A stretch of DNA of 64,000 nucleotides from positions 256,001 through 320,000 of the forward strand of contig OZ253580.1 in NCBI GenBank assembly GCA_965263035.1. The letters run 5' to 3'. A model generated the notes under the pieces. The model was given only the letters and a program-made list of their open reading frames with translations. It had not been told where the DNA came from and did no database searches. Source of the DNA: Acidobacteriota bacterium (lineage in GTDB: Bacteria > Acidobacteriota > UBA6911 > RPQK01 > JAJDTT01). Position numbers and translations under genes: made by a program. This document shows positions 1-64,000 of the stretch, piece by piece; position 1 is the stretch's first letter; each line of letters starts with the position of its first letter.

Positions 1-1586
1 TAGCTCCGGTTCCAGTTCACCCCGTCGCGCGTGGTCATCCGTCCCAGGTTTCGCGAGACGGCCCACTTGTTGTCGTACCTCACCAACGCCCGGCCCTTGG
101 ACGGGGGATGGGCCGCGAAATAGAGCACCAGCTCCCCGGTCCGCTCGTCGTAGAACATGGGTCCCAGGTTGTCGGTGGGACTGTCCAGCGTTTCCACCTG
201 CAGGTGAAGCCGCATGAAGGGGCGTTCCGTAGTGAGGTACCCCACGCCCTCCGAGTCCCGGACCATCAGGTAGACTCCCCGCTGAAACTCCATGTCCGGG
301 AATTTGGGACTGTTGACCCGGGTGGCGGTCCGCAGATCGGGCGTCCCACGGGTTCGGTAATCCCACAGGCCCCCGTACTCGTCCCCTTCGCCCACGTGGC
401 CCCGGTCCGGCATCTTTTCCAGGATGTTGTTGGCCCGGGAACCTTGGAACTCCACCAGCCCCAGCTCCGGCTTGGTCCAACGGACGCCATCGCCGGACAC
501 CGCCAGTAGCCGATAGCGGGTCGGGCTCAAATATTCCAGTTCGTACCGTTGCTGCTCCCGGTTGAAGGCAGGGGCGGCTCCGGCGGGCAGCATGACGGCA
601 TGGCCCTCCCAAGGCCGGTCGGGCCGGACCAGGGGCCGATCCTCCAATTTGCGGGCCGGATGGAAGACCTTCCGGAGATTCCGCTGGTCCTCGATCAGGA
701 AGTCGTCCACGAACAGCTGGGGAGCCACGGGGATCTCCAGGGGCGGTTCCGGTTTCGGCGCCGGCCCGTTCCGGTGCAGGTACAATGCCCGGCGGACCCC
801 ATCCTCCCAGAGCCGCCCGTCGACTCGGGGCCTCACCCGCACGTGATACGTGGCCGCCTTCAGGCCGGTGAGATCGAAGCCGACACGAGCCTTGTCCCGG
901 GTGAGCCGGAGTTGATTGGCGGGTGACCGCCGGCGGCCGGTGCCGGCTTCCACCAGATCCACCTCCACCGACAATTCCCGGACCGGCGCGCCTTCCCTGA
1001 GCCAGAGCTCCACCTCGGCGGCGTTGTCGTCGATATAGGCCAAGCGGTCCAGATCCGCTCCGACCCAGGTCTGGACCGGAAGCCGAAAGTCGTTGGAGAA
1101 CAGGATCCGGCCGTCCCGCACCCGCCTTCCCTTAACGGTCAGGAGGTAGTTGCCCGGGTCGTGGGTGTCGATCCACCAGCCGGTTCGCAAATATCCCCGG
1201 ACCCTCTCCTGAGGTCCCTTGTGGCTGGCGGCGGGGAGCGGCCGGTAAGGTCCGTGACCCAAGAGAGGACCCAGATCGAAGCCGACCGTTACACCGTCCG
1301 CGCCCGGCTCCACCAGTCGTTTCTCGGTTCGGGCCCCTCCTGCGGGAAACCCCACCGACACTTCCAGTTCCACGGCTTCCGCCGCGGCGTAGTGAAATTG
1401 GAGCCGATGTCCGGCCTCTCCCACAAAATTCAACCGGAGCCCGGTGGGATCCGCTTCCTGACCGCCCCGTTGGACCCGATAGGGAGTCAGATCGATGGGC
1501 GCGGACGGACTCTGAGGAACCACCTCCGGGGAGAAAAAGAACAAGACCAGGATCGGAGCCAGCATCCGTCGGGCGCTCGAATTCAT
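1..1586 (-). CDS. Secreted hypothetical protein with Asp-box (BNR) motif, probable beta-propeller/glycoside hydrolase-like; truncated at window edge
   Basis: Not in the ORF track because there is no stop in the window. Manual translation of both ends from ATG 1586 is in one frame: MNSSARRMLAPILVLFFF (signal-like), QLFVDDFLIE...RPDRPWEG, and TTRDGVNWNR (Asp-box-like) at the edge. Confidence 0.7.
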   Translation of the reverse strand, partial: MNSSARRMLAPILVLFFFSPEVVPQSPSAPIDLTPYRVQRGGQEADPTGLRLNFVGEAGHRLQFHYAAAEAVELEVSVGFPAGGARTEKRLVEPGADGVTVGFDLGPLLGHGPYRPLPAASHKGPQERVRGYLRTGWWIDTHDPGNYLLTVKGRRVRDGRILFSNDFRLPVQTWVGADLDRLAYIDDNAAEVELWLREGAPVRELSVEVDLVEAGTGRRRSPANQLRLTRDKARVGFDLTGLKAATYHVRVRPRVDGRLWEDGVRRALYLHRNGPAPKPEPPLEIPVAPQLFVDDFLIEDQRNLRKVFHPARKLEDRPLVRPDRPWEGHAVMLPAGAAPAFNREQQRYELEYLSPTRYRLLAVSGDGVRWTKPELGLVEFQGSRANNILEKMPDRGHVGEGDEYGGLWDYRTRGTPDLRTATRVNSPKFPDMEFQRGVYLMVRDSEGVGYLTTERPFMRLHLQVETLDSPTDNLGPMFYDERTGELVLYFAAHPPSKGRALVRYDNKWAVSRNLGRMTTRDGVNWNRS

Positions 1587-1695
1587 CGCAGACCCTCCAC
1601 CGATTTCGGGTGTTCGTTTCGTATCAGTTTCGGACTCATTCTAGCCTGAATTCCACACCGGGTCCCGGTGGCAACAAGGTAACGGGAATTGTCAT

Positions 1696-1855
1696 CAGTC
1701 CGTGGTGAAAGTCCCGCGAGCACCGAGACCGTTCCTGCGCCCGCCGGACCAGGCGCAACGGAGGGAGCATACCGGGAATATGTGAGCCGATAGCAACGCA
1801 GTCCGCGCACGATGCAGGGACGGTCGAATGCCGTGACGACTCTTGCCACGGGCTG
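1696..1855 (+). mobile_element. MITE family A, copy 1 (160 bp)
   Basis: Terminal inverted repeats CAGTCCGTGGTGAAAGTC...GACTCTTGCCACGGGCTG; four more copies in the window. Confidence 0.85.
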
Positions 1856-1868
1856 GTATCGTGCTGCG

Positions 1869-2825
1869 ATGGCGAACGCTCCCGCCCTCCGTCTTCGCGG
1901 CATCAGGAAGAACTACGGCAAGAAGATGGCCTTGGGCGGAGTGGATCTGGAAGCGCCACACGACTCCATTTGTGGTCTGATCGGCCCCAACGGCGCCGGA
2001 AAGACGACCCTGCTCCGCATCATTCTCGACATCATCGGTCCCGACGCCGGAACCGTCGAGGTGTTGGGCACTACCGATCTCCGGTCGACCCGCCTCCGCA
2101 TCGGATACCTCCCGGAAGAACGTGGGCTTTATCCCAAGATGCGGGTCGTCGACCACCTGGTGTTTCTGGGCGTGCTCAAGGGTCTGGGCCGACGAGACGC
2201 CATGAAACGGGCTCGCGCCGGACTCGAGGAGGTCGGACTCGGCGAGCGCGCCCGGGACAAGGTGGAGACTCTCTCCAAGGGAATGCAGCAGAAGGTCCAG
2301 CTTCTGGCCACGATCCTCCACGAGCCGGAGCTGCTGGTCCTGGACGAGCCGTTCAGCGGGCTGGACCCACTCAACGTGGAGCTCTTCAAACGGTTGGTGC
2401 TGGAGCAACGCCGGGCGGGAGCGACCGTACTCTTTTCCACCCACCTGATTGAAGACGCCGAGCGTCTCTGTGACCGGGTGTGCATGATCGCCGGCGCCAA
2501 CAAGGTCCTGGACGGGAAGGTGAGCGACTTGAAGGCGGCCTCCGGGCGGCGGGATCTGGCCATCGCCTTCGAGGGGAACAGCGAGTTCCTGGCGGCGCCC
2601 GGCCTGGTGGAACGGGTGGCCGACCAGGGCGGTTACGTGGAAGTTCGGCTCAAGGCCGATGCCGACCCACAGGCACTGCTCCGCCGGGCCCTGGAATCGG
2701 GAGTGACGATTTCACGTTTCGAACTGACGGAACCCTCACTGCGCGAGATCTTCATGGAGAAAGCGGAGGCGGCCGGTCTGTCGGCGAGTGACGCCCCCAG
2801 GGCTGGTGAGGGAACCGGTAGATGA
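1869..2825 (+). CDS. ABC-2 type transporter ATP-binding protein (NatA/YhaQ-like)
   Basis: Walker A GPNGAGKT, signature LSKGMQQ, Walker B LLVLDEP; start moved to MANAP because the upstream extension is MITE sequence. Confidence 0.92.
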   Translation: MANAPALRLRGIRKNYGKKMALGGVDLEAPHDSICGLIGPNGAGKTTLLRIILDIIGPDAGTVEVLGTTDLRSTRLRIGYLPEERGLYPKMRVVDHLVFLGVLKGLGRRDAMKRARAGLEEVGLGERARDKVETLSKGMQQKVQLLATILHEPELLVLDEPFSGLDPLNVELFKRLVLEQRRAGATVLFSTHLIEDAERLCDRVCMIAGANKVLDGKVSDLKAASGRRDLAIAFEGNSEFLAAPGLVERVADQGGYVEVRLKADADPQALLRRALESGVTISRFELTEPSLREIFMEKAEAAGLSASDAPRAGEGTGR

Positions 2826-4222
2826 ACCCGTTTACGCCGAATGTACTCGCAGTTGCGGCCCGTGAGTTCATGCAACGCGTCAAGACAAAGTGGTTCATCC
2901 TGGGCACCATCGGAATGCCGGTGATCATGGTCGGGGTGGCATTCCTGATCGTTTTCGCGATGCGGGACGTGGAGGACTCCGAGCGGGGGAAGACCATCGG
3001 CGTCGTGGACACCGATGGCACCGTAGCGGACCTGCTGGTGGAGGAGTTGAACGACGGTTTCGTTACGGCCTCGAGGGTGCGCGATCTGGAACGTCTTCCC
3101 GCCCCCACGATCAGGGAGCGGTTCCTGTCGGCACCTTTCGACTACCTGCTGATTCTACCGTTGGGTGCCGCCGCTTCAGAGGGGGTGGCCCGCTCCCCGA
3201 ATCGACGGGAGCCGGCGAAGAACGGGGAAACGGATGACGCCGGGGACCGGCTGGCCGCCACCCTGCTGGGCAAGGACAGGGTCCCGTCGGCAACCCGGAG
3301 ATCGGTCCGAAATGCGCTCCAACGCGCCCTCTTGCAGACTCGCCTCCAAGCGGCGGGAGTCGAAGCGGTGGACGCTCGAGAGCTGTTGCGCAGACCTCGA
3401 TTGAATACGGTGAACGTCACCGAAACGGGCGATAGCCGCTCCCAGACCATACAGACCGTTGCCAGCATGGGTATCGTCTATGTCTTTTTCATGCTCCTGG
3501 TGGCTTACGGGCAGATGGTCCTGATGTCGACCATCGAGGACAAGCAATCGAACATCGTCGAAATCCTGGCATCGTCGTTACGCCCCTGGGAACTGATGTT
3601 GGGGAAGATACTGGGGTGCGGCGCCATGGCCCTGGCTCAGATCGGAATCTGGGCGCTGATGTTGGCGGCCACGGCGGGCTACGCTCTCGCCCGCGGCGGA
3701 TTGCCGAGCCTACCGTCCACCGCCCCTGTTTCCGGCGGCCCCGGCCCTCTCACCGGTGCTGCTGCCGAGTTGGCGGACATCGACCTGATTTCGGGCTCGA
3801 TCCCGTGGGACAGCATGGTCCCCGCTGTCCTTTTCTTCCTGCTCGGCTACCTCCTCTATACCTCGGTTTTCGCCGCTGTCGGGGCCACGGTCAGCGACCT
3901 TCAGGACGCCCAACAGGCGGTGACGCCCATCGTTTTCGTGAGCATGATCTCACTTGTCGCGGGCCCCTTGCTGATGGAGAGTCCCAACAACCGATGGGCC
4001 GTGATCCTGTCGATGGTCCCGCCCTTCAACGCCGTGGTGATGCCCTCCAGGCTCTTCGCCACCGAGGTGCCCTTCTGGCAGTGGGCACTCTCCCTCCTCC
4101 TGTTGGCCACGGGTGTGGCGGCCGCGGTCTGGGTGGCCGGGCGGATCTATCGGGTGGGAATCCTGATGAGGGGACAGCGCGCCAGCCTGCCCGAGATCGT
4201 TCGCTGGGTCCGCCACGGCTGA
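2822..4222 (+). CDS. ABC-2 type permease (NatB/YhaP-like)
   Basis: N-terminal TM, large external loop, EDKQSNIVEILASS motif, multiple C-terminal TMs; overlaps the ATPase stop. Confidence 0.88.
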   Translation: MNPFTPNVLAVAAREFMQRVKTKWFILGTIGMPVIMVGVAFLIVFAMRDVEDSERGKTIGVVDTDGTVADLLVEELNDGFVTASRVRDLERLPAPTIRERFLSAPFDYLLILPLGAAASEGVARSPNRREPAKNGETDDAGDRLAATLLGKDRVPSATRRSVRNALQRALLQTRLQAAGVEAVDARELLRRPRLNTVNVTETGDSRSQTIQTVASMGIVYVFFMLLVAYGQMVLMSTIEDKQSNIVEILASSLRPWELMLGKILGCGAMALAQIGIWALMLAATAGYALARGGLPSLPSTAPVSGGPGPLTGAAAELADIDLISGSIPWDSMVPAVLFFLLGYLLYTSVFAAVGATVSDLQDAQQAVTPIVFVSMISLVAGPLLMESPNNRWAVILSMVPPFNAVVMPSRLFATEVPFWQWALSLLLLATGVAAAVWVAGRIYRVGILMRGQRASLPEIVRWVRHG

Positions 4223-4275
4223 ACTGACCACCCCCTGCATTGGCCAACTCTCTCTAGAAAAACAATACGGGCACC

Positions 4276-4350
4276 CTGGGAGCGAGGACATTCTTGTCCC
4301 CGTCTTCATCGCCGACGCGGAACCGGCGGCTGGAAAGCTGTTGCTCCCAG
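4276..4350. repeat. REP doublet (REPIN-like)
   Basis: CTGGGAGC...GCTCCCAG outer inverted repeat enclosing two degenerate small palindromes. Confidence 0.6.
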
Positions 4351-4375
4351 ACATCCCGTTTTTCTGGTTGGATTG

Positions 4376-4550
4376 CGCCGGACCGGGGCCGGTGGGGGAC
4401 TTCTGAGAAACCGAGCAAAGAGCAAAGAGCAAAGCTCCCCCACCGGCCCGGTCCGGCGGACGCCCGGTAGAAAAAGGGTAGGAGCGCCGGTTTCCAACCG
4501 CCGAACTCCGGTGGAGCATGGAGGAATGGGCGACTGGAAGTCGCCCCTCC
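4376..4550. repeat. Long hairpin with GAGCAAA heptamers in the loop, followed by a REP doublet
   Basis: CGCCGGACCGGGGCCGGTGGGGGA / TCCCCCACCGGCCCGGTCCGGCG stem, then GGAGCGCCGGTTTCCAACCGCCG...GGCGACTGGAAGTCGCCCCTCC. Confidence 0.75.
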
Positions 4551-4569
4551 TTAGTTTCTTAGAAGAGTG

Positions 4570-4712
4570 AAGAAAGGCGCGTAGTTTACGCGTAGCGGGC
4601 ACCTCTACCGAAAACGATCTGGTTAAGGATTCTGGAGCCAGATTGGTTCGAAGGCTTGTTTCTTCCATGAATCGTCCGGAACCCAGCCGGTGAGGGAGCT
4701 TTTCTCTTTCCT
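4570..4712 (+). repeat. 143-bp dispersed repeat, copy 1
   Basis: 5 mismatches versus 26083-26225 by manual alignment. Confidence 0.9.
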
Positions 4713-4766
4713 CGCCTTCCCCTCGTCCTCATTGCACCCAGGTTCGGTTCGGCATAATCTGCCCCT

Positions 4767-5165
4767 GTGAAGACCCTGGCCAGCTCCATGCTCCTGCTCG
4801 TCCTGGCCACCAGTCCCATGGTCTGGGTGGTTCAAGAATCGGAGAGCGAGCCGGCGGCTTCGGTCTGCCCGACCCATGGGAGCGTCTGCTGCTGCCCGGT
4901 ATTGTGCCTGAAGCAGTTGAAGAACCCGGACGACGGTCATCGGGCCTGCGCCCGGCCGGTGCGGAAGGCGGACCCGCTCCGGTTCGTCGCCGACTGCGGA
5001 GCCGATCCCTTGGGCATCGGTTTCATGACCCTGAAGGCGGTCTTCCTGCCTCCGGTCCGGACCGATTTCGGAGACCTTGACTCCGGTCTTCCCCAGGACG
5101 CCCCCGTTCGAACACCCCTGGTTCCGCCAGCCGTAGAAGATCCTCCTCCACGCCGCTTCTCCTGA
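4767..5165 (+). CDS. Cys-rich exported leader protein (DUF2946/CutF/CruR-like) with C-terminal Pro-rich motif
   Basis: Signal-like N-terminus, CPTHGSVCCCPVLC, ends EDPPPRRFS, directly upstream of a TonB-dependent receptor. Confidence 0.65.
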   Translation: MKTLASSMLLLVLATSPMVWVVQESESEPAASVCPTHGSVCCCPVLCLKQLKNPDDGHRACARPVRKADPLRFVADCGADPLGIGFMTLKAVFLPPVRTDFGDLDSGLPQDAPVRTPLVPPAVEDPPPRRFS

Positions 5166-5275
5166 ACCGACGACAGCAGTACGACGATTTCGGGTCCCCG
5201 ACCGCCGGAGTGACATCCGCGCGCCCGCCGGGGTCCCCGTCTCATCTGACCGTGCGACACCACAAGGAGGATCGT

Positions 5276-7591
5276 ATGCGCCGACTTATTGGCACCGCGG
5301 TCTGGCTCCAACTCGCCGGCATCGCTCCTGCGGGAGGGATGCTCCTGGCCTCGGAAGCCGAACCCATATTGTTCGAGGGCCGGGTCCTGGACCCTCACGG
5401 CTATCCCATTCCGGGCGCCGAAGTGAAGGCTCTCAGTTCCGGTCGACCGGTGGAGGCCCGCTTCACCGATGATCGAGGCGAGTTTCGGGTCCGCCTGAAA
5501 CCGGGACGCTACTCGTTGAGGGTCCGGGTGCCTGGATTTCAGATCTACGCAAAGACGTGGCTTCTAGGAGATGAGCCCCAGGAGTTGCTGTTGCGGCTGG
5601 AGGTGGACACCACCACGCAACATCTGGAGGTCAGGGCGAGTGCTCCCCGGATGCACAGCGAACTGGCTGTCGGGAGTGGCAAGATCGACCGTCAAGAGAG
5701 TCAGGACCTGGCCGAGCTCCTCCGGGGCGAGGCCGGAACGGCTGCGGTCCGGCGAGGACCCATCAACCTGGAACCGAACATTCGGGGCCTGCAGGAAAAC
5801 CAGATCGGAACCTTCGTGGACCGGACCCGGACTTTTGCCGCCGGTCCCGCCCGGATGGACTCGGACATGAGCCACGTCAGCCCCCACGCGGTTCGGTCCA
5901 TCCGTGTGGTCAAGGGACCCTACGCCCTGGGTTGGGGGGCCGGGGTTCTGAGCGGAATCCAAGTGCAGACCTTCCGGCCACCCTTCTACACCGGCGGCAG
6001 CCGATTCCATGGCCGGCTCGGGTACCGCTACGGACAGAATGCCGTCAACCAGGATGGACATGGCCTGTTCTGGGGCGGTAACGAGTGGATGCGGCTTCAT
6101 CTGCTCTTCAACCGGCGGCAGGGGAATGACTACCGTGCGGGCGACGGGAGCCGGGTCCCAGGCGACTACAAGTCGGACGACGTGCATTGGAGCCTGGGAT
6201 TCAAGCTCCTGCCGGAACTCGTCCTGGACTATGCAGGGAGCTACCAGCAACAGAATGGCATCGATTACCCCGGACGCATCCTGGACGCCACCTATTTCTA
6301 CACCCGGTCCAACGCCGTGGGGTTGACCTGGAATCCGGCCGGGGGAGCCCTTTCGGAGATCCGCGGCCAGTTCTACCTGAACTTGAAGGACCACCTCATG
6401 AACAACGAGGAGAAGCCGACGGCGCGTCCGATGCCCGGCCGCACGCCTCCCTTCGGTCTGCTGGTGGACATTCCCACCGAGTCGAACACCGTCGGTGGAG
6501 ACTTCTCGGCTCTGGTTGAGCGAGGTCTCTGGGACTGGAGGTTCGGACTGGACTTCTACAATTCGAACCAGTCGGCCACCCGGTCCATCTTCAGGCGAAG
6601 TCCCAGGGTCCTCCTGTTCCGGGACGTGGTCTGGCCCGATGCCGAATTGAACGACCAGGGATTCTACGTTCAGATGCGCCGCGAGGGGGAGCACTCCGAA
6701 CTGGCGGGGACGGTCCGATTCGACCGGGTCCAAGCCGCGGCGGGCGCCGTTTCCGATTTCTTCGCCGCCAACACCAAGGGCGGGCTCGACCAGGGGGAGA
6801 CTCATCTGAGCGCTGCCGTGAACGGCAGTTGGTGGATCAGCCGGGACGTGTCCTTGACCGCCGGACTGGGACGCGCCGTGCGAACCGCCACGGTCCTGGA
6901 ACGCTATTCGGACCGATTTCCCGCGACCAAGTTCCAGATCGCGGCCGAGTTCATGGGCAATCCGGCCTTGAACCCGGAAGCAAGCCTGGAATTCAATGTG
7001 GGCGGCAGTCTACTGCGGGAAAGGACCCACTTGGGCCTGGACCTCTTTCACCGCGAGATCGACAACTACATCACCGTGCAGGCGGACCCCTCCCTGCGGA
7101 AGCGTCTGCCTTTGAGCCCGCCGCTGGTGTTCCGCTACATCAACGGTTCGCAGGCCCGTTTCCGCGGAGCGGAATTGACGCTGGAACAGGACCTGACTTC
7201 CGTTTTTCGGCTCCGGGGATTCCTCTCCTACGTCTGGGGGGTGGATGAGCTGTTCGGAGAACCGATCCTGGGTCTACCCCCGTTTCAGGGACTGGCGGCT
7301 CTGGAACTGAGCTCGCCCGACCGGCGGTACTGGGTGGACCTGGCCGTGACGCTGGTGGACAGTCAAACTCGGGTGGCCTCCCGCCGGTTCGAGCAGATGA
7401 CCGATGGCTACACCATCGTCGATCTGAGAGGACGGGCTTCTCTCACCTCCGGATGGACTCTGAAGGCCGGGGTCGAAAACCTGGGTGATCGGCTCTACAG
7501 CAATCACCTCAACTCTCCGAATCCCTTTAACCGCCGCCGGATCCCGGAGCTGGGCCGGAATTTCTACGTGGGACTGGTGTACGAGTTTTGA
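5276..7591 (+). CDS. TonB-dependent receptor, OprC/NosA-like, with N-terminal carboxypeptidase-regulatory-like domain
   Basis: RBS AAGGAGG; plug motifs PNIRG and IRVVKGPYA; GPARMDS and DHLMNN; C-terminal GRNFYVGLVYEF. Confidence 0.9.
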   Translation: MRRLIGTAVWLQLAGIAPAGGMLLASEAEPILFEGRVLDPHGYPIPGAEVKALSSGRPVEARFTDDRGEFRVRLKPGRYSLRVRVPGFQIYAKTWLLGDEPQELLLRLEVDTTTQHLEVRASAPRMHSELAVGSGKIDRQESQDLAELLRGEAGTAAVRRGPINLEPNIRGLQENQIGTFVDRTRTFAAGPARMDSDMSHVSPHAVRSIRVVKGPYALGWGAGVLSGIQVQTFRPPFYTGGSRFHGRLGYRYGQNAVNQDGHGLFWGGNEWMRLHLLFNRRQGNDYRAGDGSRVPGDYKSDDVHWSLGFKLLPELVLDYAGSYQQQNGIDYPGRILDATYFYTRSNAVGLTWNPAGGALSEIRGQFYLNLKDHLMNNEEKPTARPMPGRTPPFGLLVDIPTESNTVGGDFSALVERGLWDWRFGLDFYNSNQSATRSIFRRSPRVLLFRDVVWPDAELNDQGFYVQMRREGEHSELAGTVRFDRVQAAAGAVSDFFAANTKGGLDQGETHLSAAVNGSWWISRDVSLTAGLGRAVRTATVLERYSDRFPATKFQIAAEFMGNPALNPEASLEFNVGGSLLRERTHLGLDLFHREIDNYITVQADPSLRKRLPLSPPLVFRYINGSQARFRGAELTLEQDLTSVFRLRGFLSYVWGVDELFGEPILGLPPFQGLAALELSSPDRRYWVDLAVTLVDSQTRVASRRFEQMTDGYTIVDLRGRASLTSGWTLKAGVENLGDRLYSNHLNSPNPFNRRRIPELGRNFYVGLVYEF

Positions 7592-7815
7592 GGGAGCGGA
7601 GGCTTTCTTGCCGCCGGGGAGCGGCGACTTTCCAGTCGCCGATTAGGGGGAGTTAGGGGGGACGGTTAGTCCCCCCTCTACGCTTACCGGCCCCTACACC
7701 TTCCGACCGCCGAATCGTACAGCATCACAGAAGAGCAGGCGACAAGAAAGTCGCCTGTCCCAGTGGGCGACAAGAAAGTCGCCCCTCCTAGCAGGCGACA
7801 AGAAAGTCGCTCCTG
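7592..7815. repeat. REP cluster between convergent genes
   Basis: Three GGCGACAAGAAAGTCGC units plus GGCGACTTTCCAGTCGCC and GGGGGGACGGTTAGTCCCCCC palindromes. Confidence 0.85.
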
Positions 7816-9132
7816 TCACACCACGCAACGCGGTTTCAGCAACCGCTGAAGCCTGGGGCTCTCCTCCAGAATAATGGTCTCGGACCGGTTTGGACCGGTG
7901 GAGATGATGGAGATATCCGCGCCGGTGAGTTCGCGAATCCGATGCAGGTAGGACTTGGCCTTCTCCGGCAGGTCGTCGTAATTCCGAATGTCGGAGGTGT
8001 CCCGCTGCCATCCGGGATGCGTCTCGTAGATGGGGCTCACCTCTTCAAGTGCTCCCACGTCCGTGGGGAAACTCGTCATTCGGGTCCCTCGGTAGCGGTA
8101 GCCGGTACAGATCCGAAGCTCTTTCAAATGGTCCAGTACATCCAATTTGGTGACGACCAGAGTGTCCACGTGGTTGATCAGATTGCTGTACCGGGCGACG
8201 ACGGCGTCGAACCATCCGCAACGCCTCGGCCGCCCCGTGGTGGCGCCGTACTCGACGCCCCGCTCGCGGATCTCCTCCCCTTCCTCACCGTCCAACTCGG
8301 TCGGAAACGGGCCGCCTCCGACACGAGTCGAATAGGCTTTGGTAATTCCCATCACTCCGTCGATGGCACCCGGCCCCACGCCGCACCCGGTGCAGGCTCC
8401 ACCGGCCGTGGCGTTCGAGGAGGTAACGAACGGATAGGTCCCGTGATCCACGTCCAGCAGCGTTCCCTGGGCGCCCTCGAAGAGGATGTTCTTTCCCCGC
8501 CGGATCTCGCGATTCAGGTACTCGGCCGTGTCGGTGACATAGGAGGCGATCCGTTCGCCGATCGCCAGATAGGTCTCCTCGATCTGGTCAGGGTTCACCC
8601 CGTCACGCCCGTAGACCCGGTTCAGGATTCGGTTCTTCAGATCGGCATAGTTGCGGAGCTTGGAGCGAAAGAGCCGGGGCGACAACAGGTCGCCGACCCG
8701 GATTCCCCGGCGGGCCATCTTGTCTTCATAACAGGGTCCGATGCCCCGGCTCGTGGTCCCGATTTTCGCCTTGCCCAACCGGCTTTCCTCGGCGCCCTCC
8801 AGCAACCGGTGGTAGGGCATGATCAGGTGTGCCCGGTTGCTGACATGGAGCCGGCCTTCCAAAGAGAACTCCCGGAGCGCCAGCAGTTCCTCTTCCAGCG
8901 CCACCGGGTCCACCACGACCCCGTTGCCGATGACGCAGACCTTGTCGGGGTGGAGGATCCCGGACGGAATCAAGTGAAGAACATACTTGGCGCCCGCAAC
9001 GGAAACGGTGTGCCCGGCATTGTGTCCACCCTGGTAACGGGCGACGACGTCGAAGTGACGTGTGGTCAGATCGACGATCTTTCCTTTGCCTTCGTCACCC
9101 CATTGGGTGCCGACGATCACGACGTTAGCCAT
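7816..9132 (-). CDS. purA: Adenylosuccinate synthetase
   Basis: QWGDEGKGK, GGHNAGHT, GATTGRPRRCGW motifs. Confidence 0.98.
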   Translation of the reverse strand: MANVVIVGTQWGDEGKGKIVDLTTRHFDVVARYQGGHNAGHTVSVAGAKYVLHLIPSGILHPDKVCVIGNGVVVDPVALEEELLALREFSLEGRLHVSNRAHLIMPYHRLLEGAEESRLGKAKIGTTSRGIGPCYEDKMARRGIRVGDLLSPRLFRSKLRNYADLKNRILNRVYGRDGVNPDQIEETYLAIGERIASYVTDTAEYLNREIRRGKNILFEGAQGTLLDVDHGTYPFVTSSNATAGGACTGCGVGPGAIDGVMGITKAYSTRVGGGPFPTELDGEEGEEIRERGVEYGATTGRPRRCGWFDAVVARYSNLINHVDTLVVTKLDVLDHLKELRICTGYRYRGTRMTSFPTDVGALEEVSPIYETHPGWQRDTSDIRNYDDLPEKAKSYLHRIRELTGADISIISTGPNRSETIILEESPRLQRLLKPRCVV

Positions 9133-9272
9133 AGTGCAGGCGAAAAACGGAAAGCCGGTTAACGGACTTGGACCGGATCGGTGCGCATACCGACCTCAGA
9201 CCAAGCTGCAGTCGACTCCGCACGGAAAGTCCGTAAACCGGGTGAGCCATCCATTCCCGAACGCCGGGACGG

Positions 9273-9599
9273 CTAGAGCTGGTTCTCGATCAGCCGAGCG
9301 ATGTTCTCTCTAGACGTGGCGCCGACGACCTGGTCCTTGAGTTCTCCATTCTTGAAGAGCAGCAGGGTCGGAATACCCCTGATCCCATATCTGGCCGAGG
9401 TCTCACGGTTGTCGTCGACGTTGAGCTTGACCACTTTGGCGCGACCGGAAAAGTCCTGGGCAATCTGATCGATGGTGGGGGAGAGCATCCGGCAGGGAGC
9501 GCACCAAGCGGCCCAAAAATCCACCAGTACGGGATCGCTCGACTGTAAAACGTCGGTCTCGAAACTCTGATCTGTTACGTCCTGAACCTTGTCGCTCAT
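9273..9599 (-). CDS. trxA: Thioredoxin
   Basis: DFWAAWCAPC active site, GIPTLLLFK; RBS AGGAGG. Confidence 0.97.
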   Translation of the reverse strand: MSDKVQDVTDQSFETDVLQSSDPVLVDFWAAWCAPCRMLSPTIDQIAQDFSGRAKVVKLNVDDNRETSARYGIRGIPTLLLFKNGELKDQVVGATSRENIARLIENQL

Positions 9600-9793
9600 C
9601 CTGACCTCCTGAATTCTCGCTCCAACTGGCGCCCAACGCCGCCGCAGGCTCCGCTTGACCTTCAGAAACCCTTTTCAGCTGCCTCTTGTTGCGGTGGCGC
9701 AGAGACCCGAGCGCCCACCTCTGCACATGTTAACATAGGAGCCTGCGGTGGAAGTCGCCGCGGACTGCCTGCGGTCCTGCCGATCAGCCATAT

Positions 9794-9954
9794 CAGCCCG
9801 TGGCAAAAGTCGTCACGGCATTCGACCGTCCCTGCATCGTGCGCGGACTGCGTTGCGATTCGGCTCACATACTCCCGGTCTGCTCCCTCCGTTGCGCCTG
9901 GTGCGGCGGGCGCAGGAACGGTCTCGGTGCTCGCGGGACTTTCACCACGGACTG
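9794..9954 (-). mobile_element. MITE family A, copy 2 (161 bp)
   Basis: Reverse complement of copy 1; flanks CATAT/ATATG. Confidence 0.85.
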
Positions 9955-9956
9955 AT

Positions 9957-10757
9957 ATGACTCCAAACTTCCCCCGGGCCAAGCGTTCCCTGGGGCAACA
10001 TTTCCTCCACGACGCCGGCTACTGCCGCCGGATGGTCCGGCTGGCGGCGCCGACCGACAGGGACACCGTCATCGAAATCGGCCCCGGCACCGGACAGCTC
10101 ACGCGCCTGATCCTGGCGCGAGCCCGCAACGTGGTCGCCATCGAGTTCGACCGGGACTTGGTCGACCACCTCAAGCGGAGTCTCGGCCCCGAGTCCCTGG
10201 CCCGGCTGACCCTGATCCAATCCGACGTGCTGGATCTCGACTGGGACTCCACCTTTCCCGAAGCTCCCGTCAAACTGGTGGGTAACCTTCCCTACAACAT
10301 CGCCACCGCCGTACTCACCAAGATGATTCCTTTCGGCCATCGGTTTCACAGCTTCACCTTCATGGTCCAGAAAGAGGTGGCCCAGCGCATTCTGGCCCGG
10401 CCCGGCTCCAAGTCCTACGGCTACTTCACTCTGTTGCTCCAATACCACTTTTCCGGAGTGCCCGGTTTCGATGTGCCGGCCGGCGCCTTTGCCCCTCCAC
10501 CCGAGGTCCGCTCCCACGCCATGCAGCTGATCCCGCGCCCGCGGCCGCCCCGCCTCCCCTGCTACGACCGATTCCTGGGGCTGATCCGGACCGGATTCCG
10601 CCAGCGCAGGAAGACACTCAGGAACAATCTCCAGAGTGCTTTCGGACCCTGGAAGGGGCGCCTGGAAAGGGCCTTCGAAAGCGCTGGGATCGAACCCCGT
10701 CAGAGGGCGGAGGAGGTGTCTTTGGAACAGTTTGTGTGTCTGGCACGCATGCTATAG
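9957..10757 (+). CDS. rsmA: 16S rRNA m6,2A dimethyltransferase
   Basis: KRSLGQHFL, EIGPGTG, GNLPYNI, MVQKEVA. Confidence 0.96.
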   Translation: MTPNFPRAKRSLGQHFLHDAGYCRRMVRLAAPTDRDTVIEIGPGTGQLTRLILARARNVVAIEFDRDLVDHLKRSLGPESLARLTLIQSDVLDLDWDSTFPEAPVKLVGNLPYNIATAVLTKMIPFGHRFHSFTFMVQKEVAQRILARPGSKSYGYFTLLLQYHFSGVPGFDVPAGAFAPPPEVRSHAMQLIPRPRPPRLPCYDRFLGLIRTGFRQRRKTLRNNLQSAFGPWKGRLERAFESAGIEPRQRAEEVSLEQFVCLARML

Positions 10758-10768
10758 TTGGCCGCCAT

Positions 10769-12436
10769 ATGAGCAGTCAACTGGAAGTCATCCCTCTGGG
10801 AGGCCTGGGCGAATTCGGGATGAACTGTGCCGCCCTCCGGGCCGGAGACGATCTGATTCTGGTCGATGCCGGGATGATGCTGCCGGACCGTGGCGCAGTG
10901 ACCAGCCTCGGCGTCGACCTGATGGTTCCCGACATCAGTTTCCTGCTGGAGAACCGGCGCCAGCTGCGAGCCATCGTGTTGACCCACGGCCACGAAGACC
11001 ACACCGGGGGAGTCTCCTACATCATCGACCAGCTCCAGGTCCCGGTCTACGGCAACCGTTTGACGTTGGGTCTGGTTTCATCCCGTCTCCGGGAACGAGG
11101 ATTGGACAAGGAGGCGGATCTTCGGCTGCTGGAACCCGATCGGCCGGTGGACCTGGGGGCCTTCCAGGTGGAACCCCTCCGGATGACCCATTCTTTTCCC
11201 GAAAGCTATTGTTTCGCGATCCGGACCCCCGTGGGCCGGATTATCTGGACGGGAGATTTCAAGTTCGACCAGACTCCCATCGATGGCCGCAGGAGCAACT
11301 TGGCGAGACTCGCCGAACTGGGCCAAGAAGGCGTTCTGGCGCTCTTTTCCGACAGCACCAACGGAGACGTCCCGGGTCTTTCCCCTTCCGAGTCGTCCGT
11401 CTACGAACCGCTGCAAAAGCTGTTTCGACAAGCTGAGGGAAAGATCGTCCTGGCCACCTTCGCCAGCAGCATGCACCGGATTCAGATCGTCCTGGACCTG
11501 GCCCGCGACGCGGGGCGGAAGGTGGTGCCCATGGGGAGAAGCATGGTCTCCAATATCCGTCTGGCGTCCCAGCTGGGATACCTGAGGACCGATCCCGAAG
11601 TCCTGAGATCGCGGGACAATCTGGCCAGGATTCCGTCGGACCGCCTGATCGTGTTGGCCAGCGGCAGTCAAGGGGAGCCCATGTCGGCCATGAGCCGACT
11701 GGCCGTGGACGGGGTCTCGAAGGTTCGAATCGAGTCTGGCGATCTTGTCCTCCTCTCGTCCCGCATCATCCCCGGCAACCAGAAGGCCATCGGCCAGATG
11801 ATCAACCACTTCTACCGCCGAGGGGCTCGGGTGCTGGACTCTCGCCATCAGCCGATCCACGCTTCGGGCCACGGTTACCGGGAAGACCTCAAGCTCATGA
11901 TCGACCTGACCCGGCCCCGGTACTTCATTCCCATCCATGGCGAATTTCGTCAGTTGGCGGCCCATGCCCGCTTGGCCCGGCGCCAGGGGATCCCGCCAGA
12001 CCAGGTCCACCTCCTGGAAACCGGCGAAGTCCTGGGCCTGAGTCCCGACAAGGCCGAAATCATGGGCCAGGTCCCGTCAGGACGCCGCTACATCGATGGG
12101 GGCATCCGGCGGCAGGTGGATCAGGAACTGCTCAGAGACCGCCGTTTCCTGGCCACGGACGGAGTCCTGGTGGTGGGACTCCGGATCGACCGCAAGAGCT
12201 GGGAACTCATCGGGGAGCCGGAGCTGATTTCCCGTGGATTCGTGCGGCCGGAGGATTCCCAGGAATTGATGCGGGAGATTCGGGCCCGAATCCACCGTCT
12301 CGTGTCCGAAACCGGTGCCAACGGGAAACGGGACGAAGGCCTGCTGGAGGAGATGCTGCAGACTGGATTGAAGCGTTTCTTGCGCAAGCGCACGAGAAAG
12401 AGGCCCCTGATCGTCCCGGTGATGCTGACCCTGTAG
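10769..12436 (+). CDS. rnj: Ribonuclease J
   Basis: PLGGLGEFGMN, THGHEDH, HASGH, PIHGE. Confidence 0.95.
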   Translation: MSSQLEVIPLGGLGEFGMNCAALRAGDDLILVDAGMMLPDRGAVTSLGVDLMVPDISFLLENRRQLRAIVLTHGHEDHTGGVSYIIDQLQVPVYGNRLTLGLVSSRLRERGLDKEADLRLLEPDRPVDLGAFQVEPLRMTHSFPESYCFAIRTPVGRIIWTGDFKFDQTPIDGRRSNLARLAELGQEGVLALFSDSTNGDVPGLSPSESSVYEPLQKLFRQAEGKIVLATFASSMHRIQIVLDLARDAGRKVVPMGRSMVSNIRLASQLGYLRTDPEVLRSRDNLARIPSDRLIVLASGSQGEPMSAMSRLAVDGVSKVRIESGDLVLLSSRIIPGNQKAIGQMINHFYRRGARVLDSRHQPIHASGHGYREDLKLMIDLTRPRYFIPIHGEFRQLAAHARLARRQGIPPDQVHLLETGEVLGLSPDKAEIMGQVPSGRRYIDGGIRRQVDQELLRDRRFLATDGVLVVGLRIDRKSWELIGEPELISRGFVRPEDSQELMREIRARIHRLVSETGANGKRDEGLLEEMLQTGLKRFLRKRTRKRPLIVPVMLTL

Positions 12437-12467
12437 TCCGGGCGGCTTGAATTCGGAAGGAGCCGAC

Positions 12468-14804
12468 ATGAGCATCCAGGCCTACCAACGCGTTTCGGAG
12501 TTGTTGGGACTCTCGCTCCTTTTCGGGTCCGTCCTGCTGATCCTCTCCCTCGTGAGCTACGATCCCACCGACGCTTCATTCAGCGTCGCCTCGTCCCGCC
12601 AGATCTACTCCAATCTGGCGGGCAAGATCGGTGCCTTGAGTTCGGACATCCTCTACCAGCTGCTGGGTTGGTCGGCCCTCTGCGTGCCCGTTCCGTTCCT
12701 GCTTCTGGGATACCGGTGGCTTCGGAGACGGCGCCTCGAAGACCCCTTCCTGAAGCTGTTTTGCACTGTCTCCGGCTTGATCTCCTTGAGTGCGGCCATC
12801 TCCATCGTTCCTCCCCCCATCGGTCCGGATGTGAACTTTGCGCCCGGCGGCATCCTGGGAGTGATGCTGGGGCAATACCTGGCCGCCCTGCTGAACGGTC
12901 CAGGAGCGCTGCTGCTCCTGGCGACCGTTCTGATTCTGTCTCTGGTGGCCGGCACCACCTTTTCGGTGGACCGGTTCCTGGGCTGGATCGGAAGCCGCAA
13001 CTGGAATGTCCTTCGGATCGCCCGGGAGAAATATTCGGAGTGGTCTCAAGAGCGGCGCCAGACAAAGGAAGTGGAGACCTGGAACAAGAAGAAGGAATCC
13101 CGGGTGGCACAACCCATGCCCCGGAAGATGACGTGGGACGGGGTCAAATCCGAAGATGAGCCTCCTCCCGAGACCATCCCGGAAACCATTCCATGGACGG
13201 TTTCACAGACCGTCTCAACGACCGTCCCGCAGGCCATTCCGGCCACCGTTCCCGAGGCCGAACCGGAGCACGGATCCGACCCCGACCCGGTTGCGGTGCC
13301 GGTGGCTGCGGCTCCCGCGGAATCGACTCAGATCGATCGGCGGCCGCAGACTGCGGCTTCCGCCTACACGCTCCCCCCTCTGGACTACCTGGAAGAGAAC
13401 CTGATCAAGCCGAAGATCGACAAGGCCGACCTTATTCAAAGAGCCCATCTCCTGGCGACCAAGTGTGCCGAGTTCGGGGTCTTGGGACAGGTGTTGCAGA
13501 TCCATCCGGGACCCGTGGTCACGACCTTCGAGTTCAAGCCGGATCCGGGCATAAAGTACAGCCGCGTCACCAACCTGTCGGACGATCTCTGCCTGGCTCT
13601 GAAGGCCGAGTCGGTCCGTATCGAACGGATCTCCGGAAAGAACACCGTCGGCATCGAAGTCCCCAACTCGGATCGTCAGATCATCTATTTGAGAGAGATC
13701 CTCTCGTCCGGCAGCTTCCATAAGATGGAGTCCCCTCTGGCCCTGGGACTCGGGAAAACCATCCATGGCGCCAATTACGTGGCGGACCTGTCGCGAATGC
13801 CGCATCTGCTCATCGCCGGAGCCACCGGATCGGGAAAGAGCGTGGCCCTGAACTGCGTCGTCTGCTCCATCCTCTACAAGGCCGGTCCGGATGAAGTCCG
13901 ATTCATCATGATCGATCCGAAACGGCTCGAGCTGGGACTGTACGCCGATATCCCGCACCTGATGGCACCCATTGTCACGGACCCCAAACAGGCGGCCAAC
14001 GCATTGAACTGGGCGGTGGGAGAGATGGAGCAACGGTACCGGACGCTGGCCCGGGCCGGTGTCCGCAACATCGCTCAATACAACAGGCGGGTGACCGAGG
14101 ATACGGACGAGTCGGAAGAGGGTCCCCTTCCCTACATCGTGGTCATCGTCGACGAGCTGGCCGATCTCATGCTCACCACGGGCAAGGAGGTGGAAACCGC
14201 CGTCACTCGACTTGCCCAGATGGCCAGGGCCATCGGGATCCACCTGATTCTCGCCACTCAGCGCCCCTCCGTGGACGTCATCACCGGCTTGATCAAAGCC
14301 AACTTCCCCAGCCGGATCTCCTTCCGAGTCTCCTCCAAGATCGACTCCAGGACCATCCTGGACAGCAACGGCGCGGAACAGTTGCTGGGTATGGGAGACA
14401 TGCTGGTGCTGGGCTCCGGAACCTCGCGACTGGTTCGGGCACACGGGGCCTGGGTGAGCGTGAAGGAGATCAACGGCCTGACCTCCTTCATCAAGGACCA
14501 GGGCAATCCCGAATACCGCGAGGAGATCCTTGCCGGCAACGAGGAGGAGAATGAACCTGGAGCCGTCGGCGGCGTCTCCCCTGCAGAAGACAGCCTGTTC
14601 GATGAGGCCGCCCGGTTGGTGGTGGCGACCGGCAAGGCTTCCACTTCCCTACTGCAGCGAAGGCTCAGAATCGGATACGGACGTGCCGCCAGGCTCTTGG
14701 ACATCATGGAGCACGAGGGCATCATCGGTCCCCCCGACGGAAGCAAAGCCCGGGACATCCTGGTGGCATCCAACTACTTCGAAGAAGTGGACAATCGGGA
14801 TTGA
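12468..14804 (+). CDS. ftsK: DNA translocase FtsK
   Basis: N-terminal TM domain, PHLLIAGATGSGKS, DELADLM, C-terminal gamma domain LQRRLRIGYGRAARL. Confidence 0.97.
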   Translation: MSIQAYQRVSELLGLSLLFGSVLLILSLVSYDPTDASFSVASSRQIYSNLAGKIGALSSDILYQLLGWSALCVPVPFLLLGYRWLRRRRLEDPFLKLFCTVSGLISLSAAISIVPPPIGPDVNFAPGGILGVMLGQYLAALLNGPGALLLLATVLILSLVAGTTFSVDRFLGWIGSRNWNVLRIAREKYSEWSQERRQTKEVETWNKKKESRVAQPMPRKMTWDGVKSEDEPPPETIPETIPWTVSQTVSTTVPQAIPATVPEAEPEHGSDPDPVAVPVAAAPAESTQIDRRPQTAASAYTLPPLDYLEENLIKPKIDKADLIQRAHLLATKCAEFGVLGQVLQIHPGPVVTTFEFKPDPGIKYSRVTNLSDDLCLALKAESVRIERISGKNTVGIEVPNSDRQIIYLREILSSGSFHKMESPLALGLGKTIHGANYVADLSRMPHLLIAGATGSGKSVALNCVVCSILYKAGPDEVRFIMIDPKRLELGLYADIPHLMAPIVTDPKQAANALNWAVGEMEQRYRTLARAGVRNIAQYNRRVTEDTDESEEGPLPYIVVIVDELADLMLTTGKEVETAVTRLAQMARAIGIHLILATQRPSVDVITGLIKANFPSRISFRVSSKIDSRTILDSNGAEQLLGMGDMLVLGSGTSRLVRAHGAWVSVKEINGLTSFIKDQGNPEYREEILAGNEEENEPGAVGGVSPAEDSLFDEAARLVVATGKASTSLLQRRLRIGYGRAARLLDIMEHEGIIGPPDGSKARDILVASNYFEEVDNRD

Positions 14805-15013
14805 GAACGATGACGAACCGGGGATCGAGATGCTCTCCCGTAGGTCCGGGGACACGGCGTTGTTCGGGCAGATCGTGAATCACGCACCCCTGACCCAATA
14901 CACTCCCTTTTCGGTTTCGTTCCGCGGCCAAACCTCCCCCCTGCTCCTCTCCCTCCTCCCTTCCCGCCGTCCCTTTTACTTTTCAAACGTATGCCCTAGA
15001 ATGGTTTCAGTAC

Positions 15014-15907
15014 ATGGGTAGTTTTCTCCCAGCCGCACTCATACTGTTGCTGGGGAGCACCTGGGCTTACGCCAACGAGCGGGACCTGCCTCCCCGGTTC
15101 CGGGTCGATGTTGACATGGTGGCCCTTCGGGTCACCGTGACCGATCCCCTGAACCGATACGTGATCGGCCTTGAACCCGAGCACTTCCGAGTCTTCGAAG
15201 GCAAGGTCGAGCAGTCCATCATTCACTTCTCCGTCGACAAGGCGCCCATCAGTGTCGGCGTCATTCTGGACCGAAGCGGGTCCATGGGCGACAACATGAT
15301 GAGTGCGCGCAATTCCGTAGTCCGCTTCCTGAAACAGGGCAACCGTAAGGACGAGTATTTTCTGGTCACCTTCAACGACCGGACCTCGTTGGTCCAGGAC
15401 TTCACGGCGCAGAGCGAGAACGTCCAGAATCAGGTCACCATCTCGAATCCCAAGGGAAGGACCGCTCTCTACGACGCCATCTACCTGGGCTTGGAGAAGA
15501 TTCGCGAAGCGCGGCACGACAAGAAGGCTCTGATCGTGATCACGGACGGGGAGGACAACAGCAGTCGATACACCTTCAGCGAGCTGAAACAGTTCGTCAA
15601 GGAGTCGGACGTCCAACTCTACGTCATCGGCGAACGGGGCCGACTGCCCTATGGCCGAGGCATCATCTCCGAGATCATCAGCCTGACCGGCGGGCGGGCA
15701 TTCTTTCCCAATAACTTCAAGCAGCTGGACTACTTCGTGGACCTGATCCACACCGAGCTGCGTAATCAGTACCTGTTGGGCTACGTCCCCACCGACCGAA
15801 CCTTCAACGGCAAATGGCGGAAGATCAAGGTCAAGCTGGATCCCCCCGAAGGACTGCCCAGGTTGATCGTCCGCGCCAAGAAGGGTTACTTCGCTCCCAA
15901 CAAGTAG
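15014..15907 (+). CDS. VWA domain protein (Acidobacteria VWFA type)
   Basis: Signal peptide, DRSGS MIDAS, TALYDA, ITDGED, ELRNQYLLGY, GY end. Confidence 0.9.
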   Translation: MGSFLPAALILLLGSTWAYANERDLPPRFRVDVDMVALRVTVTDPLNRYVIGLEPEHFRVFEGKVEQSIIHFSVDKAPISVGVILDRSGSMGDNMMSARNSVVRFLKQGNRKDEYFLVTFNDRTSLVQDFTAQSENVQNQVTISNPKGRTALYDAIYLGLEKIREARHDKKALIVITDGEDNSSRYTFSELKQFVKESDVQLYVIGERGRLPYGRGIISEIISLTGGRAFFPNNFKQLDYFVDLIHTELRNQYLLGYVPTDRTFNGKWRKIKVKLDPPEGLPRLIVRAKKGYFAPNK

Positions 15908-15933
15908 CCGTTTGCGGGGCCCGGGTCACCGCC

Positions 15934-16911
15934 ATGTTCCTTCCCACTTCGAGCAGGGTCGCTCTGGCCGGTCTCCTCTTTCTGAATCTGGCTCTGGCGG
16001 CACAGTCATCGGGCGGCGCGGACGCCAGACGGGACCGCCCCTTCTTCCGCGCCGAAGTCGACCAGGTGGTCCTGTACGCCGCTGTATTTGACGACACCGG
16101 CGAACTGGTTTCGGGACTGACCTCGGAGGACTTCATCATTCTGGAGGATGGGGCCGAGGTCGAAATCACCTACTTCGGGCAGGACGACGTTCCCTCCACC
16201 AGTGGAATCGTGATGGACAAGAGCGGCAGCATGAGGGCCAAGCAGGACCTGGCCCACCGGGCGACAAAACTGTTCCTTACCCTGAGCCATCCGGAAAATG
16301 AGCATTTCCTGGTCATGTTCGACGACGAAGTGAATTTGGAAGAGGACTTCACCCGCGACCCGGAAGATATCCTGGACATGCTGGACAATACCGTCGTGGG
16401 CGGGGGAACCGCCCTCTACGACGCCATCTATCTCGCTCTGGAGAAGGCTCGGACCGGGTCCGAAGCCAAGAAGGTGGTCACCGTATTCACCGACGGTGAG
16501 GACAAGGACAGCTACTATCGGCATGAAGAGCTTCTGGAAAAGATCGTCCGGTCCAACGACGTCCAACTCTACGTGGTGGCCCTGCTGGACCAGGCGTTGA
16601 GTCGGGACAGAGGCTTCTTCGGCGTGTTCAAGTCCCAGTACGACAAGGTGAGGGCCACGGTGGATGCCATATCGGGGCAGAGCGGCGCCAAGGTCTATTT
16701 TCCCGAGGAGCTTCACGAGCTCAACGACGTCTTTCGACGAATTGCCGGCGAGCTCAGAAACCAATACCGGATCGCCTACATCACCCCCAATTCGTTGGCG
16801 AACGGCGGTTGGCGCACCATCGAGGTCCGACTCGGAAACCCAGGTGAAAAACAGTTGACGATTCAGGCCAAGAAGGGGTATTTCGGCGGCCCGGAGACGA
16901 GCGGGGAATGA
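15934..16911 (+). CDS. VWA domain protein (Acidobacteria VWFA type)
   Basis: DKSGS, GGTALYDA, FTDGED, ELRNQYRIAY. Confidence 0.9.
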   Translation: MFLPTSSRVALAGLLFLNLALAAQSSGGADARRDRPFFRAEVDQVVLYAAVFDDTGELVSGLTSEDFIILEDGAEVEITYFGQDDVPSTSGIVMDKSGSMRAKQDLAHRATKLFLTLSHPENEHFLVMFDDEVNLEEDFTRDPEDILDMLDNTVVGGGTALYDAIYLALEKARTGSEAKKVVTVFTDGEDKDSYYRHEELLEKIVRSNDVQLYVVALLDQALSRDRGFFGVFKSQYDKVRATVDAISGQSGAKVYFPEELHELNDVFRRIAGELRNQYRIAYITPNSLANGGWRTIEVRLGNPGEKQLTIQAKKGYFGGPETSGE

Positions 16912-17030
16912 CCGGTACAGGGTGGGCGCCGAAGTCAATGTCACCTGTGATTCGCTATTATCGGAGAACGCCGAAAACAGGACTCAGGGGAGTTTGACTT
17001 GACCCGGAGCGGTCCCTATTCTGGATCGTC

Positions 17031-17975
17031 ATGACCGAGCCCAAGAGCAGTTACGTCTGGTACAACGGAAAGCTGGTTCCGTGGGAGAAAGCGACTGTTC
17101 ACGTCATGTCTCACGCCCTTCACTACGGCACCTCCTGGTTCGAGGGGATCCGCTGCTATGAGACTCGCCGGGGACCCGAGATCTTCCAATTCAGGGAGCA
17201 CGTTCGGCGCCTCTTCAACTCATGCAAGATCTACCGGACCGACGTCCCCTTTACCCCGGCCGAGATCGAGAAGGCGATCCTGGAGACGATCCGGGCCAAC
17301 TCTCTGCGGCGATGCTACATCCGGCCCCTGATCTTCCGTGGCTACGGGGAATTGGGCGTCAACCCCCTCAAGAACCCCATCGACGTGGTCATCCTGGTCT
17401 GGGAATGGGGGCGCTATCTGGGAGAGGACGGCTTGGAACAGGGGGTCGACGTCTGCGTCTCCAGTTGGGCCAGGGCCGCTCCCAACACCTTTCCGACGCT
17501 GGCCAAAGTGGGTGGCAATTACATCAACAGCGCTCTGATCAACATGGAGGCCACCCTCAAGGGTTACGCCGAGGGCATCGCCCTCGACACGAACGGTCTG
17601 GTGAGCGAGGGAGCGGGAGAGAACATCTTCGTGATTCAGGACGGGAAGATATCGACGCCCCCGGTAGTCAGCGCCATCCTTCCGGGAATCACCCGGGGCA
17701 CCCTCATCACGCTGGCCCGGGAACGAGGTTACCCCGTCATCGAAGAGCAGATATCTCGCGAGCGCCTCTATATTGCCGACGAGGTCTTCCTGACCGGCAC
17801 GGCGGCCGAGGTCACTCCCGTCCGCTCCGTGGACGGCATCGCCGTGGGCCCGGGGAGACGGGGACCCATCACCAAGCGGATTCAGGAAGACTTCTTCGAC
17901 TACGTCCAAGGTAAGGTGGAGGATCGGCACGGCTGGATGACCAGCGTCTACCGGCAGGCTCACGCCGAAGCTTAG
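17031..17975 (+). CDS. ilvE: Branched-chain amino acid aminotransferase
   Basis: HALHYGTSWFEGIR, AKVGGNY, EGAGENIF, ILPGITR, GTAAEV. Confidence 0.96.
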   Translation: MTEPKSSYVWYNGKLVPWEKATVHVMSHALHYGTSWFEGIRCYETRRGPEIFQFREHVRRLFNSCKIYRTDVPFTPAEIEKAILETIRANSLRRCYIRPLIFRGYGELGVNPLKNPIDVVILVWEWGRYLGEDGLEQGVDVCVSSWARAAPNTFPTLAKVGGNYINSALINMEATLKGYAEGIALDTNGLVSEGAGENIFVIQDGKISTPPVVSAILPGITRGTLITLARERGYPVIEEQISRERLYIADEVFLTGTAAEVTPVRSVDGIAVGPGRRGPITKRIQEDFFDYVQGKVEDRHGWMTSVYRQAHAEA

Positions 17976-18092
17976 CCGGCGTTGCTCACCGGGGGCGCGG
18001 GGCTCCCACCCCGCACTCGGCGGGGGCAGAGTCATTCCCGAAACGCCTCTTCCGCTCCTCCGAACTGCCGCCGTCAACCTGAGATCAGAACC

Positions 18093-20735
18093 ATGAAGAC
18101 GTCCGTGGAAATCCGCAACACCTTTCTGGATTTCTTCCGGGAACAGGGCCATCGCGTGGTCAAGAGCAGTTCCCTGGTTCCGGGAGACGACCCGACGCTG
18201 CTCTTCACCAACGCCGGGATGAATCAGTTCAAGGAGGTCTTTCAGGGACTGGAACAGAGAGACTACAGGCGCGCCACCACCTGCCAGAAATGCATGCGGG
18301 TGAGCGGCAAGCACAACGATCTGGACACCGTGGGCCGAACGCCCCTGCACCATACCTTCTTCGAGATGATGGGGAACTTCTCGTTCGGAGACTACTTCAA
18401 GCGGGAAGCCGTCCGGTATGCCTGGGACCTGTGCACCGAGGTGTACGGGCTTGATCCCCAACGGCTCCACGCCACGGTCTACGAAGACGACGATGAGGCC
18501 TACGGCCTCTGGCGCGACTTCATCGGCGTTCCCCGAGAGCGGGTCTACCGGCTGGGCGAGGCGGACAACTTCTGGGCCATGGGAGACACCGGCCCCTGCG
18601 GTCCCTGCGCCGAGCTGCACTTCGACCTGGGGGTCAGTCCTCTGGGCCACCGGGACTGCAAGCTGGGATGCGAATGCGGCCGCTACGTGGAGATCTGGAA
18701 CCTGGTCTTCATGCAGTTCAACCGGGATTCGCAGGGCCGCACCGCTGCCCTGCCCTCTCCGTCCATCGATACGGGCATGGGTCTCGAGCGGATCACGGCC
18801 ATCCTTCAAGGCGTGACCAGCAACTACGACACCGATCTGTTTCAGCCTCTCATCCAGGAGGCCGAGCGCCTCACCGCGAGTACCTATGGGAACGACGAAC
18901 AGACGGACGTGAGCCTGCGCATTCTGGCCGACCACAGCCGTGCCTGCGCCTTCCTCATCGGGGACGGGGTCATTCCGGACAACGAGGGCCGCGGCTATGT
19001 GCTCAGAAAGATCTTGCGGCGCGCCACCCGCCACGGTCAGCTTTTGGGAAAGGAAGAGCCCTTTCTGTTCACTCTGTCCGCCCTGGCGGCCGATCTGATG
19101 AGCGAGCCCTATCCCGAGCTGGAGCCTCAACGGGAGTACCTGGCGCGGGTCGTGCGCCACGAGGAGGAAAAGTTCCGGGCCACGCTCAACCACGGAATGG
19201 GCCTGTTCGAAGAGATCGTGGCTCGGGTTCGGGAATCGGAAAGCGGAATGCTTCCGGGCGAGGATCTCTTCCGGCTCTATGACACCTTCGGGTTTCCCCT
19301 GGACCTGGCACGGGACCTGGCCCAGGAACGCTCTCTTGAGATCGACGAACAGGGTTTCTTCGCCGAGATGGAGAAGCAGCGCCAGCGGGCTCGCGCCAGT
19401 TGGAAAGGGGCGGGCAGGACCCTGCAGCCGGTGCACCAGGAGTTGATCGGACAGGGATACGAAACGGAGTTCACGGGATACGAGCAGTTGGAAGCCGTCT
19501 CGGGCTCGGTTCTGGCACTGGTTCGCAACCAGCGCCGGGTCCCGCACCTGGGACCCGGAGAAGAAGGCGAGGTGGTGCTGGACCGCAGTCCCTTCTATGC
19601 CGAAGCGGGAGGCCAGGTCGGAGACCAGGGGACCCTGGAGACCGACTCCGCTCGGTTTCGGATCCTGGACACTTACACTCCGGCCCAGGGGCTCCGCCTT
19701 TCCCGGGTCCGCGCGCAGCAGGGCGAACTCAAGTCGGGAGACGCCGTCCGCTCCAGCCTGGATCTCCTGCGGCGGAAAGCCACGGCCCGAAACCACACTT
19801 CGACCCACCTCATGCATGCCGCCCTGCGCCGAATCCTGGGAGTCCATGTCAAGCAGGCCGGATCCCTCGTAGCCCCGGACCGCCTCCGATTCGACTTCAC
19901 CCATTTCCGGCCGGTGACGCCGGAGGAGATTTCCCAGGTTGAGGATCTGGTCAATCAGGTAATCCGGCGCGACAGCGCTGTCGACACTCGTGTCCGGAGT
20001 CTGGATCAAGCTCTCGAGGAAGGCGCCACCGCCCTTTTCGGAGAGAAATATGAATCGCAGGTCCGGATGGTCTCCATTCCCGGCTTCAGCAAGGAGCTCT
20101 GCGGCGGCACCCACGTGGGAAGAACCGGTGAGATCGGGCTCTTCAAGATCACCAGCGAAGGAAGCGTCTCCGCCGGGGTGCGGAGAATCGAAGCTGTGAC
20201 CGGAGAGGTGGCGATGTCCCGTTACTCTCGGATGGACGCCATCGTCTCCGGCCTCTCCCGGCGGCTGAAGACTCCCATGGCGCACCTGGAAGAGGCGATC
20301 CGGAAATCCCTGGAGGACCTCAAGCAGTCCCAGAAGCAGGTCGACGCCCTACAGTTGAAGTTGGCCGGACAGAAGAGCCTGGATACCCTGGACCGGTCCC
20401 GCCGGGTCCGGGGAATTCGCGTGGTGGCGGAAGAGGTGGCGGATCTGGACCGGAGTTCGTTGCGCCAACTGGCGGATCAGCTCAAGAACCGGCTCAAGTC
20501 GGGGGTCGTGGTCCTGGGAACGCCCATTGACGGAAAGGTGAGCCTGATCGCCATGGTCAGCGACGACCTGACCGATCGGATCCAGGCCCATCAGCTGATC
20601 CGCAAGCTGGCCCGGTTGGTGGGAGGGGGCGGAGGCGGCAGGCCGGACATGGCCGAAGCCGGTGGCAGGGATCCCTCCCGGCTGGGGGAGGCCCTGGAGC
20701 AGACCTACCGGCTGGTGGAGGAGTCGCTGAACTGA
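18093..20735 (+). CDS. alaS: Alanine--tRNA ligase
   Basis: LLFTNAGMNQFK, HHTFFEMMGNFSFGDYFK, HTSTHLMH, ELCGGTH, GGGGG. Confidence 0.98.
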   Translation: MKTSVEIRNTFLDFFREQGHRVVKSSSLVPGDDPTLLFTNAGMNQFKEVFQGLEQRDYRRATTCQKCMRVSGKHNDLDTVGRTPLHHTFFEMMGNFSFGDYFKREAVRYAWDLCTEVYGLDPQRLHATVYEDDDEAYGLWRDFIGVPRERVYRLGEADNFWAMGDTGPCGPCAELHFDLGVSPLGHRDCKLGCECGRYVEIWNLVFMQFNRDSQGRTAALPSPSIDTGMGLERITAILQGVTSNYDTDLFQPLIQEAERLTASTYGNDEQTDVSLRILADHSRACAFLIGDGVIPDNEGRGYVLRKILRRATRHGQLLGKEEPFLFTLSALAADLMSEPYPELEPQREYLARVVRHEEEKFRATLNHGMGLFEEIVARVRESESGMLPGEDLFRLYDTFGFPLDLARDLAQERSLEIDEQGFFAEMEKQRQRARASWKGAGRTLQPVHQELIGQGYETEFTGYEQLEAVSGSVLALVRNQRRVPHLGPGEEGEVVLDRSPFYAEAGGQVGDQGTLETDSARFRILDTYTPAQGLRLSRVRAQQGELKSGDAVRSSLDLLRRKATARNHTSTHLMHAALRRILGVHVKQAGSLVAPDRLRFDFTHFRPVTPEEISQVEDLVNQVIRRDSAVDTRVRSLDQALEEGATALFGEKYESQVRMVSIPGFSKELCGGTHVGRTGEIGLFKITSEGSVSAGVRRIEAVTGEVAMSRYSRMDAIVSGLSRRLKTPMAHLEEAIRKSLEDLKQSQKQVDALQLKLAGQKSLDTLDRSRRVRGIRVVAEEVADLDRSSLRQLADQLKNRLKSGVVVLGTPIDGKVSLIAMVSDDLTDRIQAHQLIRKLARLVGGGGGGRPDMAEAGGRDPSRLGEALEQTYRLVEESLN

Positions 20736-20747
20736 ACTTCGGGCTAA

Positions 20748-20908
20748 CAGTCCGTGGTGAAAGTCCCACGTAGCACCGAGACCGGGGCTGCGCCCGCCGG
20801 ACATGGCGCAACGGAGGGAGCATTCCGGGAGTATGTGACCGAGTCGAAACGCAGTCCGCGCACGATGCAGACCCGGTCGAATGCCGTGAGGACTTTTGCC
20901 ACGGGCTG
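20748..20908 (+). mobile_element. MITE family A, copy 3 (161 bp, most divergent)
   Basis: Same TIRs; flanks CTAA/TTAA. Confidence 0.85.
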
Positions 20909-21013
20909 TTAAACTGGCTGCGAGAAACTCGAATGGCAGCATCCGACCCAACGCATCGAATAATCCGAAAGTCGAATCGGCCATCCCGGCGGGCAGCGCA
21001 TCCTATCCGGAAA

Positions 21014-21640
21014 ATGATCGCATGTCTGCTGGTATTGCTGGTGGCGTCGCCCTCCCTGCTGGCGAACCGAATCCACAGCTATTGGAGAGAAGACGGTGTC
21101 CGCGTGCTCACCAACCTGGTCCCGGACCGGCCGGAACGGGACAGCCTGCGGATTCAGCCCGGCCAGGGGGCTGGACTCTATCGATCCGCGGTTCAGAAAA
21201 TCTCCCGGCGCTACGGCGTGGACATGGATCTGGTGAACGCCGTTATCCGCGTCGAAAGCAACTTCCGTCCGGAAGCGGTCTCTCCCAAGGGATGCCTGGG
21301 ACTGATGCAACTGCACCCCGATACGGCTCGCCGGTTCGGCGTCCGCGACGTGTTCGATCCGGTCCAGAACATCGAAGGGGGCGTTCGTTACCTGGAATTC
21401 CTCCTCGACTATTTCCAGGGCGATCTGGAACTGGCTCTGGCGGGATACAACGCGGGCGAGAACGCGGTGGTCCGTTACGGGGGGGTGCCTCCGTACCCGG
21501 AAACCATCGACTACGTGAACAAGGTCCGGCAAATCTACGGATTCGCCTCGCCCCAGGCCCCCGAGGACCGGATCCTGCGCGTGGTGCAACCCGGCGGACG
21601 GATCCTGCTCACCAATATCCCCCATTCGAACCCCTTTTGA
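21014..21640 (+). CDS. Lytic transglycosylase (SLT domain)
   Basis: IRVESNF, GCLGLMQL, ALAGYNAG. Confidence 0.92.
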   Translation: MIACLLVLLVASPSLLANRIHSYWREDGVRVLTNLVPDRPERDSLRIQPGQGAGLYRSAVQKISRRYGVDMDLVNAVIRVESNFRPEAVSPKGCLGLMQLHPDTARRFGVRDVFDPVQNIEGGVRYLEFLLDYFQGDLELALAGYNAGENAVVRYGGVPPYPETIDYVNKVRQIYGFASPQAPEDRILRVVQPGGRILLTNIPHSNPF

Positions 21641-21800
21641 CAGTCCGTGGGGGAAGTCCCGCGAGCACCGAGACCGTTCCTGCGCCTGCCGGACAAGGCG
21701 CAACGGAGGGAGCATTCCGGGAGTATGTGAGCCGATAGCAACGCAGTCCGCGCACGATGCAGGGACGGTCGAATGCCGTGACGACTTTCGCCACGGGCTG
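21641..21800 (+). mobile_element. MITE family A, copy 4 (160 bp)
   Basis: Same TIRs; begins immediately after the TGA of the SLT gene. Confidence 0.85.
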
Positions 21801-21900
21801 TCAACGCCGCGCGGCCACTCTCGCCGCTTCGAACTTGACAGCCGCAGTGTGTACAATTGCGGACGGTAACAGTCCACCCCGGGGCCAAAGGAGTGTGACT

Positions 21901-23535
21901 GTGTGGTTCCGATTTCGACTGCTGTCGGCGCTGTCGTTGGTGCTGTTTGGCGGCTCCCTGTTCGCGGGTCAGGATCGCGACCCCGCCGAAACGGCTTACG
22001 CCGAGGCCTTCCGGTTCGGACTCGAGCTGCTGGCCAAACCGGAGCCCCAGCGGACGATTCCCGATTACCGGAAAGCCGTCTCACTCTACCTCGGTGTCGT
22101 CGACCACGACCCATCCCCGGAGATCGCTGCGGATTCCCTCTACGCCGTCGCAACTCTTTACGACCGCATGGCCGATCGTGTGCCGCAGGCCGAATACCGT
22201 CAGGAAGCCATTCACGCCTACCGCCGCCTGGCCCGGGAGCACCCGCAGTCGCGCCATCGCCGCTCCGCCCTCGAACGGGCCGCCCAGTTGGAAACGGCGG
22301 CCCGCCGTCGGGCCCCGGTTCCCGAAAAGACGCCGCTGGCGGTGGTCTCCGAGATTCGATACCGCGCCAACGAGGACTACACCCGGGTCGTCATCCAACT
22401 GGACCAGGAAGTCGAGTTCGAGAAGCAGGTGCTCAAGTCACCCGACCGAATCTACTTCGACCTGGTGGGAACCCGACCGGGGCCCGAACTGAATGGACGC
22501 ACCATCAGTGTGGACGGGGTCTTCATCAAAAGGATCCGCGTCGCCCGGAACCGCCCGGAGGTCGTCCGCGTGGTCCTGGACTACCACAAGATCCGCGACC
22601 ACAGCGTGTTCGCCCTGTTCAATCCGTTCCGCATCGTCATCGATACCTACGGTCACGACTCCGGACGGAAGGCCAAGACGACCCGGGAGTTCAGTACGGC
22701 CCAGACGGCTCGTCCCATCCCGCCGCCCGCTCCAACTCGCAAAAAACCTCCGGAATCGCCACGCGCCGCCAAACGCGACCCGGAGGAAGACCTCACCCTA
22801 ACCCGGATGTTGGGACTGAAGGTCGGACGAGTCGTGGTGGACCCCGGGCATGGCGGGCATGACACGGGAGCCATCGGCCCCGGAGGGCTGCGGGAAAAGG
22901 ACCTGGTTCTGAGCATCGCCAGACTCCTGAAGCCATTGCTGGAAGAACGCCTGGGAACCCAGGTGATCCTGACTCGGGACGACGACCGTTTCATCCCCCT
23001 GGAAGAGCGCACGGCCATCGCCAACCAGCACAGAGCCGATCTCTTCATCTCGATTCACGGAAACTCCAGCCGCGGGAGACGAGCCACCGGGGCGGAGACC
23101 TTCTACCTGAATTTTGCCAAGACCGCCTCGGAACAGGACGTGGCCACCCGAGAGAACGCCGCGTCCCAGCGGACGGTGGGGGAGCTCGAAGACCTCCTGC
23201 GCCAGATCGCCAAGGGAGACTACAACACCGAGTCCCGCAAATTGGCCGGTGTGGTCCAGACCAGCCTGTTCTCAGGAATCAAGAAGCATCGCCGTCCCTT
23301 CCTGAACCGTGGCGTCAAGACCGCTCCCTTCATCGTGCTCATGGGAGCGAGCATGCCCAGCATCCTCACCGAGGTCGGGTTCATCAGCAATCCCGCCGAA
23401 GAGAAGTTTCTGACCACTTCCGAGAACCGCCAAAAGGTCGCCGAAGCCCTGTTCGAGGGTGTAAAACAGTACCTCCAGGACTTGGGAACCGCCGGTCCCG
23501 GGCAGGAGTTGGCCGAGGTGAGGAGCGAGAAGTGA
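21901..23535 (+). CDS. N-acetylmuramoyl-L-alanine amidase (TPR + AMIN + Amidase_3)
   Basis: VDPGHGGHD, EKDLVL, FISIHGN, LTEVGFISN; start at GTG after AAGGAG is inferred. Confidence 0.92.
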   Translation: MWFRFRLLSALSLVLFGGSLFAGQDRDPAETAYAEAFRFGLELLAKPEPQRTIPDYRKAVSLYLGVVDHDPSPEIAADSLYAVATLYDRMADRVPQAEYRQEAIHAYRRLAREHPQSRHRRSALERAAQLETAARRRAPVPEKTPLAVVSEIRYRANEDYTRVVIQLDQEVEFEKQVLKSPDRIYFDLVGTRPGPELNGRTISVDGVFIKRIRVARNRPEVVRVVLDYHKIRDHSVFALFNPFRIVIDTYGHDSGRKAKTTREFSTAQTARPIPPPAPTRKKPPESPRAAKRDPEEDLTLTRMLGLKVGRVVVDPGHGGHDTGAIGPGGLREKDLVLSIARLLKPLLEERLGTQVILTRDDDRFIPLEERTAIANQHRADLFISIHGNSSRGRRATGAETFYLNFAKTASEQDVATRENAASQRTVGELEDLLRQIAKGDYNTESRKLAGVVQTSLFSGIKKHRRPFLNRGVKTAPFIVLMGASMPSILTEVGFISNPAEEKFLTTSENRQKVAEALFEGVKQYLQDLGTAGPGQELAEVRSEK

Positions 23536-23554
23536 GAGAAGAGGGGATTGAGCG

Positions 23555-24691
23555 GTGAGAATTCCCTGGCTTTGTGTGCTCGTGTTCTCGGGATTCGTGG
23601 CTCCGCTCAATTCCCAGGAAGCGCCCGTGGGTGTTCAACGGTATTTGGAGGGGCTGTCCGAGTACCGATTCCGCTTGCTCGAGAAGTCCGCTGACCTGGA
23701 ACGGGGGGCCGGGGATTTTTCGCGGCCCCTGCTCGAGGAATACGCCCTTCAGTCCTATTCCCGCTGGCGCTTCCAGAAGCCGGGGGCTTCCTCCCTGGTG
23801 ATGGAAGTCTACGAGATGCTGCATCAGCAGGGCGCTTTCGGAATGTACCGCCTCGATTCGGTGCTGCGGCCCACAACCGGAGACCGGCTCGAGTTGCCCG
23901 TGGAGAACCGTTGCGGAGAAAGCGGTTGTATTTTCTGGCGGGGTCCCTTTCTGTTTCGTCTCACCGCCAAGCCGGGAGCCCAGGCCAGAGATCAGATCAA
24001 GGGCGCCGTGGCGGCTCTCGTGGAAGCGATCCCCATCGTCAACCTCCATCCCGTGACGGTGCTCCACCTGCCTCGCCAGGACCTGGTCACGGATTCCGTC
24101 GGCGTCTATCTGGGGCCGGCGGCCTTGGCCTACAACGATCGCTTCCCCGACCCGCTCATGGCCAAGATCGGCTTCCAGGACCGGGTCGAGATCGCCTTCG
24201 CGGACTATGGTCCAGACGGCGGCTCCCTGTTTCTGCTGGCCTACCCGACGCCGGCCCTGGCGGCCGACTACTTCCTCGAACTCCAGAACTCGCTGCATTC
24301 GTTCTTTTCTCCCGACGGCATCTACATCAAGCGGAGCGGCGTGCTGCTGGCCCTGTTTCAGGGAACGGAATCCCGGGCACAGGCGGTGTTGGGAGAGGTT
24401 CAATGGGCGCCGGCGGTGAAGTGGGTCCACGACCGGACCGTCGAAGTGAAACCATCGGACCAGGTCCGGAGTTTTCTGGACATGCTGATCCGCACGGCAC
24501 TGGCCACAGTCTGCTTCATCCTGGGCAGCCTCGGGTTCGGCTGTCTCCTCGGATACACCTGGTACCGGCTTGATGAACGCTTCCCGGTGTGGGGGACCAG
24601 GAATGACGCCATTCGATTGAACCTGTCGAGCGCCGCTCCCATGCCGGGCCGCGTCGAGAGGTCATACTGGAGCGGATTCGACAAGTCATGA
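23555..24691 (+). CDS. Hypothetical exported protein with C-terminal TM anchor (DUF6599-like)
   Basis: 378-aa ORF in operon context, signal peptide, AFGMY motif, C-terminal hydrophobic helix. Confidence 0.7.
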   Translation: MRIPWLCVLVFSGFVAPLNSQEAPVGVQRYLEGLSEYRFRLLEKSADLERGAGDFSRPLLEEYALQSYSRWRFQKPGASSLVMEVYEMLHQQGAFGMYRLDSVLRPTTGDRLELPVENRCGESGCIFWRGPFLFRLTAKPGAQARDQIKGAVAALVEAIPIVNLHPVTVLHLPRQDLVTDSVGVYLGPAALAYNDRFPDPLMAKIGFQDRVEIAFADYGPDGGSLFLLAYPTPALAADYFLELQNSLHSFFSPDGIYIKRSGVLLALFQGTESRAQAVLGEVQWAPAVKWVHDRTVEVKPSDQVRSFLDMLIRTALATVCFILGSLGFGCLLGYTWYRLDERFPVWGTRNDAIRLNLSSAAPMPGRVERSYWSGFDKS

Positions 24692-26046
24692 CCGGCAGGA
24701 AGTCACTCCAGTTGGAGAGGGCCCTCGAGCTTGTCTACCGTTCGGCTCTGGCGGCGGTCGACCCCGGCCAGGTGGTTCGAGGCTCTTTGTCTCTGGACGA
24801 GGAAGCGCTTCACGTAGGCGACCGAACCTATCCGCTGAGGGAGTTCCGCAAGGTCTTTCTGGCCGGCGCCGGGAAGGCCGCCGTCCCCATGGCCGCTGCC
24901 GTCGAGCAGATCCTGGGAGATCGTCTGAGCCGAGGTCTGGTGGTGGTCAAGTACGGGCACGGCGGCGTCCTGGACAAAACCCGGGTGCTGGAGGCCGGAC
25001 ATCCCGAACCGGATGAGAACGGAGTTGCCGCCGCGTCGCAGATCCTGGAATTCCTGGACCGGAACCTGACGTCCCGCGACCTTCTCCTGGTGCTCATATC
25101 GGGGGGCGGCTCGGCCCTGACTCCCTGCCCGGTCCCGGGAATCACGCTGGCGGACAAGCAGGCGACGACCTCGGTCCTCTTGAACTCGGGCGCCACCATC
25201 CACGAGATCAACGCGATCCGGAAGCACCTGAGCCGCTTCAAGGGAGGCCGCCTGTTGCAGCACACCCACGGCGCCCAGGTCGTCTCCCTGCTCCTCTCCG
25301 ACGTGGTCGGGGACGACTTGAGCAGCATCGCCTCGGGACCCACCGTACCCGATCCCACCCGCTTCGAAGATTGTCTGGGAATCCTGAGACAGTACGGCAT
25401 CCAAACCGCGGTTCCCGATCCCGTGCTGCAGGTCCTTCAGGAAGGCGCCGGCGGTGGAGTTGACGCCCCCCGGGAGACGCTCAAGGAGAACCATCCAGCC
25501 TTCGCGAAGGTGCAGAACAGGGTGGTGGGAAGCAACATCCTGGCTCTGAAGGCGGCGGCAGCCGAAGCCGAGCGCCTGGGTTTCACGTCCCTGATTCTCT
25601 CCTCTTCCATCTACGGCAACACGGAGGACGTGGCCAAGGTCCACGTGGGCATCGCCCGGGAAGTTCTCCAGAGCGGTCTCCCGGTGGCCCCACCCTGCTG
25701 CATCATCTCCGGAGGCGAGACCACGGTCAGAGTCACCGGATCGGGCAAAGGGGGCAGGAACCAGGAATTCGCGCTCTGGTGTGCTCGGGAGATGGAGAGT
25801 TGGGGAGACGAGCCGGTTCTCATCTCCTCCATCGGTTCTGACGGCAACGATGGTCCCACCGACGCGGCTGGGGCCTCGGCTACTCCGGAGACCGCGCGAA
25901 GGTCCCGCTCACTGGGCCTCGATTTGGAGTCCTACCTGGGCGACAACGACTCCTACCACTATTTCGAGACGCTGGGCGACCTCATCATCACCGGCCCCAC
26001 CCAGACCAACGTGATGGACCTCCGGTTCATCCTGGTCGGTTCTTGA
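24688..26046 (+). CDS. Glycerate 2-kinase (TtuD/MOFRL family)
   Basis: GAGKAA, ISGGGSAL, SGGETTV, GGRNQE, TNVMD. Confidence 0.93.
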   Translation: MTGRKSLQLERALELVYRSALAAVDPGQVVRGSLSLDEEALHVGDRTYPLREFRKVFLAGAGKAAVPMAAAVEQILGDRLSRGLVVVKYGHGGVLDKTRVLEAGHPEPDENGVAAASQILEFLDRNLTSRDLLLVLISGGGSALTPCPVPGITLADKQATTSVLLNSGATIHEINAIRKHLSRFKGGRLLQHTHGAQVVSLLLSDVVGDDLSSIASGPTVPDPTRFEDCLGILRQYGIQTAVPDPVLQVLQEGAGGGVDAPRETLKENHPAFAKVQNRVVGSNILALKAAAAEAERLGFTSLILSSSIYGNTEDVAKVHVGIAREVLQSGLPVAPPCCIISGGETTVRVTGSGKGGRNQEFALWCAREMESWGDEPVLISSIGSDGNDGPTDAAGASATPETARRSRSLGLDLESYLGDNDSYHYFETLGDLIITGPTQTNVMDLRFILVGS

Positions 26047-26082
26047 CCTCTCTCTTGGGAACCAAGGAAAGAGCAAAAAGGA

Positions 26083-26225
26083 AAGAAAGGCGCGTGGTTT
26101 ACGGGTAGCGGGCACCTCTACCGAAAACGATCTGGTTAAGGATTCTGGAGCCAGATTGGTTCGAAGGCTTGTTTCTTCCATGAATCCTCCGGAGCCCAGC
26201 CGGTGAGGGAGCTTTCCTCTTTCCT
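26083..26225 (+). repeat. 143-bp dispersed repeat, copy 2
   Basis: Near-identical to 4570-4712; lies between convergent genes. Confidence 0.9.
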
Positions 26226-26248
26226 GATTTCCTCTTTTCTCAATTTCA

Positions 26249-28027
26249 TCAGAACCCACGCGCCTCACCCCAGAGGCGAGGGTCGGCCACACCTTCCCGC
26301 AGGCCGCTGACAGGGTCCACCCGGATGCAGTGGGCATCGCCGATCCGACCGCGATAGACCACCTCGTGTCCCAAGGACTCCAATTCGGCCTCGACCTGAC
26401 GGGACAGGGCTCCAGTCTCGGCGACGATCCGGTCGGGCATCCACTGGTGATGGATTCTGGGAGCATCGACCGCCTCATACAGATCCATTCCCTCGTCCAA
26501 CACGTTGAGAATGATCTGCAGAACCGTGTTGATGATGGCGGGTCCGCCGGGACTCCCCAGAACCAGAAGAACCTTGCCGTCCTGCTTGACGAGGGTGGGC
26601 GTCATGGCGCTCAGCGGGCGCTTTCCGGGAGCGATGGCGTTGGCCTCGCCCTGGATCAGCCCGAACATGTTGGGGACTCCCACTCGGGACGTGAAATCGT
26701 CCATTTCGTTGTTCAACAGGAACCCGGCCCCCTCGACGGTGACACCGGAGCCGAAATTGCCGTTGATGGTGGTGGTGATGGCCACCGCGCTTCCCTCGGG
26801 ATCCACCACCGAGAGATGCGTGGTCTGGGGCGACTCCTCTGCCAGTGGGACCGCGGCAACCCGCCTGCTTTCGGTGGCGGACGCTTCGTCCAGATCCTCC
26901 AACCGGTCCCGGGCATGTTCCGTGGACAGGAGCCGATCGACGGGAACCTCGGTGAAATCAGCGTCGCCCATGTAGGCGGCGCGGTCGGCGAAGGCCCGGC
27001 GCATGCATTCCGCCAGCAGATGGAGCCGCGGAGTGGTCTCCTGCCGGCGTCCCGCCAACTCCAACATGTTCAGCATTTCCATGAGAATCACGCCCCCGGA
27101 GCTGGGAGGCCCCATGGACACGACTTCATAGCCCCGGTAATGCCCCCGGACCGGAGGCCGGATCCGGGCGACGTAACCGGCCAGGTCTTCCCGGGTCATG
27201 ATCCCGCCGTGAGCCTGCATGTCCCGTTCGATCAGCTCCGCGATCTCGCCCCGGTAGAAGGCCTCGGCGCCGTCCCGGGCGATGGCCACCAGCGTGCGCG
27301 CCAAGTCGGGCTGGGTGAAGGTCTGGCCCGGCGCAGGGGTACTTCCGCCCGGCAGAAAGATGCGGCGGCTCTCATCGAAACGCTCCAGTAGGGGACCGGC
27401 CGCTTCCAGGGATCGGCTGAAGTGTTCCTCCACCACGAAACCGTTCCGGGCCAGATCGATGGCCGGCTCCAGCAACCGGCTCCAGGGAAGCGTCCCGAAA
27501 CGGCTCCAGGCCAAGTGAAGCCCGGCCACGGACCCCGGAACTCCCGACGCCAGGTATCCCACGGTGGACAACTCCGGAACCACATCTCCCGCAGCATTCA
27601 GGTACATGTCGCGACCGGCGGCGGCGGGCGCCATCTCGCGATATTCCACGCTGATCTCCCTGCCGGTTCCGGCGTCGTGGTGGAGGAGGAATCCCCCGCC
27701 TCCCACGTTGCCGGCGATGGGATGCGCCACGGCAAGTGCGAAACTCACCGTGACGGCGGCGTCGATGGCGTTGCCGCCCTCTCGCAGGATGTCGACGCCC
27801 GCCTGGCTCGCCAGCGGGTTGGCACTGACCACCATCCCCCGGGAAGCGATGGCGACGCCCGGAGCGGTCTCCTCCGGACGGCAGGAGACGATCCCGAAGG
27901 CCACGAGGAGCAGCAGACCCCAGATTGGCAGCCTGCCCTCTCGGGATGCCTTTGGCTGACCCGCCTTACGGGCCGAACGATGGACGGAATCCAGCAGGCG
28001 ATCCAAGTAAATCAAGACGGTCTCCAA
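26249..28027 (-). CDS. ggt: Gamma-glutamyltransferase (start uncertain)
   Basis: GGNAIDAA, TTHLSVVD nucleophile, NNEMDDF, GSPGG. Confidence 0.95.
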   Translation of the reverse strand: METVLIYLDRLLDSVHRSARKAGQPKASREGRLPIWGLLLLVAFGIVSCRPEETAPGVAIASRGMVVSANPLASQAGVDILREGGNAIDAAVTVSFALAVAHPIAGNVGGGGFLLHHDAGTGREISVEYREMAPAAAGRDMYLNAAGDVVPELSTVGYLASGVPGSVAGLHLAWSRFGTLPWSRLLEPAIDLARNGFVVEEHFSRSLEAAGPLLERFDESRRIFLPGGSTPAPGQTFTQPDLARTLVAIARDGAEAFYRGEIAELIERDMQAHGGIMTREDLAGYVARIRPPVRGHYRGYEVVSMGPPSSGGVILMEMLNMLELAGRRQETTPRLHLLAECMRRAFADRAAYMGDADFTEVPVDRLLSTEHARDRLEDLDEASATESRRVAAVPLAEESPQTTHLSVVDPEGSAVAITTTINGNFGSGVTVEGAGFLLNNEMDDFTSRVGVPNMFGLIQGEANAIAPGKRPLSAMTPTLVKQDGKVLLVLGSPGGPAIINTVLQIILNVLDEGMDLYEAVDAPRIHHQWMPDRIVAETGALSRQVEAELESLGHEVVYRGRIGDAHCIRVDPVSGLREGVADPRLWGEARGF

Positions 28028-28052
28028 TGGGTGGCAAGCGTGAGTTCGGGCG

Positions 28053-28892
28053 TCAGGAGCCCTTGGTCTGTGCGGAAGAAAGTTCCAGGTTCACCACCTG
28101 ATTCAGGGAGCCGGATCGAAAACTCTGCAGATCCAGAGTGACATACCTATAACCGAGGGAGCGGAGCTTCCGGTTGACGTCGTCGAAGAGATCCGGATCC
28201 ATCAGCTTCTGGCGCTCCGCCCGATCGACCTCGATCCGGGCCAGTTCCTCGTGGTGACGCACCCGGAAACTGATCACCCCCAGGCTCCGGATGTACGCCT
28301 CGGCCGCGTCGACCTGCTGCAGCTTCTCCTCGGTGATGGCGACACCGTAGGGAAAGCGGGAGGAGAGACAGGGCATGGCCGGAAGGTCCCAGGTGGGGAG
28401 ACCCCACTTGAGAGACAGGGACCGGATCTCATCCTTGCTCAGCTTCACGTCGATGAAGGGACTCAGGACGCCCTGCTCTCGAGAGGCGCGCCGGCCCGGC
28501 CGGTAGTCGCCGATGTCGTCCAGGTTTGAACCGTCCAGAATCGCTTCCGCATTCCATTCCTGAAGCAGTTGCTTCAGGTGAACGTAGAGTTCGTCCTTGC
28601 AGAAGTAGCATCGATTCGTGGGATTCCGGACGTAGTCGGGATTGTCCATCTCCCGGGTCTCGATCAGCGTGTGATTCAACTGGTAGCGCCGGGCGAAGTC
28701 CAGAGCCAAACGGCGCTGGTACCCGGAAACGGAGGGCGAAAGGGCCGTGACGGCCCGCGATTCGTCTCCCAACACCCGCTGGGCGCAGAAGGCCAGGTAA
28801 CTGCTGTCGACGCCGCCGCTGAAAGCCACGACGACCCGGTGATACCGCTCCAAGTATTGAAAGAGGTTTTTTTCTTTCGCTTCGAGATCCAC
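28053..28892 (-). CDS. larE: LarE-like PP-loop ATP-dependent sulfur transferase
   Basis: AFSGGVDS, RCYFCK, DYRPG, CLSSRFPYG; GTG start inferred. Confidence 0.88.
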   Translation of the reverse strand: MDLEAKEKNLFQYLERYHRVVVAFSGGVDSSYLAFCAQRVLGDESRAVTALSPSVSGYQRRLALDFARRYQLNHTLIETREMDNPDYVRNPTNRCYFCKDELYVHLKQLLQEWNAEAILDGSNLDDIGDYRPGRRASREQGVLSPFIDVKLSKDEIRSLSLKWGLPTWDLPAMPCLSSRFPYGVAITEEKLQQVDAAEAYIRSLGVISFRVRHHEELARIEVDRAERQKLMDPDLFDDVNRKLRSLGYRYVTLDLQSFRSGSLNQVVNLELSSAQTKGS

Positions 28893-29137
28893 TGCCGCGA
28901 TTCTATCATTCGGAGGAATTATCAGGAACGGCGGACGATGAGTACGGATCTCTTGCCACGGCAGGGACCCGGCAAAGTCAGGGAAGATACTGCCTATTTG
29001 GACCGACTGCCTCGGGCGTCCCCGACAAGATCGCCTCCCGTACTCTTTCCTCTTTCCTCGTTCCTCCCCGGTCGGAAAACTCCCCATATGTTAGTATGGA
29101 ATCAATCCAATCGGCGCCCTCGAGCCTGGGAGAAACC

Positions 29138-30169
29138 ATGAAAATAACGCCGAGACTTCTGTTGCTGGCTACCCTCCTCGTCCCCTCCGGACTGGCCCAA
29201 ACGGCGGCCTTGGCCTCAAGCCAGGCGGCGGACCGCGATTCCCGGAAGATCGAGGAGGAAAGGGATCGGCCCCAGGGCCGGGCCGCCCTGACCGTAAAGG
29301 TCAATCAAGTCCGATTGGACGCCACCGTGCGCGACCGCAAAGGCAACCTGATCCAAGGGCTCCAGCAAGAGCACTTCGACGTCTATGAAAACAAGGTGAA
29401 GCAGAAGCTCACTCACTTCAGCCCCATCGAAGCTCCCATCACGGCCGTCCTCGTGACCGAATACAGCGCCGTCCTGCCCTGGGAGATGCTCTACGAAGCC
29501 TGGCTCGGGTCCCGAATCTTCGCGGAGAACATGCGCAAGGAAGACTGGATCGCCGTGGTCGCCTACGACCTGAAGCCGGAAATCCTGGTGGACTTCACCC
29601 AGGACAAATTCGAGGTGTTTCAAGCCCTTAAGCGCCTGAACTATCCCGGCTTTCGTGAGAGCAACCTCTACGACACCATTTTCGACGTCCTGGATCGAGT
29701 CGAAGAGACGGAGGGCAAGACCGCCGTCGTGCTCATCTCGACCGGCTTGGACACCTTCAGTCGAATAAACATGGGAGAGGCCCTGGACAAGGTCAAGAGA
29801 ACCAACGCGGTGATCTATCCCGTCAGCATCGGCCAGAACCTGAGGCTCCGGTACGAACAACACTTCTCGAGCTCGACGAGGATGGACTTCTACCAAGCCG
29901 ACGTGGTCTTGAAGGAGATGGCCAAGTACACCGGAGGAGAAGCGTTCTTCCCCCGCTTCACGACCCAGTTTCGAAACATCTTTCTGACCATCTCCAATCT
30001 TCTCCGGAACCAGTACTCGTTGGGCTATATCTCGACCAACACCAAGAAGGACGGGAAGCTGCGCCGGATCAAGGTGGAAGTGAAGGTGGACGTCGACGGG
30101 GACGGCAAGATCGACAAGCTCAAGGTCGCCCACCGGAGAGGTTACCTGGCCGAAGAGAAAGAGAAGTAA
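29138..30169 (+). CDS. VWA domain protein (Acidobacteria VWFA type, degenerate MIDAS)
   Basis: Same architecture as the paralogues (LRNQYSLGY, RRGY end) but VTEYS and STGLD replace DxSxS and TDG. Confidence 0.85.
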   Translation: MKITPRLLLLATLLVPSGLAQTAALASSQAADRDSRKIEEERDRPQGRAALTVKVNQVRLDATVRDRKGNLIQGLQQEHFDVYENKVKQKLTHFSPIEAPITAVLVTEYSAVLPWEMLYEAWLGSRIFAENMRKEDWIAVVAYDLKPEILVDFTQDKFEVFQALKRLNYPGFRESNLYDTIFDVLDRVEETEGKTAVVLISTGLDTFSRINMGEALDKVKRTNAVIYPVSIGQNLRLRYEQHFSSSTRMDFYQADVVLKEMAKYTGGEAFFPRFTTQFRNIFLTISNLLRNQYSLGYISTNTKKDGKLRRIKVEVKVDVDGDGKIDKLKVAHRRGYLAEEKEK

Positions 30170-30217
30170 GCGCCCCCGGAGCGACCGCATCGCGCTGCTC
30201 CGACCTGTCTTCCCTCC

Positions 30218-31354
30218 TCACTTCTCGCTCCTCATTCCTCGCTTTTCCTCTTGCCTGACTCCCTCACCGTGTACCGGAATGCTCAACTGCTCCACCACGT
30301 TCAGCTTGAACCCCTCCAGACCGACGATCTTCTTGGGATGGTTGGTGAGCACCCGGATGTTGCGTAGACCCAGATCGGCCAGAATCTGGGCTCCGACGCC
30401 ATAGTCCCGGAAATTGGCGGGATACTGGATCTCCCCGGTGATCTCCCGCAACAGCCGGTCCTCCTTGTCCGTGTACCGTAGGTAGACCAGGACTCCCCGA
30501 CCCTCGTTCTGGATCATTTCCAGCGCCTTCCGGAGCTCGCGTCCCGAGTCATGCTTCAATCCGGAGAAGACGTCTCCCAGAAGCAGGGCGGAGTGGACTC
30601 GAACCAGGATCGGTTCATCGGTGTTCACTCTCCCCTTGGTCAGGACCAGGTGACGGTTCCCGTCCAGCTCATTCTCATACAGGAGCAGTTGGAACTTGCC
30701 CTGCTCGCCTTCGAAGGGAGTCTCCTGGATGCGTTTGACGAACCGCTCGGTCCGGAGCCTGAACTTCATCAGGTCGACGACCGATACGATCTTGATGCCG
30801 TGCCTCGCGGCGAAACGCTGGAGGTCGGGCAGCCGCGCCATGGTGCCGTCCTCGTTCATGATCTCGCAGATGACGCCGGCCGGGTCGAGGCCGGCGATCC
30901 GGGCCAGGTCCACGGCCGCTTCGGTCTGGCCCGCCCGTTCCAGAACTCCTCCGGGCCGGGCCCGCAGCGGGAAGACGTGCCCCGGCCGGATCAAGTCTTC
31001 CGGCCGGGTGTGGGGGTCGATGGCGGTCAGGATGGTGGTGGCCCGGTCCGCGGCCGAGATTCCGGTGGAAACATTCCGTCGGCCCTCGATGCTGACGCAG
31101 AATGCGGTCTCGTACATGGACTCGTTCCTGGAGACCATGAGGGGAATCTCCAGACGATCCAGCCGTTCGGGCGTCATGGACATGCAGATCAGGCCGCGTC
31201 CGTGGGTGGCCATGAAATTGATGCTCTCCGGCGTCACCCGCTCGGCCGCCATGGTCAAGTCACCTTCGTTCTCGCGGTCCTCCTCGTCCACCACGATGAT
31301 CATCTTGCCGTCGCAGATGTCCTCGATGGCGCTCTCGATGGAATCCAGGCTCAT
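30218..31354 (-). CDS. ribB: DHBP synthase fused to a degenerate GTP cyclohydrolase II domain (RibBX type)
   Basis: DRENEGD, RPGHVFPL, GQTEAAVD, VICEI; C-terminal RVHSALLLGDVFSGLKHDSG lacks the Zn-binding cysteines. Confidence 0.92.
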   Translation of the reverse strand: MSLDSIESAIEDICDGKMIIVVDEEDRENEGDLTMAAERVTPESINFMATHGRGLICMSMTPERLDRLEIPLMVSRNESMYETAFCVSIEGRRNVSTGISAADRATTILTAIDPHTRPEDLIRPGHVFPLRARPGGVLERAGQTEAAVDLARIAGLDPAGVICEIMNEDGTMARLPDLQRFAARHGIKIVSVVDLMKFRLRTERFVKRIQETPFEGEQGKFQLLLYENELDGNRHLVLTKGRVNTDEPILVRVHSALLLGDVFSGLKHDSGRELRKALEMIQNEGRGVLVYLRYTDKEDRLLREITGEIQYPANFRDYGVGAQILADLGLRNIRVLTNHPKKIVGLEGFKLNVVEQLSIPVHGEGVRQEEKRGMRSEK

Positions 31355-31381
31355 GTCTGAAGATAACTCCTATTATTCCCC

Positions 31382-32011
31382 CTACTTCACCGGTGGGAGC
31401 CGGCGAAGCCAACGCAGCGCAACCTGGGACCGGGTCTGGAAACTGGTCAGGGCGAGACGATATCTGCGTTCCGTGTATTCCAGGAGGATGGGATTGTCCG
31501 GGTCCTTCAACAACACCCATTCGGCGCCTCGATCATCCTCTGCCCGGATGACGGGCACCTCGTACGGGCGTCGATTCAAACTGAGCCGGAATCGATCTTC
31601 CTCCAACAATTCAAGCTTACGGGGAAAGCGGTTCATCTTGATCCGGGTCCTGCCTGTGGTCACGAGCTCACCATAGGTCTTCCGGGAGACCCAGACCGTC
31701 ATGACCTTCTTGGACTCCATCTCCACACCGGGTTCGAAGAGGCCGAAGAGACTGAAGCTGGTCCCCTTGAGCACGGAGTTGCGAAAGAGATGGAGAGTCC
31801 CCTGATTGGCGTAGGACTCCCACTCCAGGACCACGTCGGGACCGTAACGCGCCACCCGCAGGATCCACTCCCGTTCCACGGGACCCGAGTAGCTCTTGTA
31901 GATGAGAACCGAGTTGGGACCCACCTCGATGGGTCCGGCCCCTTCCGCCTTCGAGCTAGCCGGAAAAATCAGCAGGCTGCCCAGTATGGTGACGAATGTG
32001 TGTTTCCACAT
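31382..32011 (-). CDS. Hypothetical exported protein
   Basis: 209-aa ORF with signal peptide, co-oriented between rib genes. Confidence 0.7.
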   Translation of the reverse strand: MWKHTFVTILGSLLIFPASSKAEGAGPIEVGPNSVLIYKSYSGPVEREWILRVARYGPDVVLEWESYANQGTLHLFRNSVLKGTSFSLFGLFEPGVEMESKKVMTVWVSRKTYGELVTTGRTRIKMNRFPRKLELLEEDRFRLSLNRRPYEVPVIRAEDDRGAEWVLLKDPDNPILLEYTERRYRLALTSFQTRSQVALRWLRRLPPVK

Positions 32012-32576
32012 ACTTACTGATCAGGTCCGATTCCAGGTTCAATCGATCTCCGACCGCCATCCTCCCGAAGTTCGTGACCGCCATGGTATGGGGGATGATT
32101 GTGGCCTCAAAGCCCTTGGAATTCAACGCCGACAGCGTCAGGCTCACGCCGTTGACGGCGATGCTCCCCTTGAACGTGCAGTAGCGCAACACTTCCGCTG
32201 GGGCTTCGATCCGGAAGATCCAGGAGTTCCCCTCGGGCCGCTTGGAGACCAGACGTCCGGGTGCGTCCACATGCCCCTGCACCAGATGTCCCCCCAGGAA
32301 ATCGGAAAGCCTCGCCGCCGGCTCCAGGTTCAGTGGATCTCCGACTCGCCGGTCCGAAAGATTGGTGCGGAGAAGAGTTTCAGGCGTCGCCTCCACCTGG
32401 AAGGTCGTCCCGGTCCTGCGGAACACCGTGAGACACACGCCGTCCACGCTGATGCTGTGGCCGATCTCCAACTCGCCGAGGAGCCCGGGGCTGCATTGCA
32501 GGGTCAGCCGCGCGCCCCAGGGCCCCATTTCCTGCTCCCGGATGGGGGCCGTCTCCCTTACGATTCCGGTGAACAT
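31956..32576 (-). CDS. ribE: Riboflavin synthase (alpha chain)
   Basis: MFTGIV start, GVCLT, GGHLVQGHVD, NGVSLT. Confidence 0.96.
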   Translation of the reverse strand: MFTGIVRETAPIREQEMGPWGARLTLQCSPGLLGELEIGHSISVDGVCLTVFRRTGTTFQVEATPETLLRTNLSDRRVGDPLNLEPAARLSDFLGGHLVQGHVDAPGRLVSKRPEGNSWIFRIEAPAEVLRYCTFKGSIAVNGVSLTLSALNSKGFEATIIPHTMAVTNFGRMAVGDRLNLESDLISKYVETHIRHHTGQPADFSG

Positions 32577-32693
32577 TCGATTGCTATCCTCGCTTCGAGA
32601 CGACCTCTCCGGTCAAATCGGTTGCCAGTTTACTACGACGCGGTGCAACAGCCGCAGGACCGGCGCTGTTTCTACGGCGCAGACTCCGAGCGG

Positions 32694-33842
32694 TCATTCG
32701 TTCCGGAGTATCGATCTCAAAGATAGTTCCTCGATCATTTCGTGAAATCTGTCCAAGGCGGGCCGCAAGTCACTGTGCGGCAGGCCGAAACTCACCCGCA
32801 CGAAGTGATCGATGGAAAAGTGATCCCCCGGTACGATCAGGACACTCTTTTCCAAGGCGAGTCGTTCCACCAGTTGAGTCGAGTTGATGTCGAAATGGTA
32901 ACGAATGAAGGCGATCGCGCCAGCGTCCGGTGGCCTCAGGCTGAAGCTGCCCGGATGCAGATCCATCCAGCTTTGGAGTACTGGATAACCTCGACGGATG
33001 TAGGAACGAGTGCGGCGTAACAGCCAGGAGCGAACTTCGGGGGACAGAGCCAGGGCCGCCAGTTGGTTTGAGAGCATTGTCGCACTGATCGTCGTGTATT
33101 CATGGCGTGCCCAGATATCATCCACGATGCCGGCCGGCGCCGTTACCCAGCCGATCCTGAGGCCCGGTAGTCCGTAGGCCTTGCTCAGGCTCCCCGTTAC
33201 GAGGACCTTGTCGTACCGCCCATAAAAGGAAGGGGTCTCCTCGTCGGTGAGGCGCTCGGCCCCGGCATAGACTTCATCGGCGAGGATCCAGCTTCCGACC
33301 CGGTCAGCGATGTTGATGATGGCGTCCATCTCGGATTCGGAAAGAACGCACCCGGTCGGATTGTTGGGATTGCACACCGCTATCAGCCGGGTTCTGGCGG
33401 TCACCATTGACTCCAGTTCCGCCAGATCCGGCGTCCAGCCCGTTTCCTCCCGCAGATGAAAGGTCTTCAATGCAAGGCCATGGTTCTTGGCCAGTCCCCA
33501 GATCTGCATGTAATTCGGGAGCATTACAACGATCTCGTCACCGGCGGCCAGAAGGGTCTTCAGCACAAGGTAGTTGGCTTCAATCGCCCCGACCGTTACC
33601 AGGACGTTCTCCGGTGTTCCGCCTTGATAGAGCCGCGCGATGTTCTGCCGAAGCTTGGGTATCCCATTGGTGTGGGGGTAGTTCAGGTCGGTGTCCAGCA
33701 AGCTTTGCAGATAGCCGTTCTCCCGATCCACGAGTTCCCGGAGCAAGACCGGATGGACGCCGCTCTCGGAAAGATTGTATTTCACCTCCTTCTCGAGCCT
33801 GGAAAACATGCGTTCCATATGGAATGGCTGAAATACGTGCAT
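32694..33842 (-). CDS. PLP-dependent aminotransferase class I/II
   Basis: CNPNNPTG, DEVY, SLSKAYGLPGLRIGW. Confidence 0.92.
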   Translation of the reverse strand: MHVFQPFHMERMFSRLEKEVKYNLSESGVHPVLLRELVDRENGYLQSLLDTDLNYPHTNGIPKLRQNIARLYQGGTPENVLVTVGAIEANYLVLKTLLAAGDEIVVMLPNYMQIWGLAKNHGLALKTFHLREETGWTPDLAELESMVTARTRLIAVCNPNNPTGCVLSESEMDAIINIADRVGSWILADEVYAGAERLTDEETPSFYGRYDKVLVTGSLSKAYGLPGLRIGWVTAPAGIVDDIWARHEYTTISATMLSNQLAALALSPEVRSWLLRRTRSYIRRGYPVLQSWMDLHPGSFSLRPPDAGAIAFIRYHFDINSTQLVERLALEKSVLIVPGDHFSIDHFVRVSFGLPHSDLRPALDRFHEMIEELSLRSILRNE

Positions 33843-33928
33843 GATTCCCGCTTCCTCTTACTCCTTTCTGTTCTTGCCTCGAACAGGTCAATTTTCCCCA
33901 AACATTTTTCCTGCGACGCAGGCTCTTA

Positions 33929-34089
33929 GGAGTCTGCGCGGTAGAAATGATCGTAGCGAGAAAGTGGGGAATCGAGGCCAGATTTTCTCGATTTGGAGGT
34001 GCATAGTTGTTCTATTCGCCGAGAAATCGGGGAAATATGGACCGATTCTACCGCTTTCGCAGTAGATCAATTTCTGCGGCGCAGGCTCC
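33929..34089. mobile_element. MITE family B (161 bp, TA on both sides)
   Basis: TA-GGAGTCTGCGCGGTAGAAATGATC...GATCAATTTCTGCGGCGCAGGCTCC-TA imperfect TIRs; the right end overlaps the rluB stop codon. Confidence 0.75.
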
Positions 34090-34796
34090 TAGCCTGCATT
34101 TCTCCGCTTGAGCCGGCGGACCTCCCAATCCGCAAGTTCCCGATATCGTCCCGGGGTCAGTCGTCCCAGCCTCAAGGGGCCGATTGCGACCCGTCTCAAC
34201 TTCATGATCAGGTGGCCGACGGCCTCGAACATGATCCGAAGCTGCCGATTCCTGCCCTGCACCAGAACCACCTCATACCAAGGGTTGTTCCCCGGCTCCA
34301 GCAAGCGGATCCGGCGGACCGCCATTCGTTTGCCTCCGGAACGAATCCCGCGTTGGAGGCGCCGAAGCGCGGCCGGCGAGGGACACCGCGCCACCTTGAC
34401 GTGGTAGACCTTCTCCAGGGTGCCGGCTCGGGTGATGGTCCGGACCAAGTCCCCGTCATTGGTGAGCAGCATCAGGCCCTCGCTCTGAAAGTCCAGCCGG
34501 CCCGCGGGAACCAACCGGACCCGGGAGGGGACCAGCTTGGTGACGACCGGCCGGCCACGGGGGTCGGAGACGGCGCTCAGAACGCCGCGCGGCTTGTTCA
34601 CGATGTAGTATTCGGTCCGCTCCGGGCGCAGAAGGACACCGTCGACCCGCACCTCGTCCCGGACCGGATCCGCCCGTGTTCCCACCCGGTCGACGACTTT
34701 CCCGTTGACTGTGACTCGGCCCTGGAGGATGAAGTCCTCGGACTTCCGCCGGGAAGCCAGGCCGGCATGAGCCATGATCTTCTGCAGTCGCCACAT
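34089..34796 (-). CDS. rluB: 23S rRNA pseudouridine synthase (RluB/RsuA family)
   Basis: S4 domain RLQKIMAHAGLASRRK, GRLD, EKVY, GRNRQLR; follows scpAB. Confidence 0.9.
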   Translation of the reverse strand: MWRLQKIMAHAGLASRRKSEDFILQGRVTVNGKVVDRVGTRADPVRDEVRVDGVLLRPERTEYYIVNKPRGVLSAVSDPRGRPVVTKLVPSRVRLVPAGRLDFQSEGLMLLTNDGDLVRTITRAGTLEKVYHVKVARCPSPAALRRLQRGIRSGGKRMAVRRIRLLEPGNNPWYEVVLVQGRNRQLRIMFEAVGHLIMKLRRVAIGPLRLGRLTPGRYRELADWEVRRLKRRNAG

Positions 34797-34850
34797 CGTT
34801 CTCTGAGAATCTTACGCGGCGTCACGACCTGACGCGAACCGAACTGGAAA

Positions 34851-34994
34851 GGAGGGGCGACTTCCAGTCGCCCCTCCTCTGCGCCCCCGTACGTCCATTA
34901 CGCCATGCCCCGTTCGGAGTTCGGCGGATGGAAACCGCCGCTCCCGTCCCTTTTATTCCGCGATTTCGCCGGACCCCGGCTGGTGGGGGAGCTT
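34851..34994 (-). repeat. Composite REP doublet homologous to 4432-4550
   Basis: Reverse complement reads AAGCTCCCCCACCAGCC..GGTCCGGCG..AAAAGGG..GGAGCGGCGGTTTCCATCCGCCGAACTCCG..GGGCGACTGGAAGTCGCCCCTCC. Confidence 0.8.
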
Positions 34995-35114
34995 CTATTC
35001 AATTCCCGATTCCTGAAAAACGGTCAGATTTTACTATTCATAGCAAAACTCATGTCGAAATTTGCTATTGATAGAAAATACTCCCAGGTTGCCCCCAAGC
35101 GGTTGGGGGATTTT

Positions 35115-35648
35115 CTAACTGGAAAGAATCTCTTCGAACTCGGCGAGAGTCGGAAGCTCGTTCAGGTCATTGAGGCCGAAGTGGACCAGAAACTGCCGGC
35201 CGATCCCGTAGAGAATGGGGCGTCCCACCGTCTTCTTGCGGCCCTGAGCTTCGATGAGCTTCTTCTCCAGCAGGGTCCGTATCGTCGAGGTTCCTTTCAC
35301 GCCCCGGATTTCGGCGATCTCGGGCAGGGTCACCGGGTGCTTGTAGACAATGACCGCCAGCGTCTCGAGTGCGGCCAGCGAGAGTCGGGCCGATGGCCGG
35401 CTCTTCAGATATCGCCGGATGGTCTCGTGATGCCGGGCCTGGCTGTTCATCCGGTAGCCTCCGGCGACCTGCCGGATCTCCACCGAGTCCTGGACCGTGT
35501 TGAATTCTTCCGCCAACTCCTTCAGGAACCGAGCAAGGTCCTGGGAAGAAGTATCCGGAAAGACCTGGTGGAGCTGAAGGAGGGAGACAGGTTCCTTGGC
35601 GACGAAGAGTACGGCCAGGATCTGTGAAGCGAGCGGGTCCTTCAACAT
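35115..35648 (-). CDS. scpB: SMC-Scp complex subunit ScpB
   Basis: QVAGGY, LSLAALETLAVIVYKHPVT, EIRGV, GRPILY, FGL. Confidence 0.95.
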   Translation of the reverse strand: MLKDPLASQILAVLFVAKEPVSLLQLHQVFPDTSSQDLARFLKELAEEFNTVQDSVEIRQVAGGYRMNSQARHHETIRRYLKSRPSARLSLAALETLAVIVYKHPVTLPEIAEIRGVKGTSTIRTLLEKKLIEAQGRKKTVGRPILYGIGRQFLVHFGLNDLNELPTLAEFEEILSS

Positions 35649-36355
35649 GCCACGATTCGAATGTCCTGAAACGCGCCTTTCTGGAAGAGGCGAATCTCAC
35701 CCAGACGAACCATCTCCAGGAGCGCCATGAGGGCGACCACCAGGTGGCGCCTGGAAATGCCCCGTTTGAAGAACAGGGAAAAGAAGAACTCTCCCTCCAA
35801 TTGAAGGAGCCGTCGAATCTCGTGGATCTTGCCTTCCAACGTCACCTCGTCTCGATCGATCTTCACCAGAATCCGGTCCTTGTACCGGTTCACGATCTGG
35901 TGAAACGCTCGGACCACGTCAAAGAGGTCGACCACGACCATCTCCTTCTCTTCCTCCTCGAACTCGTTCGCCCCTCGAGTCCAGGACGAGTGCTCCAGGA
36001 TCTCTCTTTCGTGGAGCAGGTGGGCCGCTTTCCTGAACTGCTCGTGCTGGAGCAGATCCCGGACCAGTTCCTCCCTGGGGTCTTCCTCCGGTTCCGGCTC
36101 GGACGAGTCGTCCTCAGGAAGGAGCATTCTGGACTTGATGTAGATCAGCGTGGCCGCCATGACCAGGTATTCACCGGCAACGGTCAGGTTCAGATTCCGC
36201 ATCAGTTGCAGGTAGTCGAGGTATTGCCGCGTCACCCGGGCGATGGGAATGTCCCGGATGTCCAATTCCTGGGTTCGGATCAGGTGGAGCAGCAGGTCCA
36301 GCGGGCCCTCGAAGACATCGAGCTGAACTTGGCACGTCTCGGATTCGGTCACCAT
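35642..36355 (-). CDS. scpA: Segregation and condensation protein A
   Basis: FEGPLDLLLHLI, MAATLIYIKSRMLLP, ALLEM. Confidence 0.95.
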   Translation of the reverse strand: MVTESETCQVQLDVFEGPLDLLLHLIRTQELDIRDIPIARVTRQYLDYLQLMRNLNLTVAGEYLVMAATLIYIKSRMLLPEDDSSEPEPEEDPREELVRDLLQHEQFRKAAHLLHEREILEHSSWTRGANEFEEEEKEMVVVDLFDVVRAFHQIVNRYKDRILVKIDRDEVTLEGKIHEIRRLLQLEGEFFFSLFFKRGISRRHLVVALMALLEMVRLGEIRLFQKGAFQDIRIVAC

Positions 36356-37356
36356 TTCGAACGCCGGTCATAATCTATCCTCATGGCCTGACGCACCTCG
36401 CCCAGAGTCTCCCGGGCACGGCCCCGGACCCGCCGGCTGCCCTCCACCAGAATCTCCTTCACTCTCTCCCGGTCTCCCTCCAAATCGAGCCGCTTCTGGT
36501 GCAAGGGCTCCACGACCGGGATCATTCCCTCCAGCAGCCGGCGCTTGCAGTCGATGCAACCGATCTTCGCCGTCCGGCAACCCTGGGCCGCCCACGCCTG
36601 CCCCTCGGGCGGCGTGAAGACCTTGTGGTGGTCGAAGACCGGACACACGTCCGGGTTTCCCGGGTCGGTCCGGCGCACCCGTGCCGGGTCGGTGACCATG
36701 GTCATGACCTTGCGGCGGATCTTGGCCGGATCTTCGGACATCTGGATCACGTTGCCGTAGCTCTTGCTCATCTTCCGGCCATCGGTGCCCGGTAGCCGCG
36801 GATTGGTGGTGAGCTTGGCCTGGGGCTCGGGAAAGACCCGGCCGAAGAAATGGTTGAAGCGCCGGGCGATCTCCCGCACCAACTCCAAGTGGGAAACCTG
36901 ATCCTCGCCCACGGGCACCACTTCCCCCTTGTAGATCAGGATGTCCGCCGCCTGCAGAACCGGATATCCCAGGAAGCCGTAGTTCGAGAGATCCTTCTCC
37001 CGGAGCTGCATGACCTGCTCCTTGTAGGTGGGGACCCGCTCCAGCCAGGGCACGGGAACCACCATGGACAAGAGCAGATGGAGCTCGGCATGCTCCGGCA
37101 CCAGAGACTGGATCATCAGGGCCGATTTTTCAGGATCGAGCCCGGCCGCGATCCAGTCGATGGCGATCTCGATCACGTTGTCCTGCACCGCGCGGGTATC
37201 CTGATACTCGGAGGTCAACGCGTGCCAATCCACGATCCCGTAGATGCAGTCGTACTCCTCCTGCATGCCGACCCAGTTGTCCAGGGCGCCGATGAGGTGC
37301 CCCAGATGCAACCGGCCCGTCGGCCTCATTCCGCTGAAAACCCGTTTCTTGGTCAC
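36349..37356 (-). CDS. trpS: Tryptophan--tRNA ligase
   Basis: FSGMRPTGRLHLGH, YPVLQAADIL, VPVGEDQ, KMSKS. Confidence 0.97.
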   Translation of the reverse strand: MTKKRVFSGMRPTGRLHLGHLIGALDNWVGMQEEYDCIYGIVDWHALTSEYQDTRAVQDNVIEIAIDWIAAGLDPEKSALMIQSLVPEHAELHLLLSMVVPVPWLERVPTYKEQVMQLREKDLSNYGFLGYPVLQAADILIYKGEVVPVGEDQVSHLELVREIARRFNHFFGRVFPEPQAKLTTNPRLPGTDGRKMSKSYGNVIQMSEDPAKIRRKVMTMVTDPARVRRTDPGNPDVCPVFDHHKVFTPPEGQAWAAQGCRTAKIGCIDCKRRLLEGMIPVVEPLHQKRLDLEGDRERVKEILVEGSRRVRGRARETLGEVRQAMRIDYDRRSKW

Positions 37357-37439
37357 GATTCCGGTCTCCCAATGAACTCGCACAGACTACCCGCCGCCAC
37401 TGCCGTCCTCCACATTCGAAAGCGACGCCCATGATTTAC

Positions 37440-37469
37440 CAGATCCCCCCGTCTCGCAACCGGGCGCAC
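37440..37469 (-). other. Possible collapsed relic of a group IIC intron 5' end behind a REP tail
   Basis: Minus strand GTCGCCCCTC|GTGCGCCCGG-TTGCGAGA-CGGGGGGATCTG; shares CTC|GTGCGCCCG with the intact intron junction. Confidence 0.4.
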
Positions 37470-37480
37470 GAGGGGCGACC

Positions 37481-37613
37481 AGGAGTGGCGACTTTCTTGT
37501 CGCCTGCTCCGGACTGTACAGGGGGGACTAATCGTCCCCCCTTGCCCCCCCTGGTCGGCGACAAGAAAGTCGCCGCTCCACCCCCCAATCGGCGGCAAGA
37601 GAGTCGCCGCTCC
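37481..37613. repeat. REP cluster in the trpS/ccsA divergent spacer
   Basis: GGCGACTTTCTTGTCGCC, GGGGGGACTAATCGTCCCCCC, CGGCGACAAGAAAGTCGCCGCTCC, CGGCGGCAAGAGAGTCGCCGCTCC. Confidence 0.85.
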
Positions 37614-37678
37614 GTGACCGCCGCTCTCATTTGTAGCTCCTCATACGCCGTTCCTCTCATTCGCTATAATAGCGCGCT

Positions 37679-38482
37679 GTGAGTGCCCTTCTTTTCAATA
37701 CCGCCTTTGCATTTTATGTGGCCGGACTCGGCATCAGCACGCTGGTCTTCTTCTCCAACAAGACGGCCCTCTTCCGGATTGCGGTCATTACGGTGGGAAT
37801 CGGCTTCGGGCTGCATTCCGGCTTCCTCATCGCTTCCGCCGTGGAGACGGCACGCTTCCCGCTCACCGGTCTTCGCGATTCGTTGGCGTTCTTCGCCTGG
37901 ACCGTCTCCCTTTGCTTTTTCGTTTCCTACGTCAGGTACCGGATCCGGGCCCTGAGCACTTTTCTGCTGCCGGCGGTGGCGGCACTGATGCTGGGAACGG
38001 TCTTTCTGAAGGCCTCCCCCATAACGCCCATGCTTCGCAGCGCCTGGCTCTACGTGCATACCCCGCTCATGTTTCTGGCCTACGGCATGTTTCTGGTCAC
38101 CTTCGTGGCGGGCGCCCTCTACGTGTTCCAGGAACGGGAGCTCAAGTACAAGAAACCCAAGACCTTCTACTACCAGCTCCCTTCCCTGACCACGCTGGAC
38201 GACCTTTTCCTGAAGTTCCTGGTGGCCGGCTTCTGCTTCATGACCGCCGGACTCCTGACCGGGATCGTCTGGGCCGAGCAGGACTGGGTCAACGGATGGC
38301 ACAAGGATCCCAAGGTCATTTCGGCCATGGTCACCTGGTGCATCTATCTGGCTCTGATCTACCTGCGGCTGACGGCGGGTTGGCGAGGAAAGAGAGCCGC
38401 GGTGGTGAGCATGGCCGGATTCCTGTGGGTGCTGTTCACCTATTTGGGCGCCAGCTACTTTGGAGGCCTACACCAGTTCTAG
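37679..38482 (+). CDS. ccsA: Cytochrome c biogenesis protein CcsA/HemX family
   Basis: Polytopic membrane protein, WLYVH, GIVWA...WHKDPK, GWRGKRAA; upstream of hemA. Confidence 0.88.
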   Translation: MSALLFNTAFAFYVAGLGISTLVFFSNKTALFRIAVITVGIGFGLHSGFLIASAVETARFPLTGLRDSLAFFAWTVSLCFFVSYVRYRIRALSTFLLPAVAALMLGTVFLKASPITPMLRSAWLYVHTPLMFLAYGMFLVTFVAGALYVFQERELKYKKPKTFYYQLPSLTTLDDLFLKFLVAGFCFMTAGLLTGIVWAEQDWVNGWHKDPKVISAMVTWCIYLALIYLRLTAGWRGKRAAVVSMAGFLWVLFTYLGASYFGGLHQF

Positions 38483-38515
38483 CCCCTCCAATTGCGGAGC
38501 GGAGAGATCTCGAAC

Positions 38516-39781
38516 ATGCATCCTGTGCTGGTCGGACTGAGCCACAAGACGGCTCCCATCGAGATTCGGGAACAGGTCGCCTTCCGCGAGGAAGCGGTCG
38601 CGTCCGCCCTGGCGACGTTGCGCCGGGAATACCAGCTACGGGAGAGCATGATCCTGTCGACCTGCAATCGGGTCGAGATTCTGGCCCAGGGTGGAGACGA
38701 CAAAGAGGCCATCCACGGCATCAAGGACTTCCTGCACCGCTACCACTCGCTGGAGCCCGATTCGCTGGAACATTACCTGTACGCCCTGAGAGAGCAGGAT
38801 GCAGTCGTGCACGTGTTCCGGGTGGCCAGCAGCCTCGACTCCATGATTCCGGGAGAGGCCCAGATCCTGGGACAGTTGAAACAGGCGTACGCCGTGTCGG
38901 GTCAGGCGGGAGCCGCGGGAACGGCGTTGAAAACCCTTCTTCCATCGTCGTTTCGGGTCGCCAAACGGGTCCGGACCGATACCGGAATCTCCCAATCCGC
39001 GGTCTCGGTGAGCTCCGTGGCGGTGGAACTGGCCCGAAAGATCTTCGGGAGTCTCAAGAGCAAGTCGGTTCTTCTCCTGGGGGCGGGCAAGATGGCCGAA
39101 CTGGCCACCCGCAGCCTGGTCCGCTCCGGGATCTCCCGGGTCTTCGTCGCCAGCCGGACCGAGGCCCGGTCCCGGCAACTGGCTTCCCTGTTCGGCGCGA
39201 CGTCCATTCCCATGGCGGACCTGGAGGAACGCCTCCCCGAATCGGACATCCTCCTGGTCTCCACCAGCTCCGACTCCTACGTCCTGGGACCTGAAGCCGT
39301 CGACACCGCGGTCCACCGGCGCAAGTACGCACCCTTGTTCATCATCGACATCGCGGTGCCCAGGAACGTGGACCCGCGGGTGAACCAGATCGAGAACGTC
39401 TTCCTTTACGACATCGATGATCTGCAGACGGTGATCGGCGCCAATCTGCGAGAACGCCGGCGCGAGGCCGAGTTGGCCGAGGAGATCGTCTTGCAGGAAT
39501 CCGAGCGCCACATGCAGCGCGTCGCCTCCATGAGCCTGGGGCCGCTCATCGCCGGCCTCCGTGGCCGCATCGAAGAGATCTGCCTGGCTCAACTGGAACC
39601 GAGCCGCCAGGGAATGACCGACGCCGATTCCGACCGGATGGAACAGATTCTTCGCCAGACGGCCCGCCGGATCGCGCACCCCATCATCATGGAGATCAAG
39701 GCGCCGGCCCAGGACCCGCAACGGCGATTGCACAACATCCAGATGATCAAGCAGGCATTCGGTCTGGACAAAGGGGAATGA
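38516..39781 (+). CDS. hemA: Glutamyl-tRNA reductase
   Basis: GLSHKTAP, STCNRVE, GEAQILGQ, GAGKMA, DIAVPRN. Confidence 0.97.
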   Translation: MHPVLVGLSHKTAPIEIREQVAFREEAVASALATLRREYQLRESMILSTCNRVEILAQGGDDKEAIHGIKDFLHRYHSLEPDSLEHYLYALREQDAVVHVFRVASSLDSMIPGEAQILGQLKQAYAVSGQAGAAGTALKTLLPSSFRVAKRVRTDTGISQSAVSVSSVAVELARKIFGSLKSKSVLLLGAGKMAELATRSLVRSGISRVFVASRTEARSRQLASLFGATSIPMADLEERLPESDILLVSTSSDSYVLGPEAVDTAVHRRKYAPLFIIDIAVPRNVDPRVNQIENVFLYDIDDLQTVIGANLRERRREAELAEEIVLQESERHMQRVASMSLGPLIAGLRGRIEEICLAQLEPSRQGMTDADSDRMEQILRQTARRIAHPIIMEIKAPAQDPQRRLHNIQMIKQAFGLDKGE

Positions 39782-40716
39782 GACGAATCCGCGTGGGGTC
39801 GCGCGGCAGCCCCCTGGCGCTGCGGCAGGCCGAGATCGTCTGCCATGAGCTGGAGCGGCGCCACCCCGATGTCGAAACCGGGATCCGGGTGATCCGGACC
39901 AGCGGAGACCAGCCGCGGCCCGAACCGCAGTTTACGGGACTCTCGGTGAAGCGGATGTTCGTCAAGGAGATCGAGGACGCCCTTTTGAAGGAAGAGATCG
40001 ATCTGGCGATCCACAGCCTCAAGGACCTGCCCTCCGAGCTGCCTCATGGGCTCTGCCTGGCCGCCATTCCCGAACGCGAGGATCCGCGCGACGCATTGGT
40101 CTCGTCAGCCCGGATCGGATGCCCGGAGGAGATCCCACGGAACGGCCGGATCGGCACCAGCTCGCTTCGGCGGACCGTCCAGTTGAGGCTCCTGCGGCCC
40201 GATCTGGAGATTGTCCCGCTGCGGGGGAACGTGGGGACGCGAATCCGGAAGATGGAGGAGCAGCGCCTGGACGGGATCGTCCTGGCGGCGGCCGGTCTCA
40301 AGCGCCTCGGTCTGGAAGACCGGATCGCCTTCACCTTCTCTCAGGACGAGATGTTGTCCGCCATCGGTCAGGGCGCCCTGGCCGTGGAATGCCGGTGCGA
40401 CGACCGGCAGACCCGGGAGTTGCTGGCTTCCATCGACCATCCTCCAACCCGCGCCTGCACCGATGCCGAACGCCGGTTCCTGGAGCGGATGGGCGGAGGC
40501 TGCCAGGTCCCCATGGGGGCGTATGCTTCCCTCACGTCCGAGGGCGGCAAATTTCACGCCCTTCTGGCGAGCCCTTCCCGGTCCGTCAGCCTCCGTTACC
40601 GCAGCCACGGATCCGAAGAAGAGCTTTCGCAGATGGCCCTGGACGCCGCCGAGTCGATCCTCTCCCGGGGTGGCGACGAAATCCTGCGGGAACTGGAGGA
40701 AGGGGGCCCGGTGTGA
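39778..40716 (+). CDS. hemC: Hydroxymethylbilane synthase
   Basis: GSRGSPLA, HSLKDLP, GTSSLRR, RGNVGTR, GGCQVP. Confidence 0.97.
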   Translation: MRRIRVGSRGSPLALRQAEIVCHELERRHPDVETGIRVIRTSGDQPRPEPQFTGLSVKRMFVKEIEDALLKEEIDLAIHSLKDLPSELPHGLCLAAIPEREDPRDALVSSARIGCPEEIPRNGRIGTSSLRRTVQLRLLRPDLEIVPLRGNVGTRIRKMEEQRLDGIVLAAAGLKRLGLEDRIAFTFSQDEMLSAIGQGALAVECRCDDRQTRELLASIDHPPTRACTDAERRFLERMGGGCQVPMGAYASLTSEGGKFHALLASPSRSVSLRYRSHGSEEELSQMALDAAESILSRGGDEILRELEEGGPV

Positions 40717-41516
40717 GACCACCACTGGAAGGACGGAGGATCCTGGTGACCCGAAGCCGCAGCCAAGTGGGGGAGTTCTCCCGGCTTCTGCGGCACGCGG
40801 GAGCTGACGTGGTGGAGATCCCGGCCATCGAGATCGTCCCCCGGCCCCATCGGGAGCTTGATCCTTGCATCTCTCGGACCCACCGTTTCGACTGGCTCTT
40901 TTTCACCAGCGTCAACGGCGCGGAGATCTTCCTCTCGCGCGCCCGCGAGTTGGACTCGCCGTTGCCCGGGAAAGACGGCACGTCCCCCAGAATCTGCGCC
41001 ATCGGACCGGCCACGGCCCGGAGAGTGGAACAATTCGGCTGGGAGGTTCACCTGGTGCCGGAGCGTTACCAGGCAGAGGGTGTGCTGGAGGCGTTTCTGG
41101 AACGTCACTCGAACCGGATCGAAGGCCTGAGCATCCTGATTCCGAGAGCCAGCCAAGCCCGCTCCCTGTTGCCCCGGGAACTGAGCCGGCACGGCGCTCA
41201 CGTGGAAGTCGTTCCCGTCTACGACACGGTGGTCCCGGAAGAGAGTCGATTGGCGCTCAAGCAGGCCCTCGCCGCAGGCGCACCGGATCTCATCACCTTC
41301 ACCAGTTCCTCAACGGTTCGCCATCTGCTGAATCTGGCGAGGGACCCGGACCGAGTCCGGTCCGTTCCCTGCGCGGCAATCGGACCGATCACCGCGGCCA
41401 CGGCCCGCGAGCATGGATTCCAAGTGGCCGTTGAATCCCAGGAATCCACCATCCCGGGGCTTTTCGACACCATTTGCGGATATTGCGATTGGAAGGCTGA
41501 CCGGAGCAGACCTTGA
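40713..41516 (+). CDS. hemD: Uroporphyrinogen-III synthase
   Basis: ILVTR, FTSVNG, AIGPATA, FTSSSTV; GTG start overlaps the hemC stop. Confidence 0.92.
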   Translation: MRPPLEGRRILVTRSRSQVGEFSRLLRHAGADVVEIPAIEIVPRPHRELDPCISRTHRFDWLFFTSVNGAEIFLSRARELDSPLPGKDGTSPRICAIGPATARRVEQFGWEVHLVPERYQAEGVLEAFLERHSNRIEGLSILIPRASQARSLLPRELSRHGAHVEVVPVYDTVVPEESRLALKQALAAGAPDLITFTSSSTVRHLLNLARDPDRVRSVPCAAIGPITAATAREHGFQVAVESQESTIPGLFDTICGYCDWKADRSRP

Positions 41517-41734
41517 AGGAGTCCGCACTCGACCACATATCCGTCGACAGCTTTCCTGATGGCTTCGATTCGATGGTTCCAGTTGCGCTCACACGCGAAT
41601 CAGAATTCCGCGTCGCGGAACGAACAACATAGGCCCCCAGGGCCAACCGATATCGATCCTCTACGACAAATGGCGCGGACTGGTAAACTTCGAGAAACGT
41701 TGGAAACCGGGCCAACGCCCGAAGGAGATTCGTC

Positions 41735-41983
41735 ATGCAGACAGATGTGGTGCAAGGGCGCGTTTCCCCTCAAGAGCAATCATCGGGGACATCGTCCGAT
41801 CTGACCGATGAGGCTCGTTTGCGCACCGCGAGGTGGGCATTTCGGCGTTTCTATGGGCAGTGTTTCTGGTACCTGCGCGCTGACCTAGAAATAACGCTCG
41901 CAGACCTGCCAATGATTGTCGATGGTCTGAGAAAGAACGGCGGCCATTCCGGATTTCTGCTAGCCGCGAAGCTATGCCGCTAA
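41735..41983 (+). CDS. Small hypothetical protein, putative antitoxin
   Basis: RBS AAGGAG; 82 aa; 10-bp overlap with the downstream nucleotidyltransferase. Confidence 0.7.
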   Translation: MQTDVVQGRVSPQEQSSGTSSDLTDEARLRTARWAFRRFYGQCFWYLRADLEITLADLPMIVDGLRKNGGHSGFLLAAKLCR

Positions 41984-42774
41984 CCTCTTCGCAAGCCGAA
42001 ATTCTGCGCCAGATCGCCGCCAATCGTAGTCCGGAAAGCTACGTTGCGGGCGCTACGGTCCTCCATCGAGATGCCGATTCGCCACGTTTCTCGGAAGATA
42101 TCGATCTATTCCACGACTTGGAAGACAGCATCGCCCAGAGCGCGGCGGCGGATGCTAAATCGCTTCGGCATGCTGGATACGCGTTCTCATGGATACTGCG
42201 CACCCCGACGTTCCAACGAGTTGTTGTAGAAATTGCGGATCAGCATCTGAAAATGGAATGGGCCTACGACAGCGCCTTCCGCTTTTTTCCGGTCCAAAAG
42301 GACGACCTCTGCGGTTATCGGCTACACGACGCCGACGCTGCGACCAACAAGGTCCTGGCCTTGGCGGGACGCAGTGAGATCCGTGACTTCGTGGATGTGT
42401 TGCACCTGCACGACACGTATCTTTCGCTCGGCGGTCTGGTATGGGCGGCCAGCGGCAAAGACCCCGGCTATACCCCGGAGTTTCTGCTGGATCAGATGGG
42501 ACGGCATGCCGCGTATCGACAGGTGGATCTCGATCGTCTCAGTTTGAGGGAACCGCTTGATCTCAGGATGCTTAAGCTGCGCTGGATTGTGGCGGTCGAT
42601 GCGGCCGCAGCGACCGTGAGCAAGCTCCCTCCTGAAGAGGTGGGCTGTCTCTATCTCGGACCGGATCTACGGCCTCGGACGCCTGATCCGAACTCGCCCG
42701 ACTTTCCCCGGCTGACACGCCACTACGGCCGCGTTCGCGGGGCTTGGCCGACCCTTTCGCCGTACCAAGGGTGA
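41974..42774 (+). CDS. AbiEii/AbiGii-like nucleotidyltransferase (putative type IV TA toxin)
   Basis: YVAGATVL, RFSEDIDLF, NKVLALAGRSEIRDFVD. Confidence 0.75.
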   Translation: MPLTSSQAEILRQIAANRSPESYVAGATVLHRDADSPRFSEDIDLFHDLEDSIAQSAAADAKSLRHAGYAFSWILRTPTFQRVVVEIADQHLKMEWAYDSAFRFFPVQKDDLCGYRLHDADAATNKVLALAGRSEIRDFVDVLHLHDTYLSLGGLVWAASGKDPGYTPEFLLDQMGRHAAYRQVDLDRLSLREPLDLRMLKLRWIVAVDAAAATVSKLPPEEVGCLYLGPDLRPRTPDPNSPDFPRLTRHYGRVRGAWPTLSPYQG

Positions 42775-42795
42775 TGGCTCCCTTCGGAGGTAAGA

Positions 42796-42820
42796 GGACA
42801 CCCACAAGGGATGCCGCTAC
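42796..42820 (-). repeat. GTAG-type REP
   Basis: GGACACCCACAAGGGATGCCGCTAC; sibling GGGCACCCACGAGGGGTGCCCCTGC at 45925-45949. Confidence 0.6.
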
Positions 42821-42902
42821 GGATATCCGGGATTGTCCGACGTGATGCCTGCTGGTCCAAGGATTGAGGCTGGGCCGAAATCCACTGAAAAAGCCACCCC
42901 GC

Positions 42903-43748
42903 CTACCTCCTGAACCGGACGTTCAGCGTCAGCTCGCTGGCGACGATTTCCCCCTTGGAGATGGCCGGCAGGAAGCGCCACGAGTTCCGGATCGTATCGA
43001 GGGCCATCTGGTCCAGCTTCTCGTCGATGCCCTCGACCACTTCCAGATCATAGACACCTCCCCAGGGACTGACCATGATGCTTACGACCACCACCACTGG
43101 ATCTTTCAGGTGGGCGGCATGGCTGGGCAGTTGCGGTTCGGAGCCCTCCGCCAGAACGGTCGGAATGACCTCGGAGTCTGGAAAGTATCCGCGGAGCCGG
43201 GCGCCCACCTCCGACGCCTTGTGAAGAACGCCATACCCGCGGTTGAACCCGACGTCCCGCACCATGGCGGCCGAATTGGCCGCCTCCAGATCCAACTCGG
43301 ACACCATGGCGGCCAACTGGTCGAACTGTTCCTCGTTCAGGGGCTCCAGTTCCAGAATGCGCCCGCCCACCTTGAGGTAGCACTCTTCGGGAGGTGTCGC
43401 GAACTGATACCGCCCCGCGATGTTGTATCCCAGGAAGGAGCGGGGCTTGATCAGACCGCTCACCTGGTAGGCCTCTCTCGGGCTGGGCGGATCCTCCCGG
43501 ACGATCAGGTGTCCCCGGCCGGTTCGGCCACCGGCGTCCACCAGCACCAACTCGTGAGCCCGCACCGCTTCGAAGCTGTCTCCCAGGTTGATGAAATTGA
43601 GAATCGCCATCCCGGGGTCCAGCAACTCCACCGTCACGACACGTTGATCGGACAGATAGAGGAAGTATCGGGACCCCTCTGCAGCGATGGAACCTCCGGC
43701 GAGGGCCCAGACCATCAGTCCCAGAAACATTCCCGGCCTCTTCCACAT
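42903..43748 (-). CDS. Exported protein with C-terminal TonB_C domain
   Basis: Signal peptide; LDQMALDTIRNSWRFLPAISKGEIV...VRF. Confidence 0.75.
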   Translation of the reverse strand: MWKRPGMFLGLMVWALAGGSIAAEGSRYFLYLSDQRVVTVELLDPGMAILNFINLGDSFEAVRAHELVLVDAGGRTGRGHLIVREDPPSPREAYQVSGLIKPRSFLGYNIAGRYQFATPPEECYLKVGGRILELEPLNEEQFDQLAAMVSELDLEAANSAAMVRDVGFNRGYGVLHKASEVGARLRGYFPDSEVIPTVLAEGSEPQLPSHAAHLKDPVVVVVSIMVSPWGGVYDLEVVEGIDEKLDQMALDTIRNSWRFLPAISKGEIVASELTLNVRFRR

Positions 43749-43802
43749 ATGCCAGCTCTCCCTGATCCGGAATTCTAACCGGTAACCAAATCTCGCTGTC
43801 CC

Positions 43803-43830
43803 TGAACCCAATTCGCGGCCCCCTAGTCTA
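43803..43830 (+). promoter_or_regulatory. ECF sigma (sigmaE-like) promoter candidate
   Basis: TGAACC-N16-AGTCTA, 27 bp before the next start codon. Confidence 0.6.
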
Positions 43831-43857
43831 GATAGATGGAATCAGGAAGACGAAAGG

Positions 43858-45738
43858 TTGCGACAAATCTCGGGCACTCCAATTCCACTCCTTATCGCCA
43901 CTCTGCTCCTGACTTCCGCCTCCTGGGCATCCGAATCCACCGGGGAGCAACTGCTGTCGGTGGCGCCGGGTGGAACTCTCCAGGTCCACAACGACTTCGG
44001 GCGGACGTTCATCCGAGGATGGGACGGCGACCGGGTCAAGCTCCAGTTTCGGAAGATGGCTTCCGATCCGAATCGTTTGGACAAGATCACCCTCAAGACC
44101 CGGGAAGGCCCGGAACAGACCCGGATCTCGGTTCGATTTGACGATCACGTGTCCGAATCCGCCTACCTGGAGATTCATGCTCCACGCTCGCTCGGCATCC
44201 TGGTGTGGGGAACCCATAGTGCCATCGAACTCCACGGGTTGGAAGGTCCGGTGCAGGCCTGGACACTCTCCGGACTGCTGACCTCGGAGGACGTGACCTC
44301 TTCCGTATCTCTTCGCAGCCAGAGCGGCGACATCCTCTTTCGGACCCGAACCCAACCCCACGGCGACATCCGTCTGGAGTCGTTCGGGGGAAAAATTACC
44401 TGCCAACTGAGCCCGGATCTCGATCTCCGTGGATGGATCCGAGCCGGTGGCACCCTCTCCTGGAACGGGGAACTGGAGCTGCGGAACGGATCGCTGCAGA
44501 GGAACCTGGGGGTCGGAGGACCGCTTCTCTACGCCAGCAGTCTCAGCGGCAACGTGCTCTGTAAAATCTTCCGGCCCGACGGCATTCGTTCGCGGCCGGA
44601 AAGAGTCGACCGGGTGCCGGTCGAACGAGTGCTGCCCCCGGCCGGAGTCCAACCTATTTCCCATGTCCCGGAGGCGAAACAGGAACCGGACGTTCCGCCG
44701 CCGGTTCCGGAGAACGCGCCGACCCGCGTATTTTCCGAGAATGAGCGATCCGGCGGCCCGGAATCCGATCCGAAACCGGCTTCCGGTCCCGGGTACGCTC
44801 TCAAGGTCCTGGTGAACTGGGTCAACCTGAACGTCTCCGTTCGGGACCCGAGGAACAACCGGAGCGTCTCGAACCTGACCCGGGACGACTTCCTGGTCTA
44901 CGAGGATGACGTGCTCCAGACCGTCGAGAAGTTCGAACCCACCGAGGCTCCGTTTCGGGTGCTTCTGCTGCTGGACGTGAGCGGTAGCACCCGGCCCCAT
45001 CTGGACCTGCTCCGAAGGGCCTCGGCCGATTTCTCCCGCGAGATCAAGACCAACGACCAGATCGCGGTGGCCACCTTCAACTCCCGAAGTTGGCTGATTC
45101 TTCCCTTCACCAGCGATCGCGAGAAGGTCCGTACCGCCATCGACGGGATCTACTCCGGCGGCGGGACGGCGCTTTATGACGCCCTCATGGACTCGCTGAA
45201 CGAGTACTCGGACGAAAGCCACGCCCGCCAGGCAATCGTGGTCTTTACCGACGGCGTCGACAACCAGCTCACCGGAAACCACACCGAGGGTTCCCGCACC
45301 ACGTTCCCGCAATTGTTCGGAGAGATCCGGGATTCGGATTCCCTGATCTACCCCATCTTCCTGGACCACCGGAACAATGTGGGCCGAAGGCCGCGCGGAA
45401 TGGCGGGGGTCCTGCTCCAGAAGATTCCACGGGGCAGGCGTCCAGCCATCTCCATCAAGCAACAGGACCGGAACGTCTACCGCCAGGCACGAAGACAGCT
45501 GACGAGCATCGCCGACCAGACCGGCGCCCGATTCTACTCGCCCCGCCGGATCCAGGAGCTGTCTCCCATCTTTTCAGAGATCGCACACGATCTCCGGGTG
45601 CGCTATCTGCTGGCCTACACGGTCCCCCAGCCGCAACGGAACCGGTCCTGGCGCTCCATCCGGGTCGAGATCCGGGATCGTCCGGACCTGGTGACCCGCA
45701 CGCGACAAGGCTACTACTCAGGTTCGGGCTCGAACTGA
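43858..45738 (+). CDS. DUF4097-like beta-repeat domain fused to an Acidobacteria-type VWA domain
   Basis: Signal peptide; SG-repeat segments (TLSG, SQSGDI, SFGGKI, SLSGNV); Pro-rich linker; DVSGS, TALYDA, FTDG. Confidence 0.85.
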   Translation: MRQISGTPIPLLIATLLLTSASWASESTGEQLLSVAPGGTLQVHNDFGRTFIRGWDGDRVKLQFRKMASDPNRLDKITLKTREGPEQTRISVRFDDHVSESAYLEIHAPRSLGILVWGTHSAIELHGLEGPVQAWTLSGLLTSEDVTSSVSLRSQSGDILFRTRTQPHGDIRLESFGGKITCQLSPDLDLRGWIRAGGTLSWNGELELRNGSLQRNLGVGGPLLYASSLSGNVLCKIFRPDGIRSRPERVDRVPVERVLPPAGVQPISHVPEAKQEPDVPPPVPENAPTRVFSENERSGGPESDPKPASGPGYALKVLVNWVNLNVSVRDPRNNRSVSNLTRDDFLVYEDDVLQTVEKFEPTEAPFRVLLLLDVSGSTRPHLDLLRRASADFSREIKTNDQIAVATFNSRSWLILPFTSDREKVRTAIDGIYSGGGTALYDALMDSLNEYSDESHARQAIVVFTDGVDNQLTGNHTEGSRTTFPQLFGEIRDSDSLIYPIFLDHRNNVGRRPRGMAGVLLQKIPRGRRPAISIKQQDRNVYRQARRQLTSIADQTGARFYSPRRIQELSPIFSEIAHDLRVRYLLAYTVPQPQRNRSWRSIRVEIRDRPDLVTRTRQGYYSGSGSN

Positions 45739-45924
45739 AGACCCTTGGTAGCAATCCCGGGTAGCGTCGGGCCGACGCGGCCGTTTATCTTTCGTCTGGA
45801 AGACGCGACGCCTGCGGTCGCCCCCGGGGGCGCCGCGAACGCTATCACCCGATCAAGCCGCCGATACTGGCACACGGGGTCCGGGCGCGGACTTCGGTGA
45901 GTCGCGAATGTTCGGAGATAAAGA

Positions 45925-46104
45925 GGGCACCCACGAGGGGTGCCCCTGCGGATTGCGGATGCGACCCGTCGTGATGGGTGATCGAAGAATTCGGCGGCAA
46001 TCGCGGAGGAATCGCCCGTGGATCAATGACAAAAGACAGGTGCAGGGGCTTTTCAGCCCTCGATTTCGGGGGGATCGGAGGGGGGGCAAGACTGTCCCCC
46101 CTCC
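45925..46104. repeat. REP-like palindromes in a convergent spacer
   Basis: GGGCACCCACGAGGGGTGCCC and GGAGGGGGGGCAAGACTGTCCCCCCTCC. Confidence 0.6.
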
Positions 46105-46119
46105 AATTGTGCGGCGCCG

Positions 46120-47037
46120 TCAGGCGGCCGGTACCGTGAGATAGCCGGCGACCTGATTCCGGACGATACGCGTGATCACCACTTCGTAGGGCTTTTCGAC
46201 CCCCTCCACGAAGAAATAGACGGGCTCGTTGGCGTATTGGTGCTTCTTCCGGATCCGATTTCGTCCCACGTAGATGTCCAGATCGAACCGCTGCTTCCTG
46301 GCATTGGCGTCCCGCAGATTCAGGTGAACGTCGAAGACCTTGATGAACCCTCCCTTTTCCTGCAGCTCGAACTCGATCCTTTCCCGCTCCAGCGACCGGG
46401 AGAGCTGTGACAAGCGCTCGCCGGTGGCGTCCAGATCGCGGTCCAAACGGTCCAGCCTCCGCTTCGAATTGGCCAGGCCGGCCCGGTTGACGCCGGTGAT
46501 CTCCTTCAGATTGGTCAGACCGGACGAGACCTTGTCCACCTTCTTCCGGATGCCTTGGTTCTCTTTCCGGATCCCCTCGTTTTCCCCTTGGAGCTTCGTG
46601 ATCTCCTCCCGGTCCGCCTTGTTCACGGTCAGCGACTTCAGGCCCAGAGTCTGCTGCTCCTGCTCCGACTTCAGTCCCTGGAACAGATTCCGGTACTGAC
46701 TCAGTTCCTTATCCTGGGATTGGATGTGGCTCCCGCGCGTGGCGGCTCCCTCCTCCAGCGTTCGAATCTTTTCGCCGGAGCTCTCCAGGGTTCGTTTCAT
46801 CTGATCCAAGCGCATCTCGCTCTCGGTCAGGTCCCGGTTGAGACGCTGCATCTCCTGCTGCGTGTCCCAGAAGACGTACGCCCCCAGGCCCAGGCCAACG
46901 CCGACCATCATCCAGATCACCGCTCCGGCCAGGCGATCCGTCCGGGGTCGAGACGGAACCGGCTCCCGGTCGGGGTCTCCGCCCACCGCCGCCAGCAACG
47001 GATCCGCAAACTGTTTCCTATCATCCCATTTATCCAT
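46120..47037 (-). CDS. Membrane-anchored coiled-coil hypothetical protein
   Basis: RBS GGAGG, one TM, long heptad region, beta-rich C-terminal domain. Confidence 0.8.
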   Translation of the reverse strand: MDKWDDRKQFADPLLAAVGGDPDREPVPSRPRTDRLAGAVIWMMVGVGLGLGAYVFWDTQQEMQRLNRDLTESEMRLDQMKRTLESSGEKIRTLEEGAATRGSHIQSQDKELSQYRNLFQGLKSEQEQQTLGLKSLTVNKADREEITKLQGENEGIRKENQGIRKKVDKVSSGLTNLKEITGVNRAGLANSKRRLDRLDRDLDATGERLSQLSRSLERERIEFELQEKGGFIKVFDVHLNLRDANARKQRFDLDIYVGRNRIRKKHQYANEPVYFFVEGVEKPYEVVITRIVRNQVAGYLTVPAA

Positions 47038-47099
47038 TTCGATCCTCCGTGAATACTGGTTGAGACCTCATCAGATCGACCTCGATCTGCATGTTTGGA

Positions 47100-47127
47100 T
47101 AGACGACGGCCGGTTCCGGAAGGTTCA
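47100..47127 (-). promoter_or_regulatory. ECF sigma (sigmaE-like) promoter candidate
   Basis: Minus strand TGAACC-N16-CGTCTA, 62 bp before ATG 47037. Confidence 0.6.
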
Positions 47128-47247
47128 GACGCGTGGAAATCGCCGTGTGCTCCTGTCTATATCCGAAAAGAGAGACGCCGGCGGGTTCGGATCGCGCGGC
47201 GACTCTCACGCCCGAATGACACCGACTTGTATAGAATAGATTCCCTG

Positions 47248-47663
47248 ATGTCGCGTGCCGCCGGAGTGATGATTCTCATGGGATTGGCCCTGCCCGGCTT
47301 CATCTTCTACAGCATCTTTTTCGCAGGACCGTCCACCCCCGGAATGTCGGAGGCGGTGGAAATCACCGAGCAGTTCGACCATCTGGCGGGCGGGGATTTC
47401 CGGGTCCTCAGCGTCCATTCCGCCGGTCCCACCGTCCAGGCCAGGATCGTGCTGGAGCCGTCCGCCGCCGATAACGGCGACATGCACCTGCGGGGCTTGA
47501 ACGCCCAGTACGACTTCCAGGCGGTTCTGGGCCGAGACCAGGATCTGGGGGTCGTGGTAGGTGAGACCGACGAAGCGGGAGTCTTCAGGCCCTTGGGCGT
47601 GATCTTCTATTCCGCGGCGACGGAGCAGTCCCACTTTCGCCGTGTCGCCGCCGGGCTCTCCGA

Positions 47664-47667
<4 letters not shown>
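47248..47667 (+). CDS. Hypothetical membrane-anchored protein
   Basis: N-terminal hydrophobic helix; ATGA overlap with gcvT. Confidence 0.65.
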
Positions 47668-48746
<1,079 letters not shown>

Positions 48747-48845
48747 TCGATGTTGAATCCTCGGTCCCGGTTGGGTAAATAGGGAACGCCCCGAGGCGGG
48801 GAGGGCGCCCGGCGGGTCGGGTCCCAAAACCAGAGGGAGGCGAGG

Positions 48846-49241
48846 ATGACAATCCCGGAAGGGCTTCGATACACCAGAGAACATGAATGGGTCGAAATCC
48901 TGGATGAGAGCCGGGGCCGCGTCGGCATCACGCACCACGCCCAGGACGAACTGGGTGACGTGGTCTTCGTCGAACTTCCAGGCGTGGGAGACGAATTGGG
49001 CGGCGAGGATGTCTTCGGCACCGTGGAATCGGTCAAGGCCGTCTCCGATCTCTACAGCCCCGTCACCGGCAAGGTCATTCAGGTCAACGAGTCCTTGGAG
49101 GAGCAGCCGGAACTGGTCAACGAAGACCCCTACGGTCAAGGCTGGATGATCCAGGTGGAACTCGGCGACCTTGCTGAGCTGGATGGACTCATGTCCGCCG
49201 AGCAGTACGCCGCATACCTGGCTGAGGAATCCGGGCACTGA
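48846..49241 (+). CDS. gcvH: Glycine cleavage system H protein
   Basis: HEWV, GITHHAQDELGD, VESVKAVS lipoyl lysine. Confidence 0.97.
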   Translation: MTIPEGLRYTREHEWVEILDESRGRVGITHHAQDELGDVVFVELPGVGDELGGEDVFGTVESVKAVSDLYSPVTGKVIQVNESLEEQPELVNEDPYGQGWMIQVELGDLAELDGLMSAEQYAAYLAEESGH

Positions 49242-49253
49242 TCCGGTTGGCCC

Positions 49254-50591
49254 ATGCGCTACATTTCCCTGACTCCGGAAGAAAGACAAATCATGCTCCA
49301 GGCCATCGGCGTGGAGAAGACGGACGACCTTTTCGAGTCCATTCCGGAGGGGGTTCGGTTGGGCCGTCCGCTGAACCTGGCGGAGCCTCTGTCCGAATCG
49401 TCGCTTCTGGCCGACTTCAAGGCCATGGCGCGAAAGAACGCCTGCGGCGAGGATTTCGCCTACTTTCTGGGCGCCGGCGCGCACCACCATTTCATCCCCT
49501 CCGTGATCGACACGCTGGTCTCGCGCTCCGAGTACTTCACGGCCTATACGCCCTACCAGCCGGAAGTCAGTCAGGGAACCCTCCAGGCCATCTTCGAATA
49601 CCAGACCCTCATCGCTCAGCTCACGGGGATGGAAGTGGCCAACGCCAGCCTCTACGACGGGGCCAGCGCCTTGGCCGAAGCGGTCATGATGGCGGCCCGG
49701 GTGACCCGCCGGACGCGGATCCTGGTTCCGGAGGCGCTCCATCCGAACTACCGGAGGGTCCTCGGCACCTATACGGGAAATCACCTCTCCGTGACCTCCG
49801 TCCCTGCCACCTCCGCCGGCTCCATGGATCCGGAGGTCGTGGACGCCCTCCTGGATGACCAGACGGCGGCCGTGGTGGTCCAGTCTCCCAACTTCTTCGG
49901 CGTCGTGGAGGAGATGGAAGAGTTGGGCCGGTTGGCTCACCGGCGCCGCGCTCTGCTGGTGGCCGTCACCACCGAGGCCCTCTCCCTCGGGCTGCTGAAG
50001 CCGCCGGGAGAGATGGGCGCCGACATCGTGGCCGGAGAGGGGCAGAGTCTGGGTCTTCCGCTGAGCTTCGGCGGGCCCTATCTCGGGCTGTTCGCCACCC
50101 GCGACCGCTACAAGCGGCAGCTGCCGGGCCGCCTCGTGGGCCAGACCGTGGACCGGAAAGATCGACGCGGTTTCGTCCTGACCCTCTCCACCCGGGAGCA
50201 GCACATCCGCCGCGAGAAGGCCACCTCGAACATCTGCACCAATCAGGGCCTCTGCGCCCTGGCCGTGGCCATCTTCCTGTCCACTCTGGGCAAGAACGGC
50301 ATTCGGGAACTGGCCGAACAGAACCTGAAGAAGGCCCATTACCTCAGGCGGAGGTTGGCCGACCGCCTCGTCTTCTCGGGTCCCGTCTTCAATGAAATGG
50401 TGCTGCGTGTGGACGATCCTGAGGGACTGAACCAGGAGCTTTACCGGGAAGGCATCATCGGGGGGCTGCCCCTGGGAACCTGGTTCCCCTCGCGCCGGGA
50501 CCAGCTGCTGGTCTGCGTCACCGACCAGAACACTCGCCGCCAGATCGACCGCTTCATCCACGTCCTGCAGCAAAGCCGGGTGACCGTATGA
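49254..50591 (+). CDS. gcvPA: Glycine dehydrogenase subunit 1
   Basis: TAYTPYQPEVSQG, NASLYDG, REQHIRREKATSNICT. Confidence 0.97.
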   Translation: MRYISLTPEERQIMLQAIGVEKTDDLFESIPEGVRLGRPLNLAEPLSESSLLADFKAMARKNACGEDFAYFLGAGAHHHFIPSVIDTLVSRSEYFTAYTPYQPEVSQGTLQAIFEYQTLIAQLTGMEVANASLYDGASALAEAVMMAARVTRRTRILVPEALHPNYRRVLGTYTGNHLSVTSVPATSAGSMDPEVVDALLDDQTAAVVVQSPNFFGVVEEMEELGRLAHRRRALLVAVTTEALSLGLLKPPGEMGADIVAGEGQSLGLPLSFGGPYLGLFATRDRYKRQLPGRLVGQTVDRKDRRGFVLTLSTREQHIRREKATSNICTNQGLCALAVAIFLSTLGKNGIRELAEQNLKKAHYLRRRLADRLVFSGPVFNEMVLRVDDPEGLNQELYREGIIGGLPLGTWFPSRRDQLLVCVTDQNTRRQIDRFIHVLQQSRVTV

Positions 50592-52072
50592 GTCGAACCA
50601 GTCCGGTATACAACCTCAACGAGCCTCTCATCTTCGAACAGTCCTCCCCGGGCAAGTCCGCCTACAGTCTTCCTCCCCTGGACGTGGAGGACACGCCCAT
50701 CGAGGAAATTCTGGACCCGGGGCTGACCCGGGAGGAGGTTGCGGGCTTCCCGGAAGTGAGCGAGGTGGAGATCATCCGGCACTACACCCGCATGTCGACC
50801 TGGAACTATCACATCGACCTGGGGATGTATCCCCTGGGCTCCTGCACCATGAAGTACAACCCCCGGCTCAACGAGCGGACCGCTCGCATGCCGCGGATCG
50901 CCATGGTGCATCCCATGCAGGAGGACGCCCTGTCTCAGGGCAACCTGGAGCTCATCCACCGGCTCCAGGAGTGCCTGCAGGAACTCACCGGCCTGGACGC
51001 CGCCACCCTCCAGCCGGCGGCCGGGTCCCAGGGAGAAATGGTGGGGATCCTCATGGTGCGGTCACACCATGCGGCGCAAAAAAGACCTCGGCGCTACGTC
51101 CTGATCCCCGACTCGGCACACGGCACCAACCCGGCCAGCGCCGCCATCGCCGGGTACCAGGTGGTCTCGATTCCCTCCGATTCCTCCGGCAGGATCGACA
51201 CCCGGATCCTGCGGGAGCGCATGAACGAAGACGTGGCCTGCCTGATGTTGACCAATCCCAACACGCTGGGGATCTTCGAGAGCCAGATCGAGGAGATCAG
51301 CCGGATCGTCCACGGTCAGGGCGGGCTCATCTACATGGACGGGGCCAACTTCAACGCCCTCATGGGCTACGCGCGTCCGGGCGACATGGGGATCGACGTG
51401 CTCCACCTCAATCTGCACAAGACCTTCTCGACCCCCCACGGCGGCGGTGGACCCGGCTGCGGAGTGGTGGCCTGCCGTGAACTCCTGGCCCCCTATCTCC
51501 CCTCTCCCGTCATCGAAGCGTGCGGAGACGGTTTCCGGACCAACTCGGACCGGCCCCACTCCATCGGTCCGGTCCACGCCTTCTACGGCAACTTCGGCAT
51601 GATGGTGCGGGCTCTGACCTACATTCTCACCTGCGGCGGGAGCGGACTGAAGCAGCTCACCGAAACCGCCGTCCTCAACGCCAACTACATCCGCGTCCGG
51701 CTTCAGGAATACTTCCACCTTCCCTATCCGACCCCTTCCATGCACGAGGCGGTCTTCTCGGACAAGACCCTGGAGCCCTTCGGGGTCAAGACGCTGGACG
51801 TGGCCAAGCAGCTCATCGACGAGGGCTTCCATCCGCCGACGATCTACTTCCCTTTGATTGTCCGGGGTGCCATGATGATCGAGCCCACCGAAAGCGAGAG
51901 CAAGTCGGAACTTGACGCCTTCGTGGACGCCATGGTCCGGATCTACCATCGAGCCCGTGAGGGTGCCGAGTCCGCCCATGAGGCGCCCCGTCTGGCCAAA
52001 CGGACCCGGCTGGACGAGACCCGGGCCGCCCGCCGACCCGTGCTGAGGTGGAGTCCCGAGGAGGAAACCTGA
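50588..52072 (+). CDS. gcvPB: Glycine dehydrogenase subunit 2
   Basis: YPLGSCTMKYNP, HGTNPASA, LNLHKTFSTPHGGGGPG. Confidence 0.97.
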   Translation: MSRTSPVYNLNEPLIFEQSSPGKSAYSLPPLDVEDTPIEEILDPGLTREEVAGFPEVSEVEIIRHYTRMSTWNYHIDLGMYPLGSCTMKYNPRLNERTARMPRIAMVHPMQEDALSQGNLELIHRLQECLQELTGLDAATLQPAAGSQGEMVGILMVRSHHAAQKRPRRYVLIPDSAHGTNPASAAIAGYQVVSIPSDSSGRIDTRILRERMNEDVACLMLTNPNTLGIFESQIEEISRIVHGQGGLIYMDGANFNALMGYARPGDMGIDVLHLNLHKTFSTPHGGGGPGCGVVACRELLAPYLPSPVIEACGDGFRTNSDRPHSIGPVHAFYGNFGMMVRALTYILTCGGSGLKQLTETAVLNANYIRVRLQEYFHLPYPTPSMHEAVFSDKTLEPFGVKTLDVAKQLIDEGFHPPTIYFPLIVRGAMMIEPTESESKSELDAFVDAMVRIYHRAREGAESAHEAPRLAKRTRLDETRAARRPVLRWSPEEET

Positions 52073-52231
52073 CAGCCCGTGGTAAAGGTCGTCACGGCAT
52101 TCGACCGTCCCTGCATCGTGCGCGGACTGCGTTGCTATCGGCTCACATACTCCCCGTATGCTCCCTCATCGCGCCTGGTCCGGCGGGCGTAGGAACGGTC
52201 TCGGTGCTCGCGGGACTTTCACCACGGACTG
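52073..52231 (-). mobile_element. MITE family A, copy 5 (159 bp)
   Basis: Reverse orientation; begins immediately after the TGA of gcvPB. Confidence 0.85.
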
Positions 52232-52265
52232 TTAAGAGGAGGGCCGAGATCCGGAGGGTCTGGTC

Positions 52266-53261
52266 GTGAGGTTTCGGAGTGGAGTCGTCCTGTTCAGCGC
52301 CTGCTGCCTTCTGGCGATCCAATCCATCCGGTCCCAACCGTCCTCGGATTCCGTCCCCCCCGCATTTCGAGTCCGGGCCAGCTTCATCCGGGTTCCGGTC
52401 ACCGTCTTCGGGCCGACGGGGAAGCTCTTGACTCACCTGGAACGGGAACACTTCTCCCTGCTGGATGAGAACAGCCCCCGGGCCATCGAGAACTTCGTGC
52501 TGGACCAGGACCGCATCCACGTGGCTCTCCTGCTTGACGTGAGCGGCAGCGTCCGTAGCGAGTTGAAGCAGATCGCACAAGCGGCCCTCGACTTCGCCCG
52601 TGCCTTTCAGAAAAACGACCGGTTCTCCGTCATCACCTTTTCCGACAGCGTCCAGGTGCTCCAGGACTGGACTTCGAGCCTGAGGGCGATTCGCCGCGCC
52701 CTCAGGAAGCTGGAGCCGGGCTATCGGACCGCCATGTACGACGCTCTGTGGACCACCACCAACAAGCAACTGTCCCGGGTCAGCGGGAAGAAGGCCATCA
52801 TCCTGCTCACCGACGGCCTGGACAACGAGAGCAGTCAGAGCTACGACCAGATCGTCCAGCGCCTGATCGCTTCCAACGTCGCCCTCTACATCATCAGCAG
52901 GACGCGTCTGATCCGGGACGAAGTGGGCCGGAGCAATCGGGTGGAATTCCTGAACCGGGTGATGTCCGAGTTGGTGAACCCGGAGGAGGACTTCGTCGAA
53001 GCCTACTTCGAGCAGAAGGAGAAGGCCATGCTCCACCTGGCCGAGGCGACCGGGGGCCGGGCCCTCTTTCCCGAGAGGCTGGAGGAACTCACGGACAGGT
53101 ATTTGGAACTGGCCCGGGAGCTCAAGAGCCAGTACGTTCTCACCTTCCGCCCACCTCTCAGATCGGATCACAAGTTTCGGACCATCCGGGTCCAATGCAG
53201 CGAACCCACCGGCAAGATCCTCCACCGCCGCCAGTATTACTGGCCGAGTCCCCAGTTTTGA
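52266..53261 (+). CDS. VWA domain protein (Acidobacteria VWFA type)
   Basis: DVSGS, TAMYDA, LTDGLD, ELKSQYVL. Confidence 0.9.
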   Translation: MRFRSGVVLFSACCLLAIQSIRSQPSSDSVPPAFRVRASFIRVPVTVFGPTGKLLTHLEREHFSLLDENSPRAIENFVLDQDRIHVALLLDVSGSVRSELKQIAQAALDFARAFQKNDRFSVITFSDSVQVLQDWTSSLRAIRRALRKLEPGYRTAMYDALWTTTNKQLSRVSGKKAIILLTDGLDNESSQSYDQIVQRLIASNVALYIISRTRLIRDEVGRSNRVEFLNRVMSELVNPEEDFVEAYFEQKEKAMLHLAEATGGRALFPERLEELTDRYLELARELKSQYVLTFRPPLRSDHKFRTIRVQCSEPTGKILHRRQYYWPSPQF

Positions 53262-53266
53262 GGAAC

Positions 53267-53378
53267 GGAGCGGCGGTTTCCAACCGCCGATCTCCCAAGT
53301 GATCGAGGGGCGCAAGAATGCAGGGTGGAATGAGCCCGCGGGCCAACGCAGGAATGGGCGATTGGAAATCGCCCCTCC
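53267..53378. repeat. REP doublet (REPIN-like)
   Basis: GGAGCGGCGGTTTCCAACCGCCG...GGAATGGGCGATTGGAAATCGCCCCTCC. Confidence 0.8.
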
Positions 53379-53474
53379 TCGCAGTTTTCCCGCTCTTCGA
53401 CGTTAAAGAGTTTACTGGATGTTCCACTGGAAAAACTGGGCCGTTTCTGCCTCTTCAACCCCTGTCTCGTTCTG

Positions 53475-55805
53475 GTGCTCCTGGTGGGTGTGGTCCGCCT
53501 CCTGACCGAGGAGCAACAGCGTCCTCGACTCGCCGTTGATCGGAATCAGACCGTCGAGTTGGTGGGCCGGATCGATCACCCGCCTCTCGCGCTGAAGAGG
53601 GGGTTGTATCTGGAGATCACTCCCCTCTCGGTTCGGCAAGCGGGCCGCGATCTTTCCCTTCCCGGCAAGGTGGCTCTCTACGTCTACTCCCTTCCCGGAG
53701 GATCCGAGTCGGAGCCATTCCTCCGCTACGGCGAGAGACTGCGGGTCAGCGCCTTCCTGGAGGACCCGACCCACCACGGAATCCCGGGAGTGGACGACCT
53801 GCGCCTGCGCTTCTGGCATCGGGGAATCGTGGGAGTGGTGCGTCTCAAGTCGCACCTCCAGGTCCGGCGCCTGGGGCCGGATCCGGGATGGGATCCGCGA
53901 AGGCCGCTGTTCGCGTATGTCCGATCGTTCGAGCGCTTCTGCCGGCGGACCCTGAAGCCGGAGCAGGAGAATCTGGTCCTGAGCACCCTTCTGGGTCAGA
54001 CCCGCCGGCTCGAGGAGGTCGATCGCGTCAGCATCGAGAAGCTGGGAATCTTCCACCTCTTCGCCGTGTCCGGATTTCACGTCTCACTGGTCTACCTGTT
54101 TCTCCATCTCCTGTCCCGTCCCCTGGGGTTGGCCGGGCGCCTCCTGGCTCTGGCCGCCGTCTGGAGCTATGTCGTGGCCGTGGGAGCTCCCGTCTCCGCC
54201 ATCCGGGCCGGACTCATGGCCAGTTGGATCCATCTCCTCTTGTCGTTGGGCCTGAAGTCCCAGTTCCTCAACGGTCTCGGTGTGGCCGCCCTGATCACGT
54301 TGGGGTTCCGTCCCCAATCCCTTCATACGGCGAGCTTCCAATTCTCCTATCTGAGCCTCCTGGCCATTGGGCTCTGCGTCTTTCCGGTCCAGCCCTGGAT
54401 CCAGACCCTGCGGCGAACCGCATGCTCGGTTTTTTTGCCTCAAGTCCGGGTCGAGGCGACGACCCCGGGACGACTGGGACGGCGAATCCGATACCGTCTG
54501 GAGCATCTCCTGGAGCCGCTGCCCCGAACCCTGTCCCAATCCCTGGTTCCCGCGTTGAGCCGCGGCTCCGGATCGGTCCTTTCATTGGTCTCGTGCACGC
54601 TCTGCATCCAACTGTTCACGCTGCCTCTGGCCCTCTACTACTCCAACCTCTGGTGCTGGACCCATTGGCTGTCCAATCTGGTCCTGGTTCCCTGCTTCTC
54701 CCTCTTCCTGCTGGCCGCCTTTCTCCTGCTCATCACCTACTGGCTTCCCACCGGAGAGAGTCTCTCCGTGCTGGTGGGGACGGTGGCCGATCTGATCCGT
54801 ATGCTGATGGAACTGGTGCAGTGGATCGCCACCATTCAGTACGTGCCCCACCCCTCGACCGCCGAGCTGATCCTCTACTTCCTGCTTCTGGGACTGGGCC
54901 TGATCCTGGGCCGGAGGGCACTCCACCTCCTCTGGCTGGCGCCGGTGCTCCTCTTCCTGTCCGTCACCTGGGAGTCCGATTCGGCGACCGGACAGCTGGA
55001 GGTCACCCTGCTGGACGTGGGCCAGGGGGAGAGCATCCACATCTCCTATCCCGACGGATCCCACGCACTGGTGGATACCGGGGGCCGCTGGTCGTGGGAT
55101 GCGGAGCCCAGCCGCTTCGTCGGGCAAAGACTGGTGGGACGCTACCTCTGGCACCGGAGAATCCGGAACCTCTCCTACGTCCTCTTGACCCATCCCCATC
55201 AAGACCACGTGCAAGGTTACGAGTTCATCCGGCAGGCCTTCCCGGTGGGACAATTGATGGTTGCGGAACCTCCGGCCGGAGAGCTGCCGGAACAACGGCT
55301 GACCCTGAGCGACGGTCAGGCCTTTTTCCAGGGGGGAGTCGGGCATCGGGTGCTCCATCCACCCGGGAAGGGGGACCCGGTATGGAACTCCGCCGGCGCC
55401 AACAACAGGTCCGTGGTCCTGCTCCTCGTGTACGGGCGCTTCCGCATGCTGTTGACGGGAGACATCGACCGGAACATCGAGGGGAGATTGATCCCCAGGC
55501 TGGGACGGACGGCGGTCCTCAAGGTGGCACACCATGGGAGTGGCTCCAGCAGCTCTTCCCCGTTCCTTTCCCGGCTGCGGCCCCGGGTGGGCCTGATCTC
55601 GGCTGGACGCAAAAACCCCTTCGGTCATCCCTCCCAGGCCGCCCTGCACCGCCTCCGCCGGGCCGGAGCGCTCCCCCTCTCCACCAGCCAATGGGGGAGC
55701 CTGCGCGTGAAGACCGACGGACGAAGCTGGCGGGTCGCCCACTACCGGCGCCAGACCGATAGCTTTTGTCCCATCACCGGAGGATTTGTGGAAGAGGAGA
55801 ATTGA
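53475..55805 (+). CDS. comEC: DNA internalization competence protein ComEC/Rec2 (start uncertain)
   Basis: HLFAVSGFH, SFQFSY, LDVGQGES, THPHQDH, KVAHHGS, FGHP. Confidence 0.94.
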   Translation: MLLVGVVRLLTEEQQRPRLAVDRNQTVELVGRIDHPPLALKRGLYLEITPLSVRQAGRDLSLPGKVALYVYSLPGGSESEPFLRYGERLRVSAFLEDPTHHGIPGVDDLRLRFWHRGIVGVVRLKSHLQVRRLGPDPGWDPRRPLFAYVRSFERFCRRTLKPEQENLVLSTLLGQTRRLEEVDRVSIEKLGIFHLFAVSGFHVSLVYLFLHLLSRPLGLAGRLLALAAVWSYVVAVGAPVSAIRAGLMASWIHLLLSLGLKSQFLNGLGVAALITLGFRPQSLHTASFQFSYLSLLAIGLCVFPVQPWIQTLRRTACSVFLPQVRVEATTPGRLGRRIRYRLEHLLEPLPRTLSQSLVPALSRGSGSVLSLVSCTLCIQLFTLPLALYYSNLWCWTHWLSNLVLVPCFSLFLLAAFLLLITYWLPTGESLSVLVGTVADLIRMLMELVQWIATIQYVPHPSTAELILYFLLLGLGLILGRRALHLLWLAPVLLFLSVTWESDSATGQLEVTLLDVGQGESIHISYPDGSHALVDTGGRWSWDAEPSRFVGQRLVGRYLWHRRIRNLSYVLLTHPHQDHVQGYEFIRQAFPVGQLMVAEPPAGELPEQRLTLSDGQAFFQGGVGHRVLHPPGKGDPVWNSAGANNRSVVLLLVYGRFRMLLTGDIDRNIEGRLIPRLGRTAVLKVAHHGSGSSSSSPFLSRLRPRVGLISAGRKNPFGHPSQAALHRLRRAGALPLSTSQWGSLRVKTDGRSWRVAHYRRQTDSFCPITGGFVEEEN

Positions 55806-55810
55806 GGAGC

Positions 55811-55836
55811 GGAGCGGCGGCTTTCTTGCCGCCGAT
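55811..55836 (-). repeat. REP unit forming the 3' exon of the intron
   Basis: Minus strand ATCGGCGGCAAGAAAGCCGCCGCTCC. Confidence 0.85.
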
Positions 55837-55839
55837 TGG

Positions 55840-56469
55840 ATCGGGTCGAGTGCAGGGGATTGCGCCCCTGCACCCTCCCACACCACCGGACGTACCGTTT
55901 TCAGTATCCGGCGGTTGGAGTCACTCGAGGCTCTTTCGAGCCTCGTAAAGGGCCTTTCTTTCCGGTTTTCGCCGCCGCTGGGACTTGATCTCCGCCCTTC
56001 CGGCTTGACGGGTTCCACCCTTGGGCCTTCCGTGCCGGGTCCGAGGGGCCTCCCCCCGCCCCGTTTCCGGAGGTAGTTGCGATCCCGCTGACGAGTCCAC
56101 CATAGGGCCAGTCCGACTCCTTCGGTCCTTCGCTCCACCGGCATTATCCGGCTTCTTCGCTACTATGACCTCTGCTGACTTCTCAAAGGCTCTCACCCTT
56201 GAGATCTCCCCGAGTAAGGTGCTGCATCTTTCCCCCCGGGCCGCCCGGCTCTACCTGGTACGTCTGGATGGGGTTCGGGTTTCGCTGTTGCTCGCCAGCT
56301 CACCGCCCGCACCCGGCCTCGCTGCCGGTTCGTGTTCCTGCGGTCGTGGGTTTGCCTTCCGCTTCCTTCAGCTTCACCTCGCGGCTACGCCTTGCGGTTC
56401 GGCTAGGGTTGGTCCCATCACCTCCCTTGGGATCTTTCATCCCTTAGATACAGCCCATGTCGGGCGCAC
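55840..56469 (-). mobile_element. ORF-less group IIC intron (630 nt)
   Basis: 5' GTGCGCCCGACATGGG; DI end TACTCGGGGAGATCTC; DIII AAGTCAGCAGAGGTCATAGTAG...GAAGGACCGAA; DV ACCGCCGGATACTGAAAACGGTACGTCCGGTGGT (CGC triad, CG bulge); DVI with bulged A seven nt from the end; 3' ACCCGAT; no RT ORF. Confidence 0.92.
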
Positions 56470-56531
56470 GAGCGGCGGCTTTCTTGCCGCCGATTCGGGG
56501 GGGCAGGGGGGGCTGGAAGCCCCCCCTCTAC
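56470..56531 (-). repeat. REP units forming the 5' exon of the intron
   Basis: Minus strand GTAGAGGGGGGGCTTCCAGCCCCCCC...ATCGGCGGCAAGAAAGCCGCCGCTC immediately before GTGCG. Confidence 0.85.
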
Positions 56532-56597
56532 ACACCCCCCACACACCCTCAAATTCGTATACTAAGGCCTGATCGCGTTCACGAGACCCAAACCGCC

Positions 56598-57974
56598 GTG
56601 TCTCAGAAATCTCTCCTACAAAAAAACCACGCCCCATCCTACGCCACCTCTCGCAGGCTGGTGGACGCAGTCGGTTGTTGGTGCGCGTTAGGCTACGGGG
56701 CCCTCGCCTATCTGGCGCGACAGCCCGGTGAACCGGATCTGTCCATCTTCTTCGTCCTGGCGGCCTGGACCGGACTTCCGGTCTTCGGACTCTACTTCTA
56801 TTTTCGGCGGCGGGGCGAACCGTTTCCGATCGGGCGCATGTTCTTCTGGGCCGTGGTGTTCAGGGTCTTCGGCCTCGTCGGTGGACCCTTTTTCGAGGAC
56901 GACTTCTATCGTTACCTATGGGACGGCTACCGATTCGCCACGGCCGGAACGCCCTACGGCGCGGCGCCGGAGGCGTTCTTTCTGGACACGAACGTTCCGG
57001 CGGCGTTTCAACAATCGCTGGACAACATCAACAACCCCGACCTGCCGACCATCTACGGACCGACGACGCAGCTCCTCTTTCTGCTGGGCTACTGGCTGCA
57101 ACCGGGCAGCGTGACGGCACTGCAGTTGATCCTGATCCTGATCGACCTGGGTATGGTCTGGGTCCTGCTCCGTATGACGCCAGCCCGGAACGTCATGCTC
57201 TACGCGTGGTGTCCACTAGTGGTCAAGGAGATCGCCTTCACGGCCCATCCGGACGGCGCCGGAGCCTGCCTGCTCATGGCGGCGATCCTGCTCGTCCGAA
57301 ACCGGCGCCGGGGAAGCGCCGCCGTCTGCCTGGGGATGGCCGCCGGGGCCAAGATCTTCGCCTTGGTGCTGGCGCCGTTGGTGTTGCTGCGAGCTCGACC
57401 CCGCCACTGGTTGCTGTTCGGCGCTACACTCGCCGGGTTGTATGCTCCATTCGCCCTGATGGGCGGCACGAACCTCACCTCGTTGCAGGTTTTCGCACGG
57501 GAATGGGAGTTCAATTCCGCGGCCTTCGGCTTGCTGGGGACCCTGTTGCCACGGTTCGAGGCCCGGCTGATTCTGGGTCTGATGTTCGCCGTTTTCTGGC
57601 TGCGCCAGGCCGCCAGGTTTGCACGAGGCGGCCAACACGCCATCCCCCGGGGCGATTGGCTCTACGGAGGGTTGCTCGTGGTTTCCCCGGTGATCAATCC
57701 CTGGTATCTCCTCTGGTTGCTCCCGTTCGCGGCCATCTTCCCCAGCGCCTGGGCCTGGACGGCCTCGGGCGCCGTCCTGCTCAGCTACGTGATCGGAATC
57801 CACCTGGATGACTACACCTTGCAGGCCTACCAGCAGCCGACATGGATCCGATTCCTGGAATTCGGTTTGATCTTGCTGGCGCTGGCCGGCGACCTGATCC
57901 GGCGGCGGTCCACAAGCCTGGATGTCGGAACGGACCCCGGGCATAGCGCCCATATGCCATGTACGAGAACCTGA
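56598..57974 (+). CDS. Polytopic membrane glycosyltransferase (GT-C, GT87/DUF2029-like)
   Basis: EDDFYRYLWDG, INNPDLPTIYGP, YAWCPL, WEFNS, PVINPWY; start inferred. Confidence 0.8.
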   Translation: MSQKSLLQKNHAPSYATSRRLVDAVGCWCALGYGALAYLARQPGEPDLSIFFVLAAWTGLPVFGLYFYFRRRGEPFPIGRMFFWAVVFRVFGLVGGPFFEDDFYRYLWDGYRFATAGTPYGAAPEAFFLDTNVPAAFQQSLDNINNPDLPTIYGPTTQLLFLLGYWLQPGSVTALQLILILIDLGMVWVLLRMTPARNVMLYAWCPLVVKEIAFTAHPDGAGACLLMAAILLVRNRRRGSAAVCLGMAAGAKIFALVLAPLVLLRARPRHWLLFGATLAGLYAPFALMGGTNLTSLQVFAREWEFNSAAFGLLGTLLPRFEARLILGLMFAVFWLRQAARFARGGQHAIPRGDWLYGGLLVVSPVINPWYLLWLLPFAAIFPSAWAWTASGAVLLSYVIGIHLDDYTLQAYQQPTWIRFLEFGLILLALAGDLIRRRSTSLDVGTDPGHSAHMPCTRT

Positions 57975-58684
57975 CCGTCGGCGCCGTGATTCCGGCAAAC
58001 GACGAAGAACAAAACATCGGCGCCGTCGTCAGAGCACTGCTGGACCTGCGCACGGAGAGCGGGCTCCCACTGATCGACGATCTGGTGGTGTGCGACAACG
58101 CTTCGGCAGACGAAACGGCACAGCGGGCAAGGCAGGCCGGCGCGCGCGTGGCCAGGGAGCCGACGCCGGGTTACGGTAGGGCTTGCCTGACGGCCATCGC
58201 GGCCCTGCGACCGGTGGACGTGATCCTGTTCGTCGACGGCGATCAGGCCTTCGACGTCCGCCAGTCCTGTGATCTACTGGCGCCGATCGCAGCCGGCGCC
58301 GACCTGGTCATCGGGTCCCGGGTCCTGGGACGGATGGAGCCGGGCGCCCTGTCGGTGCCGCAGGTCGCCGGCAACCGCGTGGCGAGCCTGCTGATCCGGT
58401 TGCTGTGGAGAGCGAGGATCACCGATCTGGGTCCGTTCCGGGCCATTCGGGCAGACGCGCTGCGGCGCCTGGAGATGCGGGACACCGCCTACGGCTGGAC
58501 GGTGGAGATGCAGGTCAAGGCGATCCAGTCTAGAATGCGCATGGTCGAGACCCCGGTCGACACACGGCGCCGGCGCTTCGGAAAATCGAAGGTCGGGGGA
58601 ACCGTCAGAGGCGTCATCGGGGCCGGCGTCGGAATCCTTTCCATGATCTTCGGCCTTTGGATTCGCGGTTGGACGCCAGTTTAG
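57959..58684 (+). CDS. Glycosyltransferase family 2 (polyprenol-phosphate glycosyltransferase-like)
   Basis: VIPANDEE, DNASAD, GYGRAC, FVDGD, GSR, TDLGPFRA, YGWTVEMQ. Confidence 0.9.
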   Translation: MYENLTVGAVIPANDEEQNIGAVVRALLDLRTESGLPLIDDLVVCDNASADETAQRARQAGARVAREPTPGYGRACLTAIAALRPVDVILFVDGDQAFDVRQSCDLLAPIAAGADLVIGSRVLGRMEPGALSVPQVAGNRVASLLIRLLWRARITDLGPFRAIRADALRRLEMRDTAYGWTVEMQVKAIQSRMRMVETPVDTRRRRFGKSKVGGTVRGVIGAGVGILSMIFGLWIRGWTPV

Positions 58685-58722
58685 ACGGCGCCCGTCCGCC
58701 ACGGCAAGGAGAACAAATCCCC

Positions 58723-59598
58723 ATGAGACGGATACGTTTACGGAACCCCATGGCTCCCTGGATGCTGTGCCGCCGCGTCGCCGCGGTTGTGATCGGTCTG
58801 ACCCTGATCAACGGCGCCGTGTCCGCGCAGAGCAAATCGAAGCCGATTCCGTTCTGGGACGCCAGTGACGAATCCAATACGTCCCAAATCGATCACAGTG
58901 CCTGGCAGGAGATCCTGGATACCTACCTCCAGACCCCCAGCTCGGGCATCAATCGATTCGACTACGCCGCCTTGAAGGCCAGCACCGAGGACACGGCCAA
59001 ACTGGCCGGATACCTGTCGTACCTGCAGGGCCTCGATCCCAGGACGAATTCCCGCCGGGAACAGAAGGCCTACTGGTTCAATCTCTACAATTCCCTGACC
59101 GTGCAGGTGGTGGTCGAAGCTTATCCCGTCGACTCGATCAAGAAGATCAGCAACAGCATGCTCGGCGGTTTGATTCCGGTCGGCCCCTGGGGCGACGTGC
59201 GGGCCATGGTCTGCGGCCAGGACCTGACCCTGGACAACATCGAACATGGCATCCTGCGGCCCATCTACCGCGATGCCCGGATTCACTATGGGGTGAACTG
59301 CGCTAGCCTCGGATGTCCGAATCTGATCGAGAAGGCCTTCAGCGCAGCAAATACGGAGACGTTGCTGGATGCTGGCGCCCGCGCCTATGTGAATCATTCC
59401 CGGGGCGTCGATTTCGTCGACGACGATTTCATCGTCATTTCCAGCATCTACACCTGGTTCTCGGAGGATTTCGGCGACACCGAGGAGAACGTGCTCAAAC
59501 ACTTGGCGCGTTATGCGGACGAGGAACTGGCGGAGCGCCTGAAGAAATTCGAGGGGGCAGTGGATTACGAATACGACTGGACGTTGAACCAGCCGTGA
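58723..59598 (+). CDS. DUF547 domain exported protein
   Basis: AYWFNLYN, TLDNIEHGILR, RIHYGVNCASLGCP, YDWTLN. Confidence 0.9.
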   Translation: MRRIRLRNPMAPWMLCRRVAAVVIGLTLINGAVSAQSKSKPIPFWDASDESNTSQIDHSAWQEILDTYLQTPSSGINRFDYAALKASTEDTAKLAGYLSYLQGLDPRTNSRREQKAYWFNLYNSLTVQVVVEAYPVDSIKKISNSMLGGLIPVGPWGDVRAMVCGQDLTLDNIEHGILRPIYRDARIHYGVNCASLGCPNLIEKAFSAANTETLLDAGARAYVNHSRGVDFVDDDFIVISSIYTWFSEDFGDTEENVLKHLARYADEELAERLKKFEGAVDYEYDWTLNQP

Positions 59599-59682
59599 AC
59601 GATGCCGGTCCGGGCCCAGGCAGCCCGCGGCGAAAGTCGTTACCACCTTCGTTGCGGGCCGCCGGCCCGATAGATCTTCGCT

Positions 59683-60558
59683 TTAGAACACTAGGTTGAG
59701 GGAGACGCCGATGACGTTGGAGACCGCCGTATTCCGCCCGGCGATCACCCTGCCGTACGAAGCTCCGATGTTGGCCCGGTCCGAAATGGCGATGCTCACC
59801 GAGGGACCGACAATATGGAAGTCTTCCTGCAGTTCGGGAAATACCATGGGAGAGAATCCCGGGCCTCCGATCTCTATACCGGACGTGGAATCCTCCATCT
59901 GATAGTTGAACGACACTCCGACCCGGCTTCCCACAACGACGCCGGCCGCCAGCCGGGCAAAGAGGTTGGGCGGGATGTCGTGGTCACTGGAGGTCCGGTT
60001 GCGGTAACCGAATTCTCCCGACACGGCAAAGCCGTTGTCGAGGTACTTGCCGATCAGCGCCGACACCTCGAAGCCGTTGCCCCCGTCTCCCAGAGAATTG
60101 ATGTAGCCGGTGTCATAGCCTCCGGCCACGATGACTCCGGCCCGAAAAGCGATGGTCGGCCCGTTGCTGACGACTTCGTCCAAGGCCCGCCACACCACGC
60201 CGGCATTGATGTCCGCCAAGCCGCTGATGCTGTCCTGGGACGGGGGCAGACCCGGCCCGGTGGCGTATGAGCTCTGGGCTCCGCCAAACCGGAAGTCCAG
60301 CGCCAAGGCATCGGTCAGACCATACGTTCCCTCCACCCAGACGGTCTTCTGGGAGAGATCGTGCCCCCCTCCGGGGGTCGGGCTCTTGGTAGTGCTGCGG
60401 AAGAACTCGGTGGCGTTCTGAGAAACGTAGGAAACTGTGAGAGAGCCTCCGCCGGGTGCGGGAAGCCAGGGCGAGCCGCCGGCGAACGCGGGTGACCCGT
60501 TGATTGCGATGGCCGCGGCAGCGGCCAAGACTAAGAGATGTTTTCGTTGCATTGCCAT
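59683..60558 (-). CDS. Outer-membrane beta-barrel protein (putative channel)
   Basis: Signal peptide, alternating amphipathic strands, C-terminal VSLNLVF. Confidence 0.75.
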   Translation of the reverse strand: MAMQRKHLLVLAAAAAIAINGSPAFAGGSPWLPAPGGGSLTVSYVSQNATEFFRSTTKSPTPGGGHDLSQKTVWVEGTYGLTDALALDFRFGGAQSSYATGPGLPPSQDSISGLADINAGVVWRALDEVVSNGPTIAFRAGVIVAGGYDTGYINSLGDGGNGFEVSALIGKYLDNGFAVSGEFGYRNRTSSDHDIPPNLFARLAAGVVVGSRVGVSFNYQMEDSTSGIEIGGPGFSPMVFPELQEDFHIVGPSVSIAISDRANIGASYGRVIAGRNTAVSNVIGVSLNLVF

Positions 60559-60611
60559 GTTCCTTGGTTAGGCTCGTTGATCGGAGCGGGTCAGCGTCGA
60601 GCTCGATGCCG

Positions 60612-60983
60612 TCACAGTTTGTAACGGCGCGTCAGGTAGTAGTGGACGAGTTCCTGTTCATCCACGCCGTCATCACACCCGACGGCCTCGAAACCCGGAC
60701 ACAGCACTTGGATGTTCCCATCGTCCGGCGTACCGGGCTTGTTCGCGGAGTCGCGGGCCTCGAAGCTGTTCTTCAAGTTCTGTGCGCGGGCCCGGTCGAG
60801 CTCCCCCTTCTGCAGCGGGCAGGACTTGCACGCCAACTTCTTGTAGGTGAGGGCCTTGCCCTTCGTGTATGCATCTCTGGGATTGATGCCCCGGCCAGCC
60901 GTAATGGAGCCGGACGCGGACAATGTGGCCGGCGCCAGCACACCAACCATGGCCACGACCAGTAAGCCGATCATCTTTTTCAT
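60612..60983 (-). CDS. Small exported protein with four cysteines
   Basis: RBS GAGGAG, signal peptide, CKSC and CPGFEAVGC. Confidence 0.75.
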   Translation of the reverse strand: MKKMIGLLVVAMVGVLAPATLSASGSITAGRGINPRDAYTKGKALTYKKLACKSCPLQKGELDRARAQNLKNSFEARDSANKPGTPDDGNIQVLCPGFEAVGCDDGVDEQELVHYYLTRRYKL

Positions 60984-61229
60984 CTGGTTTCTCCTCAATA
61001 AAGCGTCTTGGCCGATGGGGACCGCGACTCGTTTCTCAGCCTCGGAAACAAGTGATTTCGCATCGGCTCCTCCCCACCCTGCCGATGCGATATCAGTTTT
61101 TCAGATACTCATCGTAAACGATTATCGGTGTCGGTAATTGAAATATGTGAAACATAATCACGTGACAACACGATCAATCACCGGAATGGAGACCCGGTCG
61201 AATGTTTTGGCGACTATCGCAGTGGACCG

Positions 61230-61922
61230 TTACGGTGTTTCGCCCAATTGCATGGCGAGGAGGCCGAATTCGGGGATCCTTGCGGACTCTCTCAAATTGC
61301 GATGGAGGCAATTCTCCTCCATGCGTCGGAACAACTCCCGCGAGAGGTGCCTCTTGTAAATCTTCATCTCCTTCCTGACTTCGCTCCGGAGGCTCCGCAG
61401 CTGTTTCCGGTCCATCCCATCCCGGAGGACCTCCGCAACCAGGACCCCGATGTGGTTCAGATCCTGGTCGATCTGTTGCCCGTCGAGTTGTTCCCGAGCA
61501 CTGATTTCCTGCCTCAGGGACGACAACAGGCTCAAGGGCGCGTCGAAGTCTTCGGGACGTTCGCGGAGCGACGCCGTCAGTCGATCCACATGTTCGAGAA
61601 CGAGGGCGCCGTGCACTCCCCTGCCCTGCAAGTCATCCGGTTCACCCTCTTCATCTCCCGAGCCCACCATGGCCCGTTGATGCTCCTCGAAAGCCTGGGT
61701 CACGGCGGGATGGCAGTAGGAGAGACTTCTGGGCGAGGTCCTCCGCGACCGGGCGGTCTCGAAACTGCGGTCGATCCCTCGAATCACCACGTGTATGGGA
61801 ATCCCGCTGTTCTTCCACAATTCGATCAGACACCAATCCAGAGGGGGAACCAGCAGGTGCTTCTGCCGTCTCCGGATGAAGTGTTCCTCGACTTCCGTGA
61901 AGTAGTTGAAATAGTTATCCAA
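61230..61922 (-). CDS. Conserved hypothetical protein
   Basis: NYFNYFTEVEEHF...LDWCLIELW...GIP...RGID...YC; co-oriented after coaX. Confidence 0.75.
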   Translation of the reverse strand: MDNYFNYFTEVEEHFIRRRQKHLLVPPLDWCLIELWKNSGIPIHVVIRGIDRSFETARSRRTSPRSLSYCHPAVTQAFEEHQRAMVGSGDEEGEPDDLQGRGVHGALVLEHVDRLTASLRERPEDFDAPLSLLSSLRQEISAREQLDGQQIDQDLNHIGVLVAEVLRDGMDRKQLRSLRSEVRKEMKIYKRHLSRELFRRMEENCLHRNLRESARIPEFGLLAMQLGETP

Positions 61923-61976
61923 GACAGCCCTGCCGACGGTCCAGCGACCGCAGCCATTGACGGCGGCTCACCATTC

Positions 61977-62750
61977 TCAACCCGGGCTTCCGGACATGCG
62001 CTCGTGATAGATCCGGAGTCCGTACAAGGTCAGATTCTCCTCGATCAGGTCGATCCCCTCCGAGGCGCCGGCGATGAGGGGGGCCAGCCCTCCGGTAGCC
62101 ACGGTTCGGGCGCCAACCAACTCTTCCTTCATCCGTTTCAGGATTCCTTCCACCAGTCCCACGTAGCCATGGAAGAGGCCCGACTGGATGCTGCCGCTGG
62201 TGGAGGTTCCCACGACCTGCCCGGGGCGGGCAATCTCGATGCGCGGGAGCTTGGCCGTCCGGGCGAAGAGCGCTTCGGCCGAGATTCCGATCCCGGCGGC
62301 GATGACCCCGCCCACGTATTCCCCCCGGTCCGAGATGGCGTCGAAGGTGGTGGCGGTCCCGAAGTCGACGGCGATGGCCGGAGCGCCGACCAGATCCAGC
62401 GTGGCCAGCGAGTTGGCCACTCGATCGGCGCCCACGTCGGACTTTGGCTGATAACGGATGGGCAACAGGGATTGGCCCACGGGATCCACCATCAGGGGTT
62501 CACGGCCAATGTAACGGAGAGACAATTCCTTGAAACAGTCATTCAGCGGCGGAACCACACTGCAGACGGTGATGTCCTCCACCCGGTCCATCTGGACGCC
62601 CGCCATGCGGAAGAGATGGTCGCAGAGGGAGGCGTACTCGTCGACGGTCCGGTTCCTGCGGGTGGAGATCCGCCAGGAATGCTCCAGCGTCGTCCCGTGG
62701 AAGATTCCCAGGACGATGTTGGTGTTCCCGATGTCGATGACCAGCAACAT
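61977..62750 (-). CDS. coaX: Type III pantothenate kinase
   Basis: [28 protein letters not shown]. Confidence 0.96.
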
Positions 62751-62798
62751 GGAGGGGGTTCCGTGGGTCGGGCCGGACCGGCTGACCGGCCACTCCCG

Positions 62799-64000
62799 TC
62801 AATGTCTGAAGTGCCGCATGCCCGTAAAGACCATGGCCATTCCGTGCTCGTCCGCCGCCTCGATCACCTCCGCGTCCCGGACCGATCCTCCGGGCTGGAT
62901 CACCGCCGTGATCCCACTCTCGGCCGCCTCGTCCAGCCCGTCGCGGAAGGGGAAGAAGGCATCGCTGGCCATGCTGGCGCCTGCGGTCGAGCGCTGGGCT
63001 TTCTGAGCCGCCAGCCGAACCGAATCGACCCGGCTCATCTGGCCCGCTCCGATTCCCACGGTCTGGCCGCCTTCGGCGAAAACGATGGCATTGGACTTCA
63101 CGTGTTTGGCCACGGCCCAGGCGAAGAGCAGGTCCTGGAGTTCACCCGGCTCCGGCGGCCTGCGAGTCACCACCTTCAGATCGTCTGCCGTGGCCCGGAC
63201 CAGGTCCGCATCCTGGAGCAGGCAGGCCCCCGAAATCATCTTGAGGTCGAAACTCGGGGAAGAACTCTCCGATGATTGCGGCTCGAGCCGCATCACCCGG
63301 AGATTCTTCTTCCTGGCAAAGATCTCCAGGGCTCCCTGCGCGTAGGCCGGCGCGATGATGGCTTCCACGAACAGCGTCCGGGTCGCCTCCGCCGTGGCCG
63401 CGTCCACGGGCCGGTTGAAGGCCAGGATGGAACCGAAGGCCGAAACCGGATCGCACTCCAACGCCTTGACGTAGGCTTCCCGGGGATCGGCTCCCACCGC
63501 GGCGCCGCACGGGTTGTTGTGCTTGATGATGATACAGCACGTTTCCTCGAACTCGGAGACCAGACCCCAAGCTGCGTCCAGGTCCAGGTAGTTGTTGAAG
63601 GAGAGCTGCTTTCCCTGGAGCTGAACCGCCCCCGCCAGACCCTGGGGCGGACCGGCCGCCGGCCGGTAGATAGCGGCCCGCTGATGTGGATTCTCGCCAT
63701 ATCGCAAGAGGTCCTGCCGATCCAGGGAGAGGGTCACGGTGGCCGGAATTTCGGCTTCCGACCCGCTCTGCTGCTCCAGATACTGAGAGATGGCCGTGTC
63801 GTATTGAGCCGTATGCCGGAAGGCCTTCCGGGCCAGGGCCAGGCGGGTGGCCTCGCGCGTCTGCCCCCCATTCTCGGCCAGCTCAGCCAGCACGGACGTG
63901 TAATCCGACGGGTCCACCACGACGGTGACGTGGGCACAGTTCTTGGCCGCCGCGCGGACCATGCAGGGCCCGCCGATGTCGATCTGCTCGATGGCGTCCT
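62799..64000 (-). CDS. purH: AICAR transformylase/IMP cyclohydrolase (5' part outside window)
   Basis: [47 protein letters not shown]. Confidence 0.97.

What the first reader, a model, noticed from the sequence alone, without database searches (positions are those of the whole stretch)
55811..56531. The intron appears programmed to home into REP repeats: EBS1 matches the REP tail
Seen: the 5' exon ends with the REP hairpin CGGCGGC-AAGAAA-GCCGCCG plus CTC, and the 3' exon starts CCAATCGGCGGCAAGAAAGCC. Removing the intron restores a tandem REP array like the uninterrupted one near 37556-37613. The DI stem GCTG/CAGC has loop GCGAGCAA, whose GAGC (56290-56293) is complementary to the last four exon bases GCTC. 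Established: IIC introns recognise a short IBS1 plus an upstream DNA stem-loop (terminators, attC sites). Inference: this lineage uses the abundant REP hairpin with its GCTC|C tail as a multicopy intergenic landing pad, i.e. a retroelement parasitising another repeat. Empty candidate sites remain near 7594, 7618, 34940, 37575, 37610 and 53267. I cannot tell from here whether this targeting is already described.
Basis: partly seen in the sequence, partly recalled or inferred. Interest (0 to 1): 0.9.

Follow-up and report, generated by a model that had tools for sequence, protein, structure and literature searches.

The report
Group IIC intron homing into REPs
A small self-splicing retroelement (a group IIC intron that has lost its protein gene) has spread to 24 places in this bacterial genome by landing almost only behind one family of short palindromic repeats, so one selfish element uses another as its landing pad.

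Summary
The observation and the interpretation both hold. Window 55840-56469 (minus strand) is a 630-nt ORF-less group IIC intron. It is one of 24 copies in the 6.2-Mb genome: 19 intact ORF-less copies, 3 broken by insertions, and 2 full-length copies encoding an RT/maturase closest to GsI-IIC RT.

- **Target site:** all 24 5' exons end in a hairpin plus GCTC. 23 of these are REP-family hairpins; 1 is an unrelated hairpin inside a gene.
- **Tail specificity:** of 321 REP-like hairpins, 22 of the 157 with a GCTC tail are occupied, against 0 of 164 with other tails.
- **EBS1:** GAGC (56293-56290) lies in the terminal D1d loop. Sister species with GAGG sit behind CCTC. In 47 of 50 other IIC intron/exon pairs this loop position pairs with the exon end.
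- **Strand bias:** 19 of 22 occupied sites lie on the lagging-strand template, against 52-55 of 135 empty ones.
- **Independent repeats:** the repeats have no T-run, show no terminator-like orientation, flank a RAYT gene, and occur in a sister genome that matched the intron in neither search run on it.
- **Empty orthologues:** the same spacer in two sister species holds the REP site(s) without an intron.

The mechanism is ordinary IIC targeting (DNA hairpin plus short IBS1). REP as the main target class is a modest novelty. No splicing or mobility was shown directly.

The parts
55840..56469 (-). ORF-less group IIC intron, 630 nt, 5' GUGCG ... 3' GAU
   Evidence: Rfam RF02001, RF01998 and RF00029 hits. 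The boundaries are set by where 24 genomic copies stop being alike.
56473..56492 (-). REP hairpin of the 5' exon (CGGCGGC-AAGAAA-GCCGCCG). Its last G is the first base of IBS1.
   Evidence: DNA fold -11.4 kcal/mol.
56470..56473 (-). IBS1 = GCTC, the last four bases of the 5' exon
   Evidence: Identical in 24 of 24 copies. Complementary to EBS1 GAGC. Covaries with EBS1 in relatives.
56290..56293 (-). EBS1 = GAGC, nucleotides 3-6 of the 8-nt terminal loop GCGAGCAA (56288-56295) of the D1d stem GCUG/CAGC (56284-56299)
   Evidence: Rfam alignment. Covariation in 47 of 50 pairs from other genomes. Position agrees with the E.r. IIC cryo-EM description read in PMC10190682.
56251..56251 (-). Candidate EBS3 (the G in GUAGA of the coordination loop), pairing with IBS3 = C. 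Inferred by position only.
   Evidence: near relatives carry GTAGAG and nearly all have C as first 3'-exon base. There is too little variation for a covariation test.
55926..55945 (-). Domain IV remnant: stem CGAGGCUC/GAGCCUCG capped by GAAA, where the RT ORF (about 1.2 kb) is missing
   Evidence: Comparison with the 1848-nt copies.
55882..55915 (-). Domain V, 34 nt, with CGC in place of the usual AGC triad
   Evidence: RF00029 alignment. Fold -47.8 kcal/mol, z = -5.3, for DV plus DVI.
55842..55880 (-). Domain VI, with an unpaired A at 55846, 7 nt from the 3' splice site (candidate branch point)
   Evidence: Fold. The branch-point role is inferred.
55839..55839 (-). IBS3 = C, first base of the 3' exon
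   Evidence: 23 of 24 copies start their 3' exon with C. 134 of 135 empty GCTC-tailed REPs are followed by C.
55811..55834 (-). Second REP copy in the 3' exon (hairpin 55815-55834, GCTC 55812-55815, C 55811). It is itself an unoccupied target.
53475..55805 (+). Flanking gene comEC (Competence plus metallo-beta-lactamase domains). It is antisense to the intron.
   Evidence: Pfam PF03772 3e-35 and PF00753 7e-12.
56586..57974 (+). Flanking membrane-protein ORF with a weak GT87 match below the cut-off. It is antisense to the intron.
   Evidence: 20.1 bits against a cut-off of 25.
37556..37612 (+). Uninterrupted tandem pair of REP hairpins, each followed by CTCC (34-nt period)
7593..7640 (-). Two adjacent unoccupied REP sites (boundaries 7618 perfect, 7593 imperfect stem)
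53267..53290 (-). Unoccupied REP site of the TTGGAA-loop subfamily (boundary 53267)
34920..34943 (+). Unoccupied REP-like site (boundary 34943)

Best explanation
The element is a non-autonomous (ORF-less) group IIC intron.

**How it spreads (inferred).** It is most likely mobilised in trans by the RT/maturase of the two full-length copies in the same genome. It spreads by reverse splicing into single-stranded DNA.

**What it recognises.** The site is a DNA hairpin directly followed by the four bases GCTC and then a C. GCTC pairs with EBS1 GAGC in the terminal D1d loop. The C is inferred to pair with a G at the EBS3 position. In this genome that motif is supplied mainly by one family of repetitive extragenic palindromes, whose conserved tail is CTCC (GGAG on the other strand). 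The REP family therefore serves as a multicopy, mostly harmless landing pad.

**Strand preference.** Insertion is strongly favoured where the hairpin lies on the lagging-strand template. This fits the known priming of endonuclease-less introns at replication forks.

**Retargeting.** A single base change in EBS1 (GAGC to GAGG) in sister species goes with a change of target tail (GCTC to CCTC), and so with a change of REP subfamily.

**Shown here:** the anatomy, the site census, the covariation, the strand bias and the empty orthologous sites.

**Inferred:** splicing activity, trans-mobilisation, the EBS3 assignment and the replication-fork mechanism.
For: **Copies.**
- BLAST finds 24 copies: 19 of 630-632 nt, 2 of 1848 nt, and 3 carrying insertions.
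- All 24 of 24 5' exons end with GCTC behind a hairpin, and 23 of 24 3' exons start with C.

**IEP.** The protein of the 1848-nt copies (P0001) has RVT_1 and GIIM domains only and matches TIGR04416 at 2e-108. Its best solved relatives are GsI-IIC RT (5e-134) and the 7uim intron RT.

**REP census.**
- 321 REP-like hairpins were found.
- Of the 157 with a GCTC tail, 22 are occupied. Of the 81 with CCTC, 0 are occupied. Of the 83 with other tails, 0 are occupied.

**All hairpin sites.** The genome holds 366 perfect hairpin+GCTC+C sites, 22 of them occupied. Occupancy among intergenic sites by class:
- Family A (AAGAAA loop), lagging-template orientation: 13 of 29.
- Family A, leading orientation: 3 of 46.
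- The TTGGAA-loop subfamily (family D), lagging orientation: 1 of 29.
- Other intergenic hairpins: 0 of 57.

**Origin of replication.** dnaA lies at 2.872 Mb, at the minimum of cumulative GC skew. Occupied sites lie on the lagging-strand template in 19 of 22 cases, against 52-55 of 135 empty sites (Fisher p about 4e-5).

**Covariation.**
- Within the genus: G003 6 of 6 copies GAGG/CCTC; G001 1 and G008 1 GAGG/CCTC; G004 2 and G031 1 GAGC/GCTC.
- Across 50 non-duplicate IIC intron/exon pairs from other genomes, with 23 different EBS1 tetramers: 47 pair at exon positions -1 to -3, and 26 pair at all four positions. Shuffled controls gave means of 12.9 and 5.6.

**The repeats are independent of the intron.**
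- One REP pattern occurs 24-74 times in each of five sister genomes. This includes G007, where neither the BLAST search with the intron nor the search for the EBS1-loop pattern found a match.
- A Y1 transposase (RAYT-like) gene is flanked on both sides by REP doublets.

**Empty orthologous sites.** The comEC spacer in G007 holds one REP and in G006 two REPs, without an intron and with the same GCTC|C junction.

**Established background.** IIC introns use a DNA stem-loop plus a 3-4 bp IBS1, lack an endonuclease, and use lagging strands (passages read in PMC1702495, PMC10190682, PMC4424553 and PMC8919778).
Against: - **No direct evidence of splicing, lariat formation or mobility.** The only runs available were assembled contigs and gave no reliable exon-exon or empty-site joint.
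- **This copy is antisense to both flanking genes**, so it may be silent.
- **One subfamily is unexplained.** The TTGGAA-loop REP subfamily carries the same GCTC|C tail yet is almost unused (1 of 29 against 13 of 29). Hairpin plus tail therefore does not fully explain site choice.
- **The closest relative at this locus (G007) has one REP, not two**. How the second REP arose is open.
- **The gene positions are rough.** Positions used for the extragenic and orientation counts come from a crude ORF/GC3 caller of my own.
- **Family A's RAYT link is weaker.** Family A REPs lie near the intact RAYT-like gene, not immediately beside it as families B and C do beside the other RAYT-like gene.
- **Within the genus the EBS1 covariation is one nucleotide position.** It may reflect a single event.
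Confidence: 0.88

Rival explanations
1. Ordinary terminator targeting. On this view the hairpins are simply this organism's (T-less, 'I-shaped') transcription terminators, and calling them REPs adds nothing.
For: - The repeats lie mostly outside genes: 300 of 321 by my crude caller.
- They are rarest between divergent genes.
- Class C introns are reported behind terminators both with and without U-tails (passages in PMC8919778).
Against: - No T-run: 134 of 135 empty sites continue with C, and the tail is CTCC.
- Only 11 of 22 occupied sites and 64 of 135 empty sites lie downstream of a co-oriented gene.
- The hairpins form sequence families of dozens to more than 100 copies, in tandem arrays and inverted doublets, and they flank a RAYT-like gene.
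- 57 other intergenic hairpin+GCTC+C sites are all empty.
Confidence: 0.1
2. Generic specificity plus selection. On this view the intron inserts behind any hairpin+GCTC, and REPs dominate only because they are the most numerous neutral sites.
For: - One copy sits behind an unrelated hairpin inside a gene, which it interrupts in antisense.
- Four different REP subfamilies are used.
- IIC recognition is known to depend on shape plus a short IBS1.
Against: Among intergenic sites in the favoured orientation, family A is occupied in 13 of 29 cases. The TTGGAA-loop subfamily is occupied in 1 of 29 and other hairpins in 0 of 25 (A against D, Fisher p = 4e-5). Availability and neutrality alone do not give this.
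Confidence: 0.15
3. The upstream REP is part of the mobile unit, either co-mobilised with the intron or created by it, rather than a pre-existing target.
For: - The two REPs flanking the window copy are nearly identical, and G007 has only one REP there.
- IIC introns can use alternative upstream hairpin/IBS1 motifs as 5' splice sites in vitro (PMC1702495).
Against: - The 5' flanks belong to at least five different hairpin types with different upstream sequence.
- 135 or more GCTC-tailed REPs are empty.
- The REP families are abundant in G007, where no intron match was found.
- Only 5 of 24 copies have a REP on the 3' side.
Confidence: 0.03
4. DNA-level transposition. On this view the intron is cargo moved between REPs by the RAYT transposase, not by reverse splicing.
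For: Two Y1 transposase genes are present, and REPs flank one of them.
Against: - The junctions are exact at GCTC|GUGCG and GAU|C in 24 copies.
- EBS1 covaries with the exon end.
- Most copies have no REP downstream.
- The lagging-template bias and the presence of an intact IIC RT fit retromobility.
Confidence: 0.02

Closest known systems
Terminator-targeting group IIC introns (B.h.I1 of Bacillus halodurans, GsI-IIC of Geobacillus stearothermophilus, the E.r. intron solved by cryo-EM)
   Same: - Same ribozyme class and IEP clade: the best PDB hits are GsI-IIC RT and 7uim.
- No endonuclease domain.
- The target is a DNA stem-loop plus a 3-4 bp IBS1 read by the terminal D1d loop, with a single-base IBS3.
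- Lagging-strand bias.
   Different: - The hairpin is a member of a REP family, not a terminator. It has no T-run, and half the sites are antisense to the upstream gene.
- IBS1 is GC-rich (GCTC) and abuts, or overlaps by one base, the stem, with no spacer. The E.r. target has a short spacer.
- The copies that proliferated are ORF-less.
Group IIC-attC introns (e.g. S.ma.I2), which insert at integron attC sites
   Same: A IIC lineage specialised on a class of repeated, structured recombination sites that belong to another genetic element (passages in PMC4424553).
   Different: - attC sites are imperfect, bulged hairpins tied to integron integrases.
- Here the sites are short perfect palindromes tied to Y1 (RAYT-like) transposases.
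- No integron features were looked for.
Insertion sequences that target REPs (ISPpu9, ISPpu10, ISPa11, IS1397), and the 'Group II intron 2/9' row for Pseudomonas putida KT2440 in Tobes and Pareja 2006
   Same: Mobile elements use REPs as insertion sites. A group II intron was already listed as REP-associated in 2 of 9 copies (table passage of PMC1525189).
   Different: - Those are mostly DNA transposons.
- The intron row is a bare count, with no mechanism, EBS/IBS analysis or strand analysis.
- Here 23 of 24 copies are REP-associated and the pairing is demonstrated by covariation.
ORF-less group II introns that proliferate in trans in thermophilic cyanobacteria (Lambowitz laboratory)
   Same: Non-autonomous introns multiply using an RT supplied by other copies. 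I saw only the meeting-report mention (PMC2936281); the rest is recalled.
   Different: Those are not IIC introns, and they use long EBS/IBS pairings rather than a hairpin.

Membership tests
Group IIC intron (ribozyme) | Conserved 5' GUGYG and 3' AY ends, with a six-domain group II fold | tested here: met
   - Ends are GUGCG and GAU.
- RF02001 81.4 bits and RF01998 47.2 bits, both over cut-off.
- RF00029 (DV-DVI) 39.4 bits against a cut-off of 40, E = 4e-6.
- DV plus DVI fold z = -5.3.
Group IIC intron (ribozyme) | [quoted passage not shown] | tested here: met
   - GAGC/GCTC behind a hairpin in 24 of 24 copies.
- Covariation in 47 of 50 pairs elsewhere.
Group IIC intron (ribozyme) | No EBS2-IBS2 pairing | not tested
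   I did not search domain I for a second exon-binding site. The varied sequence upstream of the hairpins argues against a conserved IBS2.
Group IIC intron (class C IEP) | RT plus maturase (X/thumb) domains, without a DNA endonuclease domain | tested here: met
   - Pfam finds RVT_1 and GIIM only.
- TIGR04416 at 2e-108.
- The nearest solved structures are IIC RTs.
- This applies to the two 1848-nt copies. The window copy has no ORF.
REP / RAYT (REPIN) repeats | Short palindromic repeats in high copy number, mostly extragenic | tested here: met
   - 321 hairpins of four related consensus forms, plus a further TTGGAA-loop subfamily.
- 300 of 321 lie outside my crude gene calls.
REP / RAYT (REPIN) repeats | Association with a Y1 (IS200-like) RAYT gene flanked by the repeats | tested here: met
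   - The PF01797 match at 3.478 Mb is flanked on both sides by inverted REP doublets, but it carries an in-frame TAG.
- A second, intact match at 2.483 Mb has family-A REPs 0.7-1.6 kb away.
REP / RAYT (REPIN) repeats | Conserved tetranucleotide tag at one end (GTAG or CGTC in the described superfamilies) | tested here: not met
   - The tag here is GGAG (CTCC on the hairpin strand): 92 of 100 strict-core copies have CTC followed by C or by the intron.
- GGAG does not occur in the text of PMC3733652.
- So a conserved tag exists, but it is not one of the two described.
Intrinsic terminator as IIC target | GC-rich hairpin followed by a T-run, downstream of a co-oriented gene | tested here: not met
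   - The tail is CTCC.
- 11 of 22 occupied sites follow a co-oriented gene.

The most novel reading that the evidence does not exclude
The intron lineage is a specialised hyperparasite of the REP/RAYT system and co-evolves with it.

- Its EBS1 and EBS3 read the REP's conserved end tag (GCTC|C, which is G|GAG on the other strand).
- One-base EBS1 switches move it between REP subfamilies in sister species.
- It has filled close to half (13 of 29) of the favourably oriented family-A sites.
- By splitting the tag from the hairpin, it may disable those REPs for their own transposase.

On this reading the two selfish elements compete, and REP diversification (for example the almost unused TTGGAA-loop subfamily) could be an escape.
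Probability: 0.25. Interest if true: 0.75.

Novelty: new variant of a known kind. Interest (0 to 1): 0.58.

Why it matters
Reviews list three target specificities for bacterial group II introns: homing sites, terminators and attC sites (PMC4424553). This case adds a fourth target class, REP/RAYT repeats, reached by the same hairpin-plus-IBS1 mechanism.

It comes with a natural experiment. Sister species differ by one EBS1 base and by the matching base of the target tail.

It also gives a system in which to measure how far a retroelement can saturate a defined set of sites: 366 candidate sites, with known strand and subfamily.

The unexplained preference for one REP subfamily points to a determinant of IIC DNA recognition beyond stem and IBS1. 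That determinant could be tested with oligonucleotides.

For genome annotation, it warns that REP arrays in such genomes hide many ORF-less introns that protein-based pipelines miss.

Tried and rejected
**Reads.** All four runs laid were assembled contigs.
- One RNA-library contig joins 55834 to 56470, but it has 31 other letters in between and only 24 letters on the shorter side. It is probably another REP array or another organism.
- One contig of X11 runs from comEC through the REP into 'ATA' plus the start of another REP, then ends after 22 letters.
- Neither is usable as an empty-site allele or as a spliced product.
- Word depth over the intron is far above the flanks in the RNA libraries X15 and X16, but it is equally so in X11 and X14. 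It therefore reflects copy number, and I claim no expression.

**EBS3-IBS3 covariation.** Near relatives almost all have GTAGAG and a C, so there is too little variation. The one variant (L035, GTAAAG with 3' exon G) does not fit, or its boundary is off by one. The EBS3 assignment stays an inference.

**A second upstream hairpin (GGGGAC..GTCCCC) as co-determinant.** Among family-A sites in lagging orientation, 10 of 20 with it and 3 of 10 without it are occupied. There is no clear effect.

**Full-length against ORF-less comparison.** My pattern for the 3' end matched inside the ORF of the full-length copies, so only the 5' side of the deletion junction was compared.

**Literature.** Searches were. 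I found no paper describing REP targeting by IIC introns beyond the table row in PMC1525189.
- Robart 2007 (PMC1871835), Mohr 2018 (PMC6082379) and Dai and Zimmerly 2002 are not held. Supplements are closed.
- Those papers and tables may contain relevant cases, so 'not described' is limited to what I could search.

**Not used.** I ran no structure prediction, complex prediction or large protein searches, because the question did not need them.
Full report
**What is there.** Read on the minus strand, window 56469 to 55840 begins GUGCGCCCGACAUGG and ends CUCGACCCGAU.
- Rfam places two group II D1-D4 models on it: RF02001 at 81.4 bits and RF01998 at 47.2 bits.
- In a local scan, the DV-DVI model RF00029 scores 39.4 bits, just under its cut-off of 40, with E = 4e-6.
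- Domain V (55915-55882) and domain VI fold at -47.8 kcal/mol, z = -5.3. An unpaired A lies 7 nt from the 3' end.
- The element is only 630 nt long and has no ORF. Where the RT gene would sit there is a short stem capped by GAAA (55945-55926).
- The flanking genes are comEC and a membrane-protein ORF with a sub-threshold GT87 match. Both are on the plus strand, so this copy is antisense to its neighbours.

**The observation.**
- The 5' exon ends CGGCGGC-AAGAAA-GCCGCCG-CTC, and the 3' exon starts CCAATCGGCGGCAAGAAAGCC.
- The loop GCGAGCAA of the stem GCUG/CAGC carries GAGC at 56293-56290.
- The six 'empty' sites are REP hairpins followed by GCTC and C. Four have perfect stems and two have imperfect stems.
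- The REP core does not occur by chance: 5 matches in the window against none in 100 shuffles.

**The genome-wide picture.** The window lies in a single-contig genome of 6.2 Mb with 62% G+C.
- BLAST finds 24 copies of the intron. Nineteen are 630-632 nt, and nine of these are at least 99.8% identical to the window copy.
- Two are 1848 nt and carry an identical open frame of 497 codons.
- Two ORF-less copies are broken by the same IS-like insertion, whose 342-aa ORF I did not classify. One is broken by a 4.5-kb insertion.
- The open frame of the 1848-nt copies has RVT_1 and GIIM domains only and matches the group II RT/maturase equivalog at 2e-108. It is closest to the solved IIC enzymes GsI-IIC RT (5e-134) and 7uim (3e-102).
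- The ORF-less copies differ by 8-9% from the RNA of the two full-length copies but by 0-5% from each other. This suggests a recent burst of the non-autonomous form. Use of the RT in trans is inferred.

**Target sites.**
- All 24 5' exons end with GCTC directly behind a hairpin, and 23 of 24 3' exons begin with C.
- The 24 hairpins break down as follows:

| Hairpin type | Copies |
|---|---|
| Perfect CGGCGRC-AAGAAA-GYCGCCG (family A) | 16 |
| Close or imperfect variants of family A | 3 |
| CGGGGG-TTGMAA-type | 2 |
| GGGGGAC-AAGGAT-GTCCCC | 1 |
| TGGAAA-loop relative | 1 |
| Unrelated hairpin (GGCCATC-AGGTC-GATGGCC) | 1 |

- The unrelated hairpin lies inside a plus-strand gene, which that copy interrupts in antisense.
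- A census with four consensus forms, allowing up to 2 mismatches, gives 321 REP-like hairpins. Of the 157 whose last stem base plus three bases read GCTC, 22 are occupied. Of the 81 reading CCTC none is occupied, and of the 83 others none is occupied. 134 of 135 empty GCTC sites continue with C.
- Counting every perfect hairpin (stem of 6 bp or more, loop 3-8) followed by GCTC and C gives 366 sites among 69,646 GCTC tetramers, with 22 occupied.

**Are these REPs or terminators?**
- The tail is CTCC, with no T-run.
- By a crude ORF/GC3 gene caller of my own, 300 of 321 hairpins lie outside genes. Only 11 of 22 occupied sites and 64 of 135 empty GCTC sites follow a co-oriented gene, so their orientation is not that of terminators.
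- They occur in tandem arrays (for example 37556-37612) and in inverted doublets.
- The genome has two PF01797 (IS200-like Y1 transposase) matches. The one at 3.478 Mb is flanked on both sides by REP doublets, but it carries an in-frame TAG. The one at 2.483 Mb is intact, with family-A REPs 0.7-1.6 kb away.
- One REP pattern is present 24-74 times in each of five sister genomes. This includes G007, where neither the intron BLAST search nor the EBS1-loop pattern search found a match. The repeats therefore exist independently of the intron.
- Known REP superfamilies carry a GTAG or CGTC end tag (PMC3733652, passages). Here the conserved tag is GGAG, which reads CTCC on the hairpin strand. The intron's IBS1 and IBS3 overlap that tag. 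That the tag serves the RAYT, as GTAG does elsewhere, is my inference from recalled work on E. coli TnpA-REP.

**Where EBS1 is.**
- In the cryo-EM structure of a IIC RNP, EBS1 is a four-base stretch in the loop at the terminus of D1d, preceded by the delta nucleotide. EBS3 is a single base of the D1d coordination loop (PMC10190682, passages).
- The loop here, GC|GAGC|AA, has that layout.
- I aligned the first 235 nt of the intron with nhmmer to all loci fetched. These included 80 IIC loci from other phyla, found through the IEP.
- Fifty non-duplicate intron/exon pairs from outside this genome carried 23 different tetramers at this loop position. In 47 of them the first three bases pair with exon positions -1 to -3, and in 26 all four pair.
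- With exons shuffled among introns, the means are 12.9 (maximum 22 in 1000) and 5.6 (maximum 12). The three misses are L063, L014 and L015.

**Covariation within the genus.**
- G003 has GAGG in 6 of 6 copies, and all six exons end CCTC.
- G001 (1 copy) and the one fully assembled copy of G008 behave the same way.
- G004 (2 copies) and G031 (1 copy) have GAGC and GCTC.
- G008 also has three exon ends reading GCTC, but on contigs that stop before the loop, so they cannot be scored.
- In the GAGG species the occupied hairpins are REP variants whose closing pair gives a CCTC tail. One EBS1 base thus goes with a change of REP subfamily.
- This is one nucleotide position, and I did not count independent events.

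**Strand bias.**
- dnaA lies at 2,872,067, at the minimum of cumulative GC skew, so the origin is near 2.87 Mb.
- Among REP sites with a GCTC tail, 19 of 22 occupied ones have the intron's sense strand on the lagging-strand template. Among empty ones the figure is 52-55 of 135, depending on where the terminus is put (Fisher p about 4e-5).
- For all 24 copies the figure is 20 or 21, by my own count under the same assumptions.
- Within family A, intergenic sites are occupied in 13 of 29 cases in the lagging orientation and 3 of 46 in the leading orientation.
- This matches what is reported for class C introns (PMC8919778 and PMC10190682, passages).

**More than hairpin plus tail.**
- The TTGGAA-loop subfamily has the same GCCGCTC|C end. 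It is occupied in only 1 of 29 intergenic lagging-orientation sites, against 13 of 29 for family A (p = 4e-5).
- The 57 other intergenic hairpin+GCTC+C sites are all empty.
- An upstream second hairpin does not explain this.
- I have no explanation. Loop or stem geometry read by the IEP, or a later expansion of that subfamily, are both possible.

**Empty orthologous sites.** The 3' end of comEC was found in all eight sister genomes.
- In G007 (94% identical there) the spacer holds one REP with the same flanks as in the window, and no intron.
- In G006 (94%) it holds two tandem REPs and no intron, with the junction GCCGCCGCTC|C.
- The insertion point is therefore exact and produces no target duplication.
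- Relative to G007, the window has the intron plus one extra 28-nt REP unit. Whether the array was duplicated first or the unit travelled with the intron cannot be told. Only 5 of 24 copies have a REP on their 3' side.

**Relatives.**
- The nearest IEP relatives outside the genus (62-68% identity, in Acidobacteriota, Bryobacterales and Verrucomicrobiota MAGs) also sit behind GC-rich hairpins that abut IBS1 without a T-run.
- More distant ones (Alicyclobacillus, Burkholderia and related genera) sit behind classical hairpin-plus-T-run terminators.
- ORF-less derivatives in G000, G001, G003 and G008 have different deletion junctions in domain IV. ORF loss has therefore either recurred or been trimmed further.

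**What is known.**
- Reviews name homing sites, terminators and attC sites as the target specificities (PMC4424553, passages).
- The abstract of PMC1702495 adds 'or other inverted repeats'.
- Tobes and Pareja 2006 list 'Group II intron 2/9' among REP-associated elements of P. putida KT2440, in a table.
- My eight searches found nothing further.
- Three key papers were not held and supplements are closed, so the claim of novelty is limited.

**Verdict.** The mechanism is that of a known family. The new points are:
- the target class (REP/RAYT repeats with a GGAG tag);
- the near-saturation of one subfamily in one orientation;
- the one-base retargeting between sister species;
- an unexplained subfamily preference.

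No splicing or mobility was observed directly.

Noticed in passing
Genome G000:C1:3477780-3478440 (locus L124:1150-1830): A RAYT-like Y1 transposase gene, flanked on both sides by REP doublets, carries a single in-frame TAG. The sequence reads ...RIEDWLD*GSGSCILKDP..., with the HUH-like NHVHVL motif downstream. It is either a pseudogene or a read-through case.
   Followed up: partly
Genome-wide; example at window 53267 (-): A REP subfamily with loop TTGGAA (CGGCGGTTGGAAACCGCCG-CTCC, about 70 perfect copies) has the same intron target tail as family A but is almost never occupied (1 of 57 intergenic sites).
   Followed up: partly
Genome G000:C1:3067627-3070027 and 3925592-3923178 (L003): Two ORF-less intron copies are each interrupted, at different positions and in opposite orientations, by the same roughly 1.8-kb insertion encoding a 342-aa ORF (probably an IS transposase; not classified).
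   Followed up: no
Genome G000:C1:5180457-5185638 (L004): One intron copy has lost positions 121-264 and holds a 4.5-kb insertion with a 694-aa ORF that looks like a large serine recombinase (not classified). A weak Bac_DnaA-like match also lies at 5180883-5181170.
   Followed up: no
Loci L006, L007, L008 against window 55926-55960: ORF-less derivatives of the intron in four species of the genus (630, 648, 657 and 650 nt) have different domain IV deletion junctions. G003's still keeps the first codons of the RT ORF, and the window's is closed by a GAAA tetraloop.
   Followed up: partly
Genome G000:C1:436206-436835: One intron copy interrupts a plus-strand protein-coding gene in antisense, near its 3' end. 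With the intron removed the frame stays open for 365 codons. The site is a non-REP hairpin plus GCTC.
   Followed up: partly
Window 56500-56545 and many 5' flanks: Many family-A REPs are preceded by a second module, GTAGAGTGGGGACTCCGTCCCCCC-TG-CCCCCC, so the repeats form composite, BIME/REPIN-like units. Their full architecture was not worked out.
   Followed up: no
Locus L121 and G001:C1:297625-297879, 2816182-2816383, 4880247-4880727: Sister genome G001 holds long tandem arrays of the GGGGAC-type REP, with 4-6 copies at periods of 36-78 nt and both CCTC and GCTC tails.
   Followed up: no

Follow-up and report, generated by a model that had tools for sequence, protein, structure and literature searches.

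The window, as we call here the whole 64,000-nt stretch of DNA that was analysed, carries on its minus strand a complete group II intron of 630 nt that lacks a reverse transcriptase (RT) gene (Table 1). The intron lies between a comEC-like gene, which ends 35 nt from the intron 3' end, and a weakly matching GT87-like ORF, and it is antisense to both of them, as the earlier note on this DNA had claimed. Since the GT87-like ORF as listed overlaps the intron end, its true start is probably further downstream than position 56457.

Table 1. Features in and around the intron (window coordinates; domains, EBS1, scar and hairpins are read on the minus strand)
Feature	Position	Strand	Basis
comEC-like gene, convergent with the intron	53475-55805	+	Pfam Competence 3.2e-35, Lactamase_B 7.1e-12
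Repeat of the REP-like target hairpin, immediately past the 3' splice site	55811-55839	-	Sequence
Complete ORF-less group IIC intron, 630 nt	55840-56469	-	Rfam and copy-defined boundaries
Domain VI, unpaired A at 55846	55842-55880	-	MFE; RF00029 alignment
Domain V: CGC triad, 2-nt bulge, AAAA loop	55882-55915	-	RF00029 alignment; MFE
Domain IV, 204 nt, without RT ORF	55917-56120	-	MFE; alignment to the 1848-nt copies
ORF-deletion scar: 8-bp stem CGAGGCUC-GAAA-GAGCCUCG, then retained RT stop codon TGA	55926-55945	-	Alignment with full-length copy
Domain III	56124-56170	-	RF01998 match; MFE helices
Domain II, short hairpin	56177-56208	-	MFE helices; first RF01998 hairpin
Domain I, closed by CCCGA/UCGGG (= TACTCGGGG)	56209-56465	-	MFE helices; RF02001 match
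EBS1 GAGC, within a DI hairpin loop of 8 nt (GCGAGCAA)	56290-56293	-	Complementary to 5'-exon GCTC
GT87-like ORF (weak)	56457-57974	+	Pfam GT87 8.1e-4, below cut-off; syntenic in five congeners
5'-exon target: REP-like hairpin CGGCGGC-AAGAAA-GCCGCCG	56470-56492	-	All copies follow hairpin and GCTC

The intron begins with GTGCG (56469-56465) and finishes with ACCCGAT at 55840, and these ends (5' GUGYG, 3' AY), together with six helical domains, are those of a group II intron. The MFE fold (-270.6 kcal/mol; z-score -2.74 against 20 shuffles) resolves the domains, which, counted from the 5' end of the 630 nt, span nucleotides 5-261 (DI), 262-293 (DII), 300-346 (DIII), 350-553 (DIV), 555-588 (DV) and 590-628 (DVI). 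Two Rfam models matched above their gathering thresholds, RF02001 (group-II-D1D4-3) at 56221-56388 with 81.4 bits (cut-off 32) and RF01998 (group-II-D1D4-1) at 56125-56218 with 47.2 bits (cut-off 35); these matches and the MFE domains agree with the DI end, the short DII and the DIII recognised by the earlier note. For DV and DVI, on whose covariance-model match that note had made the intron call depend, a local search of positions 55700-56650 with permissive thresholds returned a full-length model match to RF00029 at 55835-55916 (39.4 bits, E 4.6e-6; curated cut-off 40). The match lies 0.6 bits below the curated threshold and is a real one.

The elements that had been listed for the intron are thus all present where they had been placed, apart from details of DV. 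Here the position and the CGC triad were correct, the triad occupying the place of the consensus AGC in the Rfam alignment, but the bulge reads AC in the fold and not CG, a reading that is obtained by a shift of one base in register. The description of DV as short holds only marginally: it has 34 nt, including the closing A-U pair, with an upper helix of 4 bp. Its loop is AAAA, and the DV loop of group II introns is usually a GNRA tetraloop. The DV sequence is the same in the full-length copies described below and in congeners. In DVI, the adenosine that had been proposed to be bulged is unpaired in the MFE fold (nucleotide 624 of 630, 7 nt from the 3' end).

Domain IV was expected to be about 200 nt long and free of RT motifs, and so it is. 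Its first 175 nt are structured, with 41 predicted pairs, four of which carry compensatory changes among 11 sequences. No RT is encoded in the 630 nt, and the internal frame of 91 codons (55921-56196) has no Pfam match; we rejected a coding role for this frame, which is an effect of composition in GC-rich DNA and not a gene, each copy of the intron having three sense and two antisense frames of at least 80 codons open across DIV. The hairpin GAGGCTC-GAAA-GAGCCTC, noticed earlier as a retained element, is found at 55945-55926 and coincides with the scar discussed below. Based on these findings, we conclude that 55840-56469 is an intact group II intron without an RT gene.

The extent of this family became apparent when the 630-nt intron was used as a query against the genome (6.198 Mb, a single contig). 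There are 19 full-length 630-nt copies of 95-100% identity, which differ from one another at 0-33 positions; ten of them are no more than 4 apart out of 630, and the copy at G000:C1:1151210-1151839 matches that of the window letter for letter. Similarity begins with GTGCG and ends with ACCCGAT in all 19, one copy starting with the variant GTACG. Because all 19 copies share these ends while their 3' flanks are unrelated, the boundaries of the intron are exact. Three more RT-less copies are broken by inserts, which brings the RT-less copies to 22. In two of them the insert is a 1.78-kb IS that occurs about ten times in the genome, in the third a composite of 4.7 kb; given the nature of these inserts, we discarded a twintron reading of the interrupted copies. 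The window intron is therefore neither single nor decayed; a single decayed copy, with no related RT-bearing intron and no splicing, is what the earlier note had named as speaking against ongoing mobility.

RT-encoding relatives of the intron, such as had been predicted elsewhere in the genome, were also found. Two full-length copies of 1848 nt (C1:2572796-2574643 and 529488-531335), 99.7% identical to each other, bring the family to 24 members, with RT-less copies outnumbering RT-bearing ones 22 to 2 (11 to 1). RT-less and full-length forms are 98.6% identical over DI-DIII and 100% over DV-DVI, and 78% identical over the first 175 nt of DIV. Each full-length copy contains an intact ORF of 409 aa that begins with MEQVV and has RVT_1 (2.3e-38) and GIIM (3.1e-7) as its only domains, with a YADD motif. 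The two ORFs are identical, and their dN/dS of 0.27 against the homologue in the related genome G003 indicates that the RT is under purifying selection. Among solved proteins the nearest is the GsI-IIC RT (E 1.6e-133), followed by a chain of entry 7uim ('Group II intron reverse transcriptase/maturase', 2.6e-101) and by 5hhl and 5hhj, both titled 'Retron-type reverse transcriptase', while LtrA ranks far lower (8.5e-35). By these comparisons, the 409-aa protein is a class C RT/maturase, and it has no endonuclease domain.

A tblastn search of the genome with this RT recovered only the two full copies, one fragment of 30 residues and, at four loci, another RT (32-36% identity). Rfam scans of three of these four placed each of the three in a second intron family, with RNA of the RF02003 type. 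The RT of this second, unrelated group II family (34-36% identity) is a possible alternative helper.

The choice of insertion sites follows a rule that can be read from the exons. In all 24 copies the 5' exon ends with GCTC after a hairpin, and in 23 of them the 3' exon starts with C, the IBS3 position. At the window site, the last G of the target hairpin begins the IBS1 GCTC (56473-56470), which is complementary to the EBS1 GAGC in the loop GCGAGCAA (56293-56290). The usual target hairpin is GGCGRC-AAGAAA-GYCGCC, with the variants GGGGGTTGCAAACCCCC and GGGGACAAGGATGTCCCC; at one site the hairpin, GGCCATC...GATGGCC, does not belong to the REP-like repeat. What the targets have in common is hence the hairpin shape and GCTC; the exon bases upstream of GCTC are the hairpin stem itself, and their letters vary between sites with compensating changes, a pattern that would speak against an IBS2 of fixed sequence. 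The target hairpins have no T-run and behave as a REP-like repeat, not as evident intrinsic terminators. The hairpin target with its 4-nt IBS1 and the proximity of the RT to GsI-IIC RT support the class IIC assignment made in the earlier note.

With a regular expression that we wrote for the hairpin, and on which these counts depend, the genome contains 243 motifs of hairpin and GCTC, 22 of them occupied, and 213 of hairpin and CCTC, none of them occupied (Fisher 6.4e-7); 22 of the 24 copies are thus at a regex-defined repeat hairpin. Across species, the loop and the exon end change together: a GAGC loop goes with a GCTC exon end in G000, the genome of the window (24 copies), and in G004 (1 copy), and a GAGG loop with a CCTC exon end in G003 (6 of 6 copies), G001 (1) and G008 (1). 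Such co-variation is as expected if EBS1 pairs with IBS1. Under a strict pattern, seven of 14 composite units, made of a G-rich hairpin and the target hairpin, hold an intron and seven are empty, an occupancy far above that of the motifs as a whole (22 of 243).

The window intron lies within a tandem pair of hairpins. A second hairpin downstream is present at four of the 19 copies, the window copy and three others, and tandem hairpins with no intron between them are common, the genome having 35 adjacent motif pairs on the same strand. We therefore rejected a target-site duplication as the origin of the paired hairpins, and the second hairpin after the window copy is explained by the frequency with which these hairpins occur in tandem.

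Orientation of the copies with respect to replication is biased. With dnaA at 2.872 Mb and the minimum of cumulative GC skew at 2.86 Mb, 20 of the 24 copies run with the replication fork (binomial p 0.0015) and four are opposite, a result robust to the assumed terminus (19-20 of 24). Among the regex motifs, co-orientation with the fork is seen at 18 of the 22 that are occupied and at 97 of the 221 that are empty (Fisher 0.0007). A sense strand running along fork movement implies insertion into the lagging-strand template, a bias reported for bacterial-C-type and ORF-less introns (PMC8919778). On the other hand, a bias towards the direction of transcription was not supported, about 12 of 24 copies matching the direction of the upstream gene in a crude ORF/GC3 gene call. 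The orientation of the window copy tracks the replication fork and not transcription, and this copy may be silent.

In contigs from public runs (the metatranscriptomes X15 and X16, and X14 and X11, whose kind is unrecorded), the word depth of the intron is far above that of its flanks. We did not take this as expression, since the same is seen in non-RNA runs and contig depth is not rankable. Likewise, an X15 contig that joins 55834 to 56470 was not taken as a sign of splicing or of an empty site: 31 other letters stand between the two positions, the shorter side of the contig has only 24 letters, and it lies in the repeated hairpin.

The age of the insertion can be judged from congeners. In G001-G005 synteny is kept from the comEC 3' end to the downstream gene, and the spacer between the two is 113-334 nt and intron-free in all five, as against about 830 nt in the window. 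By this comparison, the intron arrived at the locus recently.

Alignment of the RT-less copies with the full-length ones places the missing ORF at about nucleotides 521/532-1757 of the 1848-nt copy. The 19 intact copies agree in the break-point of the scar, and the alignments of the three broken copies run through the scar as well. One shared break-point in 22 RT-less copies points to a single ORF deletion followed by spread, as described for Thermosynechococcus elongatus (PMC2882425).

We searched 40 relatives, scoring at most 14 candidates in each, so that counts per genome are minimums. RT-less copies are present in G001 (at least one, 648 nt), G003 (at least one, 657 nt) and G008 (at least one, 650 nt), and RT-bearing copies in G003 (at least five) and G004 (at least one); among the candidates scored, G002, G006 and G007 have no intron copies. 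The scars differ: G003 retains the ORF start (ATGGAACAGGTG...), G008 another 3' remnant, and the scar of G001 resembles that of the G000 family with a longer loop. With scars that differ in this way, the ORF was lost independently at least three times within the genus. Furthermore, the two parts of the G000 RT-less intron point to different ancestries. Its core follows the G000 full-length copy rather than G001 at 22 of 26 discriminating sites, and its DIV follows the RT-less intron of G001 at 37 of 50. We infer from this that the G000 RT-less lineage may be a mosaic produced by recombination between lineages. Part of the mosaic signal is explicable by lineage-specific change in G001.

Considering all the above results, we hold it very probable that the window carries a young, intact copy of an RT-less IIC family that has spread by reverse splicing with a helper RT. 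Trans-mobilisation by the RT of the full-length copies would best explain the pattern of copies, which supports the non-autonomous retroelement that the earlier note had proposed. Some intron copies would be transcribed, and the RT/maturase from the full-length copies would bind and splice the RT-less RNA; the particle would then reverse-splice into single-stranded DNA, at a hairpin and GCTC exposed on the lagging-strand template of the replication fork, and the RT would copy the inserted RNA into DNA. The abundance of REP-like hairpins (243 motifs with GCTC) would provide many landing sites. The usual binding site of group II RTs is in the 5' part of DIV. Since this is the part in which RT-less and full-length introns are only 78% identical, recognition by that RT is an assumption of our model. 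Other points run against it as well, namely the antisense position of the window copy, the crude count by which only about half of the copies share the direction of the upstream gene, the second RT family as a possible helper, the AAAA loop of DV, the RF00029 score 0.6 bits short of its cut-off, and the four of 24 copies oriented against the fork.

Three other explanations have to be weighed against spread by a helper RT. The RT-less copies may be relics that spread formerly and are now immobile, in a family that is decaying. We consider this unlikely: insertion elements have already disrupted three copies, the older copies lie up to 33 differences from the youngest and one has a GTACG 5' end, but a decaying family would not be expected to include ten copies at different loci with 0-4 differences of 630, two intact and identical RT ORFs with a dN/dS of 0.27, an unchanged catalytic DV/DVI and a window site at which none of the five congeners examined has an intron. 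Rather less likely still is that the RT-less copies are chiefly HYER-type ribozymes, which hydrolyse ssDNA or RNA at the hairpin and GCTC and are kept for this activity and not for retromobility. HYERs are described as ORF-less class IIC RNAs with sequence-specific hydrolytic cleavage (10.1101/2024.08.31.610620; PMC12990946), and the latter source reports a hydrolytic endonuclease activity, a 6-nt recognition site and dimer contacts. The 637 nt given for HYER1 are near the 630 nt of our intron, and the scar is a neat GAAA-capped stem instead of a ragged deletion. Nevertheless, new DNA sites can be reached only by way of cDNA, and the genome encodes a cognate RT; the self-complementary D3 loop described for the HYER1 and HYER5 dimers (PMC12990946) was not seen by eye in our intron, in which EBS1 complementarity is evident over 4 nt, as against the 6-nt HYER recognition site (PMC12990946).

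We give the least credence to spread at the level of DNA together with the REP-like repeat, through a REP-associated transposase or through recombination between repeats. The repeated nature of the 5' flank would be accounted for in this way, as would the occupancy of seven of 14 composite units compared with 22 of 243 motifs, and the genome has two weak Y1_Tnp matches. However, the junctions are always exact (GCTC/GTGCG upstream, ACCCGAT downstream) and are followed by unrelated DNA, the hairpin sequences differ by site with one target being non-REP, and the other seven composite units are empty. Moreover, the match between EBS1 and IBS1 and its co-variation across species are what reverse splicing predicts.

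Returning to mobilisation by a helper RT, a more speculative extension concerns the history of the RT-less lineage. We tentatively suggest that it may have a long history as a 'parasite of a parasite' and may not be a recent by-product; it would have remained compatible with the local RT through recombination or template switching and would have been retargeted by a single-base change of EBS1 from GAGG to GAGC. Such retargeting would have taken the family from one half of the REP-like hairpins of the host, those with a CCTC tail, to the other, those with GCTC. As a bolder addition, these mini-introns might also cut REP hairpin DNA in the manner of HYERs and so shape REP dynamics.

Among known elements, the bacterial class C group II introns that insert after hairpins include B.h.I1, O.i.I1 and GsI-IIC. 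Like them, the family described here has a small ribozyme whose DV carries a CGC triad, and it inserts immediately 3' of a DNA stem-loop, where it uses a short IBS1 and an IBS3 of one base; it also shares an En-less RT of about 410 aa, which is here present in the full-length relatives only. The orientation bias to the lagging-strand template is shared too, as reported for class C introns (PMC8919778). In contrast to usual class C introns, 22 of the 24 copies have no RT ORF, the hairpins are REP-like and have no T-run, and DV ends in an AAAA loop. HYERs (Liu et al., Science 2024) are likewise ORF-less and class IIC, with a size of about 630 nt; unlike in HYERs as they are described, a cognate RT-encoding intron is present here in the same genome.

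A closer parallel in population structure is offered by T. elongatus, in which 17 of 28 introns are reported to be ORF-less and trans-mobilisation was shown experimentally (PMC2882425); in our case we infer it from the pattern of copies. In both, RT-less introns outnumber RT-encoding ones (17 of 28 there, 22 against 2 here), the EBS/IBS matches are good and RT-encoding relatives reside in the same genome, and the single-break-point ORF deletion recalls TeI3, which is mobilised by TeI4 RTs (PMC2882425). Unlike that system as reported, the present one is IIC, with hairpin recognition and a 4-nt IBS1, and twintrons are absent. An association with REP has been described for a mobile intron of Pseudomonas putida KT2440, found in or next to REP in two of nine copies (PMC1525189), as against 22 of 24 at the regex hairpin and 24 of 24 at hairpin and GCTC in our genome. 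A 2015 review describes ORF-less introns as a rarity in bacteria, found in almost every case in genomes that also have related introns, the protein of which may serve them in trans (PMC4424553). PMC12584367, considered as a further comparison, was set aside because it concerns an unrelated IIB1 intron.

The intron is no new kind of element, since both RT-less IIC introns and trans-mobilised families are already in print. What this case adds is the scale, with 22 RT-less copies and two RT-bearing ones; a readable target rule, with 24 occupied and more than 400 unoccupied sites; a natural one-base switch of EBS1/IBS1 between sister species; and a clear replication-strand bias, a putative mosaic ancestry and independent ORF loss within a genus. 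HYERs are of practical interest as compact programmable ribozymes. For its part, the family in this genome and its relatives is a system suited to asking how hairpin-guided introns pick their sites, why small RT-less forms out-multiply their helpers, and whether they stay matched to these helpers by recombination.

Two of the RT-less introns in the genome that holds the window are interrupted, at different positions, by an insertion element of 1.78 kb that is bounded by terminal inverted repeats and is present in about 10 near-identical copies. One copy of this element runs across both contig ends, as is consistent with a circular chromosome. In the related genome G008, whose assembly is fragmented, many contigs (L033 and others) terminate within the intron, leaving 5' pieces that cover intron positions 1-144, 1-49 and 1-41 and 3' pieces that cover 568-630 and 577-630. 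This pattern suggests that the intron is likewise multi-copy in G008 and that its copies were collapsed by the assembler.

The window's genome also carries a second family of group II introns (Rfam RF02003, group-II-D1D4-4, about 91-93 bits), which is unrelated to the first and whose own RT shares 34% identity with the class C RT, the RT/maturase of the two full-length sister copies. We saw three intact loci, which the Rfam scan covered, and one interrupted RT locus; one copy is placed about 2 kb upstream of a 23S rRNA gene.

Locations of the features discussed
Feature	Location	Strand	Source
1.78-kb insertion element	L025:1765-3264 (G000:C1:3067891-3069672)
1.78-kb insertion element	G000:C1:3923464-3925242
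Second-family intron, RF02003 match	L132:3024-3167	-	Rfam
Second-family intron, RF02003 match	L133:1319-1462	+	Rfam
Second-family intron, RF02003 match	L134:1303-1446	+	Rfam
REP-like hairpins	window 56470-56530 and 55811-55839
Weak Y1_Tnp match	L135:1501-1731	+
Weak Y1_Tnp match	L136:1501-1677	-

Upstream of the plus-strand GT87-like ORF lies a block of about 55 nt (window 56552-56607) that is conserved in each of the five congeners examined. Within it are the inverted repeat GAGAC-N12-GTCTC and a plus-strand TATACT box, and the block may be a promoter or operator of this downstream gene.

Genome-wide, the REP-like hairpins are commonly arranged in tandem and fall into two tail variants, hairpin+GCTC (n = 243), the motif found directly 5' of RT-less intron copies, and hairpin+CCTC (n = 213). 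A G-rich hairpin stands ahead of 66 of the former, and intron occupancy of composite units (7/14 under a strict pattern) is much higher than that of plain hairpins. Two weak matches to Y1_Tnp (PF01797; 39 and 36 bits) possibly represent REP-associated tyrosine transposases, and these candidates might be the movers of the hairpin repeats.
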